Source: Candidatus Heimdallarchaeota archaeon (GTDB taxonomy: Archaea; Asgardarchaeota; Heimdallarchaeia; Hodarchaeales; Hodarchaeaceae). Taken from it: a DNA stretch of 64,000 nt. Below the pieces are notes generated by a model, which saw nothing but the letters and a program-made list of their open reading frames with translations, ran no database searches and had not been told where the DNA came from. Below, one piece after another: positions 1-64,000 of the stretch. How positions within the stretch are numbered: position 1 is the first letter of the stretch; each line of letters begins with the position of its first letter. Position numbers and translations under genes: made by a program. The stretch is taken from NCBI GenBank assembly GCA_020353515.1, contig CP070695.1, positions 2,422,966 through 2,486,965 of the forward strand, given 5' to 3'.

Positions 1-552
1 TGTCGCATATCGATTAAAGCACTCTGAAAGGGATTTAGCGTCTTCTAGTGTTAAGTATGAAATATTGTCCTTTTGGGTTACAGAGAGTGATTTCGGTTCA
101 AAACTGTATTGATTCATCTTATTTCCTATTCCATACCCCATCTTTGCATAAAAATCTGGCCGAAACGGGTATAGACACGTTAAGCAATATCCACGATCAT
201 AATAATGATTATGAGCAAATTCCATTAATTCTTTAGAAATATGCTCTTTTTTGTGCAAAAGATCAACACAGACCTCTCCTATCCCCCCACAGTCCACAAT
301 TTGGTCTGTATATAGATTTATCTTAAAATCATAAAGAATTATTCCGCCCACTAATGTGCTATCCTGAAAACAACCATAAAAATTCACAGCTGCATTTTCG
401 TTATTAGTTTTAATCCACTCTTCTATTTTCTGTCTCTTCATTTCTCCTGTAAATTTATCTGGTACCGCACCAGGATAAGCCCCAGCCCAGATTTCTAGGA
501 AAGAGTTAAAATCCTTGTCCACTAATTTTCTAATAACTCTCTTTTTCTTCAT
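1..552 (-). CDS. Eis-like GNAT acetyltransferase, 5' part (runs off left edge)
   Basis: Not in ORF track. Manual translation from ATG at 552 is open to position 1: MKKKRVIRKL...CGGIGEVCVDLLHKKEHISKELM...TCLYPFRPDFYAKMGYG, matching Eis-type GNAT motifs (GIxxVxV; LYPF..FY.K.GY). Confidence 0.8.
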   Translation of the reverse strand, partial: MKKKRVIRKLVDKDFNSFLEIWAGAYPGAVPDKFTGEMKRQKIEEWIKTNNENAAVNFYGCFQDSTLVGGIILYDFKINLYTDQIVDCGGIGEVCVDLLHKKEHISKELMEFAHNHYYDRGYCLTCLYPFRPDFYAKMGYGIGNKMNQYSFEPKSLSVTQKDNISYLTLEDAKSLSECFNRYAT

Positions 553-580
553 ATCTTTTTCAATCCTGTTTTTTTGAATC

Positions 581-1165
581 TTATGAGAATATTACTCCAT
601 TTTCCGTTATCATTGTAATAGGATCGCTCAATGCTGCTGGCAGAGTTAAAGCAAGTGTTTTTTCTGTTTGTTCCTTCTGAAAATGATGAACATGCCCTGC
701 TACTAGAATTGCAGGTTGAAATTGATCAACGAGCTTTCTTACTTTTTTGTTACCACAGTGTGGAACCATTTTTGTATGAAAAGGATCACTACATTGATCT
801 GCTAAACCAAAGGCTGGTTCATGGGAAACTAAAACATCAAGATCCTTTGGAATAGACGCTGGTTCATGTAAATAATCAATACCAAAGAAAAGTAATCCTG
901 TTAATTCTTTAAGTCGGTCAAGATGTTCATTTAGCCAGAAAAAGTTGTGAATTCTCTCGAGCTTATAATGTAGTTTTTCTTTCCCCCAGGTTTCTTTGTT
1001 TCCCTTTATACTAAAAAATGGCAATGGGAATTCAAAATCGTCCTGTTTAGGATATTGATGATAATTAAAGACATCTCCACAACAAATACAAAGATCAACC
1101 GTCTCAGCGACTTGAAATAACCGGGTGAAATTGCCCTCAAAATCAGCACTAAGAAGGATTTTCAT
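581..1165 (-). CDS. Calcineurin-like metallophosphoesterase
   Basis: Motifs ADFEGN, CGD, GNKE, SHEP, GHVH; likely start is ATG at 1165 (MKILLSAD), not 1240. Confidence 0.8.
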   Translation of the reverse strand: MKILLSADFEGNFTRLFQVAETVDLCICCGDVFNYHQYPKQDDFEFPLPFFSIKGNKETWGKEKLHYKLERIHNFFWLNEHLDRLKELTGLLFFGIDYLHEPASIPKDLDVLVSHEPAFGLADQCSDPFHTKMVPHCGNKKVRKLVDQFQPAILVAGHVHHFQKEQTEKTLALTLPAALSDPITMITENGVIFS

Positions 1166-1175
1166 TACAAGTTCC

Positions 1176-1778
1176 CTATGAAAATTGGTCTTCAATACAA
1201 TCATAACAAAGAGTAATTTTCGCATCATCTTTCTTCTCAATGATCTTAGCGCATTCTGTACAAAACAGTTTCAAGCATTCTGAACATTTCATTATTCCAG
1301 GTTCGTTTTTACAGCGTTGACAGTAATACTCTGAGGAGTCCTTTCCTAATTTTGATACGAGCTTTTCTAAGATTTTTTTTATAGTTTGAGGATCCTTAAT
1401 TGCACTAGATTCAACCCAAAATTGTTCAGTGAAGTTAGAAAAATCATCTTCTAACAATTTAGAAGGAAAGAAGTCTTGCAGTGAAGAAGTCTCAAGAAGA
1501 TCAAGATCAATCCTCAAAGTCGCTTTTGGAAAGATAAAAACATATTTCCGACCTTTAATCTTTATTTCTAACAACCCAATTAATCCTGCTTCTTCTAATG
1601 CAGTTAAATGGAAATCAAGTCCTGCTCTTTGAAGACCAAAGTGAGTGATTAATTCAGTTTTGATTAAAAATTCTTCTTTTGTGATATAATCAAAAATTTC
1701 TAATCGTTTCTTGTTAGAAATTGCTTTCAGTATTGTTTCGAGAGAAATATCAGATTGCATACTGGTACACATTGACAT
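1176..1778 (-). CDS. ArsR-type winged-HTH protein with C-terminal Cys-rich (B-box-like) zinc finger
   Basis: N-term LKAISNKKRLEI...LDFHLTALEEAGLI; C-term CQRC-x7-CSEC-x3-CTEC...CYDC. Confidence 0.7.
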   Translation of the reverse strand: MSMCTSMQSDISLETILKAISNKKRLEIFDYITKEEFLIKTELITHFGLQRAGLDFHLTALEEAGLIGLLEIKIKGRKYVFIFPKATLRIDLDLLETSSLQDFFPSKLLEDDFSNFTEQFWVESSAIKDPQTIKKILEKLVSKLGKDSSEYYCQRCKNEPGIMKCSECLKLFCTECAKIIEKKDDAKITLCYDCIEDQFS

Positions 1779-2014
1779 AAAGCTTGAGATTCTAATAATT
1801 CAACGATAGCTATATTAGATATTTTTTTTATTAATTATTGGTTTATCTCAGTAAAAAAGGTAAATTGACAAACCATAGTAAAAGCTGTTCACATACGTAA
1901 ACTTTTTTTTACTGTTTCATTAAAAACCTAAAAATTACTTTACCTGTTTCACTCTCTATACAATAATTCTTTTTACAGTCAAAACTTAAATGTTCTTATT
2001 TTAGAACTTAAACA

Positions 2015-2716
2015 GTGAGAAAAATGAGTGAACCAATTGTTGAAATCGATTCTCTTTCTAAGGATTATCAAACTGGTGAAATTACCGTCCGTGCTTTAAC
2101 TGGTGTGGATTTACAAATCGAAAAGGGGAATTTTGTAGTGATTCTTGGGCCCAGTGGATCTGGAAAAACCACGCTACTCAATTTAATTGGTGGTATTGAT
2201 GCACACACAAGTGGATCGATTAGAGTTAATACTAGAGAATTAACTAAATTAACTGAAAAGCAACTCACTGAATTTCGTAAAGAAGATGTTGGCTTTATTT
2301 TTCAATTCTACAATTTAATTCCGACGCTTACAGCTGTTGAAAATGTGGAGTTAGCTGCGCGACTAAGGTTTCCACGTCGTATAGCATATGAACGATCTAT
2401 GAAGATGTTGAAGACTGTAGAGATGGATGATAAAGCCCTAAAATTTCCATCACAACTTTCAGGGGGAGAACAACAGCGTGTGGCGATTGCACGCGCCCTT
2501 GTAAAGGAGCCAAAAATCGTTCTAGCTGATGAACCAACAGGGAATCTTGACACAGAAACAGGGGAGCGAATATTAAAAGAAATGCTAAGAATTTGTAAAG
2601 AAGAAGGAACTACCTTCCTAATTGTTACTCATAATGTCACAATTTCAAAACTCGCAGATTATATAATATATTTGAAAGATGGACAAATTTTTGGTACATC
2701 AAAAGGTCAATCATAA
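2015..2716 (+). CDS. ABC transporter ATP-binding protein (LolD/MacB family)
   Basis: Walker A GPSGSGKT, LSGGEQQRVAIARAL, ADEPTGNLD, VTH; alternative start ATG at 2024. Confidence 0.95.
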   Translation: MRKMSEPIVEIDSLSKDYQTGEITVRALTGVDLQIEKGNFVVILGPSGSGKTTLLNLIGGIDAHTSGSIRVNTRELTKLTEKQLTEFRKEDVGFIFQFYNLIPTLTAVENVELAARLRFPRRIAYERSMKMLKTVEMDDKALKFPSQLSGGEQQRVAIARALVKEPKIVLADEPTGNLDTETGERILKEMLRICKEEGTTFLIVTHNVTISKLADYIIYLKDGQIFGTSKGQS

Positions 2717-2733
2717 AATGAGGAGGGTCAATC

Positions 2734-5160
2734 GTGTTACTACTACGAAAAGTGATCAGAGATCTTAGGAAGAATAAAGCTCGTTCCTTACCTATCATCA
2801 TTCTGATTTCAGTTAGTCAGGCTGCTAGTATCCTCTACATCGAAGTTGGTGTACTTATGGATGCTAGCTGGCAACAATACTTTCAAGAAGGAAATGTCGG
2901 AGATGTTTGGATAGATACAATTCCCATATCTCCAACTGTTTTCAATCAATCAGTTCTAAATAAATGGCAACAGATATACTCAATTAAGACAATCCAACCA
3001 AGATTATACTTTAAAGGGCATCTAATGGTACTTAATAAGAAGGTACCAGTTGAAATTGTCTCATTACCAGCAAATAATTCAAACTCAGTTAATAGTATAA
3101 TAACAAAAGATAGAAGTTACTTTACGGATTATTCTGAATTTAATGGTGTCTATATTGAACAATCATATCTAGAGTTTCATAATCTTGAAAATATTAAAGA
3201 AATACCACTCACGATTGATTTTGGCACACACTCAAAAGATCTGAATCTCACATTACTGGGAGGAGCTTTTAGTCCTGAATACCCAATGAAAGCAGGTGAG
3301 GGAGGATCTCAACAACAATTTGAGTTTTCAGCAACGTTTGCACAATATTTGACAATGAGTATCTTCCTAAGAACTGATTATCTACAAAAGGAATTATTTC
3401 AAGGCCAAGAGATTTATAACCAAATTTGTATTTCTCTAACTGATAAAAGTGAAATAAATTCTTTTATTCAATATTTACAGACAGATGAATCACTTCTGAA
3501 TATGTACACTATAGACATAAAGAAATATCCGGCTTTAATTGAGGATATGGCTTTTATCATGATTTGGGTTGGATTTGGAGTAGCATTTTTCTTTCTTCTT
3601 ATATCAATATTTCTAACCTATACTGTAGTTAATCGGTTTATTGACGAACAAAAACCACAGATCGGAGTTATGAAATCATTAGGATATTCGAATGGCTATC
3701 TCTTAAGAAGAAATTTATTTTATGGGGTTGTTTTAGGATTTATAGGTTCCTTTTTTGGGAATCTTGTTGGAGGATGTATTGGGATAGTCATAGCAGATCT
3801 TGCGCTAGGGTCATGGCTTTCGCTTCCATATATTGTAATTACCTTACCCACCAAAGAATTCCTCATATTGCTTTGCATTACCATTATGATTTCCATATTT
3901 GCTTGTTATGTCTCTGCTCGTAGAATTCTTAGAATTTCCCCTCGGGCTGCTATTCAACCAGTCATTCTTGAAAGAAATATTACTACATTTATTTTAGAAG
4001 ATATTTTTCAAAAAATATTTCAATTTCGATTATCTGTACCCGCTAAATATTCCATTCGTAATGTTTTCATTAATCCTAAACGTACATTAGCAACAATTAT
4101 CTCACTACTCATGGCTGTTGCTCTTGTTGGTGGAGTATTAACAATTGTTGCTAGCGTTTTTGAGGGAGGGTCTTTAATGTTTGAATCTGAAAATTGGGAT
4201 GCTCAGATCACTCTTACAAATGCTCAACAATATTCAGAGGTTAAATTCGATATTCTAAATCAAATTCCAAATCACGAATCTATCATTCTGGAACCTATGC
4301 TAATTGATTTCGCTAAAATAAGAGAATCAACAGATAATAATGATATATGGACCAAAATCACCTTTACAGCTCTACCTCTGAATCATAGTTTAATAATCCT
4401 TGACTCCCTCTCAACGGGATTCTCTAGCGAAACATCAGTAATGATTTCCTCAGACCTTGCTAAACAACTAGAGGTTGATATTGGGGATCAGTACACACTA
4501 CTTGGACGAAATGGAACACAACAGACCGTTGATATCCAAATAATACTACCACAACACCATGTTTCTAGTTTCTATATCCCAATTTCTCTAGGAAATTACC
4601 TGTCGTTTGGAAATAGTACAAATCAGATGGTAAATGGCATTCTTCTCGCAGGACTGGCATCTGAAGATGAGATTACTCCATTGAGTAGAAATTATTCCGT
4701 CATATTGAAGTCTGATCTGATAAAGCAAACAGAGTCTTGGTATATGATGATGAGCTCAATCCTATTTGGAGTACTCTTCCTAGTCCTTATAATCGCTGGT
4801 ATGATCATTTACTCGATTATGTCTATTAGCATTGCAGAACGAAAGGATGATCTCACCATTATGCGATCACTAGGTATCCATAATAAGAATATTTACCTCT
4901 GGGGAATGTTGGAAGTGCTGATTTATTCGCTATTGGCAAGTGTAGGATATTTTATTGGATTCTACATATCTGCCTGGTACATGGACATCCTACAGCAACT
5001 CATGCAACAACCACAAGGCGTTTTCAAATTGTCATTCACTCATTACCTATTAGCATTGAGCTTTGGATTTGCAGCAGCAACACTGGGACAATTCTTGGCT
5101 CTTCGTTATGTGTTAAAACAGAGAATTGCTCTAGTTACAAAAGAAAAGATGTTTGGTTAA
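2734..5160 (+). CDS. FtsX/MacB-like ABC permease (two permease domains)
   Basis: EQKPQIGVMKSLGYS and ERKDDLTIMRSLG motifs, two TM bundles, directly downstream of the LolD-type ATPase. Confidence 0.9.
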   Translation: MLLLRKVIRDLRKNKARSLPIIILISVSQAASILYIEVGVLMDASWQQYFQEGNVGDVWIDTIPISPTVFNQSVLNKWQQIYSIKTIQPRLYFKGHLMVLNKKVPVEIVSLPANNSNSVNSIITKDRSYFTDYSEFNGVYIEQSYLEFHNLENIKEIPLTIDFGTHSKDLNLTLLGGAFSPEYPMKAGEGGSQQQFEFSATFAQYLTMSIFLRTDYLQKELFQGQEIYNQICISLTDKSEINSFIQYLQTDESLLNMYTIDIKKYPALIEDMAFIMIWVGFGVAFFFLLISIFLTYTVVNRFIDEQKPQIGVMKSLGYSNGYLLRRNLFYGVVLGFIGSFFGNLVGGCIGIVIADLALGSWLSLPYIVITLPTKEFLILLCITIMISIFACYVSARRILRISPRAAIQPVILERNITTFILEDIFQKIFQFRLSVPAKYSIRNVFINPKRTLATIISLLMAVALVGGVLTIVASVFEGGSLMFESENWDAQITLTNAQQYSEVKFDILNQIPNHESIILEPMLIDFAKIRESTDNNDIWTKITFTALPLNHSLIILDSLSTGFSSETSVMISSDLAKQLEVDIGDQYTLLGRNGTQQTVDIQIILPQHHVSSFYIPISLGNYLSFGNSTNQMVNGILLAGLASEDEITPLSRNYSVILKSDLIKQTESWYMMMSSILFGVLFLVLIIAGMIIYSIMSISIAERKDDLTIMRSLGIHNKNIYLWGMLEVLIYSLLASVGYFIGFYISAWYMDILQQLMQQPQGVFKLSFTHYLLALSFGFAAATLGQFLALRYVLKQRIALVTKEKMFG

Positions 5161-5175
5161 AGACAAATTCCATAT

Positions 5176-8100
5176 TTATTGAATAATCGGTATTTCCTCT
5201 CGAGGGATGCTCTCTTTAGATACTAAGATATTTACTTCAGGACTACTTCCTACCCAAAGGGCTTTGTATACTACTTTTGTCTTAACCTTAAGAATCTTGA
5301 AGATGTCTAATGCTTCATTAAGAATTAAGGGTGGTAGATCTCTTAATTTGTTTTGAGCAAGAGACTTATCAAAAAGGTTTATTTGGGCTTGAGGATCTTC
5401 GATATTAACATCTAGATTAGATTTAATAATTACCAAGCGTTTAAGTGCATTTAATGATGATCTAGAAATATTCTTACTTATTGGATCCCCCCGCTTTATT
5501 CTCTGTTCAATTTCCTTTAAACGCTGACAATCTATCAGGAAGGGGGAAAGAAGAGTTAATGGGAAATGCTGTTTAAACACTTTTTGTGCAATAGGGCCTA
5601 CAAAGCTTTCTTCCACAACCCCCAATTCAGGTAGAGATATCTTTTCTTCAAGACCTCTTGCAATAGCGATAAATGTGGACTTAATGTATTCTGGGGGTTT
5701 CTCTTTCAAAAAGAGGAAAATTCTAAATGAAGGGGAAGAAATAATCTGGATTTGAACCTTATTCTTCTCAATAACGCTTGTTTTAATATTATCCTTTGTT
5801 TGATTATCAAATAAATCGGAGTCTGTTTCAATGAAGTAATTGACGATATCTGATTGAAATGATTCTAAAAAGGTATCGATCCCAACGGAAAGACCGCTTA
5901 ATACATCCTGTATCGCATTGCTTGATTGATACATAATATTGCTGACGCTATAGACAGGGAGGCCTACAGCTGTGGTCGCTAGGATCACATAAGTGTTCAA
6001 TATGGAATCTAACTTCTGTTGAAATTCACTGATATCAAATAACTTCTGTTTTTTACGTTTTTGATAGGTAGTTGAAACTAGATAAAACAGAGATACAACT
6101 AATACCGTAACCACAACTGTTAAAATGATAGCTTCTATAAGAAAGTCAAACAAGGAAGGAGGAGGTAGGAGGAAAGTGTAATCCTTACTGATTGAATTCT
6201 TCGAGTGATAAACTGAATCATACACCTCGATGAACCATTTAAAAGTAACTGTTCTGGTAAAAGACAACTCAGTTATATGATAGGTTTGATTAAAAGTCAT
6301 TAGAACTCTATTAATGTGTAAATCTGACCCAAATCCGCCTGTATTTTCTGGAGAAGTGAATTCATAGTTCAGGTACACTTCAGAGACTCCTGAACCCCAA
6401 TCTGAAACATTAACCCAAAAAAGTACTGTTGTTCTGTTAATCTCTTCAATTCCAGCCAAATGGATTATTGGTTCCCACCAATCAAACATCTGACTTGAAT
6501 TAGTGTATATACTTGCCTCATAATAACCCTCAAGGACTCCATAATCAATTATTCGCATATAATAAGAGAAATTATGCATATATTCAATAGGTAACATAAA
6601 TGTATAATGAATCTCGTTAGATATCATCCTCGTTTCAATTAAAATCCATTTGTCAAGGGTATTATCTATCACTGATAGTGTTACATTATGCGAGTTGAAT
6701 GGATCATGAATCTTACACCAGAATAAGATTTCTCCGATATTTGATACTGATGCATTTATTCCATAGTTCACCATTCTTGCGGGTTGAAAGTCGGATGTCT
6801 TCTGATTAATCTCTCCTATGCTTAGGTTATTGAATGCCTTATCATATAACAAAATGTTGTAATTAAAGGATTGATTACAATCCATGGTAATTGAATGTAT
6901 ATAATGTGTTCCATTATAATGCATTTTTGCAGTTTTTGTACCTAGATTTTTTCCATTAGGGCAATTTATTGTTAGATTGACTCCATCAATAGAACCAAAA
7001 GGGTCAGAAGCTTCAGCCCAAAAAATAAGATGACTCTGATATTGATTCAGAGTTGTGTTTCTATAACCAAAATTATTACAAATTGGATCTGTTTTATCAT
7101 ATATCACTACTTCTTGTGGTGTCGTATAATCATAATTTTCACTCTTATCAAAGGCAGTAATATAATAATAGAATGCAATTCCAGGTTCAAAACCATGGAT
7201 TGAGTAAGTATAAAAATTCCCAGAATGATTCCACTGCATAGTTTCAGTTTGATGGTGTATATGAGTATAATCCAAGAGTACAGATGAATTATCATCAAAT
7301 AATCCACTACCATCGTCTATTACTTCAGCCCAGATTGTAACAGTCCCATTCTGAAACACAATTGCATCTGTTCCTTTAATTTTAGGAGGAGCATGATCAG
7401 AAGTTGTTATAATTTTAATAATGTCTCCCAGATTCCCTGCGTTGTCATTTACCCAGACTTTAATTTCCACTTCTTCTCCAAATGGAAATTCATAAGATGT
7501 TTTATAACGATAAAAAGTATCGTATTCCATTTCTATTGTTATATTGTTCCCTGAATACGCAAAATTAATGTAGAATGAATTGTTTACATAATGAGTATCC
7601 CCAAATGGATCGATTGCGTACGCAAAGACGGTGATCTCGCCATCTTTCTCTGTAGAGCTTTCAATTGAATATATAATCTCTGGAAGAACTGTATCAGACA
7701 ACGTAAAGTTCGAGGCTTGATTAATTCCAGGATTAAACCAATTCTGTGTTGTATCAACTGTGGATACATAATACCAAAGATTCTGTAAATTGTATTCAAG
7801 TGAATAAACACGAACAAAATATGTAATATCAGATACTTGATACATTGAGAGATTAGTCCATGAACCAAAATAATTCTGTGTATACAATAAATATGCAGAG
7901 GTATCATTAAAAGGCCAATCAGTAATTTCAGCAAAGAAGTCTACTGTACCATTTCCCCAGTCTGTTTTCCAATAAGAAGCGATTGGTACTGAATTATCAT
8001 GTATAATGAACGGTCCCCGTGTTTCAGATGAATTCGGGTTGTTAGCATAATCTGATACAGTAATCCAATAATAAATAATATCATTGTATTCAAACTCAAA

Positions 8101-11100
8101 ATTATAATAATAATGGTCTTCTGATTCAATCATAACGAAGGAATGGGTTTCACCATTTATATTAACATGTAATTGCACACTACTCTCATTTATGCCGCTT
8201 TGATAATGATTTTGATCTTCAACAGATACGTAAATCTCTACATGACCATGATAATGAGTAATAAAATTGTCTATGATATCACCTTCATTAATTGGGGGTG
8301 ATTCATGGTCTTCAGGTATAATTGTGTGAAAAGAAGGAGTTAAGGATAATTTTGACCCATTTTCATTACCCAGGCTATCGACAGCAGAATAAATTGAAAA
8401 ATTCAACAGCTCACCATAATATGCTTCGATATAGCACACCCAAAACCCAGAAGCGTTTTGATGCATATCTACAAAAGAATCATTTATCTGCAAGACAACA
8501 GGATCCATAACTAAACTCATATTATCAGTAATATTTGCATAAAATTGAAGAGTTCCATTACCATAATCAATAACATCATATTCGACAATATTGGGAGGAA
8601 AACCATCACCTAAGTATAAAGAATACAGTTGTGTTACCACAGTATTGTTAGCTATATCAATTGCTATAATATTGTAGAAAATCTGGACATTTCTATGAGT
8701 CAATGTATCAAGTGCGGTTGCATTATAATATTGGTCACCATTAAATGCCTCCATTGTAAAATTTTCATGAATAAGCACTACCTCATTTGTTATATTGACA
8801 ACAGTTAAATTCAGAAGCACTTCGAATTTACTCCAATCCGAGACATCTGTAAAGAAAGTTGAGGCATTGTCAAGGAGAATAGATTCATTCATAAAATAGA
8901 CATTCTGGATTGTTGGAGGATCATTATCGATAAATTCGGAGATTCTTATATTGAGTTCAAATTTAGGATTAATTTGATAAGTCGAATTAGCTGAAAATTC
9001 AAGGAAAGAAAGTGTACTGTTAACCGAGTCTTCAAACTCAACTGTTATATTATAGTAATCATAAGGTAGATTTGTAAAAGTAGTGTATCCTGTAATTGTC
9101 GTATTTTGGGTCCAATTAATAGCTGTATTGTAAGCATTTGTAATGTTCACCCTAGCATTGGGAACAATTCTATTGTCTAAGTCTAAAACTTTAACACGCA
9201 CCGTTGCATTCTCAGGCCCTCTTTGAAGGTCCGCGATGGTAATTCCATATACATCATTATTTTCATTATCAAAATAAATTGTATAGAGTCTTTCCGATGA
9301 AATGAAATTAGTTCGTAAGGCAATCCATGCAGCTTGTACAGTGCTCACTTTTTTTTCTGATCCCCATGTGTTCCCCCCATCAGTCGAGTTTTTTATATAA
9401 ACTGTTTTATCGCTGATATAAATTGCAAATAAAGTATTATTTGAAATATCATAAGCAGGTTTTACTTCATCTCCACCTATTCCGCAATTCGTGACCACAT
9501 CAGTCTTTTGATTCCAAGAACGGTTATGATCAAAAAATATCCAAGTTTCTAAATCCCCTGTTGCATTTAGAACGTCATTATTAAGTGTAAGATAAATTGT
9601 ATGAGTATTTGGATTAATTGTTGCTCCCCAATTAGCATTATTATTATAATTATCCTCTGGAGCCTCTATTTCAGAAATGATTGTTGTTACAAAGGTTGGA
9701 GAGGCGTCCCAGGCATTCAAGTCACTGTGATACACAAAAGAATAAAGGGAGTTGGCCGTAGAGTCCTCATAAATACAAAGGACATCCCCATCACTTAAAG
9801 GAAGGAGCTGTCCATGATCATCATCATCATTAAGAAAAGAGTAGGAGGGTGTAATGTCATACCAACTTGTATTATGTTTTGCAAATTGAGGACCATTATA
9901 CATCCAAGAAGCGCCAAAAATATCTCCTTCAGTTGTAACTGTTACAGCACCTCCCCCATCAGGCGCATTGTGGGACCCACCTGAAGACATAATTACTGAC
10001 CACCCACCACCTGAAGTGTCATCTTTTGTATCAAGGTAATTATATACCATTTGATCGTTCAAGATTGAATTTACAATAATATGAATCTTAGTACCAGTAT
10101 TATTAGGTGTCCACTGATCAAACCAACAACTGAAACTGCGAAACCGATATTCAGGGGGACCACAATCAATATTCACTGGACCTTCCCAAGTAGTTCCATT
10201 ATCAATTGTTTTATAATAAACAATTTCAGCCATACCCCCATTTGTCTTTTGGAAAAAGAGATATCCGTGAGAATCGTTAATAAAAACAATACTGGGTCCT
10301 GGATTATATTCATCTGTAGCATCATATACCGCATTATCAATAATGATCTCTAATCCATCGGAGGGAACATCGTGATCTCGTTGCTCTTCAATACCAACAA
10401 CATAGAAGTTTGTAGGATCATGTTGGTTATTATACTCTGTTGTGATCCAATCCGTAGACATCACCCCATTAAAAAGGCGTAACTCATCAATTACACCAGA
10501 AAATTTCTCATCTGCAGCTTGATCAAGAGTAACACGACCAATTCGATAATCTCCAGTCGTTCCAAAGGTAGGAATACCAGTGATAGATCCAATACCCCCC
10601 TCACTGACACTATCCTTATATATAAGTCCTACACCATTCGTCCTATCGTTCGTTGCGACTATATGAATCCACGTTGTTCCAGGCCATGATCTAGTAGCAC
10701 TATCTACATATTCAAAACCCCCTCCTCCTTCCACTTTTGAATAAAGACCTCCGTCAGTGTTATGTGAATTATCAGTACCAGCGAATGTTAACGCCATATC
10801 ATAATTTCCAGTGTAAAAATGACCAAAGATAGGCATAGATTCACTAGAAGTATCGTCGAAAGTAGTATCTAATCGCACCCATGTTGAGATACTATAATTT
10901 CTTGATCCGATACCAGGATTCCATACACCTAGATTAATATAATCATCAATTCCATCGAATCTTCGGGCCCGACCAATTTTCCCCACCTCATCAATAGACC
11001 CTTGGTTTGTTCCATCTGGACTATTTAAGGAAGAACCCGTTAAATCTGTACCCAAATGCCATACTCCAACGTAATTATCACTCCAAACACCCGTGGTATT

Positions 11101-11718
11101 TTCTTGACTTCCAATGGTAGAATTCCCATAATACATTGAAATAGTGGTATTTACATCACTTGAGAGAAACGGAATCCGAATCCATGCGACAAGTAACGCA
11201 TGAGAGCCATTGAAGGCCACATTAAAATGCTCGATTTCGTGATCCAGTGTTTTGTTTAATGAGTCTATGAAGATTATATCATCCCCATCTACTTGTGTAT
11301 CATAACGAAGATCATTATCATAAAGTACAACAAGAACTGGAAAATCTCTTAAATTAGCTGCCACATTATCTGAATCAATAGTGATATTTTTACGATACTG
11401 AAAAGAAGGAGCTGCCCACCCTTCTACTTGAATATCAGCTTTCACAGGGAACGAATCAAAAGATGCTTCCTCTTTTATAAGGTCAGTACTCTCAGTCAAA
11501 TCTGAATTCACAAGGTTTAATCCTTTACTAACACTATTAGGTAAATCCTTACTGAATGTATCACTTTTAAGCTTTAATACTTTTATGGGATCATTTCTGC
11601 CATCAGATGCTTGATTGCTGAGAGAGAACGCAGTAGCGACAAATTGAATAATAAATATTACGAAAAGCAGGTATGTGAGAAATTTAAGCCTCAATTTCCA
11701 TCTTTTGCGTTCAAACAT
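5176..11718 (-). CDS. Giant single-pass surface protein: signal/anchor, DUF2341 + LamG/ConA-like domain, Asp-box (BNR) region, multiple Ig-like repeats, TM helix, cytoplasmic longin-like domain
   Basis: DUF2341 text (YRKNITID...FPVLV...DGDDIIF...LDHEIE...WIRIP.LS...TTISMYYGN); LamG (FDGIDDYI...FSGVIDELRL...WITTEYNNQ); Asp-box TIDNGTTW and STDGGNTW; repeated D..PP.I Ig-like starts; TM IILTVVVTVLVVSLFYLV followed by KRKKQK; tail of about 290 aa. Confidence 0.8.
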   Translation of the reverse strand: MFERKRWKLRLKFLTYLLFVIFIIQFVATAFSLSNQASDGRNDPIKVLKLKSDTFSKDLPNSVSKGLNLVNSDLTESTDLIKEEASFDSFPVKADIQVEGWAAPSFQYRKNITIDSDNVAANLRDFPVLVVLYDNDLRYDTQVDGDDIIFIDSLNKTLDHEIEHFNVAFNGSHALLVAWIRIPFLSSDVNTTISMYYGNSTIGSQENTTGVWSDNYVGVWHLGTDLTGSSLNSPDGTNQGSIDEVGKIGRARRFDGIDDYINLGVWNPGIGSRNYSISTWVRLDTTFDDTSSESMPIFGHFYTGNYDMALTFAGTDNSHNTDGGLYSKVEGGGGFEYVDSATRSWPGTTWIHIVATNDRTNGVGLIYKDSVSEGGIGSITGIPTFGTTGDYRIGRVTLDQAADEKFSGVIDELRLFNGVMSTDWITTEYNNQHDPTNFYVVGIEEQRDHDVPSDGLEIIIDNAVYDATDEYNPGPSIVFINDSHGYLFFQKTNGGMAEIVYYKTIDNGTTWEGPVNIDCGPPEYRFRSFSCWFDQWTPNNTGTKIHIIVNSILNDQMVYNYLDTKDDTSGGGWSVIMSSGGSHNAPDGGGAVTVTTEGDIFGASWMYNGPQFAKHNTSWYDITPSYSFLNDDDDHGQLLPLSDGDVLCIYEDSTANSLYSFVYHSDLNAWDASPTFVTTIISEIEAPEDNYNNNANWGATINPNTHTIYLTLNNDVLNATGDLETWIFFDHNRSWNQKTDVVTNCGIGGDEVKPAYDISNNTLFAIYISDKTVYIKNSTDGGNTWGSEKKVSTVQAAWIALRTNFISSERLYTIYFDNENNDVYGITIADLQRGPENATVRVKVLDLDNRIVPNARVNITNAYNTAINWTQNTTITGYTTFTNLPYDYYNITVEFEDSVNSTLSFLEFSANSTYQINPKFELNIRISEFIDNDPPTIQNVYFMNESILLDNASTFFTDVSDWSKFEVLLNLTVVNITNEVVLIHENFTMEAFNGDQYYNATALDTLTHRNVQIFYNIIAIDIANNTVVTQLYSLYLGDGFPPNIVEYDVIDYGNGTLQFYANITDNMSLVMDPVVLQINDSFVDMHQNASGFWVCYIEAYYGELLNFSIYSAVDSLGNENGSKLSLTPSFHTIIPEDHESPPINEGDIIDNFITHYHGHVEIYVSVEDQNHYQSGINESSVQLHVNINGETHSFVMIESEDHYYYNFEFEYNDIIYYWITVSDYANNPNSSETRGPFIIHDNSVPIASYWKTDWGNGTVDFFAEITDWPFNDTSAYLLYTQNYFGSWTNLSMYQVSDITYFVRVYSLEYNLQNLWYYVSTVDTTQNWFNPGINQASNFTLSDTVLPEIIYSIESSTEKDGEITVFAYAIDPFGDTHYVNNSFYINFAYSGNNITIEMEYDTFYRYKTSYEFPFGEEVEIKVWVNDNAGNLGDIIKIITTSDHAPPKIKGTDAIVFQNGTVTIWAEVIDDGSGLFDDNSSVLLDYTHIHHQTETMQWNHSGNFYTYSIHGFEPGIAFYYYITAFDKSENYDYTTPQEVVIYDKTDPICNNFGYRNTTLNQYQSHLIFWAEASDPFGSIDGVNLTINCPNGKNLGTKTAKMHYNGTHYIHSITMDCNQSFNYNILLYDKAFNNLSIGEINQKTSDFQPARMVNYGINASVSNIGEILFWCKIHDPFNSHNVTLSVIDNTLDKWILIETRMISNEIHYTFMLPIEYMHNFSYYMRIIDYGVLEGYYEASIYTNSSQMFDWWEPIIHLAGIEEINRTTVLFWVNVSDWGSGVSEVYLNYEFTSPENTGGFGSDLHINRVLMTFNQTYHITELSFTRTVTFKWFIEVYDSVYHSKNSISKDYTFLLPPPSLFDFLIEAIILTVVVTVLVVSLFYLVSTTYQKRKKQKLFDISEFQQKLDSILNTYVILATTAVGLPVYSVSNIMYQSSNAIQDVLSGLSVGIDTFLESFQSDIVNYFIETDSDLFDNQTKDNIKTSVIEKNKVQIQIISSPSFRIFLFLKEKPPEYIKSTFIAIARGLEEKISLPELGVVEESFVGPIAQKVFKQHFPLTLLSPFLIDCQRLKEIEQRIKRGDPISKNISRSSLNALKRLVIIKSNLDVNIEDPQAQINLFDKSLAQNKLRDLPPLILNEALDIFKILKVKTKVVYKALWVGSSPEVNILVSKESIPREEIPIIQ

Positions 11719-12008
11719 TTCATTATACTCTTGAATTTTTCAACCTTTACCAAGTAATGACCAGAGTCTCCTCTAATACTTTCTCAAGTTATAAAGGAAT
11801 TCCAACGCGTGGAAGCTCTAGCAGGAGAGAACTTCTACGACAAGTTCATTTGGGGCATATGATGAGCAGCAAGTATAAGTTAGGGTAGAGATTATTAAAA
11901 TTAACCAAATAAAATATGCGAAAACGTAAAAAATACTTAAAAGAAATTTTATTCATTCGTTTCCCGATAAAAAACCGTAATCTGTTATTAGCGGAACAAT
12001 CCTTCCTC

Positions 12009-12569
12009 TTATTGATATAATTTTGTAATTATCATTTCCCCAAGTGCAGAAAAAGCATAATCAACATTTGTTCCATCTTTAGCAGAAGTAGAGTAATATT
12101 CGATCTGTGAGTCTATGTTTGAGTATTTATTGACTAAATTATTGTCAATATGATCCCTCACAGTGTTAAAAGAAATTTTGATCTCATCAATCAAATCCAT
12201 TTTATTCCCTAAAACAATTATTGAGGCACTAGGTAATTCAATATTTTTTGAAAATTCTTTAAGCCACCTTTCCATGTTTTCCAGAGATCTTGGCCTAGTA
12301 AGATCAAAAACTATAAATGCTCCCGCTGATCCTTTGTAATACAATCTTCGTACTTGATCGAAAGCTGGTTGACCAGCTAAATCCCAGATTTGAAACCGAA
12401 TATCTTTCGGACCATATTCTGTATCTAAAGAAACTTGTTTAGATTGAAAATCTGAACCTAAAGTTGGAGTATATTCTAATGGAAACCCTTTTCCAAGATA
12501 CCTGTTGATTAGAGAGGTTTTACCCACCTCACCATCGCCCAGTATGCAGATTTTCGCAAGTAAAGTCAA
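12009..12569 (-). CDS. Rab-like small GTPase
   Basis: G1 GDGEVGKTS, G2 PTLG, G3 WDLAGQ, G4 NKMD, G5 SAK; Rab-like RRLYYKGSAGAFIVFDLT; no C-terminal Cys; TTG start. Confidence 0.95.
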   Translation of the reverse strand: MTLLAKICILGDGEVGKTSLINRYLGKGFPLEYTPTLGSDFQSKQVSLDTEYGPKDIRFQIWDLAGQPAFDQVRRLYYKGSAGAFIVFDLTRPRSLENMERWLKEFSKNIELPSASIIVLGNKMDLIDEIKISFNTVRDHIDNNLVNKYSNIDSQIEYYSTSAKDGTNVDYAFSALGEMIITKLYQ

Positions 12570-12728
12570 TTCACAATCATTCTATTTCTAATGTAATTAA
12601 ATTTAAAAACCTAAAGTAATTACTACTTCAGTATTTTATCACATAAAAAAGGGATAAAAACTCTCCACTCCTGATCTCGTTCTTAATATCATCATTTATA
12701 TTATTCTAGGATAATTCCTAGCCAATCT

Positions 12729-13304
12729 TTACAAATCTCCCTTGGAGGAGTAATGTAGTTCAATTATTCTCCTCCCAAGTAGAGAAAAAGCTTTGTCTAC
12801 GTTTTCCCCAGTCTTTGCAGAGGTTTGGTAATATTCAATATGAGGATCTACGTTTGAGAATTTATCCACCAAATGATTATTTATATAACATTCAATAGTG
12901 TCGGGAAAAACCTTAACTTCATCAGTTAAATCCAATTTGTTCCCTAAAAGGAATATGGATGATTTTTCCGTTTGTATATTCTTCGAAAATTCATCTAGCC
13001 ACTTGTCCAAGTTTTCTAAAGAATCAGAGTAGGTTAAATCGAACACCAGGAATGCACCTGCAGATCCTTTATAGTACAACTTCCGAACTTGATCGAAGGC
13101 TGGTTGACCAGCTAAATCCCAGATTTGAAACTGAAGATCTTTACGACCTAATTTCGTGTCCAAAGTAACCTGTTTACTTAGAAAATCGGATCCTATTGTG
13201 GGTATATATTCTGTCGTAAAACCTCTTTTGAGATAGCTACTCATTAGCGATGTCTTTCCTACCTCCCCATCACCAAGTAGGCAGATCTTCGCAAGTAGAG
13301 GCAA
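12729..13304 (-). CDS. Rab-like small GTPase (tandem paralogue)
   Basis: GDGEVGKTS, PTIGSDF, WDLAGQ, NKLD, SAKTG; shares long identical blocks with 12009..12569; no prenylation motif. Confidence 0.95.
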   Translation of the reverse strand: MPLLAKICLLGDGEVGKTSLMSSYLKRGFTTEYIPTIGSDFLSKQVTLDTKLGRKDLQFQIWDLAGQPAFDQVRKLYYKGSAGAFLVFDLTYSDSLENLDKWLDEFSKNIQTEKSSIFLLGNKLDLTDEVKVFPDTIECYINNHLVDKFSNVDPHIEYYQTSAKTGENVDKAFSLLGRRIIELHYSSKGDL

Positions 13305-13421
13305 TTTTCAATCATTTAAACTTATACCAAAAATTAACTTAAAAATCTAAAGGAATAGGATTTCAGATATCCTCTCACAACTTCAAGAAATAGGTCTCCT
13401 CACAAGAGGATTTTATTTTTT

Positions 13422-14027
13422 TCAACTTGATTTGATCTCATCAAAAGCATTCATTATATCTTCTGCTATCATTTTTCTTTTACTTTTTTCAATGAGATAA
13501 TTTTTCCCTGTTTGTAGATATGAAGGAAACGCTCGCTTTTCTTTGTAATAAAATTTTTCTTTCCGAATTTTATAAGTAGAACCACTAGGTATGACTCTTT
13601 TGCCTATTTTTCGTTTAGTAATATAGTAAAAAGCTTTAATTGCAACATCCCCCATTAACAGGAAACATTGAACATTTGGAAATTGAGATATCTCTTTCTC
13701 CAATATTTCTGAACAGTTTTTTATTGTTGCTGCTGAGACTGAATAACCAATCTTTCCACATTTAATTGCTGTGGTAATGTATACACCCTTGTCAAGAATT
13801 TCATCTATACTCGAAACATTGATACCTGCATCCTTGAAGGCATTAATCGTTGTTTCCAGATAAAATGGATTATTATCAGCATAAAAATAATCTTTCAAGT
13901 TATGTGGTGGAGCTTCTGAGATCATCAGTATTTTAATTGACTCAGGATCAATATCTATATCAGGTCGTATATAACACTCCTTATTAATGTCTTGACAAGG
14001 AAAATTATGACAATCTACGTCTTTCAC
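13422..14027 (-). CDS. Uracil-DNA glycosylase-like superfamily protein
   Basis: ILMISEAPP...YFY, YITTAIKC, NCSEILEKEI, LLMGDVA resemble UDG-superfamily motifs. Confidence 0.7.
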   Translation of the reverse strand: MKDVDCHNFPCQDINKECYIRPDIDIDPESIKILMISEAPPHNLKDYFYADNNPFYLETTINAFKDAGINVSSIDEILDKGVYITTAIKCGKIGYSVSAATIKNCSEILEKEISQFPNVQCFLLMGDVAIKAFYYITKRKIGKRVIPSGSTYKIRKEKFYYKEKRAFPSYLQTGKNYLIEKSKRKMIAEDIMNAFDEIKSS

Positions 14028-14069
14028 GTTTATAACCCTTCTTTGTCTTATTGTTTCTTCATGTAGAAG

Positions 14070-15317
14070 TTATAGTGAAAGAATTAACCAAAAAATGCCA
14101 TACATAATAATAACTACAATTAAAAGAAGAAAAATTGTTAATCCATATTTAGCGAAAATCCCTGGAGTGTATGGTTCAGGTGGAAGAAAATGTTTTAATG
14201 GTTCGTTTTCATCAAATATCATCTCAATATTTCGTTTTTTCAGCTCCTCAAAGAATAAATCTGGAACAGTAGCAGGTAAAGCTTCTGGGGGGAGAACTCC
14301 CGTTCCACTTATTTTTCCTTCAGCATAAAATTGAGCTGCAATTGCTGCAGGAATTCCTGTAAGCTCACCCATGGCAATACTCGGTGTACAATAAACCCAA
14401 TGGACAGGTTTATCATTATAAGATCCAAAAATATCTACACGTGCCGATGAGGCTGGGATTCCCCCTGTTGCGAAAAGCTTCTCAGTTGCATGAATAACTT
14501 TAGCCCAAAATTTTTGGCGAGATCTGCCTTGAATCAGATGAAGGTGTTTAAATGATTCCAAAACTTTGTTATTCCAATCAGGTGTCAATCCCCCTTTTAG
14601 TGTACACTCCGTAACATTCGGTAAGAATCTGGGAATTGAAACTGGTTCAGGATGTCCCCAATCAAAGATATTCACTTTGTTAATAGGGAGTGGAAAATCA
14701 ATTTTGACATTTCCTTTTCCAGCAGGCGCATTTATGAATTTTCCATTTTGATAAGAAGGAAAACTTCCCGTTACAGCATAATAAACGTGGAGAATCACTG
14801 CAAAACCCTCCGAATCAGCTGCCCCTCCTGCCCAGGATATATTAAATCGTACAGGGCCAGTATCTAGTTTATTATATGCACGAAGAGCCATCAAATTTGT
14901 CAAACCTGGAGTCCAACCATATCCAATGAAAATTGGGATACTGGCTTCTTTAGCAGCAATATCCATTTCCAGTACTTCTTGAGTAGGATCAGGATCATCA
15001 CATATATCAACTAAAGGAATTTTTGCTTCAATAGCAGCACGAGCAATTTTAGGGCCGAAGAAGTAGAATGGGCCAATGGCTGAACAAGCTATATCATAAT
15101 TCTTCATTAGATGAACTAGTTCGATATGATTGGTAGCATCAACTTTAACGAAATTTAATCGGGAGTCTTTCAATTGGGACATCAATTGGGTCGCCTTTTT
15201 CTCATTAATATCCGCTATTCCTATTTCTGTCCACATCGTACCAAATTTCACTGCATCTTTGACAATGTAACTTCCCATGTCTCCTGCTCCACCTAAAATT
15301 AATAATTTCACATTCAT
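14070..15317 (-). CDS. Saccharopine dehydrogenase-like oxidoreductase with C-terminal TM helix
   Basis: GGAGDMG Rossmann, IGPFYFFG, VDICDD, GWTPGLTN, GHPEP, TGIPAAIAA, GVLPPE; hydrophobic C-terminal tail. Confidence 0.85.
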   Translation of the reverse strand: MNVKLLILGGAGDMGSYIVKDAVKFGTMWTEIGIADINEKKATQLMSQLKDSRLNFVKVDATNHIELVHLMKNYDIACSAIGPFYFFGPKIARAAIEAKIPLVDICDDPDPTQEVLEMDIAAKEASIPIFIGYGWTPGLTNLMALRAYNKLDTGPVRFNISWAGGAADSEGFAVILHVYYAVTGSFPSYQNGKFINAPAGKGNVKIDFPLPINKVNIFDWGHPEPVSIPRFLPNVTECTLKGGLTPDWNNKVLESFKHLHLIQGRSRQKFWAKVIHATEKLFATGGIPASSARVDIFGSYNDKPVHWVYCTPSIAMGELTGIPAAIAAQFYAEGKISGTGVLPPEALPATVPDLFFEELKKRNIEMIFDENEPLKHFLPPEPYTPGIFAKYGLTIFLLLIVVIIMYGIFWLILSL

Positions 15318-15561
15318 TCACCGTTTTTCTGTGATTAAGTCTCCAATGATAAAAGGGCTGCTTTGGTGTACCCCAATCTTCCTTGATTGATAATTTTCGT
15401 AGTAAATTCACCACCAATGAGTGAATATCGTGAAGAAATCAGTAGTATTAGATTGTATGATATAATAAAATTTACCCTCCCAAAATTTGGTTCATAGTAA
15501 TTTTTTGAACCATTTATTCCTAGCTTTTATCAGTATAAGTTAATTGATGGTTGATTAGATG

Positions 15562-16773
15562 TTATTTTAGCTCTAATGATTTTTCCAATGTCGAAAAATT
15601 ACGATGACCTGTTTTTTCTACCGCAACAGTATCCTCAATTCGAATTCCCCATTTACCTGGATAATAAACCCCTGGCTCGACAGTTACGACATCCCCCTCA
15701 GCTAAGATGCTCTTTCTTGTAAAACTCAAGTAAGGCATTTCACCAATGGTCAAACCAACTCCGTGACCTAAACCATGAATAAAACCCTCTTCCATAGCCA
15801 TTCCAGGGTGTTTCATATAGTATAAAGGAGTTTTATGATTGCGCTTTTCAAGAATTTCACACACACTCTTGGAAATTACTTGACCATCAGTACCAGCGGT
15901 AATTTGGTCAAGGGCGGTTTGTTGAGCTACAGCAACATCCTCATACATTGTTTTAATTTCCTTAGATGCATTCCCGATAACAAAAGTTCTCGTTGTATCA
16001 AAACAATACCCTGAGGAAATATCCTGCGGGAATATATCAAAAACAATAGGAATTCCTGTCTTAATTTTCCGTTCGGGGGTTCCATGGTTATGAGGATCAG
16101 CCCCATCTGGGCCTGGAGCAAAAATTGTATCATGAACTGCTAATAAATTTGTCTCAACAAGCTTTCGATTAATAAAGGCCTTTACATCTGAAACTGTTAA
16201 GGAAGTCTGCTTGTACTGAACAGTATCCCCAGATACAGAACTGTTTCTGAGCATTTCCAAAGTTTTTCGTACCACAACTTCAGTCTTATTGGCTACATCA
16301 GCAATTAGATCAAGTTCATGGGAACTCTTTGTTCGACGAACTCGCTCAATTAAATCCGGTTCTGCGAGAACTTCATAACCTTGTTGCTCTAAACGACGTG
16401 TAATATCAATAGCTTGACCTGCTTCAATCATTCCGCTCAGAATAATTTTTTTCTCCACACCCAGTTCTTTAAGTACTTTATCATACATTCTTATTCGAGC
16501 TTCATCAATTCCGTGGTCTTGTATCAACTGGAGATAATTATAGTGAGAGCTTGATAGTACATTTTTGACCAAACCCTTTTTAGCGCTCCCGATATCGAGA
16601 TCTCCTACAATTAGTAAAGGATCCTCACCAGCTTTCTTAATATATAACCCACCTCGTGGAATGTTACAACCACAGACATAAGTAAGGGAAGGATTGCCAG
16701 ATGTACTCTGTCCTGTGATAATAATAGCCTCAACATTGACCTTATCTAGTTCAGTATCTAAATCCTCAATCAT
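15562..16773 (-). CDS. Xaa-Pro peptidase (M24 family)
   Basis: DIFP...DTTRT, HGLGHGVGL, TVEPGVY, GIRIEDTV. Confidence 0.92.
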   Translation of the reverse strand: MIEDLDTELDKVNVEAIIITGQSTSGNPSLTYVCGCNIPRGGLYIKKAGEDPLLIVGDLDIGSAKKGLVKNVLSSSHYNYLQLIQDHGIDEARIRMYDKVLKELGVEKKIILSGMIEAGQAIDITRRLEQQGYEVLAEPDLIERVRRTKSSHELDLIADVANKTEVVVRKTLEMLRNSSVSGDTVQYKQTSLTVSDVKAFINRKLVETNLLAVHDTIFAPGPDGADPHNHGTPERKIKTGIPIVFDIFPQDISSGYCFDTTRTFVIGNASKEIKTMYEDVAVAQQTALDQITAGTDGQVISKSVCEILEKRNHKTPLYYMKHPGMAMEEGFIHGLGHGVGLTIGEMPYLSFTRKSILAEGDVVTVEPGVYYPGKWGIRIEDTVAVEKTGHRNFSTLEKSLELK

Positions 16774-16879
16774 TGTTAATCATTTTCCATTAGATCATTT
16801 TTCGTTTTCTTTTAAGCCCAAAAATCGGGTTTATAAAAAAGAATTTGTACTAACTGATCAGAGCCTTATATTGTGGAGG

Positions 16880-16913
16880 AAAAAGAAAAAGGGAGAATAA
16901 CCCTTTTCTCCCC
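16880..16913 (-). terminator. Hairpin plus U-tract, putative terminator downstream of 16966..19986
   Basis: GGGAGAA (16891-97) and TTCTCCC (16906-12) inverted repeat; adjacent A-rich run reads TTTTTCTTTTT on the minus strand. Confidence 0.5.
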
Positions 16914-16965
16914 ATTTAAGTGTCTCACACTCAACCAATGGAGTTTTGAAAGTCTATAAGCTCAA

Positions 16966-19900
16966 TCAATGTCTTCTTCGCAAGAAAACAAGTACTGATA
17001 ATATAGCAAATCCTGCAATTAACGCTGTAAAGCCTGGTGTTGATACACTAGGACGCTCGATACTTGTGGTTGATGTGGATGGTTCAGGTTCTGTTGTGGT
17101 GGGAGCCGTAGTACCGTCAGGCTCAACTGGAATCGTAGTTGTAGGTTCTGGTTCAGGTATCTCAACCGTGAACCAAACACTTGTTTCCCCTGTATTTCCG
17201 ACGAGATCACTCGTATAGATAACAAGATAATGTGAACCTTCTGATAATGACCCTAGTAAAGTATTACCTGTGATAGTTATATTTGTGGCCCCATCCAGAG
17301 AGTACCCAATCCAGGAAGCGGGTTCGTCGATTGTAAAGTCAATCCAGACTTCATCTGTTGTATATGTGACATTCATCGGACCAGCTAGGTCAATATTTGG
17401 ATTAAGGGTGTCTATTGTAAACCAATCAACAGTAAAACTACCTGAATTTCCTGCAAGATCGTTGGTATAGATGGTAACATTATGGGTGCCTTCCGAAAGG
17501 GAGTCTAGTAACTTGTTTTCTGTAATTGTCACATTTGCAGCCCCATCGAGAGAATACCCAATCCACGAAGTGGGTTCATTCACAGTAAAGTTTAACCAAA
17601 TACTGGAGCTGGAATAACCTTGATTGGTAGGATTAGTAATGGTTATCTTAGGTGGATTAACGTCGTATTGACCCCATACTCGGAAGGAAAAATCAAACCC
17701 AGGATCTGATTCTTCTAAGCTACTGATTCCCCGATAATAATTGGAACTCACTCCAGGGATACCTCTCCAGTAATAACGATTTGCTGGTCCAGTAGATGGG
17801 GTATCAGTGCAAATGGAAATGTTGTAGGACTGACCAGCTATTAAGTGTAATGAACCAGGGATCGAGATATTCACCCAACCCAAAATGGTGATATCAGTTG
17901 GAAGTATCATTGTTTGCCATAGAATGTTTTGACCTTGTGATATATTAATCAAAACATTGCCAGGATCTCCATCTCTTGTGATATAAAGATCTAACCGTGT
18001 TAAGGTATCATAGACTGGGATAAATTCTTGCCAGCGGATTAAATCCTCATCAAGCATGACAGAAAGGCCTGTACTATCTTGGACTTGATCTAAATATGCA
18101 CTTCTATCGCAGAACAACCCTGTGGTCTTGAACGCATAGTCGAATGTAGGATTACTTGCCTGTTTATTAGTAATTCCCCGTGTATAATTAGATATTGGAT
18201 GGCCCATCCATAAATAATATTGGGTCAAAGGGATGTAGGGATCCTCACTCCGTACATAAATATAGTAAGAATTCTCTGGAATTAATGACAATGGCGCAGG
18301 GAAAGATATACTCACCCAACCTTCTGTCACAGGCATATCAGCTTCGAAGATAGTAGTAATCCAGAGTGTTGATTGATCATCAGTAATATTCACTAGGACA
18401 TTCCCAGGATCACCAATTCTTTTGAAGTAGAGGTCTAGTTGAGTTAACGTGGAATAATATGGTTTGAATTCTTGCCACGCATTCCAAGAATTACTAAAGA
18501 AATAACCTTCATCAATACTATCCTGGATTTGATCTGTAAACCCACTAAGATCACTCGATCGGATCCATGTCCGAAACGCGTAGTCATATGTAGGCCAACC
18601 TGACTGCACATTTGTATCACCTCGAGTATAATTGGATACAATGTGACCGCTCCAGGCATAATAATGTGTACCTGAAACCATAGGATCAACACTCCGAATA
18701 TAGATATAGTAGGAATTTCCAGGAATTAAAGGAAGAGCGGATAGGAAGGAAATACTCACCCAGCCACCTGGTGCTGGGATCTCCGCTTGGGAGACAGTGG
18801 TATTCCAAACAGTGGTCTGACCATCGGTAATATTCACCAAAACATTCCCTGGATCCCCCATTCTCTGGATATTGAGATCAAGTTGAGTTAACGGGGCAAA
18901 TAATGGTACAAATTCTTGCCATGCGTTCCATGAATCAGTAAAAGCAAAACCATAATTCACAGCTTCTTGTACTTGGTCTAGGTAAGTAGCTGTATCACTT
19001 GGAGTACTCCATGTTCTGAAAGCAAAGTCATATGTGGGCCAACCATCACCAACACTAGGCATTCCTCTATAATAATTGGACTTAATAAATCCCCTCCAGA
19101 CATACTGGTTGTCAACATCAGGAGAAGGAGCATCACTTCCAACAGAAATAAAATATGATTGTTCAGGAACCAAAGGGAGGGCAGGATCAACTGAAATGTT
19201 TATCCAACCAAAAGTGTTGATATCTGCTTCCAAGATGGTGGTATTCCAAAGCGTTCTGTGTCCATCACTTATTTTAATTTGCATATTCCCAGGATTGCCG
19301 TATTTGTTAATATAAAGATCCAAACGAGTCAGGGTTGAATATAAAGGCTTGAATTCTTGCCAGCGGATTACTTCAGCTTCAAACCAAAAGCCGTAATTAA
19401 CTCCGTTTTGTGTCTGGTCTAAATATATCTCTCTGTCATTTGATAGACTCCATGTCACAAAAGTAAAATCAAAATTAGGTTGAGTAGTGATGCTACTAAC
19501 TCCGCGTGTATAATTAGAGTTGAGATGCCCATCCCAAGTATATCGATCACTAGTGGATGTAGAATCTGTGTCACTCCTAACATAGATGTAATACAACCGC
19601 TCTGGGATTAAAGGAAGCGCTGATTCCAGAGTAATGTTCACCCAAGTAGCCCCACTCATAATATTTGCTTCCAATACAGTGGTGTTCCATAAGGATTGCT
19701 GGCCATCTGTAATGTTAACCAACATATTCCCAGGATTACCAATTTTATCAACATTAAGATCTAATCGAGTTAAAGTAGAATACATTGGTCTGAACTCCTG
19801 CCAGCGAATTACTGTGTCATCAAACCAATAACCATAGTTCTCGTCTCCCTGTGTTTGGTCTAGATCTTCACCTATCTCATAAGCTCCTGATGTTTGAAAT

Positions 19901-19986
19901 ATAAAAAAGCCTGATATAATCAGCAAGAACATTCCTAAAATTAAGAACATTGACTTTTTCTGTCTTTTAATAGTGAACATTATCAT
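16966..19986 (-). CDS. Secreted surface protein: five tandem ~150-aa beta-rich repeats, two Ig-like domains, Thr/Pro linker, PGF-type C-terminal sorting signal
   Basis: Signal peptide; repeat consensus LDQ.Q...WQEF.P...TLT.LDL...G.PGN...WV.IS...SYYI...SNY.RG...D.AF.TW; ends TPGFTALIAGFAILSVLVFLRRRH. Confidence 0.8.
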   Translation of the reverse strand: MIMFTIKRQKKSMFLILGMFLLIISGFFIFQTSGAYEIGEDLDQTQGDENYGYWFDDTVIRWQEFRPMYSTLTRLDLNVDKIGNPGNMLVNITDGQQSLWNTTVLEANIMSGATWVNITLESALPLIPERLYYIYVRSDTDSTSTSDRYTWDGHLNSNYTRGVSSITTQPNFDFTFVTWSLSNDREIYLDQTQNGVNYGFWFEAEVIRWQEFKPLYSTLTRLDLYINKYGNPGNMQIKISDGHRTLWNTTILEADINTFGWINISVDPALPLVPEQSYFISVGSDAPSPDVDNQYVWRGFIKSNYYRGMPSVGDGWPTYDFAFRTWSTPSDTATYLDQVQEAVNYGFAFTDSWNAWQEFVPLFAPLTQLDLNIQRMGDPGNVLVNITDGQTTVWNTTVSQAEIPAPGGWVSISFLSALPLIPGNSYYIYIRSVDPMVSGTHYYAWSGHIVSNYTRGDTNVQSGWPTYDYAFRTWIRSSDLSGFTDQIQDSIDEGYFFSNSWNAWQEFKPYYSTLTQLDLYFKRIGDPGNVLVNITDDQSTLWITTIFEADMPVTEGWVSISFPAPLSLIPENSYYIYVRSEDPYIPLTQYYLWMGHPISNYTRGITNKQASNPTFDYAFKTTGLFCDRSAYLDQVQDSTGLSVMLDEDLIRWQEFIPVYDTLTRLDLYITRDGDPGNVLINISQGQNILWQTMILPTDITILGWVNISIPGSLHLIAGQSYNISICTDTPSTGPANRYYWRGIPGVSSNYYRGISSLEESDPGFDFSFRVWGQYDVNPPKITITNPTNQGYSSSSIWLNFTVNEPTSWIGYSLDGAANVTITENKLLDSLSEGTHNVTIYTNDLAGNSGSFTVDWFTIDTLNPNIDLAGPMNVTYTTDEVWIDFTIDEPASWIGYSLDGATNITITGNTLLGSLSEGSHYLVIYTSDLVGNTGETSVWFTVEIPEPEPTTTIPVEPDGTTAPTTTEPEPSTSTTSIERPSVSTPGFTALIAGFAILSVLVFLRRRH

Positions 19987-20184
19987 ATTAATTATTATCT
20001 CCTTGCATGTAAGTGATGACTCTTAAAAATTCTCCTTCCCGATGTATAAATAATTTTCTAAATGAAGGATTTTCTCTCGTCTATAAGGATAAGGAATCCC
20101 AACATTAAAGAGAAGGAGATTAATTCAATTTTATACCAAGTAAATATCATAAAATAAAAAAGAAAGTATTACGGGGTAATTTTT

Positions 20185-21225
20185 ATGCCAATTGAAACAA
20201 AAATTACCAATATGTTCGGAATTAAACATCCTATTATTGCTGCACCAATGGCTCCTTTCCACACTACTGAGCTAACTATTGCGGTTTCCGAAGCAGGGGG
20301 ATTAGGTGTTCTTTCTCAAATTGGTCTTCTAGATGAGGACAGAAATCCTGTTGATGTGATGAAAAAGAATATGCAGTATGTTGTTGAACATACAGACAAA
20401 CCTTTCGGATTTAATATTCGAACTTCTAGATTAGAACCCTTTGCATCAGCTTTATGTTCTGAAATCCCAAAATTCATCCTAGGAAATCGAAGAATAAAGG
20501 AGCAGTGCGTTTATGCTCTAACAAGTGCAGGCTCACCAAAACCACTCCCAAGTTCTAAATCGTTTCAGGAATTGAAAAGGAGCTCTCAGATTAAGCATTT
20601 TCATGTTGCGCCAGCTTTATGGTTAGCTAAAAAATGTGTTGATACTGAAGTCGACGGATTAGTTGTTACAGGTAATGAAGGGGGTGGACATCAATCATAT
20701 GAAAAGGTGAGTTCCCTTGTACTTCTTCAGCAAGTACAGCAAGAATTTCCAAATATTCCCCGTATTGCATGTGGAGGTTTTGCGACAGGTGAGGGATTAG
20801 CTGCAGCTCTATCACTTGGAGCAGGCGCAATTGCCATGGGATCCCGTTTTATCGCTTCAAAAGAATGTGAATTTCATGATACATACAAGAATGTCGTTCC
20901 ACCTGCTAAAGCTCAAGATACCATACTTGTTACAGGGATATTAGGTCCTATTCGACTGTGGAAGAATAAGTATAGTCTCCACCACGATTTGGTAGCTACT
21001 AAGGAGGAAAAGATAACCCAGGAATCAGGGATGGATAAAGAAGAATTGGGGGCAGCAGCACGAGCATATGATTTAGCATACCAAGGAAATGTCGATGATG
21101 GGGCAGTTCTTCTAGGACAAAGTATTGGTCTGATTGAAAGCATTGAAAATGTTTCAGTTATAATTGAAAGAATAGTGAGAGACGCTGAAAAAGCGATTAA
21201 AGATACAGTAAGTTATTTCAAATGA
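20185..21225 (+). CDS. Nitronate monooxygenase / FabK-like flavin oxidoreductase
   Basis: HPIIAAPM, VSEAGGLG, GNEGGGH, ACGGFATGEGLAAALSLGAGAIAMGSRF, GQSIGLI. Confidence 0.9.
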   Translation: MPIETKITNMFGIKHPIIAAPMAPFHTTELTIAVSEAGGLGVLSQIGLLDEDRNPVDVMKKNMQYVVEHTDKPFGFNIRTSRLEPFASALCSEIPKFILGNRRIKEQCVYALTSAGSPKPLPSSKSFQELKRSSQIKHFHVAPALWLAKKCVDTEVDGLVVTGNEGGGHQSYEKVSSLVLLQQVQQEFPNIPRIACGGFATGEGLAAALSLGAGAIAMGSRFIASKECEFHDTYKNVVPPAKAQDTILVTGILGPIRLWKNKYSLHHDLVATKEEKITQESGMDKEELGAAARAYDLAYQGNVDDGAVLLGQSIGLIESIENVSVIIERIVRDAEKAIKDTVSYFK

Positions 21226-21338
21226 TGAAATTATACAAAATAGATTGAGGGATTTATACAAAAAATAAACACAAAGTTGGTTTACATACAATCCTCTCTG
21301 AAACCCAGAAGGTACCACACTATCTACGTGATAAAATC

Positions 21339-23057
21339 ATGATTTCACCAAATTCTGAAAAAGACCATTTAGGAAAAGACTTCATTCGTAAAATGATTTC
21401 GGAAGATGTGAAAAATAATAAAAACAATGGCCGAGTCCATACCCGTTTTCCTCCTGAACCAAATGGCTGGCTCCATATAGGCCATGCAAAATCAATTCAT
21501 CTCAATTTCACTATCGCAGAAGAATTCAATGGATTATGTAATTTACGGTTTGATGATACTGATCCGGCAAAAGAAAGTATGGAATACGTTGAAGCCATAA
21601 AAAAAGATGTTCAATGGCTTGGGTTCGATTGGGAGGATAGACTCTATTTTGCTTCAGATTATTTTGAACAGTTATATCAATTTGCTATAGAACTGATTAA
21701 AGCTGGTAAAGCGTATATCTGTGATTTGAGTGTTTCCGAAATTAAAGAACAAAGAGGAACCTCTGAAGAACCAGGGATTGAAAGTCCGTATCGGAACCGA
21801 TCAGTAGAGGAAAATATTGATTTATTCGAGAGGATGCGTAAAGGAGAGTTTGAAGACGGTTCCCGAGTGTTACGGGCTAAGATTGATATGACTTCTCCTA
21901 ATATGCTAATGCGTGATCCAATTATGTACCGAATCAAGAGAGAAGCACATTATAGAACTGGAAACGATTGGGTAATTTATCCCAGTTATGATTATACTCA
22001 CGGTCAGTCTGATGCAATCGAAGGAATCACACATTCACTCTGTTCTTTGGAATTCGAAACTCATAGACCTCTTTATAATTGGTATAGAGATCAATTGTTA
22101 ACTTTAAACTTACTTAAATTCTGCCCAGAGCAGACTGAATTTTCACGATTGAACTTGACATATACTGTTATGAGCAAACGACGCTTATTAGAATTGGTTG
22201 AAGGTGGACATGTTTCTGGTTGGGATGATCCCCGTATGCCAACTCTTGCTGGTTTACGAAGACGTGGACTGCCCCCTGAAGCTATTAGGCGTTTCTTAGC
22301 AAAAGTAGGCATTTCTAAAAGGGAGAACTATATTGATGTGGGTCTCTTAGAATCCTGTATTCGTGAGGAATTGGATGAAACGTGTAAACGTGTGATGGCT
22401 GTATTACGGCCTTTAAAGGTTATCATCCTGAATTATCCTGAAGGTGTTGTTGAAGAGTTAGAGGCATCCAATCATCCTAAAGATTCAAGTATGGGCTCGC
22501 GAAAAATTCCATTTTCACGGATACTGTATATAGAGCGTGATGATTTTCTTGAAGATCCACCTAAAAAGTTCTATCGATTAGCTCCTGGAAGAGAAGTCCG
22601 ATTACGATATGCCTATTTCATCAAATGTGTTGATGTTATCAAAGACGGAATAAATGGCGAGATTAAAGAAGTACATGTGACTTATGATCCAGAGACTAAA
22701 GGAGGATTTGCTCCAGATGGACGTAAAGTGAAAGCTACTCTCCACTGGGTTTCAGCGAACCATGCAATTCCTGCAGAAGCACGTTTATATGATCGGCTTT
22801 TTATTAAGGAAAATCCAATGGACGATGCTAACTTCATTAAAAATCTAAATACTGATTCATTAGAGAAGCTAACCTGTTTTGTGGAATCAAGTCTTGTGAG
22901 TGCGGCTCCAGGAATGAGATACCAATTTGAACGATTAGGATATTTCTGCGTGGATTCAGTTGACTCCTCAGGTAAACGACTGGTCTTCAATCGAACAATA
23001 ACTTTACGCGATACTTGGTCTAAGCTCAAACAATCCCAAAAAAGGATGAAAAAATAA
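21339..23057 (+). CDS. glnS: Glutamine--tRNA ligase (GlnRS)
   Basis: [91 protein letters not shown]; overall pattern typical of GlnRS. Confidence 0.9.
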
Positions 23058-23116
23058 TTTATCCTTTTATCACAAAAATCTAGTAATTTTACGTCCTTTT
23101 CATGTTAAAAGGGTGA

Positions 23117-23188
23117 CAGCCCCGCCCAGAATCGAACTGGGGTTATAGGATTCAGAGTCCTAAGTGATAACCGCTACACCACGGGGCT
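23117..23188 (-). tRNA. tRNA-Gln(CUG)
   Basis: Minus strand: AGCCCCG acceptor stem, anticodon arm TAGGA-CTCTGAA-TCCTA, T arm CCCAG-TTCGATT-CTGGG, 3' CGGGGCT-G; no intron, CCA not encoded. Confidence 0.95.
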
Positions 23189-23233
23189 CATCATGCGAAT
23201 CATCATATTTAAGTCAAGTATAGAAGAAAGAAA

Positions 23234-23306
23234 CAGCCCCGCCCAGATTTGAACTGGGGTCGAGAGGGTCAAAGCCTCTTATGCTAGTCCACTACACCAC
23301 GGGGCT
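23234..23306 (-). tRNA. tRNA-Gln(UUG)
   Basis: Minus strand: AGCCCCG acceptor stem, anticodon arm AGAGG-CTTTGAC-CCTCT, T arm CCCAG-TTCAAAT-CTGGG, 3' CGGGGCT-G. Confidence 0.95.
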
Positions 23307-23410
23307 TCAATATCTTTCTTTTTCTGATTGATAATATCCACTCTCAAAAATCTATATATCTGTTACTTTTGAATTGATTCTCTCAAAGAACCCTTTAAAT
23401 TTCTCTGAAT

Positions 23411-24904
23411 TTAATTTCCATTATTTTTAGGAATTGAGAAAGAAAAATTACTGCCTCCATCTTCTCCTTCTGATTCAACCCAGATTCTCCCCTCATGTAA
23501 TTCGACAATGGATCTTGAAATATAAAGACCTAATCCAAGTCCTTGACCTTGAACCCTGGTGACATTTTCGTTCTTTTGTAAATCAAAAATATTATCAAAA
23601 TCATCAGGATGAATTCCTCTTCCCTCATCTTTAACTGAAATCACGTACTCATGTGTAGTTTCTCTTATTGTAACGACAATTTCCCCCTCATCAGAAAATT
23701 TGACTGAGTTTTCTATCAAGTTGCGGAGTACTTGGTCAATCCTGTCTGGATCAATGTTTACTTTGTCAAATGATTCATCATCTTGTATCATATAACTTAT
23801 CTTCAGGTTATTTTTCTCAACATATTTTTGCATATTTTTTACTGTATTCACAACAATTTCTCTCAAATCAACTAACTCTTTTTCTAATTCAAATAAACCT
23901 CTCCTCAAACGAGCTAAATCATAACTCATATCGGTCATTTTTTCTATTCGATGATAATTTCTTTGAATAACATTGAATGTTTTTTGACGTTGTTCCTTAG
24001 TTAAATTTCCTTTGTTTTCATCCCGATGGAGTAACTCGATATTCCCCCACATTATAGATAATGGTGTCCGCATCTCATGTGAGGCAAAATCCATCAACTG
24101 ATTCTTAATTTCATCTAATTCCTTTAATTCTTCAAGTTGGAATTCAATAATCTGCCACGCGATATCCCTTAGGTGTTTCCGAGTAAGGACAATTATAATA
24201 ATACAGATTACTAATCCAACGGTATTTAAAACCCCTCCAATAAATAAGAAGTCTGTTGTCCGTCCAATGGCTTTGATTGTTTCCCCAATTCTACCAAACA
24301 ACCATGCAACAGCAAAGAACTTCAAATATTCCTGTTTTACAAGGAATTTTCCTTTTTTGGGGAAAAAAATGTTCGAAAACCTTTGTGAAAAGCAGGTTAT
24401 TACAAAAAATCCAATTATTGATTCTGCTACCAATAGAAATAGGAAGTACCATATATCTGTCAAGAACAATTGAAAAACCGATGCAAGGATCAGAGTTCCC
24501 CGATCAAGTAGTAAATATCTAAGTATGGAGAAAAAACCAAAAAACAAGCAAATTCCAACAAGAATTTTCTGAATTGTGTTTTGATATGAGAATTCTGCTT
24601 CTGCAATTACAAATAAAGATAGAAAAATTAACAAGGAAGTAATTGAAATTATTGTTAAGACACTAGTAACAGTATTGAAAAATTCTAATCCTTGGCTGTA
24701 CAAAGAGACATAGAGATACTGAGTAAAGTGATAACCAGTCATAGCACTGTAGGTGACTAATAAAGCTTTGTTTATCTGCGTACGAAGGTCTTGACCATCA
24801 AGAAGATAGAATAATCCCATGAAAAGGAACAACAAGGATAAAATGGTATTAGATACGTATATAAACGATAAATATATATTTGTTAATGTGATAGCCAATA
24901 CCAT
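23411..24904 (-). CDS. Membrane sensor histidine kinase (about 7 TM + HisKA + HATPase_c)
   Basis: H-box ASHEMRTPLS, N-box QVLRNLIENSVKF, DEGRGI, GLGLGLYIS, HEGRIWVES. Confidence 0.93.
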   Translation of the reverse strand: MVLAITLTNIYLSFIYVSNTILSLLFLFMGLFYLLDGQDLRTQINKALLVTYSAMTGYHFTQYLYVSLYSQGLEFFNTVTSVLTIISITSLLIFLSLFVIAEAEFSYQNTIQKILVGICLFFGFFSILRYLLLDRGTLILASVFQLFLTDIWYFLFLLVAESIIGFFVITCFSQRFSNIFFPKKGKFLVKQEYLKFFAVAWLFGRIGETIKAIGRTTDFLFIGGVLNTVGLVICIIIIVLTRKHLRDIAWQIIEFQLEELKELDEIKNQLMDFASHEMRTPLSIMWGNIELLHRDENKGNLTKEQRQKTFNVIQRNYHRIEKMTDMSYDLARLRRGLFELEKELVDLREIVVNTVKNMQKYVEKNNLKISYMIQDDESFDKVNIDPDRIDQVLRNLIENSVKFSDEGEIVVTIRETTHEYVISVKDEGRGIHPDDFDNIFDLQKNENVTRVQGQGLGLGLYISRSIVELHEGRIWVESEGEDGGSNFSFSIPKNNGN

Positions 24905-25078
24905 TTCACCTTATATCAAAATTCGAGATTTTTGGAAGCACTCTTAAATTAACCCAAAATATAACTTCAAGATTAGAGTGTCCTCTTTTCTCTAAATCAA
25001 CAATATTATGTAAAAATAACTAAACATATCTAGAGAACTTGTTCTGAAATTCAGCAAAAAAATTGATTTATTGCCTAG

Positions 25079-26236
25079 TTAAGATACAGGTTTCCACAAA
25101 ATGCCAAGCTCTTCAGCTTTATCACGAGCTAGGGTCAATTCTTCAAAGGTAATCCCTCGATTGATTTCGTTAAACTTATCACTGTGCCTACGAACCTGAT
25201 GCATTGGCCGATATTGCCCCATTATATTAACCAACGCTTTTGGGACGTTTTTAGCACACCATTCTAAGATTGGGTAAGTATCAGCTTCTATTCGCCCTGG
25301 CATTACTAAATGTCGAATTACAATCTCACCAGATCCTTGATCGTGCGCCATTTTTATGTTCCGAGTAATTACTTCCCAATAATTTGGGATTTTGGACATC
25401 CGTTGAGCAAAATGGTTATCAGCGTATTTTAAATCAGGAAGCCAGAAATCCATGACTTCTAGCAAAAGTTTCATCCCCTCAATACTAAGATACATATTTG
25501 AATTCCATAATTGACAAATATTAACCTTGAAATCATGTAAAGAATACAGAATAACATGAAGGTTCGAGGTAGGATCACCACCAACCCAATTAATGTTCCG
25601 GGCTCCTTCACGTGCTAGTGCTCCTGCTATAAGGGCAATTTGTTGAGGAGTTCGATCAACCCCGTCAAGAATTTCCCCACTTTTTGTATCTCGCCATTCT
25701 TGACTTATGGAATGATTCTGACAAAAAACACATTTAAATGTGCATCCTGAGAAAAAAATTGTTCCTGAAGGTCTTAAGACTGTCTCTTCTCCTGTATGCA
25801 GAAAAGCAGAACTAACAATTGCATCCTTTCCTACTTTACAAACACCAAGTTCCCCAGTTTCACGATTTTTCTGACATTTACGCTCACAAAAACAACATTC
25901 TTTCAGCATCTCATTAGCAATTTTAATCTTCAAATCAAGAAAGGAAGGCTTTACTGATGCCGGAACTTTATTTGAGTGAACTCCTTGATCATATTCTGTT
26001 ATAAAGGATGAAAATTCTTGAGTCAATCGTTCGTGTTCTTGCCAGAGAGTAGATAAATCACTATTTAATTTGATATCTGTCGAAATTCCTTTTGCTAAAA
26101 GATAGCGTGCGATTTTTTCTTCTTTAATTAGTTGATAATAGCGGTTTAGGCGACTAACAACTTCAGGGATTTTCCATACAGAAACAGAATCAGGTCGTGT
26201 ACGCCACATTTTTCTCTGATATATTTTGAACCTCAC
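25079..26236 (-). CDS. PflX-like radical SAM protein (PFL-activating enzyme-related)
   Basis: CCFCERKC..NR...G.C, SGTIFFSGCTFKCVFCQN, NINWVGGDPT, WNSNMY, RHLVMPG, NIMGQYRP. Confidence 0.88.
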   Translation of the reverse strand: MRFKIYQRKMWRTRPDSVSVWKIPEVVSRLNRYYQLIKEEKIARYLLAKGISTDIKLNSDLSTLWQEHERLTQEFSSFITEYDQGVHSNKVPASVKPSFLDLKIKIANEMLKECCFCERKCQKNRETGELGVCKVGKDAIVSSAFLHTGEETVLRPSGTIFFSGCTFKCVFCQNHSISQEWRDTKSGEILDGVDRTPQQIALIAGALAREGARNINWVGGDPTSNLHVILYSLHDFKVNICQLWNSNMYLSIEGMKLLLEVMDFWLPDLKYADNHFAQRMSKIPNYWEVITRNIKMAHDQGSGEIVIRHLVMPGRIEADTYPILEWCAKNVPKALVNIMGQYRPMHQVRRHSDKFNEINRGITFEELTLARDKAEELGILWKPVS

Positions 26237-26309
26237 ATATTAAAAAATGTCTAGAAGATTATAGGATTCTATTCTGTGATAACCACATTTTCAAGAATGT
26301 ACAGACATT

Positions 26310-27101
26310 TTACAGAAATGTGAGTAAGAATAATGTTGAAATACCGACTAATATGAAAATTAAACCCATAGCAAATGTTAAAGTTGTTTCATTTAACCTG
26401 TTTGAAAATACGGAACCCACACTACCACTAATTACCGCCCCAATGCTAATAATCAATCCATATTCAAAATTAATGTATCCCTGAATTGAATACCCTATCA
26501 CACCTGAAAGAGCAATGATTGCCATGATCGCTGTCGCTGTCCCAACAGCAGTATGAGGGGGATACTGGAATATCACCAATAACACGAAAATTATCATCAT
26601 CCCGCCCCCTGCTCCAAATATTCCACTCATTAAACCGATAAATAATCCGATCGATGATATAACAATCTCTTTTTGCCGTTCTGACTGAAATATTACTTTT
26701 TGTGATCCTGTTTTTTCAGGAGTCTTTCGTTGTTTGAAACTCCTAAACAGGATGATTATCCCGATTCCAATGAAAATCAAGCAAACTAAATTACTTAAAG
26801 AAGCTTCACCTGTATTTACAGCCACTAGTACTCCTATTTGGGAACCCACTAAGGCAGTAATAATTAATAGGAGAGTAGCGCGTAAATCGACTTTTTCCTT
26901 ACGAAAAAAAGATATAGCAACAATGGTGGCACCAACCATATCAACGAATAAACTTGTTCCAATCGCAGAATAGATTGACGTTGAGTAGAATAGGAGGAGG
27001 ATAGGGACAACAAACACAGATCCGCTTACGCCAAGAAGACTGATAATAAGTCCCACAGCTAATCCTAATATCAAGAGGCTACTTAGAGTTAAGAAATCCA
27101 A
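26310..27101 (-). CDS. TauE/SafE family sulfite exporter
   Basis: About 8 TM; LLGVSGSVFVVP...AIGTSL and GIFGAGGG...AVGTA duplicated motifs. Confidence 0.85.
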   Translation of the reverse strand: MDFLTLSSLLILGLAVGLIISLLGVSGSVFVVPILLLFYSTSIYSAIGTSLFVDMVGATIVAISFFRKEKVDLRATLLLIITALVGSQIGVLVAVNTGEASLSNLVCLIFIGIGIIILFRSFKQRKTPEKTGSQKVIFQSERQKEIVISSIGLFIGLMSGIFGAGGGMMIIFVLLVIFQYPPHTAVGTATAIMAIIALSGVIGYSIQGYINFEYGLIISIGAVISGSVGSVFSNRLNETTLTFAMGLIFILVGISTLFLLTFL

Positions 27102-27114
27102 CGTTTTTCACCTC

Positions 27115-28101
27115 TCAGATCATTTCTGGATTGAGTGTTCGATTATCAAACTGAGTTTTCAACTTATTGTATTCCATACGACTAAATGGACACTCTTTAA
27201 TGCAAACAGAACATCCATGATAGTCTAAAAACACAGGAAAACAGTACTCATTTGTAATATGCGTCAATAGGCCATTTTCATGTAAAGTGGGTTCTTCTTG
27301 AATAGCAAATCCAGGGCATTTTCGGATGCAACGACCACACGTTTGACAAAAGTGTGCTATCCATTCGTGAGGATTTCCTTGCGCAATTGGTAAATTCTCA
27401 ATACTAGTGTAGATAGCTGTGAGTCTTACTCGTGGCCCGTTTTCAGGAGTGATTATTAAACCATGTCTCCCATGGTATCCAATTCCAGCAAGTTCTGCAA
27501 GAGGAGGATATAGTACTAAACCTCCCAACGGATGCCCTGCTTGAACAGAAAAACCTTCTTGTCTAAGAAATGTAGTCAAGCGATTTGATGTTTTACCAAG
27601 ATCATCATATGTTTGCATTATCATATAAGCTGTTTCTGAACTTGGTGCTTTCTCTATTTTATCTCTATCCATTTCCATTGAAAGAATGATGACATTTTCG
27701 TGTAAAACAGCCTTATCTTTAAAAATCAATTTTCTTGGCAGCTTTATATACCCGATTGACGAGATTCCTAGTGATTTTGCATAGTTCTCAAAGGCTTGAA
27801 GTTGTTCATCTGTAATCGTTTTTTTCGAAACAACAGGATTTTGATCAATTGTTGTTAATGATCTCTTGATATTCTTGATATTAGAGGGCATTACTCGCAT
27901 TGTTCGAAATGAAGTAATCGGAAGTCTAGAATAATGCTTTACACCTTCGAGTACTATATCAAATCGCTCTGGTGATTCCTTATTACTCTTGATAACATTT
28001 TTATGACTGCTAAACTTAGATTCTTTGTTTAAAATACTCTGAAATTGCCATGTGGCCAAAGAATTCACAAAAAAATTCATTAGTCTAGCTCTGATACCCA
28101 T
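27115..28101 (-). CDS. Reductive dehalogenase/QueG-like cobalamin 2x[4Fe-4S] protein
   Basis: AELAGIGYHGRHGLIITPENGPRVRLTAIYT, FCQTCGRCIRKCPG, GCSVCIKECPF. Confidence 0.8.
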   Translation of the reverse strand: MGIRARLMNFFVNSLATWQFQSILNKESKFSSHKNVIKSNKESPERFDIVLEGVKHYSRLPITSFRTMRVMPSNIKNIKRSLTTIDQNPVVSKKTITDEQLQAFENYAKSLGISSIGYIKLPRKLIFKDKAVLHENVIILSMEMDRDKIEKAPSSETAYMIMQTYDDLGKTSNRLTTFLRQEGFSVQAGHPLGGLVLYPPLAELAGIGYHGRHGLIITPENGPRVRLTAIYTSIENLPIAQGNPHEWIAHFCQTCGRCIRKCPGFAIQEEPTLHENGLLTHITNEYCFPVFLDYHGCSVCIKECPFSRMEYNKLKTQFDNRTLNPEMI

Positions 28102-28177
28102 ATCGGCACCTGAAACGAGATAACAATGCTGTTTTCATATCTATTTTGCAGAGTTTTTTAAATCACATTAAAAATTG

Positions 28178-28903
28178 TCATTCTATCATCTCATTGATTT
28201 GTTTTACAATCGCTGAGATCATGATATCAACAATTACTTTTCCTTTTTCTCGTGTTGCTACGGTGGGATCCCCCCAGATTCCAGTTGGAGAAAAATGACC
28301 ATCACCTTTTGGATCTCGTGTTAATCCTCTTCTATTTGGTCTCAAATCTAAATCTTTGACCGCTTTGGACATATCCACTGTATCAGGAGCTATGTGAAGC
28401 ATGATGGAAGTTTCTTCTTCATCAGCGTGAGATCCTCCCTCTTGAACAAGTAGATTATCGGGTAATTCTTTGGAGATGTCTAGGACATTGAAATACTTTA
28501 GAGTTATATTTTCCTCACCTAGGATCTTTGCTGCCTGTTCTAATGGCAGGAGAGTAGAAACTCCAGTGTTTAGTATGTAAAATTTCTTAATTCCATACAA
28601 ACTCATTGATTGACAAATCTCTACTACTATACTGCAGAAAGTTTCCTTTTTGAGTGTAATAGAGCCTGGATATTCTGTAAATGCGGGATAATACCCATAC
28701 TGTAGTGTTGGAAGCACAATTGTAGGAATTTTGTCTTTCACTTGTTCTTTAAGAAATTCTGCTAACAAGAAATCGTTATTCAGTTGTAAATGGGGCCCAT
28801 GTTCTTTGGTACGAGCTCCTAGAGCTATTAGAGCTACTTCATAGCTATTAATAGTTTCTTCTGCCTCAATCCATGTTAAGTTCTCTAATTCTATACTTTT
28901 CAT
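28178..28903 (-). CDS. Creatininase / creatinine amidohydrolase family protein
   Basis: LTW.E, KEHGPHL...D, YPGSITL, HADEEETS, SPTGIWGDPTVATREKG. Confidence 0.9.
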   Translation of the reverse strand: MKSIELENLTWIEAEETINSYEVALIALGARTKEHGPHLQLNNDFLLAEFLKEQVKDKIPTIVLPTLQYGYYPAFTEYPGSITLKKETFCSIVVEICQSMSLYGIKKFYILNTGVSTLLPLEQAAKILGEENITLKYFNVLDISKELPDNLLVQEGGSHADEEETSIMLHIAPDTVDMSKAVKDLDLRPNRRGLTRDPKGDGHFSPTGIWGDPTVATREKGKVIVDIMISAIVKQINEMIE

Positions 28904-29056
28904 CCCAATCTACTTCAATTTACTAATACATGATTTTTGATTAGATAGAAAGAGAGATAATCATTGCATATTAAGATTATTCTTGTCTTCTTAAAAGTAA
29001 TTTCTGATAAATCATCAAAGGAATAATGCATTTTCCTGAATTTTAAGGCGAAATTT

Positions 29057-29818
29057 ATGGAAGAAAAGAAAGAGAATACTTTTACTAGTCTTTTTGATGA
29101 TGCTAAAGCCGTAGATATTAGAGGATGGGACTTTTCTTACGTTAAGGAGAGGATGACTTCAGAACCTCTTCCTTGGGACTATAGAAAGATAATCCTTCCA
29201 TATGTAAAAAAAGCAAACTGCATGTTAGACATGGGTACTGGAGGAGGAGAATTTCTATCATCATTAGATCCATTACCAAAGGTTACATTTGCAACAGAAG
29301 CGTATCCCCCCAATATTCCTATTGCAAAAGAGACACTTGATGGCTATAACGTTAAATTAGTTCCAGTAACACAACACGAAAAACTACCTTTACCTGATGA
29401 TTTCTTTGATCTGATAATCAATCGTCATGAATACTATTGCCCAGAAGAAATATACAGAATACTTAAACCTCAAGGAATATTTATTACCCAACAAGTAGGA
29501 CGACTCAATAATATTGAATTAAATCGATTTTTTGGTGATGTGAGTTACAAAGATTGGGAATGGGATCTAAAATACGCATCACAACAATTGAAGACGAATG
29601 GATTCAGCATACTTAACAGTGAAGAAGCCACAATAAATGAATATTTTAGAGATATTGGAGCAGTAGTGTTTTATCTGCGTATAATCTCATGGCAGATCCC
29701 TAATTTCAATATTGATGAAAACATCAAGAAATTTAAGGAATTACATTCAATAATTCAGAAAGATGGACTATTCAAAACTCATGCTCATCGATTTTTGATT
29801 ATCGTAAAAAAAGAATGA
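29057..29818 (+). CDS. Class I SAM-dependent methyltransferase
   Basis: GWDFS, LDMGTGGGE, FDLIINRH, RILKPQGIFITQQVG. Confidence 0.9.
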   Translation: MEEKKENTFTSLFDDAKAVDIRGWDFSYVKERMTSEPLPWDYRKIILPYVKKANCMLDMGTGGGEFLSSLDPLPKVTFATEAYPPNIPIAKETLDGYNVKLVPVTQHEKLPLPDDFFDLIINRHEYYCPEEIYRILKPQGIFITQQVGRLNNIELNRFFGDVSYKDWEWDLKYASQQLKTNGFSILNSEEATINEYFRDIGAVVFYLRIISWQIPNFNIDENIKKFKELHSIIQKDGLFKTHAHRFLIIVKKE

Positions 29819-30038
29819 AATTAACAACATTAAGTTGAAAATACTGCATTTCCATTGATTTAATCTACAAATAGCTTTTGAAATCCCAGGAAAGGAGCCA
29901 CTGTTACATTAAAACGAGTTTTTCTTCTATATGCCTTTAAAATACAATAATCAGATTCTCTAATTTGGATAAATTCTTATATTCTCAATGTGATTATTTG
30001 TTTATCCAATAGTTATCTTGGAAAGGTGAAAATAACAA

Positions 30039-31109
30039 TTGGCTACAGTAACTTTATGCTGGCAAATCTCTAATATCCTTTTGTTATTCACCTTATTCAT
30101 AGCTGTCCTCGGCTTATTAAGTCGAATTCATTGGATTTCGATTGGTCGTATCAGTAGATATAATGTTTCTTTTTTATTATTTTATATATTTAGTATTTGT
30201 GCGATATTTTTGCAATGGTTAGTTATTAATGGTTCTTTGATGTTCTTGCCGTCTTCATCAACCTATACTTATATCGCTCTTTGGTTCAAGGGGGCCTTAT
30301 GTTCTTTAATCTTGTCCTCATTCTTTCTTATCTACATTGGTCAGCACAGTTTTGTGATTAGAAAATTTTCGACATAAAAATACTATTCACACTTTATCGC
30401 AGTATTTTATTTCTTTTGTATTGGAATCTTGATCTTTTTAATATTCACTGATGTAACAGTAATTGATATTATTGATAATAGCCCCTCGTTCGATTTTAAT
30501 CCTCCTATTACTCTTGTTTTAACTGCTTTATATGGCTCACTCAGTGGAGGATTGTTCGCTTTTATCTCATTGCGATCGAGAATCCGAACGTTTAAAGAAC
30601 CAGTTAAGGATTTAATACCAATATATCCATTTTATCTAGGGTTCACTTTAATTGGAGGATGTTGCCTCATATTTATTGGTTTCATTATAATTTTTGATCC
30701 AGTTCTAGGTTCTATGTGGCCATGCTTACGGATGTTCTTATCTTCCACTATCTATCTTATCTTCTTATGGTTTCCAACAATGGAATCAATGTTTGAGATC
30801 TTTTTTCAAAGCCGTATGGACAGAATTGAAACAGTACTGGGTAGGGACAAAGTATTAGACATTATCGATCACGATCTAGCTAATGTTACACAGATTCTCC
30901 ATACATATTTTGAAACAATTCAACTATCTGATCAGGAGAGAGAGTTTTTAAAGAAGCAAGTTGACCGCATGAACAAACTAATAACAGAATCACGAGCTAT
31001 AGTGATACACGAAGATGATATGTTAGTACAGGAATTAATGAGATTTTACAAATCAACACGTGTTCAAAACAATCTTTTAGATAAATCCAAAACAAAAAAA
31101 GAAGCCTAA
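30039..31109 (+). pseudogene. Multi-TM sensor-like protein with HisKA-like tail, interrupted by one in-frame TAA (30375-30377)
   Basis: ORFs 30039..30377 and 30429..31109 share a frame; the intervening codons are open and hydrophobic (KYYSHFIAVFYFFCIGI); C-term LDIIDHDLANVTQI resembles an H-box; GGTGA upstream. Confidence 0.7.
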
Positions 31110-31265
31110 AACCATTAATTTTCTGTACCGACTGGATTCTATAATACTTTCTTGCCATTTAATAGAATGGATGATTCATTGGGATTTGTAAATCCATTTA
31201 GTAAGGTTAAAAAATTCTTACTCATTTATTACATATTTTCATAAAAAACAGCAGGTGAATATTAG

Positions 31266-31886
31266 ATGAAAACAAATCAAGTAATAAAAATAATAATTCC
31301 ATTAGTACTCTTATTGGGTGCCGCTACTGCTTTTATTGTTGCGGTTATTGGTAGCCAGCAAGTGAATACTACAGCAGAGACTCAAGAGTCAAATCAAGCT
31401 ACTAGTGCCTACATAGCTTTCCTCTATATTGAAGGTGTTGATGGTGAAGCTCAAGCACAGGATCATGAAAATTGGATTGAGGTTCTTGCTTATTCCCATA
31501 ATGTTATGACCGCGGATCCAACAGGTGCAGTCCGCACTGCAGGCTCAGTACAGCACGCTCCACTTCGGATTACCAAAATGGTAGATAAGGCCTCACCTAA
31601 ACTGTACGAAAAGTGTGTTAACGGTGAAACGATCGTTTCAGTAAAACTGGATTGCTGCACAGCCTTTGGCGAAGACTTGAAAGTGTTCTATCAAATTGAA
31701 CTGCAGAATGCAATGATCACTTCAGCTCAAGATTTTGGTATAGTAGCAGGAGAAGGAATTCCTACTGAGACTGTTTCTTTCACATATGAATCCATTAGAT
31801 GGACATATTCGGAATTTGATGCTGCAGGTCAAAAAAAGGGAGATATACAAACACCTTGGATCTCCACAGAGACCTCAGAAACCTAA
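31266..31886 (+). CDS. hcp: Hcp (type VI secretion tube protein family) with N-terminal signal/anchor helix
   Basis: FLYIEGVDGEAQAQDHENWIEVLAYSH, ITKMVDKASPKLYEKC..GETI, FYQIELQNAMITS, PTETVSFTYESIRWTY; N-term MK..IIIPLVLLLGAATAFIVAVIG; GGTGA RBS upstream. Confidence 0.88.
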   Translation: MKTNQVIKIIIPLVLLLGAATAFIVAVIGSQQVNTTAETQESNQATSAYIAFLYIEGVDGEAQAQDHENWIEVLAYSHNVMTADPTGAVRTAGSVQHAPLRITKMVDKASPKLYEKCVNGETIVSVKLDCCTAFGEDLKVFYQIELQNAMITSAQDFGIVAGEGIPTETVSFTYESIRWTYSEFDAAGQKKGDIQTPWISTETSET

Positions 31887-31913
31887 TAAATCAAGAAAAA
31901 CCGTTGACCAATA

Positions 31914-32588
31914 ATGAAAAAGTCGAAGACTCCTTTTTTAATAGTCATATTCGCATTAGTCGGTTGTACCTTGAGCCCATCTATAGCTAATCAACAAACT
32001 ATCGACATTCTACAAGTAACGAAGATTGGTTCATCTGTCTCAATTTTTCTAGATTTTGATCTGAACTCAACCTCCCAGCTTGATTCAAATAAATCATTAG
32101 CAGTATTAGTCGTATTTACTCAAGATGAACCATTCGTAATTGAGGCAACGATGTTATTCTTCCATACAGTAGAAGAAGACTTCCTTTTCTGGATGCTTGG
32201 AGATCCCTATACTCAAGCCCAGATCTGGCAATTAGGTGTTGAAAATGAGCATTTTCAAACTCAAAATGAATTATTAACTTTGAATTTCATAGAATACCTT
32301 GGTATCACCAAACCCGAAATAAATCCTTTTGTGATAGCTTTAATCGCTTCAGGTGAAGTAAATAATCAGACAAATGATTTTAGACCAATTTTAGAGCAAT
32401 TTGTAATGTTTTTACCTATACATTATGAATTTCCAAGCATAGAGCAGCCAGGTACTACTGAAGAGACATCAGCTAAAAAATCGTCTCAAGGAAGCGTGGG
32501 TGGTCTTACACCAGGTTTTACAATCCTTTCTACTGTGGGTATCTTTCTTTCAACACTCATTGTACTAAGATTCAAACGGAAAAAGTGA
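31914..32588 (+). CDS. Secreted protein of unknown function with PGF-type C-terminal sorting signal
   Basis: N-terminal signal peptide; ends TPGFTILSTVGIFLSTLIVLRFKRKK after a Thr/Ser/Gly linker. Confidence 0.75.
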   Translation: MKKSKTPFLIVIFALVGCTLSPSIANQQTIDILQVTKIGSSVSIFLDFDLNSTSQLDSNKSLAVLVVFTQDEPFVIEATMLFFHTVEEDFLFWMLGDPYTQAQIWQLGVENEHFQTQNELLTLNFIEYLGITKPEINPFVIALIASGEVNNQTNDFRPILEQFVMFLPIHYEFPSIEQPGTTEETSAKKSSQGSVGGLTPGFTILSTVGIFLSTLIVLRFKRKK

Positions 32589-32642
32589 GAAATCAACATA
32601 AAAGGTACAAATAGTGAAAAATTGGCTAGTTTTAATAGCACG

Positions 32643-33473
32643 TCAGATATCGTGGTTCTTTCGAAGATAGCTAACTTCTCCCTCCTCTTTTTGATTGTGA
32701 TTTTTCCCATATTGTTTCATTAAGTACTTGTAGCTATACCAATACTGGAACCCAAGCTTTTCATATAACACAATTGCTTTCCTATTCTCTTTCTCAACAT
32801 GAAGCCAGCAGATAGTTGCACCATGATTTCTACCCCATTCTATAGCTTCAGTTAATAGAGAAAAACCAATTTTTTGTCTTCTATGATCAGGGTGAATGAA
32901 TAATTCAGCAATATAGAGGTATCCTTGGGGATCTAAAATAGCCATAACAGAACCAACAATAGAATTCTCTTTCTTTGCTAAAATAAAACGCTTTTTTGGA
33001 ATTTTAATTCGTTGTGTTACCTCAAGCATGATGTTTTGATCTTCAGTATAATTTGAGGAGAAAGTTGTCAAAAATTCAGAAAATTCAGAAGATTGTTCTT
33101 CAGTGACTTCATAAACAATTTCTTCATTCAGTTTAGTCTGTAATTCTTGAATTTCTAAACCCATAGTATTTATTGAGTAGTCACTATACATATAACCCCG
33201 ATTACGTAATTTTTCCTCAAGTTCTGAAGGATAAAAATAGGACGATAATTTGAATCTCGCTGGTAAGTTATATTTTCTATAAGCTGATTCCACAAAATCA
33301 ATATCTTTTTCTAAATTGATGCCAGTATACTTCACGGCTAAAACGGAGTTAGATCGACCAGTATTACCTCCAGTAAATGTTAAAATCCAACCATTCAAAA
33401 AAAAATAGTGTTTTGGAGGCCAGATGTTAAAAAATATCTTCTGATATTTTATTATCTCTTCTTTTGATAGCAT
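32643..33473 (-). CDS. GNAT acetyltransferase
   Basis: GWIL...G.TGRSNSV; IHPDHRRQKIG, WLHVEKENRKAIVLYEKLGF. Confidence 0.88.
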   Translation of the reverse strand: MLSKEEIIKYQKIFFNIWPPKHYFFLNGWILTFTGGNTGRSNSVLAVKYTGINLEKDIDFVESAYRKYNLPARFKLSSYFYPSELEEKLRNRGYMYSDYSINTMGLEIQELQTKLNEEIVYEVTEEQSSEFSEFLTTFSSNYTEDQNIMLEVTQRIKIPKKRFILAKKENSIVGSVMAILDPQGYLYIAELFIHPDHRRQKIGFSLLTEAIEWGRNHGATICWLHVEKENRKAIVLYEKLGFQYWYSYKYLMKQYGKNHNQKEEGEVSYLRKNHDI

Positions 33474-33811
33474 CAATCCCACTGATCTTTGGATCATATC
33501 ATTAGGCTAAAATAAGTAAAATGAGGAAGGAGAGATTCCATCTATTTATATAAAATTTCTAATGGGCAAAAAAGTTACAGGAATATTCTTTCAGGCCTAT
33601 TCATCTTTAACCTCTCTATGTGTGTTGAGAAAATCTCATGACTTAGTTATTTTTTGATTAGAATTCTTTCTCCCAATTCTTCCTCAATATAAGAACACGC
33701 TTAGGAAAGAAAAAAAATGAATTATTTAAAATAACCAGTAACCAATTTGATTTCATACTGGAAGATTTATAAGAATCATGGTTATTAAGTAGGTATCTAA
33801 AGAGGAAGTCC

Positions 33812-34342
33812 TTGAAGATGATAACAGTCACAAAGGAACAAAGGTTAGAAAATTATCCAATTAAAATTGTTTGTTCTTCGGTAACTCTAACAGTCATTAG
33901 TTATCTACTAGGTACACTTGTACTTTATGTTCTTCATCCATTTCTTGGAATTCTGTATCTCTTATTAGCAGTTTCTACAATTATTGTTAGTATGAAATTA
34001 AGGTGTTCGTATTGTTATTATCTTGGAAAGTACTGTAATTTTGGCCTGGGAAAACTTGCTGCTCTCTTTTTTAAAAAAGGAATTTCAAGAGAGTTTCAGA
34101 ATCCTAAAAAAGTCATTTCAACGGCTATATTGAGTTTTGGAACAATGCTACTCCCAGTAATTACAGGATTCGGGTTAATACTGTTTTCTTTTTCTCTAAT
34201 AAATTTTAGTCTTCTTTTGGTGTATATCTTATTTGGGATTTTACCAGGTTTTCTTGTCCGAGGTAATTTTTGTGATAAATGCATCCAAGGTCAGCTTGGT
34301 TGTCCAGCTTATCAGCAGATGATAAAAGGAAGGGAAAAATAA
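33812..34342 (+). CDS. 4-TM membrane protein with Cys motifs
   Basis: Four hydrophobic helices; CSYCYYLGKYC and CDKC...GCP. Confidence 0.65.
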   Translation: MKMITVTKEQRLENYPIKIVCSSVTLTVISYLLGTLVLYVLHPFLGILYLLLAVSTIIVSMKLRCSYCYYLGKYCNFGLGKLAALFFKKGISREFQNPKKVISTAILSFGTMLLPVITGFGLILFSFSLINFSLLLVYILFGILPGFLVRGNFCDKCIQGQLGCPAYQQMIKGREK

Positions 34343-34392
34343 AAGGATGACCTAAATTAATCCCCTTAGAATATCAAAGGAATTATTTTCAA

Positions 34393-35352
34393 ATGGAAAT
34401 ACTTGAATATGATGAAGTAGACCCTCTCGATGTTCTTCAACTGAATTTAATGGCATTGGATTTTGCATTAACCCCTGAGCGAGTGAAATTAATCCGTCAG
34501 TATGACACCCGTGCTTTTCCGTGTTTTGCAATCTATGCCAGTATTAATAATGTAATCACAGGCCAGGTTGGCCTTTTTCGCTTACCCATGGTATCTATAA
34601 ATGGACCAGAAGATGTGGGTGGGGTCTGGGCGGTCTCTACACATCCTGAATATAAACGTAAAGGGATTGCAACGCGTTTATTAAATGAAGCTCATGAACG
34701 GATGCGAACAGAAGGATTGAGATTTTCTACTCTCGGAACTTCATCTTTTCGATTAGCTTACTCATTATACCTGAAATGTGGTTATCAGGATGTTTTCTCC
34801 TCAACATCAATATTACTGCCTCAAAAATTAATCCCAAGTTCATTTATTTTTACTACCGAACAAGCTTCACAAGACAACTTACATCTTGCGGATTCCTTTT
34901 TTTCGAAAGTATCCAAGGGAGCCTTAGGTTTTTCCCATCGTTTTGATGGCTTTCTCTCGACCATGTGTCGGATTGGTGAGATAGCAATGGGACCGATCTC
35001 AGAACATAGTGTATGGTTTATTAATAATGAAGGTAGATTGGTCGGGTACGCAATTGTATCTGTCGCAGGCTCTATCCTCAAAATTCATGACATTCTTCTC
35101 GCAAGTGAAGTATCAGTGGTTGACGCGCTTCCCGCTTTAATTCAAAATCTCCCATGTTCCTATGTTCATATTAAGTCAACTCACTCCTCGGTTACAAGAA
35201 GTTTAATCCGACTAGGAGGCCGCGTTGTTCCTCAAGATTGGAGTACATTCATGATAAAATCACTAACAAAGGATGTGATGAAACTCGATCTAAAGAGTCA
35301 CTTCGGTATTGGAACAGATAAATTCTTGTTCTCATGGCTAGATAGTACATAA
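34393..35352 (+). CDS. GNAT acetyltransferase (Eis-like N-terminal domain)
   Basis: VGGVWAVSTHPEYKRKGIATRLL, AYSLYLKCGY. Confidence 0.85.
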   Translation: MEILEYDEVDPLDVLQLNLMALDFALTPERVKLIRQYDTRAFPCFAIYASINNVITGQVGLFRLPMVSINGPEDVGGVWAVSTHPEYKRKGIATRLLNEAHERMRTEGLRFSTLGTSSFRLAYSLYLKCGYQDVFSSTSILLPQKLIPSSFIFTTEQASQDNLHLADSFFSKVSKGALGFSHRFDGFLSTMCRIGEIAMGPISEHSVWFINNEGRLVGYAIVSVAGSILKIHDILLASEVSVVDALPALIQNLPCSYVHIKSTHSSVTRSLIRLGGRVVPQDWSTFMIKSLTKDVMKLDLKSHFGIGTDKFLFSWLDST

Positions 35353-35358
35353 CTAAAG

Positions 35359-35862
35359 TTAATCTAAGGCATCTAAACTCTCAGGTGGAGCTGCAATTTT
35401 TCCATTCAAGATTGGATCATTAGTTTCTTCTAGCCACTGGACTAACATGGTTTTTAGGCTTCCCTTTATCTTAGAATACTCATGTTTGTTAGCTAGATTC
35501 TTCATTTCAAACGGATCATTCTCTAGATCATACAGCTCTTCTTCTTCTATAGGGATATTAAAATCAGGATTTTGTTTAATGTATATCTCTGTGGATTCTG
35601 TTGATGCAAAACCAATTGGAATTTCGAAGCGAGTTGGAATAGTCTCAAAATTCATAATAAATTTCCATTTTCTTGTACGAATTGCTCGCATTGCATTATA
35701 GCAATCATGATATGTCAATTCTGAGAAGATATGTTCTCGTTCTTTGTACTCTTCGCCTTTTAACAATGGATAGAAACTTCGGCCTTTAACATCTTCTGGA
35801 ACCTCCACTCCTACTAATTCTGACAATGTTGGGTATAAATCGATATTGGATGTCCATAACAA
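35359..35862 (-). pseudogene. C-terminal fragment of a sulfatase
   Basis: SNIDLYPT, GRSF, FSELTYHD.YN.MRAIRT, EELYDLENDPFE, NDPILNG parallel the C-terminus of 43265..44539; no catalytic CxPxR N-terminus. Confidence 0.75.
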
Positions 35863-35975
35863 CCAAAATAATCTCCAGTGTCATGAGTTATAATTAGGAT
35901 AATGTTTGGGGTAGAATTCATTATTTTCTTACTAATGAATATCTACTTATCATCCTTTTTGGAATATAGGAAGGA

Positions 35976-36260
35976 TTAATTTAACTCAAAACTATTCCAA
36001 TTAGATTGTTTGACCATTAATGGAGACATTTTACTAAGTTGTTCTTTGAATACCCCCGATTTTGATACTTTAATGGCATCCTCTTTACTTTGCCAATAAG
36101 TAAGAAATGATAATTTATTGTTGTCTTGATTTATGACAAGTCTCCAACCTTCCCATCCTTGTTGTTCTTGAAATAATGGGATTATCTCACATTCAATGAG
36201 AGTTGCTACATTCTCAGTATTTTCGCCTTTAATAAGGCCTGTAAATAAATTTGTATACAT
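35976..36260 (-). CDS. Small protein, possibly ABM-like dimeric alpha-beta barrel
   Basis: 94 aa; IIP...QQGWEG..L......LTYWQSKEDA pattern; GGTGA RBS upstream. Confidence 0.6.
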   Translation of the reverse strand: MYTNLFTGLIKGENTENVATLIECEIIPLFQEQQGWEGWRLVINQDNNKLSFLTYWQSKEDAIKVSKSGVFKEQLSKMSPLMVKQSNWNSFELN

Positions 36261-36597
36261 TCTATTTTCACCTTTTTATTCGCTTTCAATTAAAGGATCC
36301 ATTAAAAATTATTGATATTTTTCTATACGATATTCGTATATGATGATATTTAGTAGGAGGCAGAATCGGATTTTTTTAACTTGAAATCTAATCTGGTACA
36401 ATTTAAAGCTGATTTGCTTGTTTTCTCTTCTCTTTCACATTATTTTTGATGAATTCTACCCTTATGAGAATTCACAATTTCCTTTCTGAAATCTGTCAAA
36501 AATTGATATTTTCCTTTTATAATTGATATAATTGCTTTAGGGTGGAGTTAAATAGCACTCACCTAAACAACGTTCTTCCTATCATACTTTTAAAATC

Positions 36598-37761
36598 TTA
36601 AGTTTCCCTTAAAGTAAATCGACTTCCAATGAGAAAGAGGACAAAGAAGAGAAGCATAGCAATCAGTTCACCATTGAAAATTTCCAAGACATATCCTTCA
36701 ATTGAGATCCGTCGCAACAGATTAACACCATACGTCGTAGGTAATAAATAACATACCCATTGAATAATCTTTGGGATTTGGCTAATCGGGATAACTATTC
36801 CTGAGAGTAATAGTGCAGGTAATATCACTAGAGGGACAAATTGGATTGCTTGAAATTCTGAGCGAGCAAAAGATGATAAAAATATTGCCAATACTAATCC
36901 TGTCCATCCAAGTATGACCGCACCGATATAAAGTGAGATATAATGTGCTAATGTAGTTCCAAAGGACACATTAAACAGAGCACGCGCGACAATAATTATC
37001 ACGGTCGTTTGAGCCATACTAACAACTGAGAATGCTACCAGATAACCGATGATTATTTGGCCCTTATCGTGAGGACACTGCAGAAGCAATGGTAATGTCC
37101 CTCCTTTCCTTTCTCCGATCAAGTTCATCATAATGAGTATAAAGGAGAAGAAAAACACACCAAAAATAATCATTGCCGGAGCAAAAAAATCAAGAGTGGT
37201 CGAATCCTCTCCATAAGCATATTCTACATCAAATTTTAGATTTTCTCGTAAATCACCTGTAGCTTCTTGAAATGCTTCTTGGAATGCCTGAATTATAACA
37301 CCTCCCTCTTGAGGATTGCTATTATCTAAAAACAACTTAATTGAAACATTTTCACCTGTAAAGGAAGCCAGATTGTAGGTAAAATTCTGAGGAATCCAAA
37401 TGGCACATCTATATTGTTTGTCACGAACCAGTTCTTCTACTTCAGAATATTTAAGAGTACTAAGAGTAACATCCACTTTTGCTGATTCATCAAGAGAATT
37501 AACTATTTTTGTTCCAAGTGAGGGTATGTCCTGATAAGTAAAGTTAATGAAAGGATAAGTCGGAATTTGGACTATTCTTGTTACTCGTGCATCACTATCC
37601 TCATTGATGACAATGATTGGTTCATGTTCTATTTCCCCTCCAAAAGCAACACCAAAAACTATAATATATATGATTGGGGCAAATAATAACAATCCTAATG
37701 TCCGTCTATCGCGAAGGAGTTGTTTCCATAATCTTAGAGTTATTAAGTATGCAAATTTCAA
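36598..37761 (-). CDS. ABC-2 type transporter permease
   Basis: RDRRTL, ERKGGTL, ARSEFQAIQF.P, LLSGIVIPI, LPTTYG. Confidence 0.92.
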   Translation of the reverse strand: MKFAYLITLRLWKQLLRDRRTLGLLLFAPIIYIIVFGVAFGGEIEHEPIIVINEDSDARVTRIVQIPTYPFINFTYQDIPSLGTKIVNSLDESAKVDVTLSTLKYSEVEELVRDKQYRCAIWIPQNFTYNLASFTGENVSIKLFLDNSNPQEGGVIIQAFQEAFQEATGDLRENLKFDVEYAYGEDSTTLDFFAPAMIIFGVFFFSFILIMMNLIGERKGGTLPLLLQCPHDKGQIIIGYLVAFSVVSMAQTTVIIIVARALFNVSFGTTLAHYISLYIGAVILGWTGLVLAIFLSSFARSEFQAIQFVPLVILPALLLSGIVIPISQIPKIIQWVCYLLPTTYGVNLLRRISIEGYVLEIFNGELIAMLLFFVLFLIGSRFTLRET

Positions 37762-38498
37762 GCTGTATCCTCCTTAATTAACTCAAAAAACATGTTCTCC
37801 ATATTAATCTGCCCAGTTCGTTTCAACAGATTTTCTGGTGTATCAACTGCTAAGAGAGATCCATCTCTCATCACACCCACTCTATCTGCCCATTCAGCTT
37901 CATTTAAATAGTGAGTAGTGACCAATATTGTGGTTCCTTGATCTTTAGCAATTTCTCTAAAATATTGCCAGAATTCTCGGCGCAAAACGGGATCAAGCCC
38001 AACCGTTGGTTCATCAAGAAAAGCAATCTCGGGTTTATTTACCATTGCTTGAGCTAAAGCCGTTCTTTGTTGTGTTCCGCCTGATAGATGAAGAGCTAAT
38101 TTGTCTTGATGATCAGTAAGGGATAATTTATTAATCATAACAGATGCATATTCGTCCACATGTTTACCAGGAACACCCTTGGCCCGTGCGAAGAATTTAA
38201 TGTTCTCTTTTGCAGTCAAGAGATCATAAAGCGCCCGTTGTTGAGGAAGGTAACCCATGATCCGCCGAAGCTTTTTCTTCTCTTGGGGAATATGGTAACC
38301 CTTGACTAGAATATCTCCTGAGCCTTTTTCAGACTTTAGAATTCCTAATAATAAGCGAATGGTTGTGGTTTTACCTGCTGCGTTAGGTCCTACGAGACAA
38401 AAAATTTCACCTATATTAACTTGGAGATTCAGATTATCCACTGCAATAACTTCTCCAAATCGCTTAGAGACGTTAGATATTTCAATATCAAATGTCAT
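37758..38498 (-). CDS. ABC-2 transporter ATP-binding protein
   Basis: GPNAAGKTT, LSGG, LDEPTVGLDP, TTHY; 4-nt overlap with the permease. Confidence 0.95.
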   Translation of the reverse strand: MTFDIEISNVSKRFGEVIAVDNLNLQVNIGEIFCLVGPNAAGKTTTIRLLLGILKSEKGSGDILVKGYHIPQEKKKLRRIMGYLPQQRALYDLLTAKENIKFFARAKGVPGKHVDEYASVMINKLSLTDHQDKLALHLSGGTQQRTALAQAMVNKPEIAFLDEPTVGLDPVLRREFWQYFREIAKDQGTTILVTTHYLNEAEWADRVGVMRDGSLLAVDTPENLLKRTGQINMENMFFELIKEDTA

Positions 38499-38643
38499 AA
38501 ATTCACCAAACCATACAAACGATCTTAAAGATCAAGTTTAGATATGAATATTATTTTGTTACCCCTCGGGGGGGAAACATATATAAGGTTTATGATTCTA
38601 ACCGCTTCATGGAGTTAATCCTAAACAGATATTGGTAGTATTC

Positions 38644-39543
38644 ATGAGCGTTGAAAAATCACTAATAAACGATTTTCAAACACTTGGGTTATCACAGAAT
38701 GAAAGTAAAACACTTTTAGCCTTAGTGAAACTTGGGGGATCAGGGGAAGTATCAAAAATCGAAGATTTCACTGATATTAGACGTAATAAGATTTATCAAG
38801 CACTTGGCGGACTTATTACCAAGAAATTAGTGATGCGAGGAGAAGTCAAAGGAAGTGCTAATACTTTTAGACTTGTTTATAGTAATCCATCCGATCTCGT
38901 TTCATATATACAGAGAACGATCATTGATCCAATCGATAAAGCAGCTAAAAGATCAGTCCAAAATCTGGAAAATTTTACTGATATAGTTGAAAAAACCACT
39001 CAAGAGGTTTGGATGGTTAAAGGAAATTCGAACATTATCCGAATTGAAAAAGAGCTTGTTGATTCTGCGAAAGTTTCGATAGTTAGTAATCTGTTCCCAG
39101 AATATACTGAACCAGTTATCTCCAATCTTGGAAATGCTTTGATAAAAGGTGTAAACATCAAGATTCTTATGTTAGAAGAGGAAGTAACGCAATTAAAAGT
39201 TCCTTTAGATCATATTTGCTCAGAACATTTAGGAATAAACGCAAGTAAATTAGCTACTCTCGCAGAGATGATTCCACTAGAAGCGAATCCTATGATCTCT
39301 CCAATCTTAACTAATTTGGGTCAATTCCTAACAATACGACCCAACTTCCTTTTTATTGATTCAGAAACCGAGAATCCATCAGCTTTATTAATTATTAAGT
39401 CTACAAAAGATCCTACCTATTCAATTGCGTTGCAAACTGATAATCAGGATTTTATAAGCTCCTTTATGCACTTAATAGAGTTTATTCAGAGTATTGCTTT
39501 GAATATGAAGATGTTACAGGATGAACTCCTTTCTGATGATTAA
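38644..39543 (+). CDS. TrmB family transcriptional regulator
   Basis: LGLSQNESKTLLAL, IRRNKIYQALGGL, EVWMVKG...IIR...LVDSAK; divergent from the ABC operon. Confidence 0.8.
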   Translation: MSVEKSLINDFQTLGLSQNESKTLLALVKLGGSGEVSKIEDFTDIRRNKIYQALGGLITKKLVMRGEVKGSANTFRLVYSNPSDLVSYIQRTIIDPIDKAAKRSVQNLENFTDIVEKTTQEVWMVKGNSNIIRIEKELVDSAKVSIVSNLFPEYTEPVISNLGNALIKGVNIKILMLEEEVTQLKVPLDHICSEHLGINASKLATLAEMIPLEANPMISPILTNLGQFLTIRPNFLFIDSETENPSALLIIKSTKDPTYSIALQTDNQDFISSFMHLIEFIQSIALNMKMLQDELLSDD

Positions 39544-39580
39544 TTTGGTTGAAAAACTAAGCCTGGGAATAGATGGAACT

Positions 39581-40498
39581 ATGTCTAACACAGAAAAAAT
39601 ACTAGTTTTAGGAGGAACAGGACACTATGGCAGACATATTGTAAAAGCACTGATTGAAAATAAACAAAAAGTCAGAGTTTTATCTCGAAATATGACAAAA
39701 GCGAGGGAAATAATTGGAGAAGAACCTGAAATCTTGGAAGGGGATATTACATCTAATGAGACAGTAATTAATGCCCTTCAAGGAGTGAGTGCAATTATTA
39801 TCTGTGTATCCGCTTTCAATAAAAAAAACATCCGTAAATTCAAGCTTATCGAAAGAGATTCTGTACTAATCGTTCTTTATGAAGCAGAGAAAATTGGTAT
39901 AAAACGTATTGTGTATATTTCCGTCTATGGGAAACCAGATGTGAATGTAGATATATCACAAGGCAGGATCAAACGTGAAATTGAAGATAAATTAGAACAA
40001 ACAAGTTTTAATTATACAATTCTAGGAGCTCCTCCTTCAATGGAAATTTTCTTTTCAATGATTCGTAAGGGGAAGATGACTGTTCCTGGGGGAGGACCCC
40101 CTGCTTTACCTACAATTGCTCCAATAGATCTAGGCAAAATTGCAGCCCAAACAGTAGTTCGATCTGATTTGAATAGAAAACGATTCAGTTTGGTTGGTTC
40201 TGATGTGATATCTTTCAGAGAAGCTGCAGATAGGATTTCAAAAGTCACTGGAAAGGAGATTGGCTTCCGAAAAGTTCCATTATTTCCTATTAAAGTAGCA
40301 GCATTAATAACAGGAGTACTACGTCCTTTCTTTCCCTATATTTCTCAACTGTTGAAATTTATTATATTAATGAATACAGCATTTACTTCTGAAATGGTAG
40401 AACAAGCTTTTGATCATCAAAGGCTTCTTCAAGAGACCTTTGATTATCAACCACTTACTCTAGAAGAGTTTACTATGAAATATTACAACTTGAAGTAA
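39581..40498 (+). CDS. NmrA-like / atypical SDR NAD(P)-binding protein
   Basis: ILVLGGTGHYG, VRVLSR, EGDIT, IVYIS; likely ATG at 39581. Confidence 0.85.
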   Translation: MSNTEKILVLGGTGHYGRHIVKALIENKQKVRVLSRNMTKAREIIGEEPEILEGDITSNETVINALQGVSAIIICVSAFNKKNIRKFKLIERDSVLIVLYEAEKIGIKRIVYISVYGKPDVNVDISQGRIKREIEDKLEQTSFNYTILGAPPSMEIFFSMIRKGKMTVPGGGPPALPTIAPIDLGKIAAQTVVRSDLNRKRFSLVGSDVISFREAADRISKVTGKEIGFRKVPLFPIKVAALITGVLRPFFPYISQLLKFIILMNTAFTSEMVEQAFDHQRLLQETFDYQPLTLEEFTMKYYNLK

Positions 40499-40522
40499 TT
40501 CCGGGAAGGGAGAAAGGTCTAA

Positions 40523-41401
40523 TCAGCCCATCTTCCATAACCTAATCTTCTTATCAGCTGCTCCTACTGCCAACCATTTACCATCGGGAGAGAAGGTCAC
40601 CGAGGTTATCCCTTTAGGTTTTAATTGTTGACTTTTTAGAATTTCACCATTTTTAACTGATCGAATCATCACTTGAAATGCAGCGACTATTGCAATCGCT
40701 TTATCATCAGGTGAGAATGCAGAATTAGAATAACCTTCAGAATCTAAAGAGAAATCATGCAGAATCTCCCAATTGGAAGTATCCCATATTTTTAGTGTTT
40801 TATCATATCCAGAAGAAGCTAGATATTCTCCATTTGAAGAAAGAGTTAAAGCTGTAACAGCAGTCTTATGACCTGGTAAACTATTAATCAAATCACCAGA
40901 TGAAATACGATATACTAAGATGTCTTCATTAAGACCTGAAACTAATAATGTTTCATTATCAGGAAGGAATATATTAGCTGATACATTTCGTTTCAAAGCA
41001 TTTATCGTTAAAACTTCCTCACCAGTTCCTATATCCCAAATCTTGACGTTTCCATCGTAAGACCCTGAAACAAAAAATCTTCCATCAGGAGATATACTCA
41101 CACAAGTAACGGTTTTTTTATGTCCTCTTATATTCAATTTTTCTTTTCCAGATGGAAAAGACCACAATTTCATTGTCGAATCAGTTGAACCAGAGACTAA
41201 GGTTGTTGTATCTGGTGAAAGTGCAATAGAATTAACACTATGCGTGTGACCAGTCATAGTTCCCTTTAAATTCCATTCAGGTACACTCCAGAGATTGATT
41301 ACATTGTCCATCCCTGCTGAAACTAATGATTGACTATCAGGAGTGAAAAGTAAATCCAAGACATAACTAGTATGTGCTGAGATTATTTCAGGATCTTTCA
41401 T
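40523..41401 (-). CDS. WD40-repeat beta-propeller protein (about 7 blades)
   Basis: Repeats such as GHTHSVNSIALSPD...SGSTDSTMKLWS and GHKKTVTCVSISPDG..SGSYDGNVKIWD. Confidence 0.93.
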   Translation of the reverse strand: MKDPEIISAHTSYVLDLLFTPDSQSLVSAGMDNVINLWSVPEWNLKGTMTGHTHSVNSIALSPDTTTLVSGSTDSTMKLWSFPSGKEKLNIRGHKKTVTCVSISPDGRFFVSGSYDGNVKIWDIGTGEEVLTINALKRNVSANIFLPDNETLLVSGLNEDILVYRISSGDLINSLPGHKTAVTALTLSSNGEYLASSGYDKTLKIWDTSNWEILHDFSLDSEGYSNSAFSPDDKAIAIVAAFQVMIRSVKNGEILKSQQLKPKGITSVTFSPDGKWLAVGAADKKIRLWKMG

Positions 41402-42061
41402 GAAATTAAACCTCAATATATAACACATCTTAACAAAATGAAAATATTATCGCTTCAATTCTCGAAATTATCAAATTTTATAAAAATGAGATAGGATTTT
41501 ATTTAGAGAATCTAATTGTTTTAGAAAAAAAATGAGATCTATTAAGTTGAGAGAAGTCCTTGACTCCATTTCTTGCTCTCATGATCTATTTTATCTTTAT
41601 CATGATCCTTCTCTGTTTCATATCTAGAAAAAGCAGCCATAAATGCTTCAGGTGATGTTAATTTTATTCTTCCTGCTTTCATTTCAATCCATCAACCGAA
41701 TCCTTTTGAATTGTGTAGCATCCCAGGAGATTAAAAACCACCATATTATCTGGGTAAGAGAGATCTAGGAACTAGCTGGATCCCATCACTTTATAATAAT
41801 TGAGAAGACACCTTTTTCAAAATAAAAGTAATTTTATAGAAATTCTTGACATCTGTTAACAATTAAAATGATCTATAGGAAATGGTTTTGTAATGAGACT
41901 AAAGTAAATCATGATCCATTAGAAAAGAATTGATTTTTCTCAAAAAAGGAATTTAGGTAGGAAGAATTCTTCCGATTTTCCCGAGGCCTTACAAAATAAG
42001 AAAAGTCATTTATTGCTAAATGAGAATTATTATAAAAAATAACTTTCAGTGATATAAAAAC

Positions 42062-43234
42062 ATGATTCCAAATTTTACTTCGTTTCATATCATGGTTAAA
42101 CCCTATAGCTCAATTTGCAATCTAGAATGTCAATACTGTTATTATCTTTCCACGAAAAACCTGTATCCTAATAGTAATTGCAAAATGAACGATGAGACTT
42201 TAGAAAAATTTACTCAACAATATATTGCAGCTCAAGAAGTACCTGAAGTCACTTTCAGTTGGCAGGGGGGAGAACCAACCTTGATGGATGTTAAATTTTT
42301 TGAAAAAGCAATCCAATACCAAAAAATATTCAATAAACACGGGATAAAAGTCCAGAATACTTTACAAACCAATGGAACCTTACTCACAAAAGATTGGGCC
42401 CGCTTTTTCAAGAAACACAATTTTTTAATCGGAATTAGTATTGACGGTCCTTCGGATTTGCATGATGAGTATCGTGTTGATAACAAAGGAAACCCCACTT
42501 TTGATCAAGTAATATCTGGACTCGATAATCTCAAAAAATATAAAGTAGATTTCAATATTCTGACATGTGTCCACACCTCGAATGTAGATTATCCATTAGA
42601 TGTCTATCGATCCTTAAGAGATGAATTAGGAGGAGAATTTATCCAATTCATTCCTATAGTTGAAACTAATGGAAGTGGGAGTATTTCTGATTTTTCTGTT
42701 ACAGGACGACAATATGGCTCTTTCTTGCAAATAGTCTTTAAGGAATGGGTTAAACATGATGTGGGAAGGGTTTATGTTCAAATTTTTGAGGTAAGTTTGG
42801 CTGCGTGGTTAAACTTGCCACTAAATTTATGTATTCTAGCCCCTACCTGTGGAAATGCTTTAGCATTAGAACACAATGGAGATATTTATGCATGCGATCA
42901 CTTTGTTACACCACAATACTTTCGCGGCAATTTATTCTCACAATCTCTTAGAAATATTGTAAATTCACAAGAGCAAAAAGAATTTGGATTGAATAAATCT
43001 AAACTCCCTCTAGAATGTCAGCAATGCGAAGTGAGATATGTTTGTAATGGGGGATGCCCAAAAAATAGGTTAATCAAAACAGATGAAGAAGGTGTAGGAA
43101 TGAACTATTTATGTGAGGGTTATAAGATGTTTTTCTCCTTCATCGATCCTTATATGAAGTACATGGGAGATCAAATAAGGAGAAATAAACCTGCTGCTAA
43201 TATTATGGATCACTTAAGACATAACCCGTTTTGA
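42062..43234 (+). CDS. Anaerobic sulfatase-maturating enzyme (radical SAM/SPASM)
   Basis: KP.SSICNLECQYCYY, WQGGEPTL, QTNGTLL, YACDHFV, CQQCEVRYVCNGGCPK, YLCEGYK. Confidence 0.93.
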   Translation: MIPNFTSFHIMVKPYSSICNLECQYCYYLSTKNLYPNSNCKMNDETLEKFTQQYIAAQEVPEVTFSWQGGEPTLMDVKFFEKAIQYQKIFNKHGIKVQNTLQTNGTLLTKDWARFFKKHNFLIGISIDGPSDLHDEYRVDNKGNPTFDQVISGLDNLKKYKVDFNILTCVHTSNVDYPLDVYRSLRDELGGEFIQFIPIVETNGSGSISDFSVTGRQYGSFLQIVFKEWVKHDVGRVYVQIFEVSLAAWLNLPLNLCILAPTCGNALALEHNGDIYACDHFVTPQYFRGNLFSQSLRNIVNSQEQKEFGLNKSKLPLECQQCEVRYVCNGGCPKNRLIKTDEEGVGMNYLCEGYKMFFSFIDPYMKYMGDQIRRNKPAANIMDHLRHNPF

Positions 43235-43264
43235 GAATTGTTATTAGTACTAGAGCTAAGAAAA

Positions 43265-44539
43265 ATGAGCAAAGAATCTGAATCCAAACCAAATTTTTTA
43301 TTTATCATCACTCATGATACTGGAGATCTTTTTGATTTTCATAGAAAAGGAGTAGAAACCCCAAACTTGAATCAATTAGCAGAGAATGGAATAGTTTTTA
43401 CAAATCATTTTTGTACCGCTCCACAATGTTCTCCTTCTCGGGGTAGTATTCTCACTGGGCAGATGCCTCATTCAAATGGATTAATGGGATTGACAAACTA
43501 TGGTTGGAACCTAGAATCAGAGCTCACAATACCGAAAGTTCTAGCTAAAAACGGCTATTCAACACATCTAATAGGATTACAGCACGAACATGAAAATGCA
43601 AGCGAGCTGGGTTACCAAAATATCTCTAACCGTAACATAATGCCGTGGATAGACAATGTTACTCCTCAAGTTGTCGAATTTCTAACAAGTACTAATCAAG
43701 GGAATATACAACAACCTTTCTATTGTGCTATTGGCCTTTTCGATACACATAGACCTTTTACTTTTCCTGATGACATTCCTCCAATCTCAATAAAAGATGT
43801 CCAAATTCCTGAATATTTACCAGACACACCCGAAGTAAGATCAGACATTTCAGACCTTCTTTCCTCAATTATTACAGTAGATCGAGGAATTGGTCGTATT
43901 GTTGAAACTTTAAGAAAATGTTCGTTTTATGAAAACACCGTGGTCATTTTCACAGTCGATCATGGGCCTGCGCTTCCACGGGCGAAATGTACTTTATATG
44001 ACCCTGGAATTAGAACTGCTCTTATTATCAATTGGCCAAGAAAGATTAAAGGAGGAAAAACACACAGAGAACTGCTATCTAACATTGATATATTCCCAAC
44101 AATTCTAGATTTATGTGGAATTTCGATTCCTGAACAAATCCAAGGACAAAGCTTCAGAAATCTCCTCCTGAATGAGAAATATGACGAGCAGAAATATATT
44201 TTTGCTGAATTGACTTACCATGATATTGGTTATAATCCTATAAGGGCAATTAGAACAAAAGAGTGGAAATATATCAAGAATTTTGCTCCTCTTGATTTTT
44301 TATTCGAAATTCCTGACGATGTCATTGAAAGTCCCACTACAAAGGCATGGTTATCAGAACATCCTGAGTATCACTCTCCAAGACCAATGGAAGAGCTTTA
44401 TGATCTCATAAACGATCCAATGGAACAGAATAATCTGGCTGAAGAATCTCAATATCAGACAACTAAACTTGAATTAGAAAAAGAACTTATGAACTGGCTA
44501 AAATTGACAAATGATCCAATCTTGAATGGAAATAAATAA
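43265..44539 (+). CDS. Cys-type sulfatase
   Basis: PNFLFIITHD, CSPSRGSILTG (CxPxR), DHG, EELYDL..DP.E; adjacent to the maturase. Confidence 0.93.
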   Translation: MSKESESKPNFLFIITHDTGDLFDFHRKGVETPNLNQLAENGIVFTNHFCTAPQCSPSRGSILTGQMPHSNGLMGLTNYGWNLESELTIPKVLAKNGYSTHLIGLQHEHENASELGYQNISNRNIMPWIDNVTPQVVEFLTSTNQGNIQQPFYCAIGLFDTHRPFTFPDDIPPISIKDVQIPEYLPDTPEVRSDISDLLSSIITVDRGIGRIVETLRKCSFYENTVVIFTVDHGPALPRAKCTLYDPGIRTALIINWPRKIKGGKTHRELLSNIDIFPTILDLCGISIPEQIQGQSFRNLLLNEKYDEQKYIFAELTYHDIGYNPIRAIRTKEWKYIKNFAPLDFLFEIPDDVIESPTTKAWLSEHPEYHSPRPMEELYDLINDPMEQNNLAEESQYQTTKLELEKELMNWLKLTNDPILNGNK

Positions 44540-44660
44540 ATTCTAATTCTAAAAGAATGAAGTCTAGAGAATAATTATCTGAAAAAAAATTCTGTTTTAG
44601 TTATCCTATGGTTTATAAGGCAAAAAACTATGATTACTTCAAATATAGGGATTAGAAAAA

Positions 44661-45134
44661 ATGCCTAATTTTGAACAATTTGAATATAAGAAAGGCACAA
44701 GAACACCTGTAAGAGCTAAAGATATTGAAGCTCAGCAACAATGGTTAGATGGTCAGCTCTATTATATTCAAAAGGTTGAAAATTATAATAGGTTAATTAA
44801 AAAGCTTTTTGTATGCAAAAAATGCGGAAAAAGGATCACAAATCCCCGCTGGGTTCACATGAATGATTCACATTCCCCCGATGACTTCCCTATAACACAT
44901 TACTATCATTCCAAACGCCAATGCAACCCCCACTTCGTCAGGGTCTGTCTTAATTGTGGTAAGGATTTTCGTATAAACCGAAAGAACCAGAAACTTTGTT
45001 CTAAAAAATGTTCGGTAAAATATATGACTAGTCCAATTCTTATAAAGCGTTGTTCGAGGTGTGGGAAGGAATTCAAAACTCGGATGATTGAGAACAAGCA
45101 GAACAATGAAAAGCATTGCCACGGATGTCGTTAA
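44661..45134 (+). CDS. Basic multi-zinc-finger protein
   Basis: CKKC, CLNCGKDF...LCSKKC, CSRCGKEF...HCHGC. Confidence 0.65.
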   Translation: MPNFEQFEYKKGTRTPVRAKDIEAQQQWLDGQLYYIQKVENYNRLIKKLFVCKKCGKRITNPRWVHMNDSHSPDDFPITHYYHSKRQCNPHFVRVCLNCGKDFRINRKNQKLCSKKCSVKYMTSPILIKRCSRCGKEFKTRMIENKQNNEKHCHGCR

Positions 45135-45288
45135 TTTTACAGATTTTCAAAATGTCGTCTATGCCTCTTAATTGCCTTTTCTATTTGAATTCTTCCTTCT
45201 TCTGATAAGACATATTAAAAATCTTTTAGAAAAAATATTTAACAAAGAAGTTTTAATTCTATTTGTAATAGAATAGTGAGGAACTCTG

Positions 45289-46203
45289 ATGAACATAAAT
45301 ATTTCACTTTGTGGATTCAATTGCGGAATCTGTCCAGCTTTTAAACCAAACATCAAGTCAGAGAAAGATAGGTTAAAAGTTGATGAGGGATGGAAGAAAT
45401 TTCATAAAACCCAGGGTTGGGTATATAAAGAAGATTACTGTCATGGATGTTTCAATGTTCCAGAAACTCCTCTATGGAGTGGTTGCCCCATCAGAAAATG
45501 TGTTCTTACTAATAACGTTGAAAATTGCGGTTATTGTCCTGATTATCCGTGTCCACGGATCAAAAACATGATACATATCACTAAGAAGATAGCAGAGAGA
45601 ACAAAAAAAGAGGGAACACAAGAAGATTACCAAAAATTTGGGGCCCCTTTCTTAAGTGAATCAAAACTTGAGGAATTACATAAAGAATTCAAGAAAAAAA
45701 GGCAGGATATAGATACTCAACCATTGAATACTCATACAGTAGAATTTCCCCAAAATATTAATCAAGAATACGCCTCACAACCCGAAATACTTCAGGACTT
45801 ACATTCTACGCTCAAAAACATATTGTCATTGCATTGTAAAACACCTGGTGGTAAAGAGCAAGAATTAAAGAGGAATAAGGATGTTTTAAAATTCCTTTGG
45901 ATTTTTGGAAGATATGGAAATCTAAAAAATGATACAGATCAGCCTTTAATCGAGATCACTCCAAAAGAGCTGAAAAAATATCTCAAATACGGAAAATGGA
46001 GAACAAAAAGAAAACTAGAAGAGCTAGCAAGATATGGAATTGACGGTCACTACAGTCAAGACAAAGTTAGTATAAGGTTCACAAAGAAATTTCAACTCGC
46101 TTACTTACTCCAGAAATATGTACAGACTCTTCTCGAAAATAATAAGGAACGCAGTGCTTATTCAAAATTTTGGAAGGCTGATATGAACATTTTTCGAAAG
46201 TAG
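45289..46203 (+). CDS. DUF3795-like Cys-rich protein
   Basis: CGFNCGICP, CHGC, CPIRKC..NCGYCPDYPC. Confidence 0.75.
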   Translation: MNINISLCGFNCGICPAFKPNIKSEKDRLKVDEGWKKFHKTQGWVYKEDYCHGCFNVPETPLWSGCPIRKCVLTNNVENCGYCPDYPCPRIKNMIHITKKIAERTKKEGTQEDYQKFGAPFLSESKLEELHKEFKKKRQDIDTQPLNTHTVEFPQNINQEYASQPEILQDLHSTLKNILSLHCKTPGGKEQELKRNKDVLKFLWIFGRYGNLKNDTDQPLIEITPKELKKYLKYGKWRTKRKLEELARYGIDGHYSQDKVSIRFTKKFQLAYLLQKYVQTLLENNKERSAYSKFWKADMNIFRK

Positions 46204-46315
46204 TCTTTCATTGACAATATAGGCATTAATTTCGAAAACCTCCGCCGATTACCTTAAAACGGATAGTAATTATTCCTATAAAAATTTTCTAAAAATGACA
46301 AAGGAATCGTAAAAA

Positions 46316-47725
46316 ATGAGCAGTACGAAAAATATGAATACTGAGAATGTAAGCACAAAAATAATGGCTTCTTATGGCTCAGGGAAATTTCTTACTGAAT
46401 TCATTATGCAAGCTTTTGGAGTCGTTGTTTTCAAATTTTATGAGACTGTAATATTCGAAGATGCTTATGCTTGGCTCCCTACTTTAGCTTTTGTGATTTA
46501 TTCTGTATATAATGCCTTCAATGATCCATTAATTGGATATATTACAGAAAAAAAGACGACACGATTTTCTGCAAAATATGGTAGACGGTTCCCGTGGATA
46601 TTCATTGGATCTCTTCTCTGGGTGTTCTCATATGTTCTTATTTTTGCGGTTCCAGGCGGGTTAACTAGTGATCCTTATATAACGTTCATTTGGATGGTTT
46701 TAACTGTTTGTTTGTTTGATACGCTTTATTCATTATGGGATGTAAATTATCAATCGATTTTTCCAGATAAGTTTCGATCTGAAAACGTCAGACAACGTAC
46801 AATTGCAGTAGGTACTGCAGTTGGAGTTGTAGGGATAGCTTTAGGCTTTTTAATTCCCTCTGGTCTAGCTGACATTAATGTCATTGAACCATACCTCATA
46901 AATTCTATCCTAATTGCGTCAGTCGCATTTTTTGTTGTGTTCATTTTGATCCCGGGAACAAGGGAAACACCAGAGATGATTGAGCGATATATTGAAGATC
47001 GAAAGAAGAAAGGGGAAGAATCGTTTTTCAGTGAATTAATCAACGCACTTAAAGAACGGAATTTTACAGCTTGGATTATTCTCTACTTCTTTTACCAGTC
47101 TGGTACAGTATCATTCACTGCAAGTATTCTTTACGTTGGTGACTACATTTTGCCAGAGGGAGAAGGAACAACTATTATCTTTGTAGGCTTGCTAGCAGGA
47201 GCCTTAATCGCTATACCTATTTGGCAACGTATTAATTCACGAGTGATACAAAATAATCAACGTACTTTGATGATTGCTGCTATTGTTATGGCACTTTTCA
47301 TTCTTCCAATTACATTACCTCAGATTAATAATTCCTTTGGATTTACTCTATTTGTATTCCTCGGAGGACTAGGTTTTGGGGGGTACTGGATGATTATGAC
47401 TCCAGCATTAGCAGATGTAATTGATGAAATTGTTGTAAAGACAGGAAAGCGAAATGATGGAATTTTCATGGGTTTTCGAGCCTTTTTTGGACGTTTCGCT
47501 TTTGCTGTCCAGGCAATCTCTTTTTGGCTTGTTCACGAAATCACTGGATTCAATGCTGATATTGAGACTCAATCAGAATCAGCAATCTTAGGAATACATA
47601 TCCACATGGCATTATTACCAGCGATTTTCCTTTTGATTGGAGTTTTCATATTTTGGAGACTGAATGACCTGAACTCAGAAAAAGTTGGAAGAATTAAGAC
47701 AGAATTAAAAGATTTAGGGCTGTAA
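46316..47725 (+). CDS. MFS transporter, glycoside-pentoside-hexuronide (MelB-like) family
   Basis: YNAFNDPLIG, YGRRFPWI, ADVIDE...TGKRNDGIFMG; about 12 TM. Confidence 0.9.
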   Translation: MSSTKNMNTENVSTKIMASYGSGKFLTEFIMQAFGVVVFKFYETVIFEDAYAWLPTLAFVIYSVYNAFNDPLIGYITEKKTTRFSAKYGRRFPWIFIGSLLWVFSYVLIFAVPGGLTSDPYITFIWMVLTVCLFDTLYSLWDVNYQSIFPDKFRSENVRQRTIAVGTAVGVVGIALGFLIPSGLADINVIEPYLINSILIASVAFFVVFILIPGTRETPEMIERYIEDRKKKGEESFFSELINALKERNFTAWIILYFFYQSGTVSFTASILYVGDYILPEGEGTTIIFVGLLAGALIAIPIWQRINSRVIQNNQRTLMIAAIVMALFILPITLPQINNSFGFTLFVFLGGLGFGGYWMIMTPALADVIDEIVVKTGKRNDGIFMGFRAFFGRFAFAVQAISFWLVHEITGFNADIETQSESAILGIHIHMALLPAIFLLIGVFIFWRLNDLNSEKVGRIKTELKDLGL

Positions 47726-47768
47726 TCTCCAAACTCCATATTGATTAAAAGAGAAACGCTGATTACAT

Positions 47769-48449
47769 TTGAATATTCTAAAAACTTTAGCACGTAGTTT
47801 GACCATTCTTGGACCGATTTGCATAGCTATAGGATTCATAAGTATCTTCTTTTTACAGATTCATCTTGGAGAAATTACTCTACCTGGTTCCTTTCGCAGT
47901 GAAACATTTTATATGGAAAAAGGAAAATCCTATTCAATTAAAGCTTCAGGTACAAATTATCCTTTTGGATCCAGTGGTGGAGAAGTTACCTTTTTTTTAA
48001 CTGGTGGAATGCCAGTTCTCAGTTTTAATATCTATTTCTCTTTTGATGGTGATTCTACGTCCCAGGAGGTCATTATTGGTGATTTCACTGCTCCAGTTTC
48101 TGGAGATTATTACTTTCAATATGCTGAGGAATACAGTTCAATCCATAGACCTGTGAAGCTCATTGTTCAGGAATCATTAATTGAGCACTACATTGGATTT
48201 AATTCACTAGAAATTATGATTTTTGGAGTTATTCTGCTTATTGCAGGGTATATCTTACCTAAAGGGAGTGATTGGATAAACCGACGCATAGAAGCCCGTA
48301 GTACAGAGGAAAGACATGAATCAATTGAGATAGATGAAAGTTTTGACATCATAACTGAAGTAGGAGAGACTTCGTGTCCAAACTGTGGCTTTATTGATGA
48401 AGGAATTTATTGTAGCAATTGTGGATCTCGATTGAGAAATGACGGCTGA
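47769..48449 (+). CDS. Membrane protein with extracellular beta domain and cytoplasmic zinc ribbon
   Basis: Two TM helices; C-term CPNCG-x6-YCSNCG. Confidence 0.65.
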   Translation: MNILKTLARSLTILGPICIAIGFISIFFLQIHLGEITLPGSFRSETFYMEKGKSYSIKASGTNYPFGSSGGEVTFFLTGGMPVLSFNIYFSFDGDSTSQEVIIGDFTAPVSGDYYFQYAEEYSSIHRPVKLIVQESLIEHYIGFNSLEIMIFGVILLIAGYILPKGSDWINRRIEARSTEERHESIEIDESFDIITEVGETSCPNCGFIDEGIYCSNCGSRLRNDG

Positions 48450-48495
48450 ATCTTGGCTCAAATAGAGGAAGTACTTTCTTGAATAGACATAATAA

Positions 48496-49320
48496 TTATT
48501 CTTCATGCAGTTCTTCATGAAACTGTCCAAGAATCTCTTTAGGTAGAGCGTAGAATCCAGTCAATAAAATAGCTAAGGATACTAAATACATGTTAAACCA
48601 TATGAACCAGATATATTTTAGCTCTTCAAAGTGCCAAGGAGCCCAAGCAAGATAAGCTATTCCAAAAAGAATGAAACCAGCTGAAATAATCCTTGGTGAA
48701 TGTAATTCAGCGCCTTTTCCATAATTATACCATAATATTGCTAAAATAAAGGCCATTGGTACAAATACCCAATATAAAAAGCCATACATCGTCAATTCGA
48801 TGTCACGAAGGAGTATTAAGCCTACAATAAACCATAATTCTCCTAATAAAAAGATCAAAAGAGCAGCTAGATAAGTCAATCTAGGAGAATCTGTATAAAG
48901 CTTAGTTACACCAATCCACATACCCGCAACCCACAGAATCATTGGTGTTCTCCAAATTAGAAAAATCACTGGATCCGTCATGTCTGCAAATTCGAAACCC
49001 CAAGCCTGCAATAGCAAACCCAATAATGTAATTGAATAAATGAGAAATGAAGATCCCCATATGAGCTGAAAAGGAGCTTGTTCCAATGGTCTAGCTCTAG
49101 AAAAATAGCGAAATAGTAAATAGCCACCAATGATGAAAATGAGTATGAATCCTGAAAGTGAAGTCCCAAATAAATCGTAAGTAGTTTCTATCTCTGGTAC
49201 AGCAAAACCCTTTGGTTTAGCTACTACTATGAGAGTCGTAAATATGTATATAATTGCAACTATAACAATATATCCGCTATTGCGGGTTATATAATCAGTC
49301 ATTTCATCTTTTATTGACAT
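48496..49320 (-). CDS. Polytopic (7-8 TM) membrane protein, paralogue of 50673..51470
   Basis: Hydrophobic throughout; shares WG.SFL.Y, GE.WF..G and PW motifs with 50673..51470. Confidence 0.7.
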   Translation of the reverse strand: MSIKDEMTDYITRNSGYIVIVAIIYIFTTLIVVAKPKGFAVPEIETTYDLFGTSLSGFILIFIIGGYLLFRYFSRARPLEQAPFQLIWGSSFLIYSITLLGLLLQAWGFEFADMTDPVIFLIWRTPMILWVAGMWIGVTKLYTDSPRLTYLAALLIFLLGELWFIVGLILLRDIELTMYGFLYWVFVPMAFILAILWYNYGKGAELHSPRIISAGFILFGIAYLAWAPWHFEELKYIWFIWFNMYLVSLAILLTGFYALPKEILGQFHEELHEE

Positions 49321-49439
49321 TGCACATCTACCTTGTATCAAATCGTGAACAGAGTTTTTGATGTAATATTCAATTTGATTATAAGAGTTTTCTCCTAAAT
49401 AACATAAATCACTTACAATTCTACTGGAGAGAGGTTAAT

Positions 49440-49861
49440 ACACATAAATTCCCAGCAAGACTCTACTGCTTTAATGGCGTCCCTAATCTTCAAGAATTCG
49501 TCCTAGATAACTATCTGGGAAAGACATTCAATCTAACCCTGCTACAAAATTGTCCTGATTTAAAAAAATAAGTCTTTACAATGGCCACATTGATAAATTG
49601 GATCCCACCTCGCTAAAACATTGTCCTAGTTTACAGAAATTGACTCTACTACATAACCGCCTGAAGGAATTGGATCTCTCTCCTCTAGAAAACCATCCAT
49701 CCCTTGAGACAGTGAATTTATCAGGGAATAAATTTGAGAAAATTGACCTTACTCCCTTAATAAATTTCCCAAATCTAAAAGTTGTTAATTTAAAATACAA
49801 TTCATTAGAAATTCTTCCAACAGTAATCTTTAATCAGAAAGATCTAGAAATTATTCAATGA
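49440..49861 (+). pseudogene. Leucine-rich-repeat protein remnant, frameshifted at the A7 run 49562-49568
   Basis: Upstream frame PNLQEFVLDNYLGKTFNLTLLQNCPDLKK* continues in the -1 frame as ISLYNGHIDKLDPTSLKHCPSLQKLTLLHNRL...; no start codon upstream in frame. Confidence 0.7.
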
Positions 49862-49960
49862 GAATCCTCGTTTATTATTCCACTAAACAAAAAGTAGAAT
49901 TAAACTACTTTCTCCTATATGGCGCTCTTCAACTCTTTACCAGCATAACTAATTAGATTT

Positions 49961-50521
49961 TTAACCCTCTTGTCTTTCTGAGACAACAACCTTAAGAGCA
50001 TTCAAAAATTCTTCCTCCGTCTCTGGAAAATTCTGTTCAAAAAATGCTAGTGAGATCAAAGTTCTTGTACGTGCAACTCCTCCCATTTGTGATATCTTTA
50101 CTAAATTAACTCGAAGGGTATCAATGGTTCGAGTGCGCATTTTTACTAGTATATCTTCTTGGCCTGCCACATAGTGAATTTCTACAATCTCCAGTTCCTT
50201 CATTCTGGATAAAATTTGTGTATGAACGTCTAGTTGTCTATCATGATAGCTACCAAGTTCAATTAATGTTTGGAGTTCAATTAATATGAAAACTGTGATT
50301 TCTTTCCCTAATTTCTTATCATTTGCTAAAACAGCATATTTAATGACTCCATCACTCTCAAGTCTTTTAATTCGCTTCTGAACTGATTGTCTCGAGAGTT
50401 TTACCTTTCTTTTAGCTAGTTCGTCTACTATTCCTTTATGGGTAATTTTAGGTCTATTTTGTAGTATTTTTACGATGTCTCTATCTTTGAAATCAATAGT
50501 AATCTCGTTATCATAACTCAC
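49961..50521 (-). CDS. Lrp/AsnC family transcriptional regulator
   Basis: IDFKDRDIVKILQ, LSRQSVQKRIKRLESDGVI, EIHYVAGQEDILVK, GVARTRT. Confidence 0.9.
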   Translation of the reverse strand: MSYDNEITIDFKDRDIVKILQNRPKITHKGIVDELAKRKVKLSRQSVQKRIKRLESDGVIKYAVLANDKKLGKEITVFILIELQTLIELGSYHDRQLDVHTQILSRMKELEIVEIHYVAGQEDILVKMRTRTIDTLRVNLVKISQMGGVARTRTLISLAFFEQNFPETEEEFLNALKVVVSERQEG

Positions 50522-50672
50522 ATTTTTTACCTCTACAGAATATATAAGTGCGCTTTAACTATTTAAGTCCAATTGTCCAAGGTTAAAATAAGGTGATTAA
50601 AGTTGCATTGGTGCTATATCAAGCTTTATATAAATAACACTGTGTCAGGTTACCCAGATAAGAGTTGATGAA

Positions 50673-51470
50673 ATGAAGACAAGAGATTTACACGAAAATC
50701 ATTATCAACAAATTGTTGAGTTTGGGCGCTCTCGTCCTTGGTTACCCTTAGTTGGAATAATATATGCTTCAGTGGCCGCAATCGTATTAACACAATATTC
50801 TTCCTTCTTTATTCCAGAGTTAAGCATTTCTACAGTTCAATTTTCGCTATCTCTAAGTGCTTTACTCATCTTATCAGCAATTGGTCTCTACTTACTCTCT
50901 AATAACTACCAAACTATTTGGGGATTATCATTCCTCCTATATGCATTTTCCTTTCTTGGACTTTGTTTGAGGATATTTGGTCTTCCTTTAACTGACATAA
51001 ACAATCCCCTAATTTTCCATATTTGGCTATTACCTATAATATTCTTCGCTTCTGGGGTGTGGATTGGTACTAGTAGGCTTTTCTCAGAAAATAACAAGTT
51101 AAATTATCTTCCTGCACTTTTAATTCTATTAGGTGGAGAAAGTTGGTTCCTAATTGGATTTTTCATATTAAAAGATGCCACACTGACGGTTTTTGTGCTA
51201 ATATATGGTTTATTTATACCAGTAGTCTTGTTTTTCACTTATAGCTGGTTTCGTTTAGCAAAAACCTCGATATTTGTTTCCCCCTGGTTTCTATCTCTTG
51301 GTTTTCTGTTGATGGCTATAGCGTACTTTTTCTGGAATCCTTGGATGTCTAGTGATCTCGATCAACTGTATGGTTTCTTTTTCGTAATTTTCAATGTCGC
51401 ACTTGGAATGATCTTAGGTGGATTTTTCATCTTATCAAGAGATTTGACAAAGTACCCAGAAACTTCTTAG
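50673..51470 (+). CDS. Polytopic (7-8 TM) membrane protein, paralogue of 48496..49320
   Basis: Colinear similarity: IWGLSFLLY / IWGSSFLIY; GGESWFLIG / LGELWFIVG. Confidence 0.7.
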   Translation: MKTRDLHENHYQQIVEFGRSRPWLPLVGIIYASVAAIVLTQYSSFFIPELSISTVQFSLSLSALLILSAIGLYLLSNNYQTIWGLSFLLYAFSFLGLCLRIFGLPLTDINNPLIFHIWLLPIIFFASGVWIGTSRLFSENNKLNYLPALLILLGGESWFLIGFFILKDATLTVFVLIYGLFIPVVLFFTYSWFRLAKTSIFVSPWFLSLGFLLMAIAYFFWNPWMSSDLDQLYGFFFVIFNVALGMILGGFFILSRDLTKYPETS

Positions 51471-51476
51471 GTACAC

Positions 51477-51515
51477 AGACTAGAGGATAATGTCTCTAGT
51501 CTAATTCTTTTTTCT
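51477..51515 (+). terminator. Hairpin plus T-tract, putative terminator
   Basis: Perfect 9-bp inverted repeat AGACTAGAG-N8-CTCTAGTCT followed by AATTCTTTTTTCTT, just after the stop of 50673..51470. Confidence 0.55.
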
Positions 51516-51680
51516 TAAATTTTTATCTGATTATTTACGTTCTAGGATTTTTAGATGCTAGTTTATTTGATATATATTCTATTGATAGAGTATTTATTGC
51601 AGGAATAGGAAGTATCAAAATTAAACCATTTATGATGGGGAGAATAATTCTCATAAATGACAATTATTTGAGGATTATTC

Positions 51681-53351
51681 TTGAAAACTTCCGATAACTC
51701 ATCTGTTCCTCTCACTCATTATATCCGTAAAACTTTTACTAGAGAGAGGCTTAGAAAAAACCTTATTTTCATTGGTATAATTAATTTCGTATGGTTATTC
51801 TTCCGAACAGGATCTAAACCATCAAGAATTACCTATCCATGTCAGCAAGCAGCTATTAACAATCTTTCAATTTCTTTAAGTGCAATCGCTCCACATACCA
51901 TTATAACATCAGTTTTCACAACATTAAAGGCATCTTTGGCTAAAAGTAAGACTATTTTCCTGTTAATACTTATAACTGCAGTGGTTACTGGTGGGCTATT
52001 TCTGAGGTCTCAAACTGAGATTAGTCCTCAAGAAGTCATTCTGTCATTTGAATCTAAGCAGGCCACAGACTTTCCTGCATCTGATATTTACATCGTAAAT
52101 GGCCGAAAAGCAGCCCACTTCCCAGAATTGATTTCCTTAATGAGTTCAAATGATTTATTCTTCTATCAATCGGATGTTGAAGGAGCATTCCAAAATCCCA
52201 AGGGATTAATTAATCAGAACGATGTAATACTTCTGAAGTTCAACTCACAATGGCCAGCACGCGGGGGAACAAATACTGATCTATTAAAAGAGGTTATTCA
52301 AGCAATTATTGACCATCCAGAGGGATTTAAGGGGGAAATAATAGTTGCTGATAATGGTCAGGGGCGTGGACATTTGGATTGGTACTATGCCAATGCAGAA
52401 AACCACTCCCAATCAACCCAAGATGTTGTAGATTTATTTTCTTCTTCTTACAACGTTTCAACTTACGATTGGCAAACTATTAGAGACACCTCTGTTAATG
52501 AGTATTCCGAAGGGGATATTTCGGATGGTTATGTTGTCTATGACACCCCCGATCCTGAAACACAGATCTACGTTTCCTATCCTAAATTTGAAACCGAATT
52601 TGGGACTCATATTAGTTTCAAATATGGGATTTGGAACGGGACAGGATATGAAAAGCAACTCAAAGTGATTAACATGCCTGTTTTGAAATCTCATGAGATC
52701 TATGGAGTTACTGCAGCTACTAAAAATTATATGGGGGTACAAACAGAAATTCTAAATGGGGGATTGGCAAATGGCCATGAATCTGTTGCTACAGGAGGAA
52801 TGGGAACTTTGATGGTTGAATTTGGACTTCCAACTCTGAATATTATTGATGCAATATGGGTAAATGCGAATCCATACCCTTCCACACTTACGGGACCTTA
52901 TACAGGTTATAGTGAGGCAACCAGAGTCAATATCCTTTTAGTAGGAGTAGACCCAATTGCTCTTGACTATTGGGCTGCTAAACATATTCTTATTGAAACT
53001 GCTAAATTAACTGGATTTAATGATACACAGACTCTTGATCCTGATAATGTTCAAAGGTGGGGACTAAATGAAGCATATGGAGTTTGGTTAAATCTAACAA
53101 AAGAAGAAATAAGAAGAGGAGGATATAATGTGACAACCAACGAAGATTGTATGAATATCTTTGTACACGAAGATTATTCACTAATTAGTTCTTCAATGAG
53201 TTCCTCTAGTTCTCAAATATCAACAAATTCTTCTACGACAAGTAAAACAAGCCCTCCAAATCAAACTACAGGATTTGGGATAGTCGCTCTGATTTCAAGT
53301 TTAATAGTGTTCACAGCTTTAGTTTTCAGACGAAAAAGAAACAGTTCATAA
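51681..53351 (+). CDS. DUF362-like protein with N-terminal TM segments and C-terminal Ser/Thr linker + sorting/anchor signal
   Basis: VILLKFN, TNTDLLKEVI, INMPVLKSH..YGVTAATKNYMG, LNIIDAIW, DPIALD; ends TTGFGIVALISSLIVFTALVFRRKRNSS. Confidence 0.75.
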   Translation: MKTSDNSSVPLTHYIRKTFTRERLRKNLIFIGIINFVWLFFRTGSKPSRITYPCQQAAINNLSISLSAIAPHTIITSVFTTLKASLAKSKTIFLLILITAVVTGGLFLRSQTEISPQEVILSFESKQATDFPASDIYIVNGRKAAHFPELISLMSSNDLFFYQSDVEGAFQNPKGLINQNDVILLKFNSQWPARGGTNTDLLKEVIQAIIDHPEGFKGEIIVADNGQGRGHLDWYYANAENHSQSTQDVVDLFSSSYNVSTYDWQTIRDTSVNEYSEGDISDGYVVYDTPDPETQIYVSYPKFETEFGTHISFKYGIWNGTGYEKQLKVINMPVLKSHEIYGVTAATKNYMGVQTEILNGGLANGHESVATGGMGTLMVEFGLPTLNIIDAIWVNANPYPSTLTGPYTGYSEATRVNILLVGVDPIALDYWAAKHILIETAKLTGFNDTQTLDPDNVQRWGLNEAYGVWLNLTKEEIRRGGYNVTTNEDCMNIFVHEDYSLISSSMSSSSSQISTNSSTTSKTSPPNQTTGFGIVALISSLIVFTALVFRRKRNSS

Positions 53352-54224
53352 TACAGTAGAGATTATTTCTTCTCCGTGATTTATTACTGCTGATAGATGA
53401 CCTTCGTTCTGAAAGATCTTTGCTGTAGCCTTAGGAATCATATCGGTAAAGGGGTGGACAAAAAGACTGTTAGGATCTTGATCACCTGCACAGACAAATA
53501 TTTTGATATTTGAAGAAAGATCTTGTAAGTTGAAGCCCCAAGAGCTTGCAAAGATTTTGTATTCCTGAATTATTCCCCGAGTTCCTTGTTTCATCCCTTC
53601 AACACCACATTCATAAAATTTGGGAAAAAAATCTGTTTCTACTATCAGCTTCCTGTCTGCTTCTGGAAGGTTACTGTTTCTTAGAGTCATTTTTTGGAAA
53701 ATATCCATTGATTTCATTCCACGTAGCTGTAACCGCATGATTGGTTTAAAGACCCAAGACATGGAACGAGCTAAGAAAAAAGTTGTCCGAAAAGCTCTTG
53801 GATACTTCTTCCACGCTTCTTTCAGATCAATGGAACCAGTACTACTTATCATTCCACAACCCGTTATTCGTTCAGGTATGCTATAAGCGCATGCAGCTAC
53901 GTGCGGTCCTCCTCCTGAAACACCTGCAATCGCAAATTTGTCTATTCCTAGATGATCTGCTAATTCTTTGACATCCGATGGCCAATCGAGAAGCACCCTA
54001 TTCCTTTGAAATGAAGATAATCCAATTCCAGGACGGTCAGGGGCAATAACATGAATGTTATGCTGATTAACAATTGTTTCGATAAATTGGATTTCAAGTC
54101 TCGAACTACCTCCACCATGAAACCAAAATAATGTTTGATTACCCTGATTTCCTACTTCAGCATATCCTAAGATTCGACCATCCTTTAAAGTGATTGTTTG
54201 GGATAAATTTTCTTTAGAGACCAT
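53346..54224 (-). CDS. Alpha/beta hydrolase
   Basis: DGRILGYAE.G, FHG, PDRPGIGLS, nucleophile elbow GVSGGGP, EGH. Confidence 0.92.
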   Translation of the reverse strand: MVSKENLSQTITLKDGRILGYAEVGNQGNQTLFWFHGGGSSRLEIQFIETIVNQHNIHVIAPDRPGIGLSSFQRNRVLLDWPSDVKELADHLGIDKFAIAGVSGGGPHVAACAYSIPERITGCGMISSTGSIDLKEAWKKYPRAFRTTFFLARSMSWVFKPIMRLQLRGMKSMDIFQKMTLRNSNLPEADRKLIVETDFFPKFYECGVEGMKQGTRGIIQEYKIFASSWGFNLQDLSSNIKIFVCAGDQDPNSLFVHPFTDMIPKATAKIFQNEGHLSAVINHGEEIISTVL

Positions 54225-54277
54225 TTGAGTTTCCTTCTACCTCTTAGAATCCACCTAAGACCAGTTTTGTCAATATT

Positions 54278-54979
54278 CTATAAAGTCAATGTTAGATCCA
54301 ATATATTTTTACCTACGATTGGAATGACTGCAACTGGTTGATAATCAACTTCTGTGAGTGAGGGGAGTCCAAAAACACCAGTTTTAACAAGAATTATTCT
54401 TACTCCTGATCGTTTAGCAGCCAATAAATCGACTATGGTATCTCCTACAAAGACCACTTCATCAATTGAGACCCCTAATTTCTTAATTGCATAATATATT
54501 GGTATTGGAGACGGTTTCCAATATCCAATGCTTTTTGAATCTACTAGAACATCAAAATAGTGTAAAAATGGGGCAAATCTCTTTCGTAAAAGGCGAGGTG
54601 ATCCATTGGAAACAATAGCTAGTTTAAATCCTCTTTGTTTTAATTTCTGTAATGTTTCTGGCACTTTGGGGAACACATGGATCTCTTGATCCCACTTGAG
54701 AAACTGCCATGTGATACGCAGTAATCCCTGAAGTAGTCTTACCCATGAGATTCTAAAGTCTGCTTTTATTCCTCTGAAGAGCTGAAAACTGAACCAAGAA
54801 TGTTTGTACCACCCACCATTTCGTCTTAAATTGTAAAAAGTGCCTAAGCGTTTAAGGTACTTTTTAACCTTCCTTCGGGTTGGGATCTCCATAAATTCTT
54901 GTGCGATTAACTGGGGAAACAGGCGTAAGGTATTAACAAGTGTCCCATCAAGATCAAAGAGTATTGCTTTGAGTGCCAA
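54278..54979 (-). CDS. HAD-superfamily hydrolase
   Basis: FDLDGTL, VSN, KPSP, VGDT..D. Confidence 0.92.
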   Translation of the reverse strand: MALKAILFDLDGTLVNTLRLFPQLIAQEFMEIPTRRKVKKYLKRLGTFYNLRRNGGWYKHSWFSFQLFRGIKADFRISWVRLLQGLLRITWQFLKWDQEIHVFPKVPETLQKLKQRGFKLAIVSNGSPRLLRKRFAPFLHYFDVLVDSKSIGYWKPSPIPIYYAIKKLGVSIDEVVFVGDTIVDLLAAKRSGVRIILVKTGVFGLPSLTEVDYQPVAVIPIVGKNILDLTLTL

Positions 54980-55030
54980 ACTTTATGTATCCTTTCTCCT
55001 AAACACTCGCCAAATACCTATTACTAGATT

Positions 55031-55492
55031 TTATCGAGGTATCCTTTCCATATATTGTTTATACTCCTCTCCAAATTTCTCAAGGGTGAGCTTTTCTTCC
55101 TTTATCATGAAATAATAACAACATAAACCCAGTGTAGCTCCAAAAAATAAACTTAGGGGATGTTGAGAGATTAATGCAAATCCTATGAACACATAGGCAA
55201 GACTGAGATAGATTGGGTGCCGAATAATCCCATAGATACCTTTGTCTACTAGTTTAGTTGTTACAAAACCCTTAGCTTTTTCCATCCCACCTTCTGTCTT
55301 CAGAATATTGGAAGAAAGAAATAAAACCGCTGATAGAATTAAAGAAATCATTCCTAGATACAGAAGTATATCGAGATTAGCCCAGTTACCATAGAAGAAT
55401 AGTATCAATAACTGTACAACCACTCCTATTAACATATAAAATGAAATAATCTTATCTTTACCAGTCATCTGGTAAAGTCTTGTTTCATTCAA
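55031..55492 (-). CDS. Isoprenylcysteine carboxyl methyltransferase / PEMT-like membrane methyltransferase family protein
   Basis: LVDKGIYGIIRHPIY, EEKL..KFGEEY.QYM..PR. Confidence 0.85.
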   Translation of the reverse strand: MNETRLYQMTGKDKIISFYMLIGVVVQLLILFFYGNWANLDILLYLGMISLILSAVLFLSSNILKTEGGMEKAKGFVTTKLVDKGIYGIIRHPIYLSLAYVFIGFALISQHPLSLFFGATLGLCCYYFMIKEEKLTLEKFGEEYKQYMERIPR

Positions 55493-55495
55493 TTA

Positions 55496-55825
55496 CTATT
55501 CCTCGCTGGATTCCTCCACGTAAGTGAGATATTTTATTGAGATCTGGTGTTTTTGGGAATAGTTAATTCCATCTCTTGATTCCTCAGCTAGGATTCGAAG
55601 ATTTCCAGGAACTTTAGAAAGTTTGATTAACGGAACATGTAATTCTACATAATGGTGTTCAGAAGTACCTAGGTATTGACCACGAACATTTCCTAAATCA
55701 TCAATCAAACGAACTTTGTATCGTTTAGACCCGTCTTCCAATATTAGACGAATATAAAAAGGAATAGGAACAGTAAATTCGGAGAATTCATCGCCCTCAT
55801 CGTCAACTACAACAATCTTTGGCAT
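55496..55825 (-). CDS. Hypothetical protein
   Basis: 109-aa ATG ORF tightly packed in a minus-strand gene run. Confidence 0.6.
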   Translation of the reverse strand: MPKIVVVDDEGDEFSEFTVPIPFYIRLILEDGSKRYKVRLIDDLGNVRGQYLGTSEHHYVELHVPLIKLSKVPGNLRILAEESRDGINYSQKHQISIKYLTYVEESSEE

Positions 55826-55851
55826 GGCTCTTAACCTTTCAATTTCGAGTA

Positions 55852-56955
55852 TTAAAATTCCTTATATTGTTTAAACTCCTCTAATTCTCTCTGCAATCGC
55901 ATTTTTCTCTCTATTTCCTCTTCTGTGGGATAAGGGGTTTCAGCCCAGAGATCTACCTCTGGTAGTCCTAAATTTTTCCGAACACGTTTTTCCAACGAAC
56001 CAAATCCAACACGAGAAGCCATGAATTTAATAAATTTAAACTTTACTTTAGAAGGAAACCGTTCCCATTCTTTAGCAAACCCCCCATCTTCGATATGACG
56101 AAGAACACCTTTTTGAATGTGTAATACTTCTTCTATTATTTCTTTATACCTCATTCCTCGGCTTAGAAGTCCATATTGTGATCTTTCGTCTAATAATCCA
56201 ACTTGATTAACTATTCCAAGATCCATCATATTCATAAAAGAGTGTTTCATGTTACCTGAAAGAATCAATTCGACCAGTACTGCTTCTTCGGGGTAACCAG
56301 CTTCAACGAGTAATTCTATGGGCTTCATCATAATCTGACTACTTGCGGGTCCAAATCCTTGTTCAGTGAACAGGTCAAGAATTGTCTCCTGTTCAAATGA
56401 TATTTCGATTCCAGCTTTGCTTAAACCACCCACAGCTTTGCTTAAGGCCAATAATTTGTCTTTAGCTTTCCCAGAAGCATCCTGATGAACCCCAATGAAA
56501 CTAAAATATCCCTCACCGTTTAAAATACATTCTCTTACTCCTATACCGATCATTCTTGGAGCTATCAATAATACATCGATATTAGAGGGGGGTATAATCA
56601 ATCCAAATGCAATATTATACCCGTGAGCGAAGATGATAACAGAATGTTCCCTTAAAAAAGGTTTCACTTGTTTGGTGAACACATCTTTCTGCACTTCATC
56701 TGGAACTAGGAGAAAAAGAGCGTCTGCTTGTTTAACTGCTTCAGAAATGTCAAATGTTGGAAATCCATCTTTCTGCGCTCTTACTCGATATTCATCATCA
56801 CGATTCCCTATGATGACATTAACACCAGCATCCCGTATATTTAATGCTTGTGAACGGCCTTGATTACCATATCCACAAATAGCTACAGTTATCCCCTTTA
56901 GAACAGTTAAATCCCCATCATCCTCATTGTATAATGTAACACCCATTCTTTTCAT
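55852..56955 (-). CDS. ilvC: Ketol-acid reductoisomerase-like protein (paralogue A)
   Basis: GYGNQG.SQALN.RD.G, LVPDE, FAHG, FEQETILDLFTEQ. Confidence 0.8.
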   Translation of the reverse strand: MKRMGVTLYNEDDGDLTVLKGITVAICGYGNQGRSQALNIRDAGVNVIIGNRDDEYRVRAQKDGFPTFDISEAVKQADALFLLVPDEVQKDVFTKQVKPFLREHSVIIFAHGYNIAFGLIIPPSNIDVLLIAPRMIGIGVRECILNGEGYFSFIGVHQDASGKAKDKLLALSKAVGGLSKAGIEISFEQETILDLFTEQGFGPASSQIMMKPIELLVEAGYPEEAVLVELILSGNMKHSFMNMMDLGIVNQVGLLDERSQYGLLSRGMRYKEIIEEVLHIQKGVLRHIEDGGFAKEWERFPSKVKFKFIKFMASRVGFGSLEKRVRKNLGLPEVDLWAETPYPTEEEIERKMRLQRELEEFKQYKEF

Positions 56956-56961
56956 TTCCTG

Positions 56962-58065
56962 TCATAACCCATCATAGAAAGCTCTTATATTATCGATTTC
57001 TTTTTTGAGCTGGGGATATTGATTGATTTTATCGTCTGGGGGAAAATCTGGTTCTTTTTCTATACTCAATTTCTTGAAATTTAAATTATCACGAACCTGT
57101 TGCTCAAGAGCAGCGAACTTAGTATTCCCTTCGAAATACCTCATAATTTGGAGCTTCAGTTTACTCTCAAATGTTTCCCATTCTTTTACAAACTGCCCAT
57201 TCTCAATTTCATGCAGGATTACTCGTTGGATCTCTTCAACTTTTTTCGCAACACCTCGAAATTTCACTCCACGAGACATTTGCCCATATTGAGAGGTCTG
57301 GGAATGATAATTCATCTGTTTTATCATTCCTACATCAATTATCTTATCAACTGTGAAGCGTCCTTCTCCTGAAAGAATCAATTCAACAAAGATGGCTTCA
57401 GGGGGATACCCATCTTCTATTAATCGCAGTATTGATCTCAGGAGTACTTGCGTAAGCGCATACGAAAACGTTTGAGATGCAAATAAGCTTAATACTGCTT
57501 GATGTTTGAATGTAACCTCAATAGCTGGTCTAGTATCAGTCAATCCTCCAATCGCCTTAGTTAGAGCTAAAAGATTTTGCTTAGCATTCCCCGAAAAATC
57601 TTGATGAATACCAATAAAGGAAAAAAAACCTTTATTTTGAATGAAACTTTCTCTAATAGCAATACCAGGAACACGAGGAGAGAGGAGTAACACATCATTT
57701 TTTTCAGGAAGTGTGACTAAATTAAAAGCAACAGTATATCCACTAGCAAAGACAATTGTCTGATTCTCTTTCAAACTTGGATTTATTGTTTCGCTAACAA
57801 TTCTTACCATATCTTCATCTGATACAAGTAAAAGAATAAAATCAGAATGTTCGACAGCTTTTGGTATGTTAAAGATAGGAAAATCATCTTTTTGAGCTCG
57901 TTGCTTGTATTTTTCTTTTTCTAGTCCTAATATGACCTTAATACCTGAATCTCGTAAATTTAACGCTTGGGCACGGGCTTGGTTTCCATAACCGATTATT
58001 GCTACCGTTTTCTCTTGTAAATTGGAGACCTCACCATCTTGAGTGAAATAAATCTGAGTAGACAT
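56962..58065 (-). CDS. Ketol-acid reductoisomerase-like protein (paralogue B, degenerate metal-binding helix)
   Basis: GYGNQARAQALNLRDSG; the E..DL..EQ helix is replaced by QAVLSLFASQ; retains ELILSGE and HSQTSQYG. Confidence 0.78.
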   Translation of the reverse strand: MSTQIYFTQDGEVSNLQEKTVAIIGYGNQARAQALNLRDSGIKVILGLEKEKYKQRAQKDDFPIFNIPKAVEHSDFILLLVSDEDMVRIVSETINPSLKENQTIVFASGYTVAFNLVTLPEKNDVLLLSPRVPGIAIRESFIQNKGFFSFIGIHQDFSGNAKQNLLALTKAIGGLTDTRPAIEVTFKHQAVLSLFASQTFSYALTQVLLRSILRLIEDGYPPEAIFVELILSGEGRFTVDKIIDVGMIKQMNYHSQTSQYGQMSRGVKFRGVAKKVEEIQRVILHEIENGQFVKEWETFESKLKLQIMRYFEGNTKFAALEQQVRDNLNFKKLSIEKEPDFPPDDKINQYPQLKKEIDNIRAFYDGL

Positions 58066-58079
58066 TGAGAATCAGCCTT

Positions 58080-59516
58080 TCAGATGATGTAAAAAGCTTT
58101 AAGCAAAAAGAAACCATAGAAGACTATTGAGATGCAAATTACTATCACCTCGAAAATAGAAAATCTATATTCTTTCGGTAGGATTTGATAATTGACAGCG
58201 AGAAGCCCAATTGAGAAGATGACACCACCAATATTTGCTAATGATCCTGCGAGTAAAACCATAGTAACAGGAGGAGTCCCAATTATTATTACGATCAACC
58301 AAATCACAACGAATATTCCAAGAATTCCATAATAAATAGGCCTTACATCTCCTTTAAACCTATCATGAAGACTCGGAAAAGTATTCCAGATGATATTAGC
58401 AAATTGACGCATAATGCCATCGATAACTCCCGTCCCATCAGCAAAAAACACTAAAGCGAACATGATGAGAATTAAAGGCCAAGCAAATGCAATCATCAAA
58501 CCTAAATTTTGAGCTAACACAGAGGTGAATCCAAAAATGTTTTCAGTAGCAGCTCCAGTGGGCACAAAATAATAATACAACGTACAGGGAAACACCATTG
58601 TGATAAGACTTCCGAAGAAGAAAATAGGCACCAATTCTAACAAGATAAACTTGTACCATTTTTTTGCACGCTGCTGATTCTCTTCATTTACTTTAGGCAT
58701 GTAGCCTTTCACCAAGAATTCAACTTTCTCTCCACCGAGAGCGCCTGGAATGTGACCCAGTCTTTTAGCCATTCCCCAACCTGTATCACGATAGTATGCT
58801 GAAATACTCATTCCAGCACTTGCAGCTAATCCCGCAAATCCTGCCACAGCACCTAATGCTAACCAATCAGCACCTTCAGGTAAATAACCAAAATGGAAAA
58901 AACCAGAAAAAACCTCAACTATCGTAGTAACAGGCACCGTCAGAAGGGTTATTATAATTAACAAGGGGATTATAATTAGGAAATGGATAATGAAGAACAT
59001 CAGACCAAGAGTTTTCATCACCTTTTTCCCTAAGAAAAGAGGTAGAAGAATAATCACAAGAGCAATAATGGTAAAAATAACCCACAAAAATTGTTGATCA
59101 GATGTCGGTACATCATTAATCATAATAGCGACAAATGTTACTCCGAGTAGGGCAGGGTAGTATGGTAGTATAGCTGAAAGCGTTCCAAGAACGATCCAAA
59201 CAGCAGTCCATGCTTTTTTACTAAACCACAAGCGATTTAAGCCAATTTGAAACGGTTCCCCAGTTAAAATAGTATATTTTGACGCACTTATTGCTGTGAC
59301 TGTCTGAAGGAAAATACTAATGAGAGCAACCCAGAGAATCAAAGGCCCATGCTTTACAATTAAATATGGACCGGATACAAGTTCCCCAGTTCCTAATCCC
59401 AGTCCCAAAGCAATGATCCCAGGGCCAATGAGGAATTTCAAATAATCCCTCCAACTTTTCACCTCAAATGGCTCAGGAATATCCTCTATTCCAGTGAATT
59501 CTTTGTCTGTAACCAT
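58080..59516 (-). CDS. Nramp-like/APC-fold secondary transporter
   Basis: IGPGIIALGLGLGTGELVSGP, KYTILTGE, YYRDTGWGM...G.I; about 11 TM. Confidence 0.75.
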   Translation of the reverse strand: MVTDKEFTGIEDIPEPFEVKSWRDYLKFLIGPGIIALGLGLGTGELVSGPYLIVKHGPLILWVALISIFLQTVTAISASKYTILTGEPFQIGLNRLWFSKKAWTAVWIVLGTLSAILPYYPALLGVTFVAIMINDVPTSDQQFLWVIFTIIALVIILLPLFLGKKVMKTLGLMFFIIHFLIIIPLLIIITLLTVPVTTIVEVFSGFFHFGYLPEGADWLALGAVAGFAGLAASAGMSISAYYRDTGWGMAKRLGHIPGALGGEKVEFLVKGYMPKVNEENQQRAKKWYKFILLELVPIFFFGSLITMVFPCTLYYYFVPTGAATENIFGFTSVLAQNLGLMIAFAWPLILIMFALVFFADGTGVIDGIMRQFANIIWNTFPSLHDRFKGDVRPIYYGILGIFVVIWLIVIIIGTPPVTMVLLAGSLANIGGVIFSIGLLAVNYQILPKEYRFSIFEVIVICISIVFYGFFLLKAFYII

Positions 59517-59641
59517 TTTATCACTTCAATGTACCTAAAATCCAGAACACAAAGTTTAGCGAAATCTTTAAACTTTATGAGATTAATCGGATGCAAAATT
59601 CTATTTTTATAAAAGAATAATCATCACAAACTGTATGGGGT

Positions 59642-60442
59642 ATGAAGATGAATAATCATCAGTATTCACCTAAATTTGTTTTACCAGTCGGGTTGGGAAG
59701 TTTAGGTTTTCTAATGATTTTAATTTCTGAATTAATAGTCATTGTCCATGGAACGAAGATAGTTCAGGTTTCTTGGTTAGCTAGTGTGCTTATAATGATT
59801 TCTACTCTTATTATCAGGTTTTACTCAGTTGATCTTGATCAATTTGACCAAATCATTCAGGATACCAACCCAGTTAAGGGAAGTGGTCTTACATCGTTAC
59901 GTTATTTGAACTGGATGACATTGGCAATGGTGATTGGATTTTTTGCGACAGTTACAATCGCTTTTGACTTCATAATCGGCGTATTAGTGTATCTAGTGAT
60001 GCAAATTTGCTTGATTATTTCTTTCACAGGAATTTTTTTAATCAAACCATCTGAACTACTTACTGATTCAAATTTAGGAAACTCATTTATCATGTCTCTG
60101 GTCTTTTGGCTGATAGCTGTTCCAGCGATCTATTTCACATTAATCTATAATGACATTGAATCCCTCATTGTCATACCGTATGTGATTGCTATTGGAACAA
60201 TGGCTTGTATTTCTTGGTTTGGTATTGGATATAATCAGCGTTCCAGAACATTTCGTTGGATGATTGTTGTTGCATCACTCCTATTTGTTTTCTCTGATAC
60301 ATTAATTGGTAATGCAAGATATGGCTCAATTCGTCTTGGACTAACACAATTGATTGATGTCACTTACGTACTCAATATTTTCCTCATGTCTCATGCTACT
60401 CTCTTCCTGAAGGATACTTTGGGGCACACACCTTTTAAATGA
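59642..60442 (+). CDS. YhhN/lysoplasmalogenase-like membrane protein
   Basis: Multi-TM; IPYVIAIGTM, LLFVFSDTLIG, TY motifs. Confidence 0.65.
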   Translation: MKMNNHQYSPKFVLPVGLGSLGFLMILISELIVIVHGTKIVQVSWLASVLIMISTLIIRFYSVDLDQFDQIIQDTNPVKGSGLTSLRYLNWMTLAMVIGFFATVTIAFDFIIGVLVYLVMQICLIISFTGIFLIKPSELLTDSNLGNSFIMSLVFWLIAVPAIYFTLIYNDIESLIVIPYVIAIGTMACISWFGIGYNQRSRTFRWMIVVASLLFVFSDTLIGNARYGSIRLGLTQLIDVTYVLNIFLMSHATLFLKDTLGHTPFK

Positions 60443-60538
60443 GTATTTACAGCGTTTTTTACGATCAAAAACCTTCAATTGCACAATTGATAAAATTCTT
60501 AATCCAGTTTTAATAATAGGAAGAGGTGAGGTTTAATA

Positions 60539-61438
60539 ATGGTGCCTATTGAGATAAAAGGATTTGACCCAAATCAATTAGAAGAACTCGCAAAAGAACA
60601 AACAGCAATTTACAACGCTGCAATTGCTAAGATACCAGATACTAGTCCTGCAAAAGTCGAAGATACTATTGCTCGCTTCAAGAGAGAGACTTTTGATCAA
60701 AGTCGGATGTTTTATGCTTATGAGGGGGATCGAATGATTGCTTATGCTGGTTTAACAGGTAGGAATGAAGAACAGAACTTACGAGGAGTTGGTTATCCAT
60801 GGCTTAGAGAGAATACTGATGTAAGTGTAAGGGATCTTCTGTATGAAGCAATGGAAAATAAATGCCATGACGAAGGAACCAAGCTTCTACGAGTCTATGG
60901 TTCTCCCAACTTCCCCGAACAGCTAGAATACTTTAAATCTAAAGGATTTGAGGTAATACATGAGTTTCTTGTCCACGAGAAGGTTCTAGAAAAGAATGAT
61001 TACGAATTACCAGCTGGTTACATCTTTCGACCTTTGAAACGGGATGATCTTCCTATACTAGAAGAGGTGTCACGAAATGACCCTAAAATGAAATCTCCTT
61101 TTGTAGCTTCAGATTGGGAACAATTAATGGATTCTAATAATTATAATCCTGATAGTATTGTTGTGGTAGAGAAAAATGGTACAGTAGTAGGATTTTATGC
61201 TTTTTTTATTCCTTCTGACCCCGAAAGGAAGAGAGCTTACTTTGCAGGAGTAGCTGTACTAGGTGACAATCAGGAAATTGAACCTTTCTTATTCAAAGAA
61301 CTCGAAAACAGAGCTCTTGAACAAGGAAAAGAGAAAGTAGACATTACATTCTATCCTGACTCTCCCCGCTTACCTTTGGCCAAGGAACTCGGATTCACGC
61401 AATACAGTCATAGCTACCAATTAGATAAAACACTCTAA
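60539..61438 (+). CDS. Tandem-GNAT-fold protein
   Basis: Two GNAT-like halves (YFKSKGFE; AGVAV...ELGF); strong GAGGTGAGG RBS. Confidence 0.7.
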   Translation: MVPIEIKGFDPNQLEELAKEQTAIYNAAIAKIPDTSPAKVEDTIARFKRETFDQSRMFYAYEGDRMIAYAGLTGRNEEQNLRGVGYPWLRENTDVSVRDLLYEAMENKCHDEGTKLLRVYGSPNFPEQLEYFKSKGFEVIHEFLVHEKVLEKNDYELPAGYIFRPLKRDDLPILEEVSRNDPKMKSPFVASDWEQLMDSNNYNPDSIVVVEKNGTVVGFYAFFIPSDPERKRAYFAGVAVLGDNQEIEPFLFKELENRALEQGKEKVDITFYPDSPRLPLAKELGFTQYSHSYQLDKTL

Positions 61439-61480
61439 TATTAATTGAAGGCATTTTTTGGTGATGTCAGGGATTCAACT

Positions 61481-61915
61481 ATGCTTTCAAATTCTCAAAA
61501 ATTGTTATTTATTCGATTTGCTTACTGGCTAGGAGCAATCCTCGACGCTTTTTGGGGCTTTCTCTCATTAATCTACATGTTTTTTTCCGAGCAGCGGATC
61601 TTTGTAGACCTTGGTTATCCAAGTCCCATCAGTGACTTTGATTATTACACATTAGTTGGAGTCTCGAGCTTAATGCTTGGTTGGACTTGTCTGCTATTTT
61701 GGGCTGATCGAAAACCAATTGAAAGACGTGACACCTTATTGATTACTGTTGGTGTGATGTTCATCATGTTCACCCTTCAATTGAATGGATTACTTAGCAG
61801 GAATCCCTATATCTCCTTGATCTCTTTGATTTCAAATGGGACAATCATTATCTATGGATTGGCTTACTATTTTGCACGACATCTTGCAATAGAGGTGAGA
61901 GAGCTTGATACTTAA
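61481..61915 (+). CDS. Small 4-TM membrane protein
   Basis: AYWLGAILD, SLMLGWTCLLFWADRKPIERR; likely ATG at 61481. Confidence 0.65.
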   Translation: MLSNSQKLLFIRFAYWLGAILDAFWGFLSLIYMFFSEQRIFVDLGYPSPISDFDYYTLVGVSSLMLGWTCLLFWADRKPIERRDTLLITVGVMFIMFTLQLNGLLSRNPYISLISLISNGTIIIYGLAYYFARHLAIEVRELDT

Positions 61916-62040
61916 GACAGAAAACATCTCATTCTGAACCTCAAGAAAGCTAAGGGGAAGAAGTAAGCAATATAACATAGAGATGTCTCTTTTCGTTTGA
62001 TGCTTTTGAGATTTTTTTGATAACCCCCTTGTGAAGCCTT

Positions 62041-63237
62041 TTGAAAACCAATGATCCTCTTACTTCAAGGCTACATTCGATGGGTGCACTCGAAAGAAAA
62101 ATAGAAATTCTTGGTGATGCGAGTAAATTTGATGTCTGTGCTTCCATGGCGTCTCCAAGGACTGTTTCTAGTGAGAATCGAATAGGAAATCCTGATAAAA
62201 TAGGAATTTGTCATGCTTTTGCTCCTGATGGACGATGTATCAGTCTTTTCAAAGTGTTAATGACTAATCATTGTATTTATGACTGCAAATATTGCGTGAA
62301 TAACAGTAATAATGCGAAAAATAAGGTCATGTTCGAACCTGTGGAATTAGCTCGAGCTTTTATGGGACTTTATATCCGCAACTATGTCGAAGGCCTATTT
62401 CTCTCTTCAGGCGTTTGGAGGAGTGCAACAGATACAGCGGAAAAAATGATCGAAGCATTAGATTTAATCCGAAATAAATATCATTTCCGCGGATATATTC
62501 ATGTTAAGATACTTCCTGGAACGAGTAAGAGCCATATCAAACAAATAATGAAGATTGCGGATCGAGTTAGTCTTAATGTGGAATTACCAAGTTCTTGTCG
62601 CCTTAGTGAAGTATCTAGCATGAAAAACTTTAATACAGACATTATTAGATGCCAGAAATTCATTTACCATTATATTAAGGAAGGATTATTACCAGCAGGC
62701 CAGACGACACAATTTATTGTAGGGACAACTGGAGAATCAGATCACGAAATTGTTGAAAGACTCCATTGGGAATATCAAAATCTGGATTTAAGACGAGGGT
62801 ATTTCTCTGCATTTACTCCAATAAAAGGTACACCATTAGAATCGAAAAAAATTCCCGAAATCTATCACAGGAAAAGGGAAAACTTCCTGTACCGTGTAGA
62901 TTGGCTATATCGACGATACAATTATGAAATCAAAAATATTTACTCCATAATGGATGAAAAGGGTATGATTCCCCTTAATATCGATCCAAAAGTTTCACTC
63001 GCATTGAAAGATGATATATTTCCTATAGATGTCAATGAAGCCTCATTTGATGAGTTATTACGCGTACCTGGAATAGGAGAGGTTTCCTCCAAAAGGATTA
63101 TCAATTTAAGAAGAGTGAATAAGAAAATAGAGAATTACAAAGACTTGCAAAGATTAGGTGTTGTTCTCAAACGTGCTAAATCGTTTATAACTGTGAATGG
63201 ACAAAGACAAACCAGTTTAAAGGAGTTCTATAGATAA
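62041..63237 (+). CDS. Putative DNA modification/repair radical SAM protein with HhH motif (TIGR03916-like)
   Basis: ASKFDVC, GICHAFAPDGRCISLFKVLMTNHCIYDCKYC, YVEGLFLSSG, PAGQTTQFIVG, LLRVPGIG. Confidence 0.92.
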   Translation: MKTNDPLTSRLHSMGALERKIEILGDASKFDVCASMASPRTVSSENRIGNPDKIGICHAFAPDGRCISLFKVLMTNHCIYDCKYCVNNSNNAKNKVMFEPVELARAFMGLYIRNYVEGLFLSSGVWRSATDTAEKMIEALDLIRNKYHFRGYIHVKILPGTSKSHIKQIMKIADRVSLNVELPSSCRLSEVSSMKNFNTDIIRCQKFIYHYIKEGLLPAGQTTQFIVGTTGESDHEIVERLHWEYQNLDLRRGYFSAFTPIKGTPLESKKIPEIYHRKRENFLYRVDWLYRRYNYEIKNIYSIMDEKGMIPLNIDPKVSLALKDDIFPIDVNEASFDELLRVPGIGEVSSKRIINLRRVNKKIENYKDLQRLGVVLKRAKSFITVNGQRQTSLKEFYR

Positions 63238-63252
63238 AAAATGCGTATGTGA

Positions 63253-63864
63253 TTGTTAATGTTCAGAACTATTAAGAAGAAAGAGGTTTTAGAGTCTCTC
63301 TTAAGACATAAAGATGTCACACCAGTATTTTTTCAACAAATAGAAGACATTCCAAAAGAAATACTTGAAAATGTTGGAACTAATCTAGCTAAAAAAGCTG
63401 TGGCTATGAGTCAAGAAGTTGATCGTGATCTCCACTCACATAAAGCTTTTTTACGCCTATCTGTATCACCACATGGAATATTATATGCTGAATCAGATGA
63501 AATGAAACATCACAATGAGATAGCACTTCTAGAGTTCTTCCAAAGCAGATTTCCAACTTTTATCATCCTGTTTAAATCGAAAAGAGGAATTTTTTCTTTA
63601 AATAAAGATAATTCAGTAATCAACATGAAGAAGCCTCTCAATGAGGTTCTTAAGAAAATGGAAGAAAAATTCCCAATGAATCCACTATTAGTCAATTTAA
63701 ATGGAAAAAATTACCAAGAACTATGGGAAACTTTTGCACAATCACAAATCATTCAGGGTAGGGGAAGTTCAATACAAATGACCAAGCTGTCAAGGAAATG
63801 GAAAAGAACTGTTGCTGAAGATAAAACATCAAGCAAACAATTGGATGAATTTTTTCACTCCTAA
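63253..63864 (+). CDS. DUF4130/TIGR03915-like partner of the DNA-repair radical SAM protein
   Basis: EVDRDLHSHKAFLRL...LYAE...H...FFQSRFP, YQELWETFAQS; immediately downstream of the radical SAM gene. Confidence 0.7.
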   Translation: MLMFRTIKKKEVLESLLRHKDVTPVFFQQIEDIPKEILENVGTNLAKKAVAMSQEVDRDLHSHKAFLRLSVSPHGILYAESDEMKHHNEIALLEFFQSRFPTFIILFKSKRGIFSLNKDNSVINMKKPLNEVLKKMEEKFPMNPLLVNLNGKNYQELWETFAQSQIIQGRGSSIQMTKLSRKWKRTVAEDKTSSKQLDEFFHS

Positions 63865-63903
63865 GATATGATACCCCAAGTATTAAGGGAGTAAATACTA
63901 AAT

Positions 63904-63999
63904 CTACTTCTCCGATTCCTGAAGAGGAATAACAATATGAAAGGATGTTCCTTCCTCTCCCGACTCTACAGATATATCCCAACCATGTGCTTCAACAAT
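63904..63999 (-). CDS. C-terminus of a histidine kinase (HATPase_c), runs off right edge
   Basis: Manual translation IVEAHGWDISVESGEEGTSFHIVIPLQESEK*; not in ORF track. Confidence 0.75.
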   Translation of the reverse strand: MVEAHGWDISVESGEEGTSFHIVIPLQESEK

Positions 64000-64000
64000 T

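Follow-up and report, generated by a model that had tools for sequence, protein, structure and literature searches.

Reviews published up to 2022 hold that archaea are without glutaminyl-tRNA synthetase (GlnRS) and always make Gln-tRNA indirectly, the stated reason being that archaeal tRNA-Gln is unreadable by GlnRS (PMC9499178, PMC8762117). The discriminator of archaeal tRNA-Gln is A73 (PMC9499178), and the bacterial glutamine identity set consists of G73, U1-A72, G2-C71, G3-C70, G10, U34, U35, G36, A37 and U38 (PMC9976931, Table 1). GlnRS and a tRNA-dependent amidotransferase share one genome in Deinococcus, Thermus and Bdellovibrio, as they do here; the need for Asn-tRNA accounts for GatCAB there (PMC4206432, PMC1865053). 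Separate enzymes fitted to tRNA subsets via the acceptor stem or discriminator are known from the GluRS2 of Helicobacter pylori and the GluRS pairs of Acidithiobacillus (PMC2777447), and PMC9976931 cites Salazar 2003 for GluRS duplicates that co-evolve with tRNA-Gln subsets. A preprint of 2024 has already noted GlnRS in Hodarchaeales, if only briefly. We found no published description of a dedicated, glnS-linked tRNA set like the one described below.

The DNA analyzed here (the window) is a 64-kb stretch of an Asgard archaeal genome in which glnS, at positions 21339..23057 of the plus strand, encodes a bacterial-type GlnRS of 572 amino acids (P0001). ARAGORN found exactly two tRNAs in the window, both of them tRNA-Gln and both on the minus strand: tRNA-Gln(CUG) at 23117-23188 and tRNA-Gln(UUG) at 23234-23306. 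They converge with glnS, whose stop codon is separated from the 3′ end of tRNA-Gln(CUG) by a 59-nt spacer (23058..23116), and the arrangement reported by the first-pass annotation, a full-length GlnRS gene facing two tRNA-Gln genes, was thus confirmed. Spacer sequences differ among strains in public runs, with the genes themselves retained. Neither tRNA gene has an intron here, introns being present in many tRNAs of the genome and in the D-loop of the linked tRNA-Gln(UUG) of some relatives. The archaeal Rfam SSU rRNA model had no match in this genome, whose Asgard identity is based on Ras-like GTPases, the wealth of intron-bearing tRNAs and the title 'Promethearchaeota' of a public MAG that shares its GlnRS row with genus-mate G020. 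A preprint (10.1101/2024.07.04.601786) describes linkage to cytochrome oxidase genes in Hodarchaeales and Kariarchaeaceae; this is inapplicable to our locus, since COX1 had no match in this genome and no cox genes lie near glnS.

Family assignment of the protein was clear. P0001 scored 715.4 bits against NCBIfam TIGR00440 (glnS; cut-off 425.8), 345.3 bits against archaeal gltX (TIGR00463), which is under the cut-off of 401.75, and 76.6 bits against the bacterial gltX model. The top NCBIfam score, 832 bits, came from a GlnRS/YqeY fusion model (NF011291) and covered only profile positions 7-566 of 769; Pfam did not find the GatB/YqeY domain PF02637 in P0001, and did find one in P0002. The Pfam domains present were PF00749 and the two β-barrel anticodon-binding domains, PF03950 and PF20974. 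The earlier characterization of the protein as bacterial-like and devoid of the eukaryotic N-terminal extension was also borne out, as Pfam did not find the tRNA-binding domain PF04558/PF04557 in P0001 (it was found in eukaryote-type representatives P0052, P0053, P0058, P0065, P0075 and P0111) and the closest solved structures were bacterial GlnRS (5bnz, 1qrs; E ~1e-200). The start of P0001 lies 13 residues ahead of the conserved core, and the upstream open frame is only 30 codons longer.

P0001 is 55% identical to E. coli GlnS and agrees with it (PDB 1GTR/1QTQ/1O0B), with 5BNZ and with TIGR00440 in domain order, length, motifs, and glutamine- and anticodon-site residues. Its class I motifs, HIGH at 46-49 and VMSKR at 277-281, align with H40-H43 and V267-R271 of E. 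coli. The glutamine-selecting residues of the E. coli structures (R30, D66, Y211, H215, C229, F233 and Q255) are unchanged in P0001 and in all 13 sequences of the genus, and the anticodon-site residues reading U35 and G36 (R341, R402, R410, Q517, E519 and R520) are conserved in P0001. At the acceptor end, the equivalent of E. coli Asp235, presumably the reader of the 3-70 pair, is Thr in 12 of the 13 genus sequences and Ser in the remaining one, and that of Leu136, which presumably opens the 1-72 pair, is Ser in P0001. Among 198 columns with a conservation of 93% or more across 79 bacterial GlnRS, the Heimdall clades deviate at four, and all four changes are conservative. Adaptation of the enzyme to archaeal tRNA was rejected on this ground, and the retuning would have taken place mostly on the tRNA side. 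Judged by its sequence, P0001 is an intact, genuine bacterial-type GlnRS in an archaeon, with predicted glutaminylation activity.

The two linked tRNAs (hereafter class B) had been taken for the genome's two tRNA-Gln isoacceptors, but proved to be an extra pair: the genome has four tRNA-Gln genes, namely the two beside glnS, with G73 and A37, and two canonical copies elsewhere (class A), a tRNA-Gln(UUG) at genome positions 2761946-2762018 and an intron-bearing tRNA-Gln(CUG) at 3963583-3963690, both with A73 and G37. The canonical archaeal combination of A1-U72 with A73 is found in the two distant copies; the class B pair has A1-U72 but G73. Class B tRNA-Gln(CUG) has A1-U72, G2-C71, C3-G70, G10, the loop C-U-CUG-A37-A38 and discriminator G73, and class B tRNA-Gln(UUG) has the same acceptor stem (5′ AGCCCCG and 3′ ...GGGGCU-G in both), the loop C-U-UUG-A37-C38 and again G73. 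Measured against the E. coli identity set, the pair thus possesses G73, A37, U35, G36, Y34, G10 and G2-C71, and departs from it at U1-A72 (A1-U72, still a weak pair), G3-C70 (C3-G70) and U38 (C38 or A38). Going by these sequences, 73 and 37 are the two positions at which archaeal tRNA-Gln deviates from the bacterial identity set and class B conforms to it. The cloverleaves are kept: across nine genomes, 6 of 20 pairs of tRNA-Gln(CUG) were changed on both sides and none was broken, with G73 and A37 invariant, and across six genomes 3 of 23 pairs of tRNA-Gln(UUG) showed compensatory changes, none was broken and G73 was invariant. The class B tRNAs are best explained as duplicates of archaeal tRNA-Gln that kept the acceptor stem and T arm and underwent changes from A73 to G73 and from G37 to A37.

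This genome has intact genes for archaeal GluRS (genome positions 488765-490447) and GatDE (gatE-gatD, 1409424-1412684). Within the class, 78 of the 83 genomes have kept gatD, including all glnS-bearing members of the genus. As GluRS, gatE-gatD and the canonical tRNA-Gln genes are all kept, the direct route is an addition and not a replacement, and the proposal that the lineage had switched to direct glutaminylation does not hold. The situation also differs from that of Deinococcus, Thermus and Bdellovibrio, because GatDE is specific for glutamine and two routes therefore lead to one product; in addition, there are two tRNA-Gln sets here, and P0001 has no YqeY tail. Relative to E. coli, the differences are the archaeal host, the three departures of the tRNAs noted above, and GatDE in place of GatCAB. 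In H. pylori and Acidithiobacillus the enzymes concerned are GluRS paralogues feeding the indirect route, whereas here a foreign GlnRS would be combined with duplicated host tRNAs.

Of 400 Asgard genomes, 41 had GlnRS, and these belong without exception to three families of one class. Within the genus, each of the 12 genomes with glnS has the G73/A37 tRNA pair, which adjoins glnS in 11 of them. Among genus genomes without glnS, G017 alone showed these tRNAs, and its 1.7-kb contig breaks off right at them; the tRNA-Gln genes of the sister family and of the other glnS-lacking genus-mates were all A73/G37. The association of class B tRNAs with glnS is probably a single evolutionary event and not the product of many independent ones. 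In the other two Heimdall families (f4 and f7), GlnRS has a bacterial-type core, 61% identical to P0001, together with an N-extension of ~80 amino acids that is similar to the N-terminus of archaeal GluRS (E 1e-12; G038 enzyme) and has no counterpart in P0001. GatDE is retained in these families too, and their glnS often adjoins a tRNA-Gln(UUG) with A37 but A73, unlike class B; G73 is therefore no general requirement of these enzymes.

Our preferred explanation, which we regard as fairly probable, is that a horizontally acquired bacterial-type GlnRS has become a long-term resident of the genus with its own retuned tRNA pair and is run beside GluRS/GatDE. A bacterial-type glnS would have entered a Hodarchaeales-type Asgard genus by horizontal transfer and stayed. 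Host tRNA-Gln would have been duplicated, retuned at positions 73 and 37, and carried along with glnS; an insertion of glnS next to an existing tRNA locus, as first suggested, is the less likely course. GlnRS would then charge class B tRNAs directly with glutamine, and non-discriminating GluRS with GatDE would go on serving the canonical A73/G37 copies, giving two parallel routes to Gln-tRNA in one cell. A stronger version, in which the two systems are insulated from each other as a natural orthogonal pair and different species capture stages of replacement (no GlnRS; both systems side by side; canonical tRNAs lost in one subclade, where the freed tRNA-Gln(CUG) gene turned to CUA), seems to us less likely than not. 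In G002, G005, G007 and G008 the Gln-type tRNA genes found were the class B pair and a variant with a CUA anticodon only; a two-mismatch acceptor-stem pattern run on G002, G005, G006 and G007 gave nine loci and no tRNA, the two loci of G008 being left out. As class B is the sole CAA/CAG-reading set detected in G002, G005, G007 and G008, it must decode CAA and CAG there. GatDE is kept even in these four genomes, which fits a clean partition poorly and hints that class B tRNAs, too, may be substrates of GluRS/GatDE.

Retention of GatDE in all glnS-bearing genomes, the four just named included, also agrees with GlnRS being a redundant back-up. Under this alternative GlnRS charges all tRNA-Gln and/or non-discriminating GluRS mischarges class B, GatDE stays on as an indispensable corrector, and G73 and A37 do no more than improve kinetics or answer to a modification need such as escape from m1G37 methylation. 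It could likewise accommodate the A1-U72 pair, which amidotransferases use (PMC9976931) and which both tRNA classes have in common, as well as the A73 retained in the glnS-linked tRNAs of f4 and f7. On the other hand, all glnS-linked tRNAs of the genus have G73 and A37 in spite of their varying stems, no canonical copy has either nucleotide, and mutations of E. coli identity elements cost up to 1e5-fold in kcat (PMC9976931). We consider a back-up role unlikely, although it is the strongest of the alternatives to domestication with a retuned tRNA pair.

The origin of the enzyme was assessed by maximum-likelihood phylogeny with IQ-TREE (LG+C20 PMSF) and with FastTree as a second method. In the IQ-TREE tree the GlnRS of the genus formed a clade (support 100) within a 12-row group (SH-aLRT 98) that includes Thermodesulfobacteriota, Poribacteria, Bacillota, Chloroflexota and Acidiferrobacterales; the eukaryote-type clade was placed elsewhere, in agreement with FastTree. 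The sequences of f1, the family of the present genus, and those of f4+f7 formed separate clades, and under broad sampling both lay several nodes deep among bacterial rows. Within the genus, the glnS tree roughly mirrors that of gatD. Because the ML trees place GlnRS among bacterial sequences, horizontal acquisition is the best reading; that part of the first-pass annotation stands on the trees, while AU tests, run under LG+G4, leave alternatives, rejecting neither one common Heimdall clade (p 0.233) nor a Heimdall-plus-eukaryote side against the bacteria (p 0.189).

The latter result, together with a FastTree analysis restricted to near bacterial relatives and rooted with GluRS, in which f1, f4+f7 and the bacteria formed an unresolved three-way split, would allow an ancient vertical gene that arose in Heimdall archaea before eukaryotes, the Heimdall enzymes then being ancestral or sister to the GlnRS of bacteria and/or eukaryotes. 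It would also suit Heimdallarchaeia as the closest archaeal relatives of eukaryotes, as stated in 10.1101/2024.07.04.601786. We judge such a history improbable given the depth of both clades among the bacteria, the greater identity of f1 GlnRS to bacteria (61.2%) than to f4/f7 (57.1%), and the patchy presence of the gene, which was found in 3 of ~33 sampled Asgard families and is lacking in the sister family within the order. Eukaryotic GlnRS (human 4YE6, yeast 4H3S) has the same catalytic core and β-barrel anticodon domains, and P0001 is ~44% identical to eukaryote-type representatives; it falls in a separate clade, is without their N-terminal domain and is no closer to them than bacterial GlnRS, the mean identities being 44.3 and 43.4% for the two Heimdall clades vs. 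45.2% for bacteria. We accordingly saw no sign of the position near the GlnRS root, or of the eukaryotic affinity, that had been raised earlier.

We consider a role outside general translation, either as a regulator or in charging one particular tRNA (the CUA variant, for example), very improbable. In this genome the direct route does appear redundant beside that of GatDE, relatives do carry the Gln-type CUA-anticodon tRNA, and E. coli GlnRS accepts amber suppressor tRNAs (PMC9976931); against this, the codons of the linked tRNAs are the ordinary CAG and CAA, for which four relatives yielded no other tRNAs, and the conserved GlnRS sites show no relaxation. Reassignment of UAG in the relatives with a CUA tRNA was rejected, as 27 of the 89 long ORFs of G002 terminate with TAG and treating this codon as sense brought little gain in coding density. 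Finally, we give next to no credence to a bacterial contaminant or chimeric contig, for which one could adduce the MAG-like scaffold (113 N runs, 112 of exactly 100 N), an estimated contamination of 7.4% and 62-67% identity of P0001 to bacterial GlnRS, since the window lies inside an N-free 219-kb stretch, glnS has the G+C of its surroundings, tRNAs with archaeal A1-U72 lie 59 nt off and two Ras-family GTPase genes 8 kb upstream, the genus GlnRS forms a clade of its own, an independently assembled contig from a sediment run bridges the 3′ end of glnS and the tRNA pair, and the glnS-tRNA-tRNA order recurs in 10 further genus genomes and in the public 'Promethearchaeota' MAG with the GlnRS row of G020.

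If the two Gln-tRNA systems are indeed insulated from each other, positions 73 and 37 would be the barrier that excluded GlnRS from archaea, and it would have been crossed by retuning a duplicated tRNA and not the enzyme. Tumbula et al. (2000) reportedly proposed such a barrier, made up of the tRNA discriminator and position 37. A GlnRS accompanied by tRNA copies altered at exactly these positions makes the archaeal 'lack' of the enzyme testable. The locus also cautions against regarding the GlnRS of Heimdallarchaeia as ancestral to that of eukaryotes. Taken as a whole, the locus offers a natural case of the domestication of a foreign synthetase, and it may be a source of orthogonal synthetase/tRNA pairs.

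The glnS open reading frame (ORF; 572 codons, 21339-23057, + strand) converges on tRNA-Gln(CUG) (23117-23188) and tRNA-Gln(UUG) (23234-23306). Both were called on the - strand by tRNA search and are the only tRNA genes in the window; 59 nt separate the glnS stop codon from the nearer one, as the first-pass annotation had accurately described. The predicted product, P0001, scored 715.4 bits on the NCBIfam glnS model (cut-off 425.8) and fell below the cut-offs of both the archaeal and the bacterial NCBIfam GluRS models, and Pfam identified three GlxRS-family domains and nothing extra. Its nearest solved structures were bacterial GlnRS (5bnz and E. coli entries, E ~1e-200), ahead of the human (~1e-140) and yeast (~1e-120) enzymes. 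When P0001 was aligned with E. coli GlnS (from NC_000913) and 114 other sequences, the HIGH and VMSKR motifs were found to be kept, as were the glutamine pocket (E. coli R30, D66, Y211, H215, C229, F233, and Q255) and the anticodon-reading residues (R341, R402, R410, Q517, E519, and R520). Two positions do differ: Thr and Ser replace Asp235 and Leu136 of E. coli GlnS, of which the former reads base pair 3-70 and the latter opens 1-72. In 79 bacterial GlnRS, 198 columns reach 93% conservation or more; the archaeal GlnRS clades depart from them at only four, each conservatively. The enzyme is under full purifying selection and is neither a decaying import nor a GluRS. The window's GlnRS is an ordinary-looking, bacterial-type member of a known family in an unusual host.

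The genome is a single 4.94-Mb record with 113 runs of N (112 exactly 100 long) and is therefore a scaffold of many pieces. The first 51 runs occur at steadily shrinking spacing, as if size-sorted small contigs had been joined, and a search of the genome for archaeal SSU rRNA gave no match. The window sits in an N-free stretch of ~219 kb and its G+C is flat throughout. Two tandem Ras/Rab-like small GTPase genes, an Asgard marker here, lie 8 kb upstream of glnS (12009-12569 and 12729-13304, both - strand); the pair is downstream of a 2180-aa ORF (5176-11718). A homolog of Hcp, the type VI secretion tube protein (PF05638), occurs in archaeal context at 31266-31886 (+). Both glnS-linked tRNAs have an archaeal A1-U72 acceptor stem, and introns occur in over half of all tRNAs in the genome. 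The best non-self GlnRS match (86% identity) came from a public MAG titled Promethearchaeota, whose GlnRS row matches genus-mate G020's exactly. The order glnS, tRNA-Gln(CUG), tRNA-Gln(UUG) is repeated in 10 further genomes of the genus and in this MAG, and an independent assembly of a public sediment run yielded contigs that tile the region, including one bridging the glnS 3′ end and both tRNAs. The first-pass annotation had allowed for a chimeric or bacterial contig; taken as a whole, these observations exclude contamination or chimerism of the locus for practical purposes.

A whole-genome scan found four tRNA-Gln genes. The annotation had placed both tRNA-Gln isoacceptors at glnS; the CUG and UUG genes there are an extra pair, and two further genes lie elsewhere: a canonical tRNA-Gln(UUG) (genome 2761946-2762018) and an intron-bearing canonical tRNA-Gln(CUG) (genome 3963583-3963690, - strand), both with A73/G37 (class A). 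The glnS-linked pair (class B) has the 3′ end ...GGGGCU-G, with discriminator G73, and A37. A73 is found in archaeal tRNA-Gln and G73 in bacterial tRNA-Gln (PMC9499178), and the validated identity set of E. coli GlnRS consists of G73, U1-A72, G2-C71, G3-C70, G10, U34, U35, G36, A37, and U38 (PMC9976931, Table 1). Class B differs from this set at 1-72 (A-U, also a weak pair), 3-70 (C-G), and 38. Its acceptor stem and T arm are the same as in the canonical copies, it is about 79% identical to the canonical UUG copy by a position-by-position count by hand, and its sequences were unlike E. coli tRNA-Gln when aligned. Class B tRNAs are therefore archaeal tRNA-Gln molecules with two acquired bacterial GlnRS determinants, G73 and A37, that class A is without. 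Their stems covary with no pair broken (6/20 compensatory for CUG in nine genomes; 3/23 for UUG in six), and G73 and A37 are invariant in the same genome sets, implying that they are functional.

The genome's own canonical tRNA-Gln(CUG) (L128; G000:C1:3963583-3963690, -) has C32 and C33 (GAGGG-CC-CUG-G), whereas U33 is present in its relatives. It is unusual for a tRNA to lack U33; the gene may be decaying after becoming redundant, or the assembly may be wrong at this point. The window's tRNA-Gln(UUG) is intron-less; glnS-linked tRNA-Gln(UUG) genes of four genus-mates carry a 30-35-nt D-loop insertion (G007, L110; G011, L104; G018, L105; G017, L109), and that of G016 (L092) has an insertion near the variable loop/T arm, all at non-canonical intron positions.

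The annotation had inferred direct glutaminylation and proposed a search for gatD, gatE, and a separate gltX. All three were found: an archaeal GluRS, which passes the TIGR00463 cut-off with 478.5 bits, and adjacent, intact gatE and gatD. A switch of route does not hold, since the indirect pathway is still encoded; GlnRS is an addition to it, not a replacement. gatD is present in all glnS-bearing genomes of the genus and in 78/83 genomes of the class. In f7, another Heimdall family (G080-G090), nearly all genomes have a second full-length gatD, and each copy scores above the family cut-off. In the gatD tree (loci L229-L248) the genus is split in two clades separated by a very long branch, of 1.22 changes per site. 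G016 has gatD of both kinds (G016:C2:91108-92328 and G016:C9:7734-8951), one of which shares a contig with glnS, ~20 kb away; this MAG, with 9% contamination, may mix two species.

Class B was found in 12/12 glnS-bearing genomes of the genus and adjoins glnS in 11, the pair lying away from glnS in the scaffolded record G009. Among ten genomes in which glnS was not detected, class B occurred only in G017, where a 1.7-kb contig breaks off at the tRNAs; the glnS of this genome is therefore probably just unassembled. Class A was found with and without glnS and is the sole class in the sister family. The class B-glnS association is perfect, probably through one origin and hence not many independent events. 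A search for the Gln acceptor stem (exact and with two mismatches) found only three genes each in G002, G005, G007, and G008 (84-93% complete): two of class B plus a single class-A-like one. Of 11 weaker matches in the five genomes searched, nine were scanned and none was a tRNA. The class-A-like gene has the anticodon loop UUCUAU ahead of an intron. This form is kept in six genus-mates (L156, G002; L152, G005; L141, G006; L142, G007; L155, G008; L144/L119, G012) while the introns diverge, and canonical 37/38 splicing would yield a tRNA with anticodon CUA, U37, and a Gln-type acceptor (A1-U72, A73). Genome-wide reassignment of UAG in these relatives was rejected, as TAG ends 27/89 long ORFs in G002 (contigs L181-L190); stop usage is markedly uneven in the genus, with TAG closing 4/44 long ORFs in the window.

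In G002, G005, G007, and G008, class B tRNAs thus appear to be the sole decoders of CAA/CAG. GatDE is kept in these genomes too, which argues against a perfectly clean partition, so that action of GluRS/GatDE on class B as well is kept as a rival, though less likely, reading. Of the indirect arguments for a working GlnRS/class B system, this apparent sole-decoder role is the strongest.

GlnRS scored above the cut-off in 41/400 sampled Asgard genomes, all from the class to which the window belongs and confined to three families: that of the window's genus (f1; the window's genome and 11/21 others), f4 (21/31), and f7 (8/12). Some 30 other families, among them the sister family within this order, had none above the cut-off. 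In the trees, GlnRS of f4/f7 group in a clade of their own, apart from f1. That of G038 (f4) has an ~80-residue N-terminal extension similar to the beginning of archaeal GluRS (E 1e-12 when compared with the GluRS of the window's genome), and other f4/f7 glnS frames are similarly long (about 620-690 aa), whereas P0001 is without a GluRS-like extension. The f4/f7 glnS often adjoins a tRNA-Gln(UUG) with A37 but A73. A37 thus goes with both archaeal groups of GlnRS, whereas G73 is confined to the window's genus. Two f4 genomes have, beside glnS, tRNA-Gln-like genes whose anticodon loops are odd: one called tRNA(UUA) by ARAGORN, with an A1-A72 mismatch (G036, L161:2229-2302), and one with a 6-nt anticodon loop containing UUA (G041, L168:1168-1242).

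With bacterial sampling limited to the 79 closest sequences and a single GluRS as outgroup, FastTree left f1, f4+f7, and bacteria as an unresolved trichotomy. A wider tree added representatives of 50%-identity clusters obtained by searching the whole library; among them are eukaryote-type sequences, recognized by the PF04558 N-terminal domain, and a Plasmodium entry. With FastTree and IQ-TREE (LG+C20+F+G4 PMSF), the genus clade (100) fell within a 12-row group (SH-aLRT 98) with Thermodesulfobacteriota, Poribacteria, Acidiferrobacterales, Bacillota, and Chloroflexota, and the f4+f7 clade (100) elsewhere, sister to a Planctomycetota row (93). The eukaryote-type clade (100) was remote from both. 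Mean identities fit this picture: 61.2% (f1-bacteria), 57.1% (f1-f4/f7), 44.3% (f1-eukaryote-type), and 45.2% (bacteria-eukaryote-type). On a weak backbone, the simplest reading of these trees would be transfer from bacteria, possibly twice, in line with the horizontal acquisition first proposed; the near-root position also raised there, with its bearing on the eukaryotic enzyme, finds no support in the trees or the mean identities. On this weakly supported backbone, AU tests (LG+G4) did not reject one common Heimdall clade (p 0.233), nor did they reject a split with Heimdall and eukaryotes together on one side and bacteria on the other (p 0.189), so ancient vertical descent of GlnRS in the Heimdall lineage keeps some slight probability, but the nesting of the Heimdall clades in bacterial rows makes it very improbable. 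Long residence in the genus is indicated by a glnS tree that broadly parallels the gatD tree, with glnS bearers in both deep gatD clades, and by host-like G+C.

The preprint 10.1101/2024.07.04.601786 states in one clause that GlnRS neighbors coxABC in Hodarchaeales and Kariarchaeaceae; the existence of GlnRS in the lineage is therefore already on record, its significance not being discussed there. COX1 had no match anywhere in the window's own genome, and our literature search found no paper tying GlnRS to Heimdall or Hodarchaeales tRNAs. We infer the activity of GlnRS, the partition of tRNAs between the routes, and the direction of transfer. A GlnRS coupled to a dedicated, retuned, host-derived tRNA pair beside the classic archaeal route is a new arrangement. 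The absence of GlnRS from archaea has been put down to differences in tRNA-Gln (PMC9499178, citing Tumbula et al., 2000), and the arrangement makes this 25-year-old explanation directly testable.

What the first reader, a model, noticed from the sequence alone, without database searches (positions are those of the whole stretch)
31266..32588. Orphan T6SS Hcp tube protein with a signal/anchor helix, paired with a PGF-CTERM surface protein, in an archaeon
Seen: a clear Hcp-family sequence preceded by a basic-hydrophobic N-terminal helix and a polar linker, and 27 nt downstream a secreted protein with a TPGF-TM-basic tail. No sheath (TssB/C), VgrG, baseplate or ClpV genes lie anywhere in the window. 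Established: canonical Hcp is cytoplasmic, has no Sec signal and stacks as hexameric rings inside a contractile sheath. Inference: a domesticated Hcp exported by Sec to form extracellular rings, tubes or filaments, or a membrane-tethered ring, possibly anchored or capped by the neighbouring sortase-type protein. This would be an undescribed surface appendage or channel.
Basis: partly seen in the sequence, partly recalled or inferred. Interest (0 to 1): 0.85.

Follow-up and report, generated by a model that had tools for sequence, protein, structure and literature searches.

The report
Exported Hcp with anchored surface partner
An Asgard archaeon with no injection machinery encodes a true copy of the bacterial type VI "syringe tube" protein Hcp behind an unusually conserved membrane-export helix, always followed by one orphan surface-anchored protein, so the tube fold seems reused as a two-protein cell-surface device whose job is unknown.

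Summary
ORF 31266-31886 (+) is a full-length Hcp (PF05638, E 1e-36; the model matches solved Hcp1 structures) preceded by a 29-residue basic-hydrophobic helix and a disordered polar linker. ORF 31914-32588 (+), 27 nt downstream, has a signal peptide, an orphan beta-sandwich domain, a Thr/Ser-rich linker and a PGF-TM-basic tail. That tail matches NCBIfam Heimdall-CTERM, not Pfam PGF-CTERM.

The single-contig 4.94 Mb genome has no TssC, phage-type sheath, gp19 tube, VgrG, baseplate J or PAAR gene. None of 400 Asgard genomes has TssC. The pair is a conserved module: 23 of 24 partner copies lie directly downstream of an Hcp, in the same 17 of 21 family genomes, and diverged homologous pairs occur in other Asgard classes.

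New here: the Hcp leader is as conserved as the Hcp domain (0.55 vs 0.53 identity). The partner's signal peptide (0.25) and the Hcp leaders of another Asgard class (0.28) drift normally. The leader profile matches nothing else in the genome. This favours a retained membrane anchor over a discarded signal.

Ring assembly and Hcp-partner binding are inferred, not shown. The scan reported this pair before on other Asgard genomes. I found no paper describing it.

The parts
31253..31257 (+). GGTGA Shine-Dalgarno-like motif 8 nt upstream of the Hcp ATG
   Evidence: Read directly from the sequence
31266..31886 (+). Hcp-family gene, 206 aa
   Evidence: PF05638 E 1.2e-36; TIGR03344 88.4 bits. It is the only Hcp in the genome
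31266..31352 (+). Leader, aa 1-29: basic n-region (K2, K8) and a 21-residue hydrophobic helix with invariant G18
   Evidence: AF2 helix 3-29. Mean pairwise identity 0.55-0.60, equal to the domain. pN 0.29. The leader profile hits only this gene in the genome
31353..31409 (+). Polar c-region and linker, aa 30-48. It includes the conserved QQ-[VA]-N-[TA]-[ST] motif, which could be a signal-peptidase -3/-1 site or an N-glycosylation sequon
   Evidence: Alignments A1 and A4. pLDDT below 50. An N-X-S/T sequon is present in 28 of 37 members
31413..31850 (+). Hcp beta-barrel domain, aa 50-195
   Evidence: pLDDT above 90. Foldseek to 4W64/1Y12/7FCF at E 1e-13 to 1e-14. PDB profile search: 7FCF 130 bits
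31887..31913 (+). 27-nt intergenic spacer. No terminator-like site was found in 31000-32800
31914..32588 (+). Partner gene, 224 aa, from an orphan family whose named members are all from Asgard MAGs
   Evidence: No Pfam match. 41 homologues. Adjacent to Hcp in 23 of 24 copies
31914..31991 (+). Partner signal peptide, aa 1-26 (variable h-region, ...SIA then NQ)
   Evidence: Alignment A2. Identity 0.25 against 0.56 for its domain
31992..32429 (+). Partner beta-sandwich domain, aa 27-172, with invariant D47, F82, W93, G96, W105, G108, E127, F163
   Evidence: AF2 pLDDT about 80-90. Invariant columns of A3. Only generic Ig-like structural matches, Z <= 5.6
32430..32507 (+). Disordered Thr/Ser/Glu-rich stalk, aa 173-198
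   Evidence: pLDDT 32-46. Variable-length T/S-rich insertions in A2
32508..32585 (+). Heimdall-CTERM sorting signal: TPGF, TM helix, RFKRKK
   Evidence: NF045529: 25.7 bits in the genomic frame, over the cut-off, at window 32508-32582; 21.6 bits on the protein. AF2 helix 207-222

Best explanation
The two genes form a conserved, probably co-transcribed module that builds a cell-surface complex unrelated to any contractile injection system. Hcp is inserted or exported through the Sec pathway by its N-terminal helix, N-in and C-out by the positive-inside rule. In this family the helix most likely stays in the mature protein as a membrane anchor. The Hcp domain is then held on a roughly 18-residue flexible tether just outside the membrane, where it probably assembles into the hexameric ring typical of the fold. 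The partner is exported by an ordinary cleaved signal peptide. It is displayed on a Thr/Ser-rich (probably glycosylated) stalk and fixed to the membrane through its Heimdall-CTERM signal by one of the genome's three archaeosortase-family enzymes. By analogy with T6SS Hcp rings, which hold cargo in their 40 A lumen, I infer that the Hcp ring binds or organises the partner's roughly 17 kDa beta-sandwich domain. Shown: family and fold, the translated conserved leader, absence of T6SS/CIS, conserved gene pairing, and presence of the sorting signal and sortases. Inferred: topology, anchor retention, ring formation, Hcp-partner contact and the final biological role (adhesion, envelope organisation or virus interference).
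For: Hcp identity and fold. Leader is translated and conserved: SD-like motif, pN 0.29 vs 0.31 for the domain, alignments. Leader behaves unlike a disposable signal: h-region identity 0.55 vs domain 0.53, against 0.25 vs 0.56 for the partner's signal peptide in the same genomes and 0.28 vs 0.50 for Hcp leaders of another Asgard class. G18 is invariant. The leader profile hits only Hcp in the 4.94 Mb genome, 70.8 bits vs 10. No injection machine: TssC, Phage_sheath_1, gp19 tube, Phage_GPD, Baseplate_J and PAAR are all absent, and TssC is in 0 of 400 Asgard genomes. Module conservation: Hcp is followed by the partner in 7 of 7 fetched loci whose other neighbours differ. The partner occurs in the same 17 of 21 family genomes as Hcp, with 23 of 24 copies directly downstream and whole pairs duplicated in 4 genomes. 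Diverged homologous pairs occur in other classes (56, 58; hhalign 99.3%, E 2e-20). Partner sorting: Heimdall-CTERM over the cut-off, one of about 30 such proteins in the genome, plus three TIGR04178 archaeosortase-family genes. N-terminal appendages are compatible with Hcp1 rings: in the engineered fusions 4KSS, 7O42 and 6AP1 (six chains each) Hcp1 is the C-terminal part. Rings outside T6SS are plausible: 22 of 44 multi-domain relatives have exactly six tandem Hcp domains, some with Ig-like, Calx-beta or dockerin domains. Cargo-in-lumen precedent: 10.64898/2026.06.15.732508.
Against: No experiment or model here shows ring assembly, membrane retention or Hcp-partner contact. A conserved [AVT]-x-[ATS] motif 5-7 residues after the helix fits the signal peptidase -3/-1 rule, so the leader may be cleaved. 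Orthologues in another class carry ordinary short signal peptides, so anchoring cannot be essential to the family's basic function. In a sister family, Hcp is followed by large Kelch- or beta-helix-type secreted proteins instead of this partner, so the partner is not an obligatory companion. The partner's fold is a generic beta-sandwich and gives no functional clue. No expression data could be obtained.
Confidence: 0.55

Rival explanations
1. The leader is an ordinary Sec signal peptide that is cleaved. Hcp is released as a soluble extracellular ring or monomer that acts in the medium or loosely on the envelope, with or without the partner.
For: The conserved small-x-small motif (V-N-A/T then S/T) lies 5-7 residues after the hydrophobic core. 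Orthologues in another Asgard class have classical short signal peptides with VQA or VIA sites. 107 of the 163 closest single-domain relatives carry a hydrophobic N-terminal segment, many of them signal-peptide-like.
Against: The h-region is 21 residues long. It is as conserved as the Hcp domain, unlike the partner's signal peptide in the same genomes (42), and it is unique in the genome (73). That degree of constraint is not expected for a discarded peptide.
Confidence: 0.3
2. The pair is a surface defence or interference device. A tail-tube-like ring on the membrane, with a variable beta-sandwich partner, blocks or decoys tailed viruses or foreign injection machines.
For: Hcp is homologous to phage tail tube proteins (established knowledge). 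The module sits in different chromosomal contexts, once beside an IS605/TnpB gene (18), and is duplicated in some genomes (54).
Against: No defence genes are consistently nearby. The pair is nearly fixed in one family (17 of 21), more like a housekeeping envelope component. No PADLOC search was run.
Confidence: 0.08
3. The gene is an inert relic of a horizontally acquired bacterial T6SS or prophage tail gene, or an assembly contaminant.
For: Hcp is otherwise a bacterial family. Canonical bacterial Hcps are 35-40% identical (11).
Against: The genome is a single contig and the flanks are archaeal. The gene is intact and under purifying selection. It is conserved with its partner across several Asgard classes. 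The clade is monophyletic with SH-aLRT 93.
Confidence: 0.02

Closest known systems
Hcp/TssD, the inner tube protein of bacterial type VI secretion (P. aeruginosa Hcp1 PA0085, PDB 1Y12; A. baumannii Hcp1 4W64; 7FCF)
   Same: Full-length match to PF05638 and TIGR03344. Same beta-barrel fold, target-normalised TM-score 0.77-0.91. Canonical motifs are kept (G60-E61, S77-H78, K104/D107/P111 helix, P166-E168).
   Different: It has a conserved N-terminal hydrophobic helix and linker. It is encoded in archaea with no sheath, VgrG, baseplate or PAAR. It is paired with a surface-anchored protein. Canonical Hcp is leaderless and cytoplasmic, and it leaves the cell only by sheath contraction.
Hcp-cargo pairs of T6SS (Hcp1 with Tse1, Tse2, Tse4)
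   Same: An Hcp gene sits next to a small partner whose globular domain (about 17 kDa) would fit a 40 A lumen. Hcp acts as a scaffold and chaperone for cargo (10.64898/2026.06.15.732508).
   Different: Here both proteins carry their own export signals, and the partner is tethered by a C-terminal sorting signal. No toxin or immunity features were found. Binding is not shown.
Engineered Hcp1 hexamerisation fusions (GspE-Hcp1 4KSR/4KSS, TrwK-Hcp1 7O42, Vps4-Hcp1 6AP1)
   Same: Hcp1 carries a large N-terminal appendage, and the fusion entries 4KSS, 7O42 and 6AP1 hold six chains each. This shows an N-terminal extension need not block ring assembly.
   Different: They are artificial soluble fusions, not a natural membrane helix.
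PGF-CTERM / archaeosortase A sorting of Haloferax surface glycoproteins
   Same: The C-terminal signal has three parts (short motif, TM helix, basic tail) after a Thr/Ser-rich stalk. Archaeosortase-family genes are present.
   Different: The tail matches the Heimdall-CTERM model, not Pfam PGF-CTERM. The cognate enzyme and the chemistry are unknown in Asgard.
Leader-bearing (exported) Hcps of bacteria and other archaea, and six-fold tandem Hcp proteins
   Same: They have the Hcp domain behind a hydrophobic N-terminal segment (107 of 163 closest relatives). Six Hcp domains in one chain occur with extracellular-type domains.
   Different: These are uncharacterised metagenomic proteins. This partner family was found only next to Asgard Hcps.

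Membership tests
Hcp / TssD protein family (PF05638, TIGR03344) | Profile match above the curated cut-offs over the whole domain | tested here: met
   PF05638 126.3 bits (cut-off 23.5), positions 1-129 of 129; TIGR03344 88.4 bits (cut-off 58.9)
Hcp / TssD protein family (PF05638, TIGR03344) | Hcp beta-barrel fold | tested here: met
   AF2 domain pLDDT above 90. Foldseek to 4W64, 3EAA, 7FCF and 1Y12 at E 1e-13 to 1e-14, probability 1.00
Hcp / TssD protein family (PF05638, TIGR03344) | Assembly into hexameric rings | not testable with these tools
The only support is indirect: N-terminal fusions to Hcp1 and six-domain relatives
T6SS inner tube (functional TssD) | Leaderless cytoplasmic protein | tested here: not met
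   A conserved, translated N-terminal hydrophobic helix is present
T6SS inner tube (functional TssD) | Co-occurrence with sheath TssB/C, VgrG, baseplate and PAAR | tested here: not met
   No PF05943, PF04984, PF05954, PF04865 or PF05488 in the 4.94 Mb single-contig genome. PF05943 is in 0 of 400 Asgard genomes
eCIS / phage tail tube (Phage_T4_gp19, PF06841) | gp19-type tube and phage-type sheath genes | tested here: not met
   No match in the genome
Heimdall-CTERM sorted surface proteins (NF045529), partner | C-terminal motif, TM helix and basic tail matching the model, at the extreme C-terminus | tested here: met
   25.7 bits in the genomic frame (cut-off 24) at window 32508-32582. Borderline at 21.6 bits on the protein alone. 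TPGF, helix 207-222, RFKRKK
Heimdall-CTERM sorted surface proteins (NF045529), partner | N-terminal signal peptide and a cognate sortase-family enzyme in the genome | tested here: met
   A signal peptide is present across the family. Three TIGR04178 exosortase/archaeosortase-family genes are over the cut-off. Which one is cognate is unknown
Heimdall-CTERM sorted surface proteins (NF045529), partner | Actual cleavage and lipid attachment | not testable with these tools
   Needs biochemistry
PGF-CTERM (Pfam PF18204), partner | Profile match | tested here: not met
   The Pfam scan at E <= 0.1 returned no family for the partner, although the letters PGF are present
Type IV pilin-like proteins (class III signal peptide), Hcp leader | [KR]-[GA] cleavage site directly before the conserved hydrophobic helix | tested here: not met
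   In 37 aligned leaders the helix is preceded by x-[RK] with I, V, A or T before it, and no G or A at -1
Lipoprotein (lipobox), partner | Conserved L-x-[GA]-C at the end of the signal peptide | tested here: not met
   The window protein has LVGC, but the Cys is absent from the other seven aligned partners

The most novel reading that the evidence does not exclude
In this Asgard family the Hcp leader is a permanent transmembrane anchor. Six anchored subunits form a membrane-tethered ring that cages or organises the sortase-anchored beta-sandwich partner. That would be a new class of archaeal surface complex derived from a phage-tail/T6SS tube protein. It would be part of a wider, undescribed world of Sec-exported Hcp rings that also includes single-chain six-domain Hcp proteins in bacteria.
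Probability: 0.3. Interest if true: 0.8.

Novelty: new variant of a known kind. Interest (0 to 1): 0.62.

Why it matters
Hcp is treated as a marker of type VI secretion, and annotation pipelines label these archaeal genes "type VI secretion system effector". Here the fold works in organisms that cannot have that machine. It is exported by the general pathway and locked to a dedicated surface partner. If rings form on the Asgard cell surface, this is a clear case of a contractile-machine part being reused as an envelope component, in the archaeal lineage closest to eukaryotes, whose surface biology is almost unknown. It also warns against inferring T6SS from Hcp hits. It points to a large uncharacterised population of exported and six-fold tandem Hcps. 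The pair is small and soluble-domain-based, so the ring and binding questions can be tested directly by recombinant expression.

Tried and rejected
- **Complex prediction.** Hcp domain (47-206) with partner domain (27-172), both with alignments, gave no verdict (score 0.01, mark 0.32). This is neither support nor evidence against binding. A ring-plus-partner model could not be run.
- **Partner fold.** Foldseek against PDB gave nothing at E <= 0.001. VIA-align wide gave a best Z of 5.6 to antibody-like Ig domains, within the tool's noise range. ESM Atlas by shape gave TM-scores below 0.5, and by features gave no usable hit.
- **Exosortase Pfam PF09721.** No hit in the genome, but its control missed Haloferax ArtA, so I repeated the search with TIGR04178, which found three genes.
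- **Literature.** No paper in the library combines Hcp, Asgard and type VI secretion. None mentions Heimdall-CTERM. None describes signal-peptide or tandem Hcps.
- **Rejected readings.** An internal start after the helix; a class III pilin-type signal; a lipobox as a family feature of the partner; the upstream 7TM/HisKA-like ORFs as part of the module, because they are absent from the other loci; a channel, because six single helices cannot line a ring-sized pore (inference).
- **Tree.** The careful tree search did not finish, so only the quick IQ-TREE result is used. Deep branches are weak, and no donor lineage is claimed.

Full report
**Observation**

The window holds two adjacent plus-strand ORFs, 31266-31886 (206 aa) and 31914-32588 (224 aa), separated by 27 nt.

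The first ORF is a genuine Hcp:
- It matches Pfam T6SS_HCP over the whole profile (E 1.2e-36, aa 52-181) and TIGR03344 at 88.4 bits.
- An AlphaFold2 model built on 37 relatives shows an N-terminal helix (aa 3-29), a disordered stretch (30-46) and a confident beta-barrel with pLDDT above 90.
- That model matches solved Hcp1 structures (4W64, 3EAA, 7FCF, 1Y12) at E 1e-13 to 1e-14. A profile search of PDB sequences agrees (7FCF 130 bits, 1Y12 91 bits).

The second ORF has no Pfam family. It has a signal peptide, a beta-sandwich domain (aa 27-172, pLDDT about 80-90), a disordered Thr/Ser-rich stretch and a C-terminal TPGF, helix and RFKRKK tail. That tail matches NCBIfam Heimdall-CTERM at 21.6 bits on the protein and 25.7 bits in the genomic frame, against a cut-off of 24.

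**Is the leader real?**

- A GGTGA motif lies 8 nt upstream of the ATG at 31266.
- Across eight loci, the leader codons show non-synonymous divergence like the Hcp domain (pN 0.29 vs 0.31) while synonymous sites are near saturation. The linker is looser (pN 0.51).
- The only start-type codon after the helix is GTG at codon 33. That codon is GTG in only 2 of 7 homologous loci.

The helix is therefore translated and selected.

**Is a contractile machine present?**

The genome is one contig of 4.94 Mb and 96% complete. It has a single Hcp and none of the following:
- TssC/VipB
- Phage_sheath_1
- gp19-type tube
- Phage_GPD/VgrG
- Baseplate_J
- PAAR

None of 400 genomes of the same phylum has TssC. 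Named homologues come from Promethearchaeota, Hodarchaeales and Heimdallarchaeota MAGs, and flanking genes in related loci are archaeal.

**The pair is a conserved module**

- In seven fetched loci, Hcp is always followed within about 10-115 nt by a homologue of the partner, while the other neighbours differ.
- In the phylum survey, Hcp occurs in 26 of 400 genomes: 17 of 21 in the window's family, and patchily in three other families.
- The partner is found in exactly the same 17 of 21 family genomes. The four that lack both are 71-88% complete.
- Of 24 partner matches, 23 lie directly downstream of an Hcp match on the same strand. This includes second, divergent pairs in four genomes and one genome of another class.
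- Hcps of that other class, and of one further family, are also followed by 226-268 aa proteins with a signal peptide and a (P)GF-type, TM and basic tail. A profile-profile comparison shows these are homologous to the window's partner family (probability 99.3%, E 2e-20).
- In a sister family, the gene that starts 4 nt or 21 nt after Hcp encodes a much larger signal-peptide protein with Kelch or beta-helix-like repeats plus Ig-like repeats.

The general theme is an exported Hcp coupled to an exported surface protein.

**New point: the leader is not an ordinary signal peptide in this family**

| Segment compared | Leader identity | Domain identity |
|---|---|---|
| Hcp, 37 family members (hydrophobic core) | 0.55 | 0.53 |
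| Partner signal peptide, same genomes | 0.25 | 0.56 |
| Hcp, four genomes of another Asgard class | 0.28 | 0.50 |

- G18 in the middle of the helix is invariant.
- A profile of the leader finds only Hcp itself in the whole genome (70.8 bits, next best 10), so it is not a shared sorting tag.
- Charges fit an N-in, C-out orientation: K2 and K8 lie before the helix, E38 and E41 after it.

Against retention, a conserved [AVT]-x-[ATS] motif followed by S or T lies 5-7 residues after the helix. It fits the signal-peptidase -3/-1 rule and, in 28 of 37 members, also forms an N-X-S/T sequon. I therefore favour a retained anchor but cannot exclude cleavage.

**Sorting of the partner**

About 30 proteins in the genome pass the Heimdall-CTERM cut-off. 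Three exosortase/archaeosortase-family genes are present. The partner's domain has only generic Ig-like structural neighbours (best Z 5.6; Atlas TM-scores below 0.5), so its fold gives no function.

**Wider context**

- An exhaustive search finds 6653 relatives.
- Of the 163 closest single-domain relatives, 107 have a hydrophobic segment before the Hcp domain and 44 are canonical leaderless forms.
- In a quick maximum-likelihood tree, the Asgard pair clade holds together (SH-aLRT 93) with two subclades (95 each). Its nearest outside neighbours are mostly leader-bearing. Deep branches are weak and the root is arbitrary.
- Of 44 multi-domain relatives, 22 have exactly six Hcp domains. Some also carry Ig-like, Calx-beta or dockerin domains. 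This suggests single-chain rings outside the cell.
- In the engineered fusions 4KSS, 7O42 and 6AP1, Hcp1 is the C-terminal part of chains deposited six to an entry. An N-terminal appendage is therefore compatible with ring assembly.

**Mechanism proposed**

Hcp is Sec-inserted and probably anchored, then forms a ring just outside the membrane. The partner is exported, stalked and sortase-anchored beside it. By analogy with cargo held in the 40 A lumen of T6SS Hcp rings (10.64898/2026.06.15.732508), the ring binds or organises the partner's roughly 17 kDa domain. Ring formation, contact and biological role are inferences.

**Novelty**

Pipelines already label the gene as Hcp, so family membership is not new. 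The Sec-exported, partner-coupled, T6SS-free use is not described in any paper I could find. Earlier reports of this scan reached the same basic reading on other Asgard genomes. This report adds:
- the leader-conservation contrast and its uniqueness in the genome
- the exact co-occurrence count
- the homology of diverged partners in other classes
- the alternative large partners in a sister family
- the presence of archaeosortase genes
- the six-domain relatives

Noticed in passing
Proteins P0062-P0076 and others; L010:8001-14495: Long proteins (970-2164 aa) with exactly six tandem Hcp domains (22 of 44 multi-domain relatives). Some also have Big_13, Calx-beta or dockerin domains, and several have an N-terminal LExRxLLA-like motif that I recall, unchecked, from planctomycete secreted proteins. 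They may be single-chain Hcp rings on exported proteins. I found no paper on them.
   Followed up: partly
Proteins, analysed: Of the 163 closest single-domain Hcp relatives, 107 carry a hydrophobic N-terminal segment before the Hcp domain. Leader-bearing Hcps are therefore a large, clustered population and not an oddity.
   Followed up: partly
L016:179-2798 and L019:707-3301 (Asgard genomes G051, G049): In a sister family, the signal-peptide Hcp is followed 4 nt or 21 nt later by a secreted protein of over 650 aa (Kelch propeller plus Ig-like repeats, or NosD-like beta-helix plus Ig-like repeats) instead of the small partner.
   Followed up: partly
L002:6618-6943; G065:C1:1008590-1009054: In the closed Heimdall-type genome CP070760.1, the partner next to Hcp stops after 108 aa. 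A piece matching its C-terminal half lies about 1.36 Mb away. A second intact Hcp-partner pair exists at C1:506830-507917.
   Followed up: no
G071:C12:165621-166313: The partner copy in this related genome has one in-frame TAA, which may indicate a pseudogene or a sequencing error.
   Followed up: no
window 30039-31109 (+): Two membrane-protein ORFs lie in the same frame, separated by a single TAA at 30375-30377. The second has a weak SpoOB/HisKA-like helical match. This gene is absent from the otherwise syntenic locus L004, so it is not part of the Hcp module.
   Followed up: no
window 16966-19986 (-): This 1006-aa ORF ends in a sub-threshold Heimdall-CTERM match (22.6 bits, window about 16972-17040), so it is another probable sorted surface protein in the window.
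   Followed up: no
window 25079-35352 vs L004: Synteny with a 57%-identical relative runs radical SAM, TauE, creatininase, methyltransferase, Hcp, partner, GNAT (opposite strand), GNAT. Only the Hcp-partner pair persists in more distant genomes.
   Followed up: partly
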